Virus genome (UHGV): UHGV-1583900
Direction: 5' to 3' (one strand)
DNA from: a virus
Length of the DNA stretch: 11,972 nucleotides
The notes beneath the pieces were generated by a model. The model worked only from the letters and a program-made list of their open reading frames with translations, made no database searches and had not been told where the DNA came from. This document shows, one piece after another, positions 1-11,972 of the stretch. Numbering within the stretch: position 1 is the first letter of the stretch; each line of letters opens with the position of its first letter. A program made the position numbers and the translations under genes.

Positions 1-76
1 AAAACCGACATGTTGATTTCCTGAAACGGGATATCATCAAAGCCATGAACAAAGCAGCCGCGCTGGATGAACTGAT

Positions 77-643
77 ATGGGCCGCAGTGCGGCGAACAAC
101 ATCACGCAGTCCGGCGGCACGGAGTGGAGCAAGCGTGACAAGTCCACGTATGACCCGACCGACGATATCGAAGCCTACGCGCTGAACGCCAGCGGTGTGG
201 TGAATATCATCGTGTTTGATCCGAAAGGCTGGGCGCTGTTCCGTTCCTTCAAAGCCGTCAAGGAGAAGCTGGATACCCGTCGCGGCTCTCATTCCGAGCT
301 GGAGACAGCGGTGAAAGACCTGGGCAAAGCGGTGTCCTATAAGGGGATGTATGGCGATGTGGCCATCGTCGTGTATTCCGGACAGTACGTGGAAAACGGC
401 GTCAAAAAGAACTTCCTGCCGGACAACACGATGGTGCTGGGGAACACTCAGGCACGCGGTCTGCGCACCTATGGCTGCATTCAGGATGCGGACGCACAGC
501 GCGAAGGTATTAACGCCTCTGCCCGCTACCCGAAAAACTGGGTGACCACCGGCGATCCGGCGCGTGAGTTCACCATGATTCAGTCAGCACCGCTGATGCT
601 GCTGGCTGACCCTGATGAGTTCGTGTCCGTACAACTGGCGTAA
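77..643 (+). CDS. E: Major capsid protein E, C-terminal 188 codons only; 5' part of the gene not readable in this frame
   Basis: Translation ends ...SAPLMLLADPDEFVSVQLA, matching my recollection of the lambda gpE C-terminus over its whole length. The frame is closed upstream by TGA at 68..70 and 14..16, so the expected N-terminal ~150 codons are not encoded in frame. Confidence 0.8.
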   Translation: MGRSAANNITQSGGTEWSKRDKSTYDPTDDIEAYALNASGVVNIIVFDPKGWALFRSFKAVKEKLDTRRGSHSELETAVKDLGKAVSYKGMYGDVAIVVYSGQYVENGVKKNFLPDNTMVLGNTQARGLRTYGCIQDADAQREGINASARYPKNWVTTGDPAREFTMIQSAPLMLLADPDEFVSVQLA

Positions 644-645
644 TC

Positions 646-672
646 ATGGCCCTTCGGGGCCATTTTCTCTCT
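646..672 (+). terminator. Terminator-like hairpin just after E: 7-bp stem ATGGCCC/GGGCCAT with TTCG loop, then a T-rich run
   Basis: Inverted repeat 646..652 / 657..663 with loop 653..656, followed by TTTTCTCTCT. Lies between the E stop (641..643) and the FI ribosome-binding site GGAGGA (675..680). Confidence 0.35.
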
Positions 673-684
673 GTGGAGGAGTCC

Positions 685-1080
685 ATGACGAAAGATGAAC
701 TGATTGCCCGTCTCCGGTCGCTGGGTGAGCAACTGAACCGTGATGTCAGCCTGACGGGGACGAAAGAAGAACTGGCGCTCCGTGTGGCAGAGCTGGAAGA
801 GGAGCTTGATGACACGGATGACGCTGCCGGTCAGGACACATCTGTCAGCCCGGAAAATGCGCTGACCGGACATGAAAATGAGGTGGTATCAGCGCAGCCG
901 GATACCGTGATTGATACGGCTGCTCTGGTCACGGTCGTGGCACTGGTGACGCTGCATACTGATGCACTTCACGCCACGCGGGATGAACCTGTGGCATTTG
1001 TGCTGCCGGGAACGGCGTTTCGTGTCTCTGCCGGTGTGGCAGCCGAAATGACAGAGCGCGGCCTGGCCAGAATGCAATAA
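685..1080 (+). CDS. FI: DNA packaging / head assembly protein FI
   Basis: MTKDELIARLRSLGEQLNRDVSLTG... matches lambda gpFI as I recall it. ATG at 685 is preceded by GGAGGA (675..680). The track ORF from 646 is an upstream in-frame extension that starts inside the hairpin and is unlikely to be used. Confidence 0.85.
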   Translation: MTKDELIARLRSLGEQLNRDVSLTGTKEELALRVAELEEELDDTDDAAGQDTSVSPENALTGHENEVVSAQPDTVIDTAALVTVVALVTLHTDALHATRDEPVAFVLPGTAFRVSAGVAAEMTERGLARMQ

Positions 1081-1091
1081 CGGGAGGCGCT

Positions 1092-1445
1092 GTGGCTGAT
1101 TTCGATAACCTGTTCGATGCTGCCATTGCCCGCGCCGATGAAACGATACGCGGGTACATGGGAACGTCAGCCACCATTACATCCGGTGAGCAGTCAGGTG
1201 CGGTGATACGTGGTGTTTTTGATGACCCTGAAAATATCAGCTATGCCGGACAGGGCGTGCGCGTTGAAGGCTCCAGCCCGTCCCTGTTTGTCCGGACTGA
1301 TGATGCGCGGCAGCTGCGGCGTGGAGACACGCTGACCATCGGTGAGGAAAATTTCTGGGTAGATCGGGTTTCGCCGGATGATGGCGGAAGCTGTCATCTC
1401 TGGCTTGGGCGGGGCGTACCGCCTGCCGTTAACCGTCGCCGCTGA
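1092..1445 (+). CDS. FII: Head-tail joining protein FII
   Basis: MADFDNLFDAAIARADETIRGYMG... 117 aa, matching lambda gpFII. GTG start at 1092 preceded by GGGAGG (1082..1087). Confidence 0.88.
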   Translation: MADFDNLFDAAIARADETIRGYMGTSATITSGEQSGAVIRGVFDDPENISYAGQGVRVEGSSPSLFVRTDDARQLRRGDTLTIGEENFWVDRVSPDDGGSCHLWLGRGVPPAVNRRR

Positions 1446-1456
1446 AAGGGGGATGT

Positions 1457-2035
1457 ATGGCCATAAAAGGTCTTGAGCAGGCCGTTGAAAACCTCAGCCG
1501 TATCAGCAAAACGGCGGTGCCCGGTGCCGCCGCAATGGCCATTAACCGCGTTGCTTCATCCGCGATATCGCAGTAGGCGTCACAGGTTGCCCGTGAGACA
1601 AAGGTACGCCGGAAACTGGTAAAGGAAAGGGCCAGGCTGAAAAGGGCCACGGTCAAAAATCCGCAGGCCAGAATCAGGGTTAACCGGGGGGATTTGCCCG
1701 TAATAAAGCTGGGTAACGCGCGGATTGTCCTGTCCCGACGCAGGCGTCGTAAAAAGGGGCAGCGTTCAGCCCTGAAAGGTGGCGGCAGCGTGCTTGTGGT
1801 GGGAAACCGTCGTATTCCCGGCGCGTTTATTCAGCAACTGAAAAATGGCCGCTGGCATGTCATGCAGCGTGTGGCCGGGAAAAACCGTTACCCCATTGAT
1901 GTGGTGAAAATCCCGATGGCGGTGCCGCTGACCACGGCGTTTAAACAGAATATTGAACGGATACGGCGTGAACGTCTTCCGAAAGAGCTGGGCTATGCGC
2001 TGCAGCATCAACTGAGAATGGTAATAAAGCGATGA
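1457..2035 (+). pseudogene. Z: Tail completion protein Z interrupted by an in-frame amber codon (TAG at 1574..1576, codon 40)
   Basis: ATG 1457 with GGGGGA upstream. Translation MAIKGLEQAVENLSRISKTAVPGAAAMAINRVASSAISQ*ASQVARETKVRRKLVKE...LRMVIKR. The frame is lambda-Z-like on both sides of the TAG with no frameshift; the 1694..2035 track ORF is the 3' part of the same frame. Confidence 0.85.
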
Positions 2036-2427
2036 AACATACTGAACTCCGTGCAGCCGTACTGGATGCACTGGAGAAGCATGACACCGGGGCGACGCTT
2101 TTTGATGGTCGCCCCGCTGTTTTTGATGAGGCGGATTTTCCGGCAATTGCCGTTTATCTCACCGGCGCTGAATACACGGGCGAAGAGCTGGACAGTGATA
2201 CCTGGCAGGCGGAGCTGCATATTGAAGTTTTCCTGCCTGCTCAGGTGCCGGATTCAGAGCTGGATTCGTGGATGGAGTCCCGGATTTATCCGGTGATGAG
2301 CGATATCCCGGCACTGTCAGATTTGATCACCAGTATGGTGGTCAGTGGCTATGACTACCGGCGCGACGATGATGCGGGCCTGTGGAGTTCAGCCGATCTG
2401 ACTTATGTCATTACCTATGAAATGTGA
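2032..2427 (+). CDS. U: Tail tube terminator protein U
   Basis: [45 protein letters not shown]... 131 aa, matching lambda gpU. Start overlaps the Z stop (ATGA at 2032..2035). Confidence 0.9.
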
Positions 2428-2434
2428 GGACGAT

Positions 2435-3175
2435 ATGCCTGTACCAAATCCTGTAATGCCGGTGAAAGGTGCCGGGACCACCCTGTGGGTTTATAAGGGG
2501 AGCGGTGACCCTTATGCGAACCCGCTTTCAGACGTTGACTGGTCGCGTCTGGCAAAAGTTAAAGACCTGACGCCCGGCGAACTGACCGCTGAGTCCTATG
2601 ACGACAGTTATCTCGATGATGAAGATGCGGACTGGACCGCGACCGGACAGGGGCAGAAGTCAGCCGGAGATACCAGCTTCACGCTGGCGTGGATGCCCGG
2701 AGAGCAGGGGCAGCAGGCGCTGCTGGCGTGGTTTAATGAAGGTGATACCCGTGCCTATAAAATCCGCTTCCCGAACGGCACGGTCGATGTGTTCCGTGGC
2801 TGGGTCAGCAGTATCGGTAAGGCGGTGACGGCGAAGGAAGTGATCACCCGCACGGTGAAAGTCACCAACGTGGGACGTCCGTCGATGGCAGAAGATCGCA
2901 GCACGGTAACAGCGGCAACCGGCATGACCGTGACGCCTGCCAGCACTTCGGTGGTGAAAGGGCAGAGCACCACGCTGACCGTGGCATTCCAGCCGGAAGG
3001 CGCAACCGACAAGAGCTTCCGTGCGGTGTCTGCGGATAAAACAAAAGCCACCGTGTCGGTCAGTGGTATGACCATCACCGTGAAAGGCGTTGCTGCAGGC
3101 AAGGTCAACATTCCGGTTGTATCCGGTAATGGTGAACTTGCTGCGGTTGCAGAAATCACTGTCACCGACAGTTAA
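2435..3175 (+). CDS. V: Major tail tube protein V, with C-terminal Ig-like (Big_2-type) domain
   Basis: [42 protein letters not shown]... 246 aa, matching lambda gpV. ATG at 2435 preceded by GAGGA (2426..2430). The track ORF starting at 2405 is a 5' extension into the end of U. Confidence 0.9.
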
Positions 3176-3190
3176 TCCGGAGAGTCAGCG

Positions 3191-3613
3191 ATGTTCCTGA
3201 AAACCGAATCATTTGAACATAACGGCGTGACCGTCACGCTTTCTGAACTGTCAGCCCTGCAGCGTATTGAGCATCTCGCCCTGATGAAACGGCAGGCAGA
3301 ACAGGCGGAGTCAGACAGCAACCGGAAGTTTACTGTGGAAGACGCCATCAGAACCGGTGCTTTTGTGGTGGCTATGTCCCTGTGGCATAACCATCCGCAG
3401 AAGACAAAGCAGCCTTCCATGAATGAAGCCGTTAAACAGATTGAGCAGGAAGTGCTTACCACCTGGCCCACAGAGGCAATTTCTCATGCTGAAAACGTGG
3501 TGTACCGGCTGTCCGGTATGTATGAGTTTGTGGTGAATAATACCCCTGAACAGACAGAGGACGCCGGGCCTGCAGAGCCTGTTTCTGCGGGAAAGTGTTC
3601 GACGGTGAGCTGA
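3191..3613 (+). CDS. G: Tail assembly chaperone G
   Basis: MFLKTESFEHNGVTVTLSELSALQRIEHLALMKRQAEQ... 140 aa, matching lambda gpG. RBS GGAGAG at 3179..3184. Confidence 0.9.
   Translation: MFLKTESFEHNGVTVTLSELSALQRIEHLALMKRQAEQAESDSNRKFTVEDAIRTGAFVVAMSLWHNHPQKTKQPSMNEAVKQIEQEVLTTWPTEAISHAENVVYRLSGMYEFVVNNTPEQTEDAGPAEPVSAGKCSTVS
3589..3595 (+). promoter_or_regulatory. Programmed -1 ribosomal frameshift slippery heptamer G GGA AAG (G to G-T fusion)
   Basis: In the G frame the codons are GCG GGA AAG TGT; the heptamer GGGAAAG sits 6 codons before the G stop. A -1 shift gives GGG AAA GTG TTC GAC, which continues into the T frame. Confidence 0.85.
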
Positions 3614-4029
3614 GTTTTGCCCTGAAACTGGCGCGTGAGATGGGGCGACCCGACTGGCGCGCCATGCTTGCCGGGATGTCATCCACGGAGTATGCCGACT
3701 GGCACCGCTTTTACAGTACCCATTATTTTCATGATGTTCTGCTGGATATGCACTTTTCCGGGCTGACGTACACCGTGCTCAGCCTGTTTTTCAGCGATCC
3801 GGATATGCATCCGCTGGATTTCAGTCTGCTGAACCGGCGCGAGGCTGACGAAGAGCCTGAAGATGATGTGCTGATGCAGAAAGCGGCAGGGCTTGCCGGA
3901 GGCGTCCGCTTTGGCCCGGACGGGAATGAAGTTATCCCCGCTTCCCCGGATGTGGCGGACATGACGGAGGATGACGTAATGCTGATGACAGTATCAGAAG
4001 GGATCGCAGGAGGAGTCCGGTATGGCTGA
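3595..4029 (+). CDS. T: Tail assembly protein T; T-frame segment expressed only as the G-T fusion (3191..3594 joined by -1 frameshift to 3595..4029)
   Basis: T-frame translation VFDGELSFALKLAREMGRPDWRAMLAGMSSTEYADWHRFYSTHYFHDV... matches lambda gpT. No RBS or convincing start of its own; the M in the ORF track is the GTG at 3595 inside the slippery site. Confidence 0.85.
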   Translation: MFDGELSFALKLAREMGRPDWRAMLAGMSSTEYADWHRFYSTHYFHDVLLDMHFSGLTYTVLSLFFSDPDMHPLDFSLLNRREADEEPEDDVLMQKAAGLAGGVRFGPDGNEVIPASPDVADMTEDDVMLMTVSEGIAGGVRYG

Positions 4030-6583
4030 ACCGGTAGGCGATCTGGTCGTTGATTTAAGTCTGGATGCGGCCAGATTTGACGAGCAGATGGCCAGAGTCA
4101 GGCGTCATTTTTCCGGTACGGAAAGTGATGCGAAAAAAACAGCGGCAGTCGTTGAACAGTCGCTGAGCCGACAGGCGCTGGCTGCACAGAAAGCGGGGAT
4201 TTCCGTCGGGCAGTATAAAGCCGCCATGCGTATGCTGCCTGCACAGTTCACCGACGTGGCCACGCAGCTTGCAGGCGGGCAAAGCCCGTGGCTGATCCTG
4301 CTGCAACAGGGGGGTCAGGTTAAGGACTCCTTCGGCGGGATGATCCCCATGTTCAGGGGGCTTGCCGGTGCGATCACCCTGCCGATGGTGGGGGCCACCT
4401 CGCTGGCGGTGGCGACCGGTGCGCTGGCGTATGCCTGGTATCAGGGCAACTCAACCCTGTCCGATTTCAACAAAACGCTGGTCCTTTCCGGCAATCAGGC
4501 GGGACTGACGGCAGATCGTATGCTGGTCCTGTCCAGAGCCGGGCAGGCGGCAGGGCTGACGTTTAACCAGACCAGCGAGTCACTGACGGCGCTGGTGAAT
4601 GCCGGTGTGCGTGGTGGTGAGCAGTTTGAGGCGATCAGCCAGAGTGTGGCGCGTTTCTCCTCTGCATCCGGCGTGGAGGTGGACAAGGTCGCTGAAGCCT
4701 TCGGGAAGCTGACCACAGACCCGACGTCGGGGCTGACGGCGATGGCACGCCAGTTCCATAACGTGACGGCGGAGCAGATTGCGTATGTTGCTCAGTTGCA
4801 GCGTTCCGGCGATGAAGCCGGGGCATTGCAGGCGGCGAACGAGGCCGCAACGAAAGGGTTTGATGACCAGACCCGCCGCCTGAAAGAGAACATGGGCACG
4901 CTGGAGACCTGGGCAGACAGGACAGCACGGGCATTCAAATCCATGTGGGATGCGGTGCTGGATATTGGTCGTCCTGATACCGCGCAGGAGATGCTGATTA
5001 AGGCAGAGGCCGCGTTTAAGAAAGCGGACGATATCTGGAATCTGCGCAAGGATGATTATTTTGTTAACGATGAAGCGCGGGCGCGTTACTGGGATGATCG
5101 TGAAAAGGCCCGTCTTGCGCTTGAAGTCGCCCGAAAGAAGGCTGAGCAGCAGAGTCAACAGGACAAAAATGCGCAGCAGCAGAGCGATACCGAAGCGTCA
5201 CGGCTGAAATATACCGAAGAGGCGCAGAAGGCTTACGAACGGCTGCAGACGCCGCTGGAGAAATATACCGCCCGTCAGGAAGAACTGAACAAGGCACTGA
5301 AAGACGGGAAAATCCTGCAGGCGGATTACAACACGCTGATGGCGGCGGCGAAAAAGGATTATGAAGCGACGCTGAAAAAGCCGAAACAGTCCGGCGTGAA
5401 GGTGTCTGCGGGCGATCGTCAGGAAGACAGTGCTCATGCTGCCCTGCTGACGCTTCAGGCTGAACTCCGGACGCTGGAGAAGCATGCCGGAGCAAATGAG
5501 AAAATCAGCCAGCAGCGCCGGGATTTGTGGAAGGCGGAGAGTCAGTTCGCGGTACTGGAGGAGGCGGCGCAACGTCGCCAGCTGTCCGCACAGGAGAAAT
5601 CCCTGCTGGCGCATAAAGATGAGACGCTGGAGTACAAACGCCAGCTGGCTGCACTTGGCGACAAGGTTACGTATCAGGAGCGCCTGAACGCGCTGGCGCA
5701 GCAGGCGGATAAATTCGCACAGCAGCAACGGGCAAAACGGGCCGCCATTGATGCGAAAAGCCGGGGGCTGACTGACCGGCAGGCAGAACGGGAAGCCACG
5801 GAACAGCGCCTGAAGGAACAGTATGGCGATAATTCGCTGGCGCTGAATAACGTCATGTCAGAGCAGAAAAAGACCTGGGCGGCTGAAGACCTGCTTCGCG
5901 GGAGCTGGATGGCAGGCCTCAGGTCCGGCTGGAGTGAGTGGGAAGAGAGCGCCACGGACAGTATGTCGCAGGTAAAAAGTGCAGCCACGCAGACCTTTGA
6001 TGGTATTGCGCAGAATATGGCGGCGATGCTGACCGGCAGTGAGCAGAACTGGCGCAGCTTCACCCGTTCCGTGCTGTCCATGATGACAGAAATTCTGCTT
6101 AAGCAGGCAATGGTGGGGATTGTCGGGAGTATCGGCAGCGCCATTGGCGGGGCTGTTGGTGGCGGCGCATCCGCGTCAGGCGGTACAGCCATTCAGGCCG
6201 CTGCGGCGAAATTCCATTTTGCAACCGGAGGATTTACGGGAACCGGCGGCAAATATGAGCCAGCGGGGATTGTTCACCGTGGTGAATTTGTCTTCACGAA
6301 GGAGGCAACCAGCCGGATTGGCGTGGGGAATCTTTACCGGCTGATGCGCGGCTATGCCACCGGCGGTTATGTCGGTACACCGGGCAGCATGGCAGACAGC
6401 CGGTCGCAGGCGTCCGGGACGTTTGAGCAGAATAACCATGTGGTGATTAACAACGACGGCACGAACGGTCAGATAGGGCCACAGGCGCTGAAGGCTGTTT
6501 ATGACGTAGCCCGTAAGGCGGCAATGGATGTTGTGACCGGGCAGATGCGTGATGGTGGTCTGTTCTCCGGAGGTGGACGATGA
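4022..6583 (+). CDS. H: Tail tape measure protein H
   Basis: 853 aa, MAEPVGDLVVDLSLDAARFDEQMARVRRHFSGTESDAKK... matching lambda gpH in length and sequence. Start overlaps the end of T (ATGGCTGA). Long coiled-coil-like central region and Gly-rich C-terminal segment. Confidence 0.93.
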   Translation: MAEPVGDLVVDLSLDAARFDEQMARVRRHFSGTESDAKKTAAVVEQSLSRQALAAQKAGISVGQYKAAMRMLPAQFTDVATQLAGGQSPWLILLQQGGQVKDSFGGMIPMFRGLAGAITLPMVGATSLAVATGALAYAWYQGNSTLSDFNKTLVLSGNQAGLTADRMLVLSRAGQAAGLTFNQTSESLTALVNAGVRGGEQFEAISQSVARFSSASGVEVDKVAEAFGKLTTDPTSGLTAMARQFHNVTAEQIAYVAQLQRSGDEAGALQAANEAATKGFDDQTRRLKENMGTLETWADRTARAFKSMWDAVLDIGRPDTAQEMLIKAEAAFKKADDIWNLRKDDYFVNDEARARYWDDREKARLALEVARKKAEQQSQQDKNAQQQSDTEASRLKYTEEAQKAYERLQTPLEKYTARQEELNKALKDGKILQADYNTLMAAAKKDYEATLKKPKQSGVKVSAGDRQEDSAHAALLTLQAELRTLEKHAGANEKISQQRRDLWKAESQFAVLEEAAQRRQLSAQEKSLLAHKDETLEYKRQLAALGDKVTYQERLNALAQQADKFAQQQRAKRAAIDAKSRGLTDRQAEREATEQRLKEQYGDNSLALNNVMSEQKKTWAAEDLLRGSWMAGLRSGWSEWEESATDSMSQVKSAATQTFDGIAQNMAAMLTGSEQNWRSFTRSVLSMMTEILLKQAMVGIVGSIGSAIGGAVGGGASASGGTAIQAAAAKFHFATGGFTGTGGKYEPAGIVHRGEFVFTKEATSRIGVGNLYRLMRGYATGGYVGTPGSMADSRSQASGTFEQNNHVVINNDGTNGQIGPQALKAVYDVARKAAMDVVTGQMRDGGLFSGGGR

Positions 6584-6909
6584 AAACCTTCCGCTGGAAA
6601 GTGAAACCCGGTATGGATGTGGCTTCGGCCCCTTCCGTCAGGAAAGTGCGCTTTGGTGATGGCTATTCTCAGCGAGCGCCTGCCGGGCTGAATGCCAACC
6701 TGAAAACGTACAGCGTGACGCTTTCTGTCCCCCGTGAGGAGGCCACGGTACTGGAGTCGTTTCTGGAAGAGCACGGGGGCTGGAAATCCTTTCTGTGGAC
6801 GCCGCCTTATGAGTGGCGGCAGATAAAGGTGACCTGCGCAAAATGGTCGTCGCGGGTCAGTATGCTGCGTGTTGAGTTCAGCGCAGAGTTTGAACAGGTG
6901 GTGAACTGA
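6580..6909 (+). CDS. M: Tail tip protein M
   Basis: MKTFRWKVKPGMDVASAPSVRKVRFGDGYSQRAPAGLNANLKTYSV... 109 aa, matching lambda gpM. ATGA overlap with the H stop. Confidence 0.9.
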   Translation: MKTFRWKVKPGMDVASAPSVRKVRFGDGYSQRAPAGLNANLKTYSVTLSVPREEATVLESFLEEHGGWKSFLWTPPYEWRQIKVTCAKWSSRVSMLRVEFSAEFEQVVN

Positions 6910-7607
6910 TGCAGGATATCCGGCAGGAAACACTGAATGAATGCACCCGTGCGGAGCAGTCGGCCAGCGTGGTGCTCTGGGAAATCGACCTGACAGAGGT
7001 CGGTGGAGAACGTTATTTTTTCTGTAATGAGCAGAACGAAAAAGGTGAGCCGGTCACCTGGCAGGGGCGACAGTATCAGCCGTATCCCATTCAGGGGAGC
7101 GGTTTTGAACTGAATGGCAAAGGCACCAGTACGCGCCCCACGCTGACGGTTTCTAACCTGTACGGTATGGTCACCGGGATGGCGGAAGATATGCAGAGTC
7201 TGGTCGGCGGAACGGTGGTCCGGCGTAAGGTTTACGCCCGTTTTCTGGATGCGGTGAACTTCGTCAACGGAAACAGTGGCGCCGATCCGGAGCAGGAGGT
7301 GATCAGCCGCTGGCGCATTGAGCAGTGCAGCGAACTGAGCGCGGTGAGTGCCTCTTTTGTACTGTCCACGCCGACGGAAACGGATGGCGCTGTTTTTCCG
7401 GGACGTATCATGCTGGCCAACACCTGCACCTGGACCTATCGCGGTGATGAGTGCGGTTATCACGGTCCGGCGGTCGCGGATGAATATGACCAGCCGACGT
7501 CCGATATCACGAAGGATAAATGCAGCAAATGCCTGAGCGGTTGTAAGTTCCGCAATAACGTCGGCAACTTTGGCGGCTTCCTTTCCATTAACAAACTTTC
7601 GCAGTAA
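6909..7607 (+). CDS. L: Tail tip protein L (Cys-rich C-terminus, Fe-S cluster binding in lambda)
   Basis: MQDIRQETLNECTRAEQSASVVLWEIDLTEVGGERYFFCNEQNEKGEPVTWQGRQYQPY... 232 aa, matching lambda gpL. Start overlaps the M stop by 1 nt (TGATG). Confidence 0.9.
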   Translation: MQDIRQETLNECTRAEQSASVVLWEIDLTEVGGERYFFCNEQNEKGEPVTWQGRQYQPYPIQGSGFELNGKGTSTRPTLTVSNLYGMVTGMAEDMQSLVGGTVVRRKVYARFLDAVNFVNGNSGADPEQEVISRWRIEQCSELSAVSASFVLSTPTETDGAVFPGRIMLANTCTWTYRGDECGYHGPAVADEYDQPTSDITKDKCSKCLSGCKFRNNVGNFGGFLSINKLSQ

Positions 7608-7612
7608 ATCCC

Positions 7613-8356
7613 ATGACACAGACAGAATCAGCGATTCTGGCGCACGCCCGGCGATGTGCGCCAGCGGAGTCGTGCGGCTTCGTGGTAAGCACGCCGGAGG
7701 GGGAAAGATATTTTCCCTGCGTGAATATCTCCGGTGAGCCGGAGGCGTATTTCCGTATGTCGCCGGAAGACTGGCTGCAGGCAGAAATGCAGGGTGAGAT
7801 TGTGGCGCTGGTCCACAGCCACCCCGGTGGTCTGCCCTGGCTGAGTGAGGCCGACCGGCGGCTGCAGGTGCAGAGTGATTTGCCGTGGTGGCTGGTCTGC
7901 CGGGGTGAGATTCATAAATTCCGCTGTGTGCCGCATCTCACCGGGCGGCGCTTTGAGCACGGGGTGACGGACTGTTACACGCTGTTCCGGGACGCTTACC
8001 ATCTGGCGGGAATTGAGATGCCGGATTTTCATCGCGGGGATGACTGGTGGCGTAACGGCCAGAATCTCTATCTGGATAATCTGGAGGCGACGGGGCTGTA
8101 TCAGGTGCCGTTGTCAGCGGCACAGCCGGGCGATGTGCTGCTGTGCTGTTTTGGTTCATCAGTGCCGAATCACGCCGCAATTTACTGCGGCGACGGCGAG
8201 CTGCTGCACCATATTCCTGAACAACTGAGCAAACGAGAGAGGTATACCGACAAATGGCAGCGACGCACACACTCCCTCTGGCGTCACCGGGCATGGCACG
8301 CATCTGCCTTTACGGGGATTTACAACGATTTGGCCGCCGCATCGACCTTCGTGTGA
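7613..8356 (+). CDS. K: Tail tip assembly protein K (JAB/MPN metalloprotease-like domain + NlpC/P60-like domain); classical lambda annotation starts at the internal ATG 7757
   Basis: ORF of 247 codons from ATG 7613, 5 nt after the L stop. JAMM-type motif HSHPGGLPWLSEAD at 7814..7855 with an upstream E-x-CG element (AESCGFVV); downstream Cys/His papain-like residues (VTDCYTLF, NHAAIY). Internal ATG at 7757 preceded by GGAGG gives the 199-aa version. Confidence 0.8.
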   Translation: MTQTESAILAHARRCAPAESCGFVVSTPEGERYFPCVNISGEPEAYFRMSPEDWLQAEMQGEIVALVHSHPGGLPWLSEADRRLQVQSDLPWWLVCRGEIHKFRCVPHLTGRRFEHGVTDCYTLFRDAYHLAGIEMPDFHRGDDWWRNGQNLYLDNLEATGLYQVPLSAAQPGDVLLCCFGSSVPNHAAIYCGDGELLHHIPEQLSKRERYTDKWQRRTHSLWRHRAWHASAFTGIYNDLAAASTFV

Positions 8357-8925
8357 AAACGGGGGCTGAAGCCATCCGGGCACTGGCCACACAGCTCCCG
8401 GCGTTTCGTCAGAAACTGAGCGACGGCTGGTATCAGGTACGGATTGCCGGGCGGGACGTCAGCACGTCCGGGTTAACGGCGCAGTTACATGAGACTCTGC
8501 CTGATGGCGCTGTGATTCATATTGTTCCCAGAGTCGCCGGGGCCAAGTCAGGTGGCGTATTCCAGATTGTCCTGGGGGCTGCCGCCATTGCCGGATCATT
8601 CTTTACCGCCGGAGCCACCCTTGCAGCATGGGGGGCAGCCATTGGGGCCGGTGGTATGACCGGCATCCTGTTTTCTCTCGGTGCCAGTATGGTGCTCGGT
8701 GGTGTGGCGCAGATGCTGGCACCGAAAGCCAGAACTCCCCGTACACAGACAACGGATAACGGCAAACAGAACACCTATTTCTCCTCACTGGATAACATGG
8801 TTGCCCAGGGCAATGTTCTGCCTGTTCTGTACGGGGAAATGCGCGTGGGGTCACGCGTGGTTTCTCAGGAGATCAGCACGGCAGACGAAGGGGACGGTGG
8901 TCAGGTTGTGGTGATTGGTCGCTGA
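8254..8925 (+). CDS. I: Tail tip assembly protein I (ubiquitin-like N-terminal region, hydrophobic Gly/Ala-rich central segment)
   Basis: MAATHTLPLASPGMARICLYGDLQRFGRRIDLRVKTGAEAIRALATQLPAFRQKL... 223 aa, matching lambda gpI. Overlaps the last 103 nt of K in a different frame. Confidence 0.9.
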   Translation: MAATHTLPLASPGMARICLYGDLQRFGRRIDLRVKTGAEAIRALATQLPAFRQKLSDGWYQVRIAGRDVSTSGLTAQLHETLPDGAVIHIVPRVAGAKSGGVFQIVLGAAAIAGSFFTAGATLAAWGAAIGAGGMTGILFSLGASMVLGGVAQMLAPKARTPRTQTTDNGKQNTYFSSLDNMVAQGNVLPVLYGEMRVGSRVVSQEISTADEGDGGQVVVIGR

Positions 8926-8943
8926 TGCAAAATGTTTTATGTG

Positions 8944-8970
8944 AAACCGCCTGCGGGCGGTTTTGTCGTT
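8944..8970 (+). terminator. Terminator-like hairpin between I and J: 8-bp stem AAACCGCC/GGCGGTTT, TGCG loop, T-rich tail
   Basis: Perfect inverted repeat 8944..8951 / 8956..8963 with 4-nt loop, followed by TTTTGTCGTTT. Sits in the 60-nt I-J intergenic spacer. Confidence 0.35.
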
Positions 8971-8985
8971 TATGGAGCGTGAGGA

Positions 8986-11972
8986 ATGGGTAAAGGAAGC
9001 AGTAAGGGGCATACCCCGCGCGAAGCGAAGGACAACCTGAAGTCCACGCAGTTGCTGAGTGTGATCGATGCCATCAGCGAAGGGCCGATTGAAGGTCCGG
9101 TGGATGGATTAAAAAGCGTGCTGCTGAACAGTACGCCGGTGCTGGACAGTGAGGGGAATACCAACATCTCCGGTGTCACGGTGGTGTTCCGGGCAGGTGA
9201 GCAGGAGCAGAGTCCGCCGGAGGGATTTGAATCCTCCGGCTCCGAGACGGTGCTGGGTACGGAAGTGAAATATGACACGCCGATCACCCGCACCATCACG
9301 TCGGCAAACATCGACCGTCTGCGCTTTACCTTCGGTGTGCAGGCACTGGTGGAAACCACCTCAAAGGGGGACCGGAATCCGTCGGAAGTCCGCCTGCTGG
9401 TTCAGATACAGCGTAATGGTGGCTGGGTGACGGAAAAAGACATCACCATTAAGGGCAAAACCACCTCGCAGTATCTGGCCTCGGTGGTGGTGGATAACCT
9501 GCCGCCGCGCCCGTTTAATATCCGGATGCGCAGGATGACGCCGGACAGCACCACAGACCAGCTGCAGAACAAAACGCTCTGGTCGTCATACACCGAAATC
9601 ATCGATGTGAAACAGTGCTACCCGAACACGGCACTGGTCGGCGTGCAGGTGGACTCGGAACAGTTCGGCAGCCAGCAGGTGAGCCGTAATTATCATCTTC
9701 GCGGGCGCATTCTGCAGGTGCCGTCGAACTATAACCCGCAGACGCGGCAATACAGCGGTATCTGGGACGGAACGTTTAAGCCAGCATACAGCAACAACAT
9801 GGCCTGGTGTCTGTGGGATATGCTGACCCATCCGCGCTACGGCATGGGGAAACGTCTTGGTGCGGCGGATGTGGACAAATGGGCGCTGTATGTCATCGGC
9901 CAGTACTGCGACCAGTCAGTGCCGGACGGCTTTGGCGGCACGGAGCCGCGCATCACCTGTAATGCGTACCTGACCACACAGCGCAAGGCGTGGGATGTGC
10001 TCAGTGATTTCTGCTCGGCGATGCGCTGTATGCCGGTATGGAACGGGCAGACGCTGACGTTCGTGCAGGACCGACCGTCGGATAAGGTGTGGACCTATAA
10101 CCGCAGTAATGTGGTGATGCCGGATGATGGCGCGCCGTTCCGCTACAGCTTCAGCGCCCTGAAGGACCGCCATAATGCCGTTGAGGTGAACTGGATTGAC
10201 CCGAACAACGGCTGGGAGACGGCGACAGAGCTTGTTGAAGATACGCAGGCCATTGCCCGTTACGGTCGTAACGTCACGAAGATGGATGCCTTTGGCTGTA
10301 CCAGCCGGGGGCAGGCGCACCGCGCCGGGCTGTGGCTGATTAAAACGGAACTGCTGGAAACGCAGACCGTGGACTTCAGCGTGGGTGCGGAAGGGCTTCG
10401 CCATGTGCCGGGCGATGTCATTGAAATCTGCGATGATGACTATGCGGGGATCAGCACCGGCGGGCGCGTGCTGGCGGTGAACAGCCAGACCCGGACGCTG
10501 ACGCTCGACCGTGAAATCACGCTGCCATCCTCCGGTACCACGCTGATAAGCCTGGTTGACGGAAGTGGCAATCCGGTCAGCGTGGAGGTCCAGTCCGTCA
10601 CCGACGGCGTGAAGGTAAAAGTGAGCCGTGTTCCTGACGGCGTTGCCGGATACAGCGTATGGGGGCTGAAGCTGCCGACGCTGCGCCAGCGCCTGTTCCG
10701 CTGCGTGAGTATCCGTGAGAACGACGACGGCACGTATGCCATCACCGCCGTGCAGCATGTACCGGAAAAAGAAGCCATCGTGGATAACGGGGCGCACTTT
10801 GACGGCGACCAGAGCGGCACGGTGAATGGTGTCACGCCGCCAGCGGTGCAGCACCTGACTGCCGAAGTCACCGCAGACAGCGGGGAATATCAGGTGCTGG
10901 CGCGCTGGGACACGCCGAAGGTGGTGAAGGGCGTGAGTTTCATGCTTCGCCTGACCGTGGCAGCGGATGACGGCAGTGAGCGGCTGGTCAGCACGGCCCG
11001 GACGACGGAAACCACTTACCGCTTCACACAACTGGCTCTGGGGAACTACAGGCTGACAGTCCGGGCAGTAAATGCGTGGGGGCAGCAGGGCGATCCGGCG
11101 TCGGTATCGTTCCGGATTGCCGCACCGGCAGCGCCGTCGCGGATTGAGCTGACGCCGGGCTATTTTCAGATAACCGCCACGCCGCATCTTGCGGTTTATG
11201 ACCCGACGGTACAGTTTGAGTTCTGGTTCTCGGAAAAGCGGATTGCGGATATCAGGCAGGTTGAAACCACAGCCCGCTATCTTGGCACGGCGCTGTACTG
11301 GATAGCCGCCAGTATCAATATCAAACCGGGCCATGATTATTACTTTTATATCCGCAGTGTGAACACCGTTGGCAAATCGGCATTCGTGGAGGCTGTCGGT
11401 CAGCCGAGTGATGATGCATCAGGCTATCTGGATTTTTTCAAAGGCGAGATAGGGAAAACCCATCTGGCTCAGGAGCTGTGGACGCAGATTGATAACGGTC
11501 AGCTTGCGCCTGACCTGACTGAAATCAGGACGTCCATAACGGATGTCAGCAATGAAATCACACAGACCGTCAATAAGAAACTGGAAGACCAGAGTGCAGC
11601 GATCCAGCAGATACAGAAGGTTCAGGTTGATACAAATAATAACCTGAACAGCATGTGGGCAGTGAAGCTGCAGCAGATGCAGGACGGACGCCTTTATATT
11701 GCGGGTATCGGTGCCGGTATTGAGAACACCCCTGACGGCATGCAGAGTCAGGTGCTGCTGGCGGCGGACAGGATTGCGATGATTAATCCTGCAAATGGCA
11801 ACACAAAACCGATGTTTGTTGGTCAGGGTGATCAGATATTCATGAATGAAGTGTTCCTGAAATATCTGACGGCTCCCACCATTACCAGCGGCGGTAATCC
11901 TCCGGCATTTTCCCTGACACCGGACGGGCGGCTGACGGCGAAAAATGCTGATATCAGCGGTAACGTGAATGC
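8986..11972 (+). CDS. J: Central tail fiber / host specificity protein J, N-terminal ~995 codons (runs off the right edge of the window)
   Basis: ATG 8986 preceded by GAGGAA. Translation [54 protein letters not shown]... matches lambda gpJ. Frame read codon by codon to 11972 with no stop; absent from the ORF track only because it is open-ended. Confidence 0.92.

Follow-up and report, generated by a model that had tools for sequence, protein, structure and literature searches.

Why does the major capsid gene E of a lambda-like phage lose its reading frame at the left end of the sequence UHGV-1583900? The window, by which we mean the whole stretch of 11,972 nt analysed here, was found by exact-protein look-up to be the entire contig ENA ERZ507920 NODE_2416_length_11972_cov_3.709962, a SPAdes-style metagenome assembly product of 11,972 nt with a k-mer coverage of 3.7, which contains phage late genes only. 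The frame encoding the E C-terminus starts at an ATG at 77, ends with the stop codon at 641..643, and is closed upstream by TGA at 68..70 and at 14..16 (reading ...SSRAG*TDMGRSAANNITQSGG...), as the initial annotation had noticed and as the frame translation bears out. A second frame, with codons from position 3, is indeed open from the window start, where it reads NRHVDFLKRDIIKAMNKAAALDELIWAAV...; its 60 codons end at 182, before a TGA at 183..185, and not at about 215 as had been estimated. The initial annotation had suspected a frameshift or a junction inside E, making E a pseudogene, and had proposed that the point at which identity to E is lost be located by BLAST.

That comparison places the start of the E match at 74 and the end of a match to a different gene, nu1, at 77. 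In local BLAST alignments, positions 1..77 are 100% identical to lambda (J02459) 621..697, inside the annotated nu1 coding sequence (191..736), and a search against phage genomes returned 100% matches to 1..76 in 76 of 91 phage records. On the plus strand these 77 nt hold the end of codon 144 and codons 145-169 of nu1 (NRHVDFLKRDIIKAMNKAAALDELI), and their translation corresponds to lambda Nu1 residues 145-169, which accounts for the earlier impression that the frame from position 3 does not look like lambda E. To the right, 74..643 corresponds to lambda 6591..7160 with ~98% nucleotide identity (the E coding sequence being lambda 6135..7160), and the match continues as 74..11482 against lambda 6591..18002 at 97.3% and as 74..11972 against positions 8971..20869 of an intact prophage relative (L013) at 97-98%. 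The E remnant itself is 97-99% identical to E of lambda and of E. coli prophages.

The sequence common to both parents at the joint is GATA only (74..77, plus strand; lambda 694-697 in nu1 and 6591-6594 in E, from the alignment and the BLAST overlap), with the crossover within it or at its edge. GATA is surrounded by a gapped, imperfect 11-of-16 match, read off a three-way alignment, and the chance of at least 4 nt of microhomology at a random joint is 0.016. At the joint, lambda nt 697 (Nu1 codon 169) meets lambda nt 6594/6595 (E codon 153/154); codon 154 of E is the ATG at 77, and codon 153 (GAT, 74..76) lies inside the microhomology. What is lost is lambda 698..6594, or equivalently 694..6590, amounting to 5,897 bp, and no bases were added at the joint. 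In intact prophages of complete E. coli genomes the same two pieces are collinear and on the same strand, together spanning 17,869 bp as against 11,972 bp in the window. The joint thus shows the features of a microhomology-mediated deletion, namely collinear flanks in the same orientation, nothing inserted, and a few identical bases at the crossover. An insertion element or other foreign DNA in E was rejected, both flanks being collinear and from one phage type.

Read from the alignments, then, the event is a 5.9-kb deletion that fuses the small-terminase gene nu1 to the middle of E and leaves E without its first 153 codons. Of the two alternatives first considered, the junction stands and the frameshift does not. 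Absent from the window are the Nu1 C-terminus, A, W, B, C/Nu3, D and E codons 1-153. On the left side the last 12 Nu1 codons are missing, and after I169 the frame reads WAAVRR... in the window versus PGLLSEYIEQSG* in lambda (residues 170-181 lost); the resulting chimeric frame (3..185, plus strand) comprises Nu1 codons 145-169, then 35 out-of-frame codons in E (WAAVRRTTSRSPAARSGASVTSPRMTRPTISKPTR), and the TGA at 183..185. Residues 1-143 of Nu1 lie beyond the left end of the contig, and as a member of the Nu1 family (PF07471) the remnant shows sequence identity over residues 145-169 and lacks an intact C-terminus. On the right side, 77..643 (plus strand) carries E codons 154-341 and the stop, encoding 188 aa that match PF03864 (Phage_cap_E) and align to lambda E residues 154-341. 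A complete frame of ~341 codons with its own start is missing from E, of which only codons 153/154-341 are present with nu1 DNA upstream. As proposed earlier, E is therefore a pseudogene, of which the last 188 codons are all that remains after the 5,897-bp deletion, in a fragment without native start or ribosome-binding context. For annotation purposes, 77..643 should be described as a 5'-truncated E pseudogene beside a 3'-truncated nu1, and not as a frameshifted capsid gene.

The consequences for the element would be severe. The deletion would have removed the gpA-binding C-terminus of Nu1, the large terminase A, W, the portal protein B, the protease/scaffold C/Nu3 and the decoration protein D. 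Without gpA, portal, protease/scaffold, gpD and full-length gpE, lambda neither cuts cos nor builds heads. Since terminase, portal, scaffold, D and the 5' part of E are gone, the element cannot cut cos, build heads or package DNA, and is best handled in annotation as packaging-deficient. Genes required to make particles have thus been lost (A, W, B, C/Nu3, D, E codons 1-153) or inactivated (Z, see below), as expected of a defective prophage. A defective prophage with its terminase and head genes deleted and a private amber in Z, as had been suggested, is likely what the window represents.

The remainder of the contig is well preserved. FI (685..1080) and FII (1092..1445), both on the plus strand, are intact according to gene calls and Pfam matches on an identical contig (L003), without internal stops. 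The tail gene Z (1457..2035, plus strand) carries an amber codon at 1574..1576, and 2032..11972 is collinear with intact prophages at 97-98% identity by BLAST. Within this last interval, on the plus strand, lie the intact tail genes U, V, G, T, H, M, L, K and I, followed by the first 995 codons of J, which is open up to 11972 and runs past the contig end. The K frame (7613-8356) has 247 codons with JAB and NlpC/P60 domains, where the original lambda record has 199 codons annotated. A 472-codon open frame at 9916-11334 on the minus strand, antisense to J, is most likely spurious, J itself being intact on the plus strand.

The amber changes Z codon 40 from TCG (Ser) in lambda to TAG; none of 18 panel loci and none of 5,426 complete E. 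coli genomes has this change. It is the second inactivating lesion on the contig and would further impair tails. Relative to the panel, 22 of the 11,972 bases are private, and the 21 that can be assigned to codons divide into 13 synonymous and 8 non-synonymous changes. With so few private bases, and 13 of 21 synonymous, nothing is unusual about the quality of the contig, and any inactivation would be recent. The private substitutions (13/21 synonymous) give no sign of a long period of relaxed selection and are uninformative in this respect. Five of the 22, four of them synonymous, are clustered in a stretch of 31 nt (6478-6508) towards the 3' end of H, the tape-measure gene, which suggests a short recombination patch from an unsampled allele.

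We then looked for this exact junction elsewhere. BLAST found it as a contiguous match neither in the 5,426 complete E. coli genomes nor in the phage collection, and 44-mer and 31-mer searches did not find it in one genome per prokaryotic species, in JGI/ENA metagenome contigs or in IMG/VR; the Nu1/E fusion peptide was likewise absent among 5.8 billion protein clusters. With the Z amber as lineage marker no relatives reaching further upstream were found: the contigs retrieved through 39-aa and 81-aa Z fragments proved to be truncated at a contig end or to be frameshifted assemblies, and at codon 40 all of them have TCG or TCT. The deletion itself is ordinary prophage decay, and this exact junction is previously unseen.

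What the fusion-peptide search did bring up were numerous short E. coli proteins in which Nu1 breaks off at exactly the residue where it ends in the window and gives way to different tails. Thirty-five of 57 non-native clusters, with ~25 distinct tails, break right after ...KAAALDELI, versus 1-5 at each neighbouring codon. The tails that were mapped lie, mostly out of frame, in A, B, FII, Z, L, J, stf, tfa and lom; nearly all have the same orientation, so they represent deletions with one fixed left end and variable right ends. In 13 of 16 mapped partners the sequence leading up to the joint ends in ..TA, so that 2-4 nt match GATA, and across these deletions the microhomology is confined to the left of the joint. 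At the joint, GAACTGATA is followed by CCGGGG in lambda, by TGGGCC in the window, by ACCGCG (Z) in L117 and by TCAGAAG (tfa) in L118-L121. These deletions are not assembly noise: they occur in closed genomes and in a 125-kb scaffold. Specifically, Nu1-697 joined to Z-8063 is contiguous in four complete E. coli genomes (B4103-1, L3452210II, MB06101 and HKUOPY1), and Nu1-697 joined to tfa-22290 (L118-L121) lies inside the 125-kb scaffold, beside bio genes; Nu1 joined to J-17306 is seen in IMG/VR (L221/L224). Breaks at Nu1-697/699 were located at L117:103-140 and L118:6042-6075, and in L136, L188, L208, L221, L224 and L228. These deletions share with the window the identical left breakpoint, the orientation, 2-4 nt of microhomology and the loss of downstream late genes, but each has its own right breakpoint, and E-6595 was seen paired with Nu1-697 in the window alone.

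In an unbiased test we took 120 IMG/VR loci with an anchor at lambda 650-679 and scored the departure from lambda over the next 470 nt. Breaks were present in 10 of the 120, at 697 (four loci, three partners), 699 (two loci, two partners), 720, 880, 956 and 1018; six of the ten therefore fall in a 3-nt interval that had been specified beforehand (binomial probability ~1e-11). Among 123 loci anchored in A and looking left, there was no mirror-image break at 698-700, and the nu1 hotspot is therefore one-sided. The left breakpoint of the window is thus a recurrent, base-precise, one-sided deletion hotspot in lambda-like prophages, which we regard as mildly interesting; a limited literature search found no paper on a recurrent nu1 breakpoint, an absence that is no proof of novelty.

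Two side observations concern loci met in this survey. L117:1-6205 (GCA_050110735.1, JBNIUE010000127.1) is a scrambled lambda-like remnant with the order Nu1-697, Z 8063-8323, J inverted (18292-15670), T..Z inverted (10523-8318), 19842..., and breakpoints near lambda 8318-8324 recur in L117 and in L123. A protein labelled Staphylococcus aureus (P0049) consists of a Nextera adapter-derived peptide (..GDVYKRQ) fused to the Nu1 allele of lambda proper, which indicates contamination of a public S. aureus assembly with lambda DNA and adapter.

The right breakpoint (..TA followed by TGGGCCGCAGTG; TA/TGGGCC at lambda 6594/6595, positions 77-79 of the window) recurs in three further junctions, each with another partner on the left. 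In one, on a 126-kb contig, this partner is portal B-3027; in the second, on a 75-kb contig, it is a divergent small terminase; in the third it is an antiterminator Q gene. The 126- and 75-kb contigs are isolate contigs. The positions recorded for this breakpoint are L123:5191, L124:5295, L125:661 and L126:432. In the unbiased sample of 118 IMG/VR loci, none of 13 breaks fell at E-6594/6595, and its standing as a general hotspot is weak or unconfirmed.

How might such a joint arise? We propose that the deletion occurred in vivo by microhomology-mediated illegitimate joining at GATA, whereby a 3' end at about nt 697-699, left by a break or a replication stall, would pair with a downstream ..TA. 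More generally, a 3' end at ...GATA(CC) may arise repeatedly and pair with ..TA further downstream, with deletion of the intervening DNA; copy-choice after a stall, or end-joining in which the left end is preserved and the right side resected, are possible routes. Searches for a local cause gave little. Folding of the DNA around lambda 697 and 6594 gave structures no more stable than those of shuffled sequences (z +0.7 to -1.6), and no canonical Chi is present in lambda, in the window or in three relatives, the nearest candidate being a 2-mismatch GCTGGATG at lambda 682-689, 8 nt upstream of the breakpoint. A comparison with the left nick of cosN ranks nicks after 700 and after 6596 among the top ~1% of positions for similarity, a weak and post hoc signal. 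It is conceivable, and we put it forward tentatively, that nt 697-699 (..GAACTGATA/CC/GGGG..) mark a site-specific break or a persistent 3' end that can pair with any downstream ..TA; candidate causes would then be nicking by phage terminase at the weakly cosN-like site, or a specific replication or repair intermediate. If so, the Nu1/E joint would be one product of a recurrent, semi-programmed route that 'grounds' prophages, which would keep lysis functions, cos-nu1 and often the tail genes, and a defined break as the cause would make the loss of packaging and head genes from lambdoid prophages accessible to experiment.

The position of the joint on the contig raises the question of an artefact. 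The Nu1 part is exactly 77 nt long, and 77 is a standard SPAdes k; in a de Bruijn graph, a k-mer with two continuations gives a contig that begins exactly k bases before the divergence. A start 77 nt before the joint therefore implies a branching node at k=77, at which another Nu1 copy in the sample would continue normally. The same contig-start geometry is seen in other assemblies, where partial proteins with junctions at the same Nu1 site start 25, 33, 42 or 47 codons upstream, matching k = 77, 99, 127 and 141. An assembler misjoin through a repeated k-mer (at least 21 nt) was rejected: the flanks share only 4 nt, so the graph was not misjoined and the junction was present in at least one sequenced fragment. 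How a misjoin of that kind looks can be seen in L004 (ERZ28618354 scaffold_4666), which is clearly a k-mer assembly chimera. There, foreign DNA is attached to this E allele no more than 13 nt from the same ATG, and the called gene product is again the 188-aa one, but L004:1-260 is unrelated low-GC DNA, with a gene of a common human-gut bacterium present in 82 other contigs, and it is joined through a 21-nt exact identity (TGGATATGGGCCGCAGTGCGG), whereas the flanks of the window share 4 nt, come from one phage and are collinear. Near contig ends, k-mer chimeras can be told from true junctions by comparing two lengths with the k of the assembler, that of the shared sequence and that from the joint to the end.

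The existence of a chimeric metagenome contig at the very same spot nevertheless lends some colour to another possibility, namely that the prophage is intact in the sample and a single template-switched library fragment joined Nu1 to E, which the assembler kept at the end of a contig that would otherwise have stopped at a coverage gap inside E. At a coverage of 3.7x, with the joint exactly 77 nt from the end, one fragment could survive graph cleaning; the junction is unique among all collections searched, and polymerase template switching favours microhomology just as deletion does. A random joint, however, is not expected to fall on Nu1-697, which is used by in vivo deletions in closed genomes and in contigs of >100 kb, nor on an E breakpoint common to three other junctions. 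The contig also passes straight through the E side with no competing E 5' path attached to this allele, and 4 nt of microhomology is rare in blunt ligation chimeras (p = 0.016). We consider such a chimera improbable. Less probable still is a real deletion carried by replicating or packaged phage DNA, that is, a defective variant propagated with a helper and not an integrated, decaying prophage. The 5.9-kb loss (12%) would keep the genome within the packageable range of lambda, the contig start implies a second, normally continuing Nu1 copy in the same sample, and the private substitutions show a history of purifying selection; yet nothing on the contig points to the sample type or to its own ends, the Z amber speaks against fully active particles, and all other placeable deletions with the same left breakpoint lie in bacterial chromosomes. 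As for a single-base indel in an otherwise complete E, or a mosaic E with a divergent N-terminal half, inserting one G after 73 does fuse both frames on paper (...ALDELDMGRS...), but the upstream 77 nt are nu1 621..697 at 100%, encode Nu1 residues 145-169 and bear no similarity to E codons 128-153. Since the upstream frame is Nu1 and not a divergent E, no indel correction can restore the capsid gene; the corrected full-length E that the initial annotation had named as the outcome that would overturn it is excluded, and both versions of this reading are refuted, with a probability close to nil.

Chance would hardly place a chimeric joint, to the base, on a recurrent breakpoint, and together with the collinearity on one strand, the microhomology, the unbroken run of the contig through the E side and the Z amber this makes a real deletion the best explanation. 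We therefore favour, with a probability of about 85%, a real microhomology-mediated deletion in a defective prophage, and the window is best explained as belonging to a lambda-like E. coli prophage, or to what remains of one, and as covering the left end of its late region.

Other rearrangements of the same region were seen among the relatives. An island is inserted in E at lambda ~6370, with the conserved end ..TTGACTCATGT, in 11 of 118 IMG/VR loci (L249, L257, L272, L286, L298, L299, L301, L308, L311, L312 and L322), and further at L014:4659-8420 and L026:4123-8089. It lies directly upstream of a truncated E and a full tail gene set, and its cargo comprises a D5_N primase, SSB, an E-like capsid protein of its own (346 aa), AlpA, a decoration protein and a defence gene that varies between TIR_2 and AF_1680; this mobile island looks like a capsid-forming satellite of the PICI type. 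A recurrent boundary at lambda 794-799, in the N-terminus of A, has ..GAAAAGACC(G/A)TTGCCAATGACC in place of nu1 and the A start in 7 of 123 loci (IMG/VR L333, L338, L340-L342, L344 and L345), and is probably a mosaic module boundary in the N-terminus of the large terminase.

Finally, the window can be compared with known systems. With lambda (J02459) it shares the gene order FI-FII-Z-U-V-G-T-H-M-L-K-I-J after E, while lambda 698..6594 and the Ser40 codon of Z are missing from it; at 97.3% identity overall it is a natural relative and not laboratory lambda. To our knowledge, a complete tail-gene set such as that kept in the window is not retained in the K-12 cryptic prophages. A parallel in architecture comes from E. 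coli MEI1O2-23 (NZ_CM149577), in which A-904 is joined to E-6317, again inside E, through 3 nt of microhomology and with loss of packaging and head genes; its breakpoints differ, lying in A and at E codon 61, and the junction occurs in 1 of 5,426 genomes. E. coli SCZE5 (NZ_CP051222) and its relatives have likewise lost the genes between terminase and E, leaving nu1'/A' remnants, but there E is intact and the break is inside A rather than Nu1. In the closed genomes of both MEI1O2-23 and SCZE5 the terminase-to-capsid remnants are annotated as pseudogenes (PGAP). DLP12 of K-12 keeps nu1 (nohD) and part of A (PMC3945230), and, like defective lambdoid prophages of this type, the window has kept the cos-proximal nu1 and lost morphogenesis genes to deletion, a pattern typical of prophage decay.

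Follow-up and report, generated by a model that had tools for sequence, protein, structure and literature searches.

What should be made of a single amber codon in tail gene Z of an Escherichia coli lambdoid prophage, when the remainder of the reading frame is intact? In bacteriophage lambda, particles without the product of this gene, gpZ, look normal and are mostly non-infectious, an effect that has been ascribed to wrong placement of the DNA where head and tail meet (PMC11099176), and gpZ has been detected in virions by mass spectrometry (PMC10721106). Because lambda without gpZ is mostly non-infectious, a stop at codon 40 of Z should be a null allele. By comparing the locus with lambda, with complete E. 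coli genomes and with phage and metagenome collections, we found the stop to be ordinary: it stems either from an early step in the decay of a defective prophage or from a base error at low coverage. A single stop in a lambdoid tail gene is nothing novel.

The window, by which we mean the whole stretch of DNA that was analysed (11,972 nucleotides; UHGV virus genome UHGV-1583900), corresponds to one whole metagenome contig assembled with SPAdes (ENA assembly ERZ507920, NODE_2416) at a k-mer coverage of 3.71x. Its backbone is that of an E. coli lambdoid prophage: in an alignment to the related prophage L001, positions 74-11972 are 97.9% identical and carry, in this order, the middle of E followed by FI, FII, Z, U, V, G, T, H, M, L, K, I and J. 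The features discussed below are collected in the table.

Features of the window, with strand and the observation on which each assignment rests
Feature	Position	Strand	Basis or state
nu1 3' end (terminase small subunit gene)	1..77	+	100% identical to L001 3001-3077 (blastn)
GATA microhomology at the nu1/E junction	74..77	+	alignment to L001
Remnant of major capsid gene E, last 188 codons	77..643	+	PF03864
FI	685..1080	+	intact
FII	1092..1445	+	intact
gpZ (tail completion protein) frame	1457..2035	+	192 codons plus stop, interrupted at codon 40; translation, PF06763, order as in lambda
N-terminal Z remnant ORF, 39 codons	1457..1576	+	PF06763 profile positions 1-37; no gene call on the source contig
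Amber TAG, codon 40 of Z	1574..1576	+	A at 1575 in place of the C of TCG (Ser)
C-terminal Z fragment, 81 codons, internal GTG start	1790..2035	+	profile positions 111-190; sole piece of Z called as a gene
U, V, G, T, H, M, L, K, I	2032..8925	+	all open, usual length
J (tail tip), first 995 codons	8986..11972	+	open, runs off the contig end
Other clean private base, C to G (ACT to AGT, Thr76Ser in J)	9212	+	C in 45/45 aligned loci

Translation of the plus strand between 1457 and 2035 yields 39 sense codons, TAG at 1574-1576, 152 more sense codons and TGA at 2033-2035, without a frameshift, so that an uninterrupted Z frame of about 192 codons is precluded by the TAG at codon 40 alone. The frame lies where lambda has Z, between FII (1092-1445) and U (2032-2427). 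When Ser40 is restored, its product matches the Pfam family PF06763 (Minor_tail_Z) over profile positions 1-190 of 190 with 273.9 bits, far above the cut-off of 23.9, and the two pieces that are left by the stop still score 47.4 bits (N-terminal fragment) and 125.3 bits (C-terminal fragment). The full-length family match and the 152 codons beyond the TAG thus bear out what an earlier note, made from the letters of this DNA, had described as a lone in-frame amber at codon 40 of an otherwise intact Z frame. As the frame is otherwise identical to a known protein, the stop is no chance feature of an open frame. The next in-frame codon at which translation could restart is a TTG at 1694, 40 codons past the amber.

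For the ancestral codon the earlier note had looked to lambda Z (NC_001416), and the alignment supplies it: lambda has C at 1575, in a TCG codon for serine. The same base is present in twelve further aligned Z genes and, on a wider scale, in 248 of the 248 aligned loci from a panel of about 265. Since lambda and all comparators carry C at this position, a TCG codon (Ser) was ancestral and its C was replaced by A. Over its full length the Z DNA of the window is 97.1% identical to lambda Z (17/579 mismatches) and 99.7% identical to that of the closest complete E. coli genome.

The A at 1575 was met nowhere else. The exact 61-mer around the TAG is absent from 5426 complete E. coli genomes, in which the same 61-mer with one to three mismatches is found in 3443 records. 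A 23-mer containing the TAG gave zero matches in IMG/VR, in the metagenome contigs and in the species-representative genomes, the last of which were empty in two scans but, with one genome per species, have little power for an E. coli allele; the corresponding 23-mer with TCG occurs on at least 120 contigs in IMG/VR and on at least 120 in the metagenome set. None of the 108 phage records that match Z carries the amber allele, the best Z identity among them being 99.1%. In total, the TAG form of Z remained unmatched across the five collections searched. Its ancestor, on the other hand, is readily recognized. The Ser-restored Z is a letter-exact copy of P0031, a Z protein found on at least 1000 contigs, and reversion of position 1575 leaves a surrounding stretch of 673 bases without any difference from locus L222, and one of 651 bases without any difference from the closest complete genome. 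The Z stop is a private one-step derivative of a very common allele. Of the 'very recent inactivation' that had been suggested for this gene, the recency is upheld by the identity of the restored protein with a widespread allele and by the 673 bases shared with L222; these same data do not divide an inactivation from a base error.

The other genes of the window show how well the contig is preserved outside codon 40. No further internal stop or frameshift is present in its 13 other frames. Nine of the small proteins match a known protein letter for letter: that of FI recurs on 51 contigs and that of FII on at least 1000, and those of U, V, G, M, L, K and I each recur on between 3 and at least 1000 other contigs. 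Where G ends, the slippery heptamer of the programmed G-T frameshift, GGGAAAG, is preserved (3589-3595). When the H protein was searched for as an exact match, only this contig came back, the best DNA match for H in complete E. coli genomes being 99.1%, and the exact K protein is common to phages whose Z is only 82% identical. The element is a mosaic without a near-identical sequenced relative. Apart from 1575 and the private base in J listed in the table, base 11949, located 24 bases from the contig end, is also absent elsewhere, but only 15 loci align at that position.

To appreciate a single stop in a tail gene, it is necessary to consider how often such genes are found broken. The 240 loci used for this count were collected by means of the wild-type 23-mer and were unselected for gene integrity. 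Among their 212 full-length Z matches, ten were broken (in eight the length is not divisible by three, and two contain an internal stop), and the remaining 202 were uninterrupted, all with C at the amber site. Counted gene by gene, 1-5% of the copies of each tail gene were broken in the unselected loci, with about 1-4% for the tail genes other than Z and one case in a contig of 38x. The thinnest contigs, L214 (1.5x) and L150 (2.2x), each had several broken genes. To find a lambdoid tail gene disabled by a single lesion is nothing unusual in assemblies. The prophage with the closest Z (99.7%), L027 (NZ_CP147009.1, strain FACU 2024), is itself annotated with an internal stop in its portal gene (5878-7464) and a frameshifted K (17157-17899).

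Both fragments of the interrupted gene have counterparts in sequence indexes. The 81-aa C-terminal product is indexed in 2623 blocks, and all of the ten places examined have C at the amber site. Nine of these ten Z genes are broken by 1-base indels, six of them at a run of six G residues that corresponds to 1686-1691, and the tenth (L017) is intact; the G6 run is either a real frameshift hot spot or a site of homopolymer error in long-read assemblies. The 39-aa N-terminal product is indexed in 96 blocks, and the ten places examined proved to be genes cut by the end of a contig, an exact 39-aa query by itself selecting contigs that end at that point. As these products continue with TC or stop at codon 39, they are no amber alleles.

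At its left end the window shows a second and much larger lesion. The 3' end of nu1 is joined to the middle of E at a GATA microhomology, and 5893 bases of L001 are missing at this junction, comprising A, W, B, C/Nu3, D and E codons 1-153. As assembled, the element is without terminase, portal, protease, decoration protein and half of the capsid gene. An identical nu1/E junction was found neither in the complete E. coli genomes nor in any other record, and the junction is only 77 bases away from the contig end. The contig thus starts exactly 77 bases before the sequence departs from nu1, which, given the behaviour of the assembler, would fit a SPAdes edge leaving a branching vertex at k=77. 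With k at 77 and a read length of about 150 bases, the nu1/E junction would have to be crossed by no fewer than two different reads. A vertex of this kind would also imply that an intact nu1-A path was present beside the junction reads in one sample. A comparable event is known from the complete E. coli genome NZ_CM149577.1 (L278 14076-15110), in which an independent A'-E' deletion has fused a terminase fragment to an N-terminally truncated capsid gene, and in which the tail genes are all intact despite the deletion. This genome demonstrates that such head-less remnants exist. The nu1-to-E deletion is probably real in the DNA.

Because of this 5.9-kb loss of head genes, the element is probably unable to make heads whatever the state of Z. 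Going by the gene content of the contig as assembled, it would not give infectious particles even with an intact Z. The effect of the amber on particle infectivity would be moot here, since the element as assembled could not build heads or package DNA.

Two observations on truncated E genes elsewhere were made alongside. On a metagenome scaffold (L268 1-240) an E remnant starts 3 bases from the position of the window's junction; the 224 bases that are joined to it are absent from complete E. coli genomes, and an AGGAGG is located just upstream of an ATG. This scaffold may be chimeric, and it is neutral with respect to the nu1/E deletion. Furthermore, a satellite-like gene set was noticed upstream of lambdoid head and tail genes in three loci (L002 1642-9184, L006 1-4663 and L019 123-4853), consisting of a D5-type primase, an SSB, an E-like capsid protein (346 aa), a decoration protein and AlpA. 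In L002 and L019 the set is located directly upstream of a truncated E (254 aa), which is followed by FI, FII and Z, and in L002 the region also holds a gene for a TIR-domain protein. The arrangement looks like a capsid-forming island beside a tails-only prophage remnant.

A conditional role for the TAG was considered in several forms. Amber mutants of lambda tail genes were isolated classically, and a clean amber in a Z that has no other lesion would agree with a suppressor-dependent allele, i.e. a laboratory lambda Zam or a natural phage propagated on an amber-suppressing host, in which Ser40 would be replaced. The Zam-type allele that the earlier note had put forward does not hold up against the origin and make-up of the contig, which comes from a metagenome, differs from lambda at 17 of the 579 positions of Z, lacks head genes and has no tRNA gene in the window. 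The loss of head genes would be intolerable in any propagated phage stock, no complete E. coli genome matches H at more than 99.1%, and the amber is carried by none of the 108 Z-matching phage records, so that we regard a suppressor-dependent allele as very unlikely. Highly improbable, likewise, is a real TAG that a natural population maintains as a conditional allele, with a tails-only remnant expressing Z only under amber suppression. Still further from being credible is a TAG that is read as sense or serves as a programmed stop, by reassignment or read-through, or a Z that naturally consists of two conserved genes. Reassignment would agree with the absence of TAG among the stops of the 12 complete genes of the window, but TAG is the rarest stop in E. 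coli and such an absence is to be expected. Moreover, there is just one in-frame TAG in the 14 reading frames, a search of the window returned no tRNA gene, and all 248 homologous loci have the sense codon TCG. The earlier note had mentioned homologs that end naturally at codon 40 as an outcome that would speak against a lesion; what we found instead is that 202 of the 212 full-length Z genes are uninterrupted, all with C. A conserved split Z is ruled out by these homologs, the 39-aa products in the ten places examined elsewhere being contig-end truncations with wild-type TC.

What is left is the choice between a mutation of the element and an error of the sequence, and to the former, a real and very recent null mutation in a defective prophage, we give about an even chance. 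According to this proposal, a private C-to-A change at 1575 would have turned Ser40 (TCG) of Z into an amber codon in an E. coli lambdoid prophage, and translation of Z would end after 39 residues. Since a restart would be offered only 40 codons downstream (TTG 1694), no functional gpZ would be made. The head genes would have been lost before the Z stop arose, an order that we infer; the tail genes of the head-less element would then have been freed from selection for phage production, and the Z stop may represent early neutral decay. Both the A at 1575 and the nu1/E junction would accordingly have to be present in the DNA and not created by sequencing. The proposal agrees with the nature of the change, by which TCG became TAG in a gene whose close homologs are intact and whose restored protein is P0031, and with its context, as an element without head genes is where a stop in a tail gene would be tolerated. 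Broken tail genes are frequent in the unselected loci, and the assembly does contain a head-gene deletion. With two clean private bases in 11.4 kb (0.18 per kb), the contig moreover stays below the 0.52 per kb of contigs with a coverage of 10x or more, and therefore no excess of errors need be assumed. Against a real mutation stand the coverage of only 3.7x, the fact that the A at 1575 was seen nowhere else, and the nature of the two clean private bases (1575 and 9212), both of which are non-synonymous transversions. The junction that would have relaxed selection is close to the contig end and absent from any other assembly. Furthermore, no other decay of tail genes is visible, which means that the period of relaxed selection must have been very short.

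Somewhat below even, but still substantial, is the chance that the sampled prophage has TCG and an intact Z, and that the A stems from one or two erroneous reads which, in a region of 3.7x, provided all or the prevailing support for this base. A contig coverage of 3.71x would permit this, the A is a singleton when set against 248 aligned loci, 3443 E. coli genome records and at least 240 contigs with TCG, and reversion of this one base restores an exact and very common protein. Of random substitutions in these ORFs, 3.4% create a stop, and one that arose as an error would be unopposed by selection. In the calibration set, singleton rates are not raised at low coverage, but singletons are richer in transversions in contigs below 5x (20/40) than in contigs of at least 10x (21/75; Fisher p = 0.025), which suggests that part of the low-coverage singletons are errors and is not decisive. 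C>A/G>T changes in particular are a known oxidative-damage artefact of library preparation. Among the calibration contigs, however, this class is no more frequent at low coverage (6/40) than at high coverage (12/75), which speaks for a real mutation and against an error. Also unfavourable to an error is that the contig is otherwise quiet, with no frameshift, no second stop and nine exact protein matches, that its singleton rate lies under that of high-coverage contigs, with no excess of private or disabling changes, and that genuine internal stops in tail genes are known from high-coverage and isolate-derived sequences. The base-call error that the earlier note had listed next to a recent inactivation survives alongside it. 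A real mutation and a base error predict nearly the same data.

In either case the Z amber finding matters little. If the mutation is real, it is one more example of the fast breakage of structural genes once a prophage cannot make particles; if it is an error, it cautions against taking an isolated stop for biology when a contig is covered less than about 5x. The lesson is to check the source, the coverage and the neighbouring essential genes before giving weight to a single stop in an 'otherwise intact' gene.

The gene described here agrees in length with that of lambda gpZ (PF06763, UniProt P03731), lies likewise between FII and U and is 97% identical to it in DNA, but its frame is interrupted, and its backbone is that of a wild E. 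coli lambdoid prophage and not that of lambda PaPa. With the classical amber (sus) tail mutants of lambda it shares a single amber in an otherwise intact essential tail gene; in contrast to these mutants, it has no lambda backbone and no laboratory source, and its head genes are absent. Substitution errors of low-coverage short-read assemblies offer another likeness, in that a singleton transversion is found at 3.7x and its reversion restores a common allele, whereas the rest of the contig is without an error signature. Compared with the cryptic lambdoid prophages of E. coli, finally, the element differs in that both of its lesions rest on one low-coverage metagenome contig and are found in no other assembly, and it resembles them in combining a block deletion of essential genes with a point lesion elsewhere.

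What the first reader, a model, noticed from the sequence alone, without database searches (positions are those of the whole stretch)
7613..8356. K reads as a 247-codon JAB/MPN + NlpC/P60 two-domain protein; the classical start at 7757 would cut the JAB domain
The ORF runs from ATG 7613, right after the L stop, through a JAMM-like motif (HSHPGGLPWLSEAD, 7814..7855) and a papain-like Cys/His region. The upstream Glu/Cys-Gly element expected of a JAB domain (AESCGFVV) lies before the internal Met at 7757 that corresponds to the 199-aa lambda K annotation. If the JAB domain is functional the longer product is needed. The downstream gene I has a ubiquitin-like N-terminus, so K and I may form a deconjugation-type pair acting during tail tip assembly.
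Basis: partly seen in the sequence, partly recalled or inferred. Interest (0 to 1): 0.5.

Follow-up and report, generated by a model that had tools for sequence, protein, structure and literature searches.

The report
Lambda tail gene K, full-length form
This is the well-known phage lambda tail-assembly gene K, and its true product is a 247-residue two-protease protein rather than the 199 residues still given in the reference lambda record, which lacks one G; the domains and K's partnership with gene I are already published, so the finding is correct but not new.

Summary
ORF 7613..8356 encodes 247 aa, with a complete Prok-JAB/MPN domain (aa 3-105, E=4.9e-14) and an NlpC/P60 domain (aa 111-224, E=1.7e-12). 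Starting at ATG 7757 removes 48 residues, including the catalytic Glu19, and drops the JAB match below Pfam's threshold.

The 199-aa annotation has a simple origin. The 1982 reference sequence (J02459/NC_001416) lacks one G (window 7747 = lambda 14266), 10 nt upstream of that ATG, which breaks the ORF. All independently sequenced lambdas I examined carry the G.

Across 106 distant relatives (32-78% identity) the N-terminal 48 residues and all JAMM and Cys/His catalytic residues are about 95% conserved. Residue 49 is Met in only 15 of them.

Iyer et al. (2006) described K as JAB+NlpC/P60 acting on the ubiquitin-like N-terminus of I. A 2025 conference report states that gpK cleaves that domain from gpI during tail-tip assembly. 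Cryo-EM resolves only gpI 134/135-223 in virions.

Two points stay open: the role of the NlpC/P60 domain, and whether lambda also makes a 199-aa isoform from the strong internal SD-like site.

Novelty: already known. Interest: low.

The parts
7605..7607 (+). Stop codon (TAA) of tail gene L, 5 nt before the K start
7613..8356 (+). Gene K, full-length ORF (247 codons plus stop)
   Evidence: ORF list and translation. RefSeq/PGAP annotates the same 744-nt CDS in E. coli prophages. The exact protein is in NCBI as 'phage tail protein'.
7613..7756 (+). The 48 N-terminal codons omitted by the classical 199-aa lambda annotation. They encode helix 3-15 and two strands of the JAB core.
   Evidence: The segment is conserved in 102 of 106 distant relatives. 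Variable sites show a third-position excess, 22/48 against 11 and 7 at positions 1 and 2. The AF2 model has pLDDT of about 90 here.
7619..7927 (+). JAB/MPN+ (JAMM) metalloprotease domain, residues 3-105
   Evidence: Pfam PF14464, E=4.9e-14; 2kks alignment; Foldseek hits to PfJAMM1, Rpn11 and CSN5
7667..7669 (+). Codon for Glu19, the upstream catalytic Glu of the E-x(n)-H-S-H-x7-S-x2-D motif, within PAESCG
   Evidence: Invariant in A1 and present in 100 of 106 distant relatives. It aligns to PNEACG and PEEGCG of solved JAB proteins.
7741..7745 (+). GGAGG, a Shine-Dalgarno-like sequence 11 nt upstream of the internal ATG. It also encodes part of Pro-Glu-Ala.
   Evidence: Duplex energy with the 16S rRNA tail is -9.5 kcal/mol. 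The GGAGG is also kept in Stx-phage relatives whose codon 49 is ATC or ATT.
7747..7747 (+). The G that is absent from the reference lambda sequence J02459/NC_001416 (lambda position 14266). Its absence breaks the long ORF.
   Evidence: PMC6760142
7757..7759 (+). Internal ATG (Met49), the start of the classical 199-aa annotation
   Evidence: The residue is not conserved: Ile 65, Met 15, Leu 13, Val 6 of 106 relatives.
7814..7855 (+). JAMM zinc-site motif HSHPGGLPWLSEAD (H68, H70, S78, D81)
   Evidence: These residues are invariant or nearly so: 102, 101, 96 and 102 of 106.
7943..8284 (+). NlpC/P60 (C40) papain-like peptidase domain, residues 111-224. Catalytic residues are Cys121 (7973-7975), His187 (8171-8173) and His199 (8207-8209).
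   Evidence: Pfam PF00877, E=1.7e-12. C121, H187 and H199 are present in 100, 101 and 101 of 106 relatives. MepS appears among the fold hits.
8254..8925 (+). Gene I, the substrate partner. It has an N-terminal ubiquitin-like domain (about residues 14-97, nt 8293-8544), a hydrophobic Gly/Ala-rich linker, and a C-terminal plug domain.
   Evidence: Pfam PF06805. Alignment A2 shows invariant P92, R93, G96 and A97. Fold hits to MoaD, SAMP1, SUMO and ubiquitin come from a low-confidence model. Cryo-EM resolves only residues 134/135-223.
8254..8356 (+). 103-nt overlap of K (its C-terminal 34 codons) and I (its N-terminal 34 codons), with I in the -1 frame relative to K
   Evidence: The clear third-position excess seen in the rest of K is weaker here.

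Best explanation
The ORF 7613..8356 is the authentic gene K of a lambda-type phage. It encodes a 247-aa, roughly 28-kDa non-structural tail-tip assembly enzyme with two protease domains.

Translation most likely starts at ATG 7613 by coupling to termination of L, 5 nt upstream. There is no Shine-Dalgarno sequence there.

The N-terminal JAB/MPN+ domain is a zinc metalloprotease with Glu19, His68, His70, Ser78 and Asp81. It recognises the ubiquitin-like beta-grasp domain at the N-terminus of gpI and cuts it from the C-terminal plug domain. The cut is probably at the conserved Gly-Ala after the PR-x-x motif, near residues 96-97. It happens once gpI has docked on gpJ/gpL, and so makes tail-tip assembly stepwise and irreversible. 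K itself then leaves and is absent from virions.

The C-terminal NlpC/P60 domain (Cys121, His187, His199) is a conserved second active site whose substrate is unknown.

The 199-aa 'classical' K is an annotation artefact. The 1982 reference sequence lacks one G (lambda 14266), which splits the ORF, and the short start has been copied into later records.

Shown here: the ORF, the domains, conservation, the origin of the annotation error, and non-conservation of the internal start. Taken from the literature: cleavage of gpI by gpK, and absence of K from virions. Inferred: translational coupling, the exact cleavage site, and an active NlpC/P60 domain.
For: Domains. Pfam shows a full-length JAB domain plus NlpC/P60; the 199-aa form loses the JAB match. 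NCBIfam's nearest model is desampylase, over residues 3-115. A profile of K aligns to the solved JAB protein 2kks over residues 4-107, including the P-x-E-x-CG element. In the AF2 model the JAB half has pLDDT of about 90, and residues 3-36 form a helix and two core strands. The top Foldseek hits are PfJAMM1 (alone and with the Ubl SAMP2), Rpn11 and CSN5.

Conservation. In 20 relatives at 68-96% identity the N-terminus is full of invariant columns. In 106 cluster representatives at 32-78% identity, E19, H68, H70, S78 and D81 are present in 100, 102, 101, 96 and 102; C121, H187 and H199 in 100, 101 and 101. Of these, 102 cover the N-terminal 48 residues. Residue 49 is Met in only 15. Stx-phage relatives have ATC or ATT at codon 49. 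Distant enterobacterial loci have 241-248-codon ORFs starting just after the upstream gene, several of them with a good SD.

Origin of the annotation error. J02459 and NC_001416 lack the G at 14266, so the ATG-14133 ORF shifts frame and stops after 76 codons. Only 4 of 122 phage records are identical to that version. Fourteen lambda-contaminant contigs all carry the intact ORF. MutaMouse lambda-gt10 reads give 14266 C>CG (PMC6760142). The 247-aa form dominates the databases: its 90% cluster has 12,883 members, against 2,159 for the 199-aa cluster. PGAP annotates 744 nt.

Function. Iyer et al. 2006 made the prediction. The Davidson talk summary says gpK cleaves the Ubl domain of gpI after gpI has engaged the tip complex (PMC12908700). 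gpK is absent from virion mass spectrometry, and only gpI 134/135-223 is resolved. The F-pyocin homologue PA0639 is essential for tip formation, and only residues 127-200 of its gpI homologue are visible.
Against: Start site. ATG 7613 has no Shine-Dalgarno sequence (+0.7 kcal/mol). The internal ATG 7757 has GGAGG at -9.5 kcal/mol with 11-nt spacing, so some internal initiation in lambda itself cannot be excluded. I found no protein-level datum (N-terminal sequence, gel size or peptides) for K in the papers I could read.

Function. The cleavage of gpI by gpK rests on a conference summary, not on a paper whose data I could read. The absence of the gpI N-terminal part from cryo-EM maps could also reflect disorder.

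Models. The NlpC/P60 half of the model has only moderate confidence (pLDDT 40-86). The gpI model is poor (mean pLDDT 44.7), so its Ubl fold hits are only suggestive.
Confidence: 0.88

Rival explanations
1. Two isoforms. Lambda-type phages with Met49 make both the 247-aa JAB+NlpC/P60 protein and a 199-aa NlpC/P60-only protein, the second initiated at ATG 7757 from the internal GGAGG. The short form would have a role of its own.
For: There is a strong SD-like site 11 nt upstream of ATG 7757 (-9.5 kcal/mol) and none at 7613. Iyer et al. note natural TAPK versions with only an NlpC/P60 domain. Annotators of resequenced lambdas mark this site as an RBS.
Against: Met49 occurs in only 15 of 106 relatives. 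Stx-phage relatives keep the GGAGG but have ATC or ATT at codon 49, so the GGAGG is explained by its coding for Pro-Glu-Ala. The 11-nt spacing is longer than optimal. A 199-aa product would carry a headless half of the JAB fold, residues 49-105.
Confidence: 0.1
2. Only the 199-aa product is made and is sufficient. On this view the upstream 48 codons are an untranslated or vestigial remnant in lambda.
For: This is the historical annotation (J02459, NC_001416, UniProt TIPK_LAMBD). The internal SD is strong.
Against: The annotation comes from a sequence that lacks a base present in all other lambdas examined. The upstream codons are under purifying selection and contain the invariant catalytic Glu. 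The reported deubiquitinase-type activity of gpK needs an intact JAB domain (together with the established JAMM mechanism in PMC300881).
Confidence: 0.02
3. The JAB domain is a catalytically dead MPN- scaffold that only binds the Ubl of gpI, and the NlpC/P60 cysteine protease does the cutting.
For: Many MPN domains (Rpn8, CSN6) are non-catalytic partners. Iyer et al. allow that NlpC/P60 may also process the Ubl protein.
Against: Every JAMM catalytic residue (E19, H68, S69, H70, S78, D81) is conserved at 91-96% across relatives at 32-78% identity. MPN- proteins lack these residues. The conference summary attributes the cleavage to the 'deubiquitinating domain'.
Confidence: 0.04

Closest known systems
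Phage lambda tail tip assembly protein K (gpK; UniProt TIPK_LAMBD/P03729; J02459 CDS 14276..14875)
   Same: It is the same gene in the same L-K-I-J context. The DNA is about 98% identical. The protein differs at 4 of 247 residues (E99T, G142E, H229R, A241V) from the long form encoded by resequenced lambda.
   Different: The reference record and UniProt give 199 aa because J02459 lacks the G at 14266. The window, like all other lambdas examined, encodes 247 aa.
[quoted passage not shown]
   Same: The match is exact: K has JAB plus NlpC/P60 and sits next to I, which has an N-terminal ThiS/MoaD-like Ubl ending in a conserved Gly, a Gly-rich linker and a C-terminal domain. The prediction was that the JAB domain releases the Ubl.
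   Different: There is no difference in kind. The window is a typical member.
Archaeal JAMM1 desampylases (PfJAMM1 5ld9/5lda; HvJAMM1, NCBIfam NF041370) and eukaryotic Rpn11/CSN5
   Same: They share the MPN+ fold and the E-x(n)-H-S/T-H-x7-S-x2-D zinc site, and they act at the C-terminus of a beta-grasp Ubl (PMC300881).
   Different: Those enzymes remove Ubls conjugated by an E1/E2 machinery, through isopeptide or linear bonds. K has no E1/E2 partner and cuts a Ubl that is genetically fused to its target. K scores far below the desampylase equivalog cut-off (29.9 against 130 bits) and carries an extra NlpC/P60 domain.
Pseudomonas F-pyocin PA0639 (gpK homologue) and PA0640 (gpI homologue)
   Same: PA0639 is a non-structural factor required for tip formation. 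Only the C-terminal part of the plug protein is seen in particles.
   Different: It belongs to a tailocin, not a phage. Its sequence relationship to the window was not tested here.
NlpC/P60 (C40) peptidases such as E. coli MepS
   Same: K has the papain-like Cys-His-His triad and fold.
   Different: MepS is a periplasmic peptidoglycan endopeptidase. K is cytoplasmic, fused to a JAB domain and absent from virions, so a cell-wall substrate is unlikely and its substrate is unknown.

Membership tests
JAB/MPN+ (JAMM) metalloproteases, Pfam Prok-JAB PF14464 | Significant full-length match to the family profile | tested here: met
   The match scores 52.6 bits (cut-off 25), E=4.9e-14, over residues 3-105 and profile positions 3-113 of 114. 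The 199-aa form scores 23.6 bits, below the cut-off.
JAB/MPN+ (JAMM) metalloproteases, Pfam Prok-JAB PF14464 | Intact E-x(n)-H-S/T-H-x7-S-x2-D motif | tested here: met
   E19, then H68-S69-H70, seven residues, S78, two residues, D81. These residues are conserved in 96-102 of 106 relatives. The motif definition is from PMC300881.
JAB/MPN+ (JAMM) metalloproteases, Pfam Prok-JAB PF14464 | MPN fold | tested here: met
   The AF2 model has pLDDT of about 90 over most of residues 1-70. The top Foldseek PDB hits are PfJAMM1, Rpn11, CSN5, AfJAMM and 2kks. This is a predicted structure, not a solved one.
JAB/MPN+ (JAMM) metalloproteases, Pfam Prok-JAB PF14464 | Zinc binding and peptidase or isopeptidase activity on a Ubl C-terminus | not testable with these tools
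   This is reported for gpK and gpI only in a conference summary (PMC12908700).
NlpC/P60 (MEROPS C40) peptidases, Pfam PF00877 | Significant full-length profile match | tested here: met
   The match scores 47.7 bits (cut-off 23), E=1.7e-12, over residues 111-224 and profile positions 1-105 of 105.
NlpC/P60 (MEROPS C40) peptidases, Pfam PF00877 | Catalytic Cys, His and a third polar residue | tested here: met
   C121, H187 and H199 (plus H200) are present in 100, 101, 101 and 97 of 106 relatives.
NlpC/P60 (MEROPS C40) peptidases, Pfam PF00877 | Papain-like fold | tested here: inconclusive
   This half of the model has pLDDT 40-86. MepS appears only at rank 38 (E=1.2e-3, TMt 0.52).
Lambda-type tail tip assembly protein K (TAPK) | Position between tail genes L and I/J, and close identity to lambda K | tested here: met
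   The gene order is H-M-L-K-I-J. The protein differs from lambda K at 4 of 247 residues.
Ubiquitin-like beta-grasp domain (gene I N-terminus), Pfam Lambda_tail_I PF06805 | Profile match, plus a beta-grasp fold ending in a conserved Gly | tested here: inconclusive
   PF06805 matches with E=1.1e-28 over residues 14-97. P92, R93, G96 and A97 are invariant. All top 50 fold hits are MoaD, SAMP1, CysO, SUMO, NEDD8 or ubiquitin, but the model has pLDDT of about 55-65 in this domain and the best E-value is 2.9e-3. Sequence-profile evidence is in Iyer et al. 2006.

The most novel reading that the evidence does not exclude
The conserved but unassigned NlpC/P60 active site of K (Cys121/His187/His199) may be the long-sought protease that converts the tape-measure protein gpH to gpH*, or that makes a second cut in gpI. 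In lambda itself it could be delivered partly as a separate 199-aa isoform started at the internal GGAGG/ATG 7757. My evidence does not exclude this. The catalyst of gpH cleavage is stated to be unknown (PMC12617516), and the triad is about 95% conserved.
Probability: 0.07. Interest if true: 0.55.

Novelty: already known. Interest (0 to 1): 0.15.

Why it matters
The scientific content is already in the literature. The JAMM motif in lambda K was listed in 2003-2004 (PMC300881). The JAB+NlpC/P60 architecture and the K-I Ubl pairing were described in 2006 (PMC1779556). Cleavage of gpI by gpK was reported at a 2025 meeting (PMC12908700).

What remains useful is practical. The reference lambda records (J02459, NC_001416, UniProt P03729), and several newer lambda genomes that copied them, still give a K truncated by 48 residues. 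That form lacks the catalytic Glu and a third of the JAB fold.

Work built on that annotation misses the deubiquitinase-like domain. Examples are an HHpred analysis that saw only 'a peptidase domain ... out of 199' residues (PMC7291167), and possibly ORFeome clones used for interaction screens (PMC3224144). Anyone cloning or modelling gpK should use the 247-aa ORF.

Tried and rejected
Rejected hypotheses:
- A chance ORF extension. It is ruled out by the profile E-values and by conservation of the first 48 residues in relatives down to 32% identity.
- A real frameshift mutation in lambda. The G is missing only from J02459, its RefSeq copy and two other records, and is present in all other lambdas and in lambda-contaminant contigs.
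- A conserved internal start. Met49 is a minority residue, and the GGAGG persists where no start codon follows it.
- A programmed -1 frameshift that fuses K to I in the 103-nt overlap. I read the overlap in the K frame by eye and saw no X XXY YYZ slippery heptamer; this was not a formal scan. The K-I fusion proteins in the databases are mostly singleton clusters, likely sequencing errors or pseudogenes.

Steps that led nowhere:
- Liu et al. 2013 (lambda ribosome profiling) and Casjens & Hendrix 2015 are not held in the library. I therefore could not check ribosome density upstream of 14276, or whether those reviews discuss the K start.
- The literature search for '14266' gave only the MutaMouse variant table.
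- The gpI structure prediction had low confidence, so the Ubl fold is only weakly supported by my own modelling.
- No solved structure of gpK exists in the PDB copy. The best hit is 2kks at E=1.2e-6.

Full report
**What is in the window.** The window is the head-tail and tail region of a lambda-type phage or prophage. It runs from the C-terminal part of E through FI, FII, Z, U, V, G/T, H, M, L, K and I into J, collinear with lambda 6521-18400. The K region is about 98% identical to lambda. The exact K protein of the window is in NCBI as an E. coli 'phage tail protein'.

**Checking the observation.** The ORF 7613..8356 is real and has 247 codons.
- It starts 5 nt after the TAA stop of L (7605-7607).
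- The motif HSHPGGLPWLSEAD is residues 68-81, at nt 7814-7855.
- AESCGFVV is residues 18-25.
- The internal Met is residue 49 (ATG 7757). This corresponds to the J02459 annotation 'K (tail component;199)', 14276..14875.

Pfam places a complete Prok-JAB domain on residues 3-105 (52.6 bits, E=4.9e-14) and a complete NlpC/P60 domain on residues 111-224 (47.7 bits, E=1.7e-12). The 199-aa form retains only profile positions 63-113 of the JAB model and falls below the gathering threshold at 23.6 bits.

**Why the classical annotation is short.** Aligning the window with lambda records shows that J02459 and its RefSeq copy NC_001416 lack one G. The position is window 7747 = lambda 14266, in GAGGC[G]TATTTCC, 10 nt upstream of the annotated ATG. 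In J02459 the ORF from ATG 14133 reads MTQTES...GEPEA, then shifts frame and stops after 76 codons. The 1982 annotators could only begin K at the next ATG.
- The base is present in HK630, lambda imm21 and every other independently sequenced lambda I examined. Of 122 phage records matching a 73-nt probe across the site, only four (J02459, NC_001416, OR474059, OR974322) are identical to the G-less version.
- Fourteen low-coverage contigs in assemblies of unrelated bacteria (Neobacillus, Shewanella, Chromatium and others), several of them about 48.5 kb, are evidently laboratory lambda DNA contamination. All carry an uninterrupted 247-codon K.
- An NGS study of the lambda-gt10 transgene lists 14266 C>CG as a constitutional difference from the reference (PMC6760142).
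- From memory, not verified here: the same correction, together with deletion of a G at 138, is listed by suppliers of lambda cI857 Sam7 DNA.

Several resequenced lambdas nonetheless keep the 199-aa CDS, evidently by transfer. Other records annotate 224, 239, 245 or 247 aa, and PGAP annotates the 744-nt CDS in RefSeq E. coli genomes. PHROG 7305, a 76-position family of unknown function, matches residues 1-76. It appears to be the orphan ORF created by this frameshift.

**Is the N-terminal extension coding and needed?** Yes, on five lines of evidence.
- In 20 relatives at 68-96% identity the first 48 residues contain 16 invariant columns, including the E19-S20-C21-G22 run of PAESCG.
- In 106 full-length cluster representatives at 32-78% identity (median 38%), 102 cover the extension. 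E19 is present in 100, C21 in 95, G22 in 102, N38 in 101 and F47 in 97. The downstream JAMM residues H68, H70, S78 and D81 are present in 102, 101, 96 and 102. The NlpC/P60 residues C121, H187 and H199 are present in 100, 101 and 101.
- Residue 49 is Ile in 65, Met in 15, Leu in 13 and Val in 6. Stx-phage relatives have ATC or ATT there while keeping the GGAGG, which therefore reflects coding for Pro-Glu-Ala rather than a ribosome-binding site.
- Variable sites in 7613-7756 fall mostly at third codon positions: 22 of 48, against 11 and 7.
- The AF2 model is confident for the JAB half, with pLDDT of about 90. It places helix 3-15 and strands 20-27 and 30-36 in the fold's core. Foldseek returns PfJAMM1 (alone and with the Ubl SAMP2), Rpn11, CSN5, AfJAMM and 2kks. 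A sequence profile aligns residues 4-107 to 2kks, including its PNEACG element.

The JAMM Glu is the general base of the established mechanism (PMC300881). A 199-aa product would therefore lack both catalysis and a third of the fold.

**A caveat on initiation.** ATG 7613 has no Shine-Dalgarno sequence (+0.7 kcal/mol) and presumably depends on coupling to L termination. ATG 7757 is preceded at 11 nt by GGAGG (-9.5 kcal/mol). More distant relatives do have SD-like sequences before their long-form ATG. I found no protein-level data on the K N-terminus, so a minor 199-aa isoform in lambda itself cannot be excluded. I give that rival about 10%.

**Function and the link to I.** Gene I (8254..8925) overlaps K by 103 nt.
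- Its residues 14-97 match Pfam Lambda_tail_I.
- Relatives share an invariant ...H-x-x-P-R-x-x-G-A... at residues 89-97. A variable hydrophobic Gly/Ala-rich linker and a highly conserved C-terminal domain follow.
- My model of I is poor (mean pLDDT 44.7). Even so, all top 50 fold hits to its N-terminal domain are MoaD, SAMP1, CysO, SUMO, NEDD8 or ubiquitin. This is suggestive only.

The literature settles the interpretation.
- Ambroggio et al. listed lambda K among JAMM proteins of unknown function.
- Iyer, Burroughs and Aravind (2006) described TAPK as JAB+NlpC/P60 and TAPI as a Ubl with a C-terminal Gly, noted their conserved adjacency, and predicted that the JAB domain releases the Ubl.
- Virion mass spectrometry does not detect gpK. 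Its single gpI peptide covers 9.87%, which equals 22 residues and matches the length of the C-terminal tryptic peptide; that assignment is my inference.
- Two cryo-EM studies resolve only gpI residues 134/135-223.
- The F-pyocin gpK homologue PA0639 is required for tip formation, and only the C-terminal part of the gpI homologue is visible in particles.
- A summary of A. [quoted passage not shown]

More exactly, K processes a genetically fused Ubl. No E1 or E2 gene lies among the tail genes E-J in this window.

**What remains open.** The substrate of the conserved NlpC/P60 site is unknown. The catalyst of gpH to gpH* cleavage is also stated to be unknown. Linking the two is speculation, at about 7%.

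**Verdict.** The added explanation is a missing G in the reference sequence. The finding is already known, with only annotation-hygiene value, so interest is low.

Noticed in passing
window 1457..2035 (stop at 1574..1576): Tail gene Z carries an in-frame TAG at codon 40 (lambda has TCG, Ser). There is no indel and the rest of the gene is intact. Z would be truncated to 39 aa unless the stop is suppressed. This could be a natural nonsense mutation in a decaying prophage or an amber allele.
   Followed up: partly
window 8254..8356 and 8353..8355: The start of gene I is annotated inconsistently. Databases hold a 223-aa form (ATG 8254, SD -9.3 kcal/mol), a 210-aa form (Met14, ATG 8293) and a PGAP 190-aa form (GTG 8353, overlapping the K stop). 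The 190-aa form would remove residues 15-32, which are invariant among relatives, and so truncate the start of the ubiquitin-like domain. This is a second start-site problem, analogous to the one in K.
   Followed up: partly
L014-L027 (genome-contig loci): Fourteen contigs deposited in assemblies of unrelated bacteria (Neobacillus, Pseudoxanthomonas, Shewanella, Chromatium, Enterococcus, Paenibacillus, Bradyrhizobium and others) are lambda DNA, evidently laboratory or spike-in contamination. Most have coverage of about 1, and some are about 48.5 kb.
   Followed up: partly
window 7613..7840 (residues 1-76): PHROG family phrog_7305 ('unknown function', 76 positions) matches K residues 1-76. It appears to be built from the orphan 76-codon ORF created by the missing G in J02459, which would make it a database artefact.
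   Followed up: partly
proteins P0014, P0034, P0077, P0116, P0324; phrog_28576, phrog_35166: Database ORFs fuse K (or only its JAB domain) to I. Most are singleton clusters and probably frameshift errors or pseudogenes in the 103-nt overlap. Iyer et al. also noted a JAB-TAPI fusion in an E. coli prophage.
   Followed up: no
window ~11000..11972 (indels at 11479-11608): The distal part of J diverges sharply from lambda. There are 56 differences in 11001-11500 and 282 in 11501-11972, with inserted blocks of 36, 27 and 21 nt, against about 5-25 differences per 500 nt elsewhere. This suggests a mosaic receptor-binding end.
   Followed up: no
window 9916..11334 (- strand): A 472-codon ATG ORF lies antisense to gene J. 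Lambda has no gene annotated there, and it is probably a by-product of J's codon bias.
   Followed up: no
OR474059.1 and OR974322.1 (phage records): These two newer 'lambda' records share the G-less version of position 14266 with J02459. That suggests reference-guided assembly or an in-silico construct rather than independent sequence.
   Followed up: no
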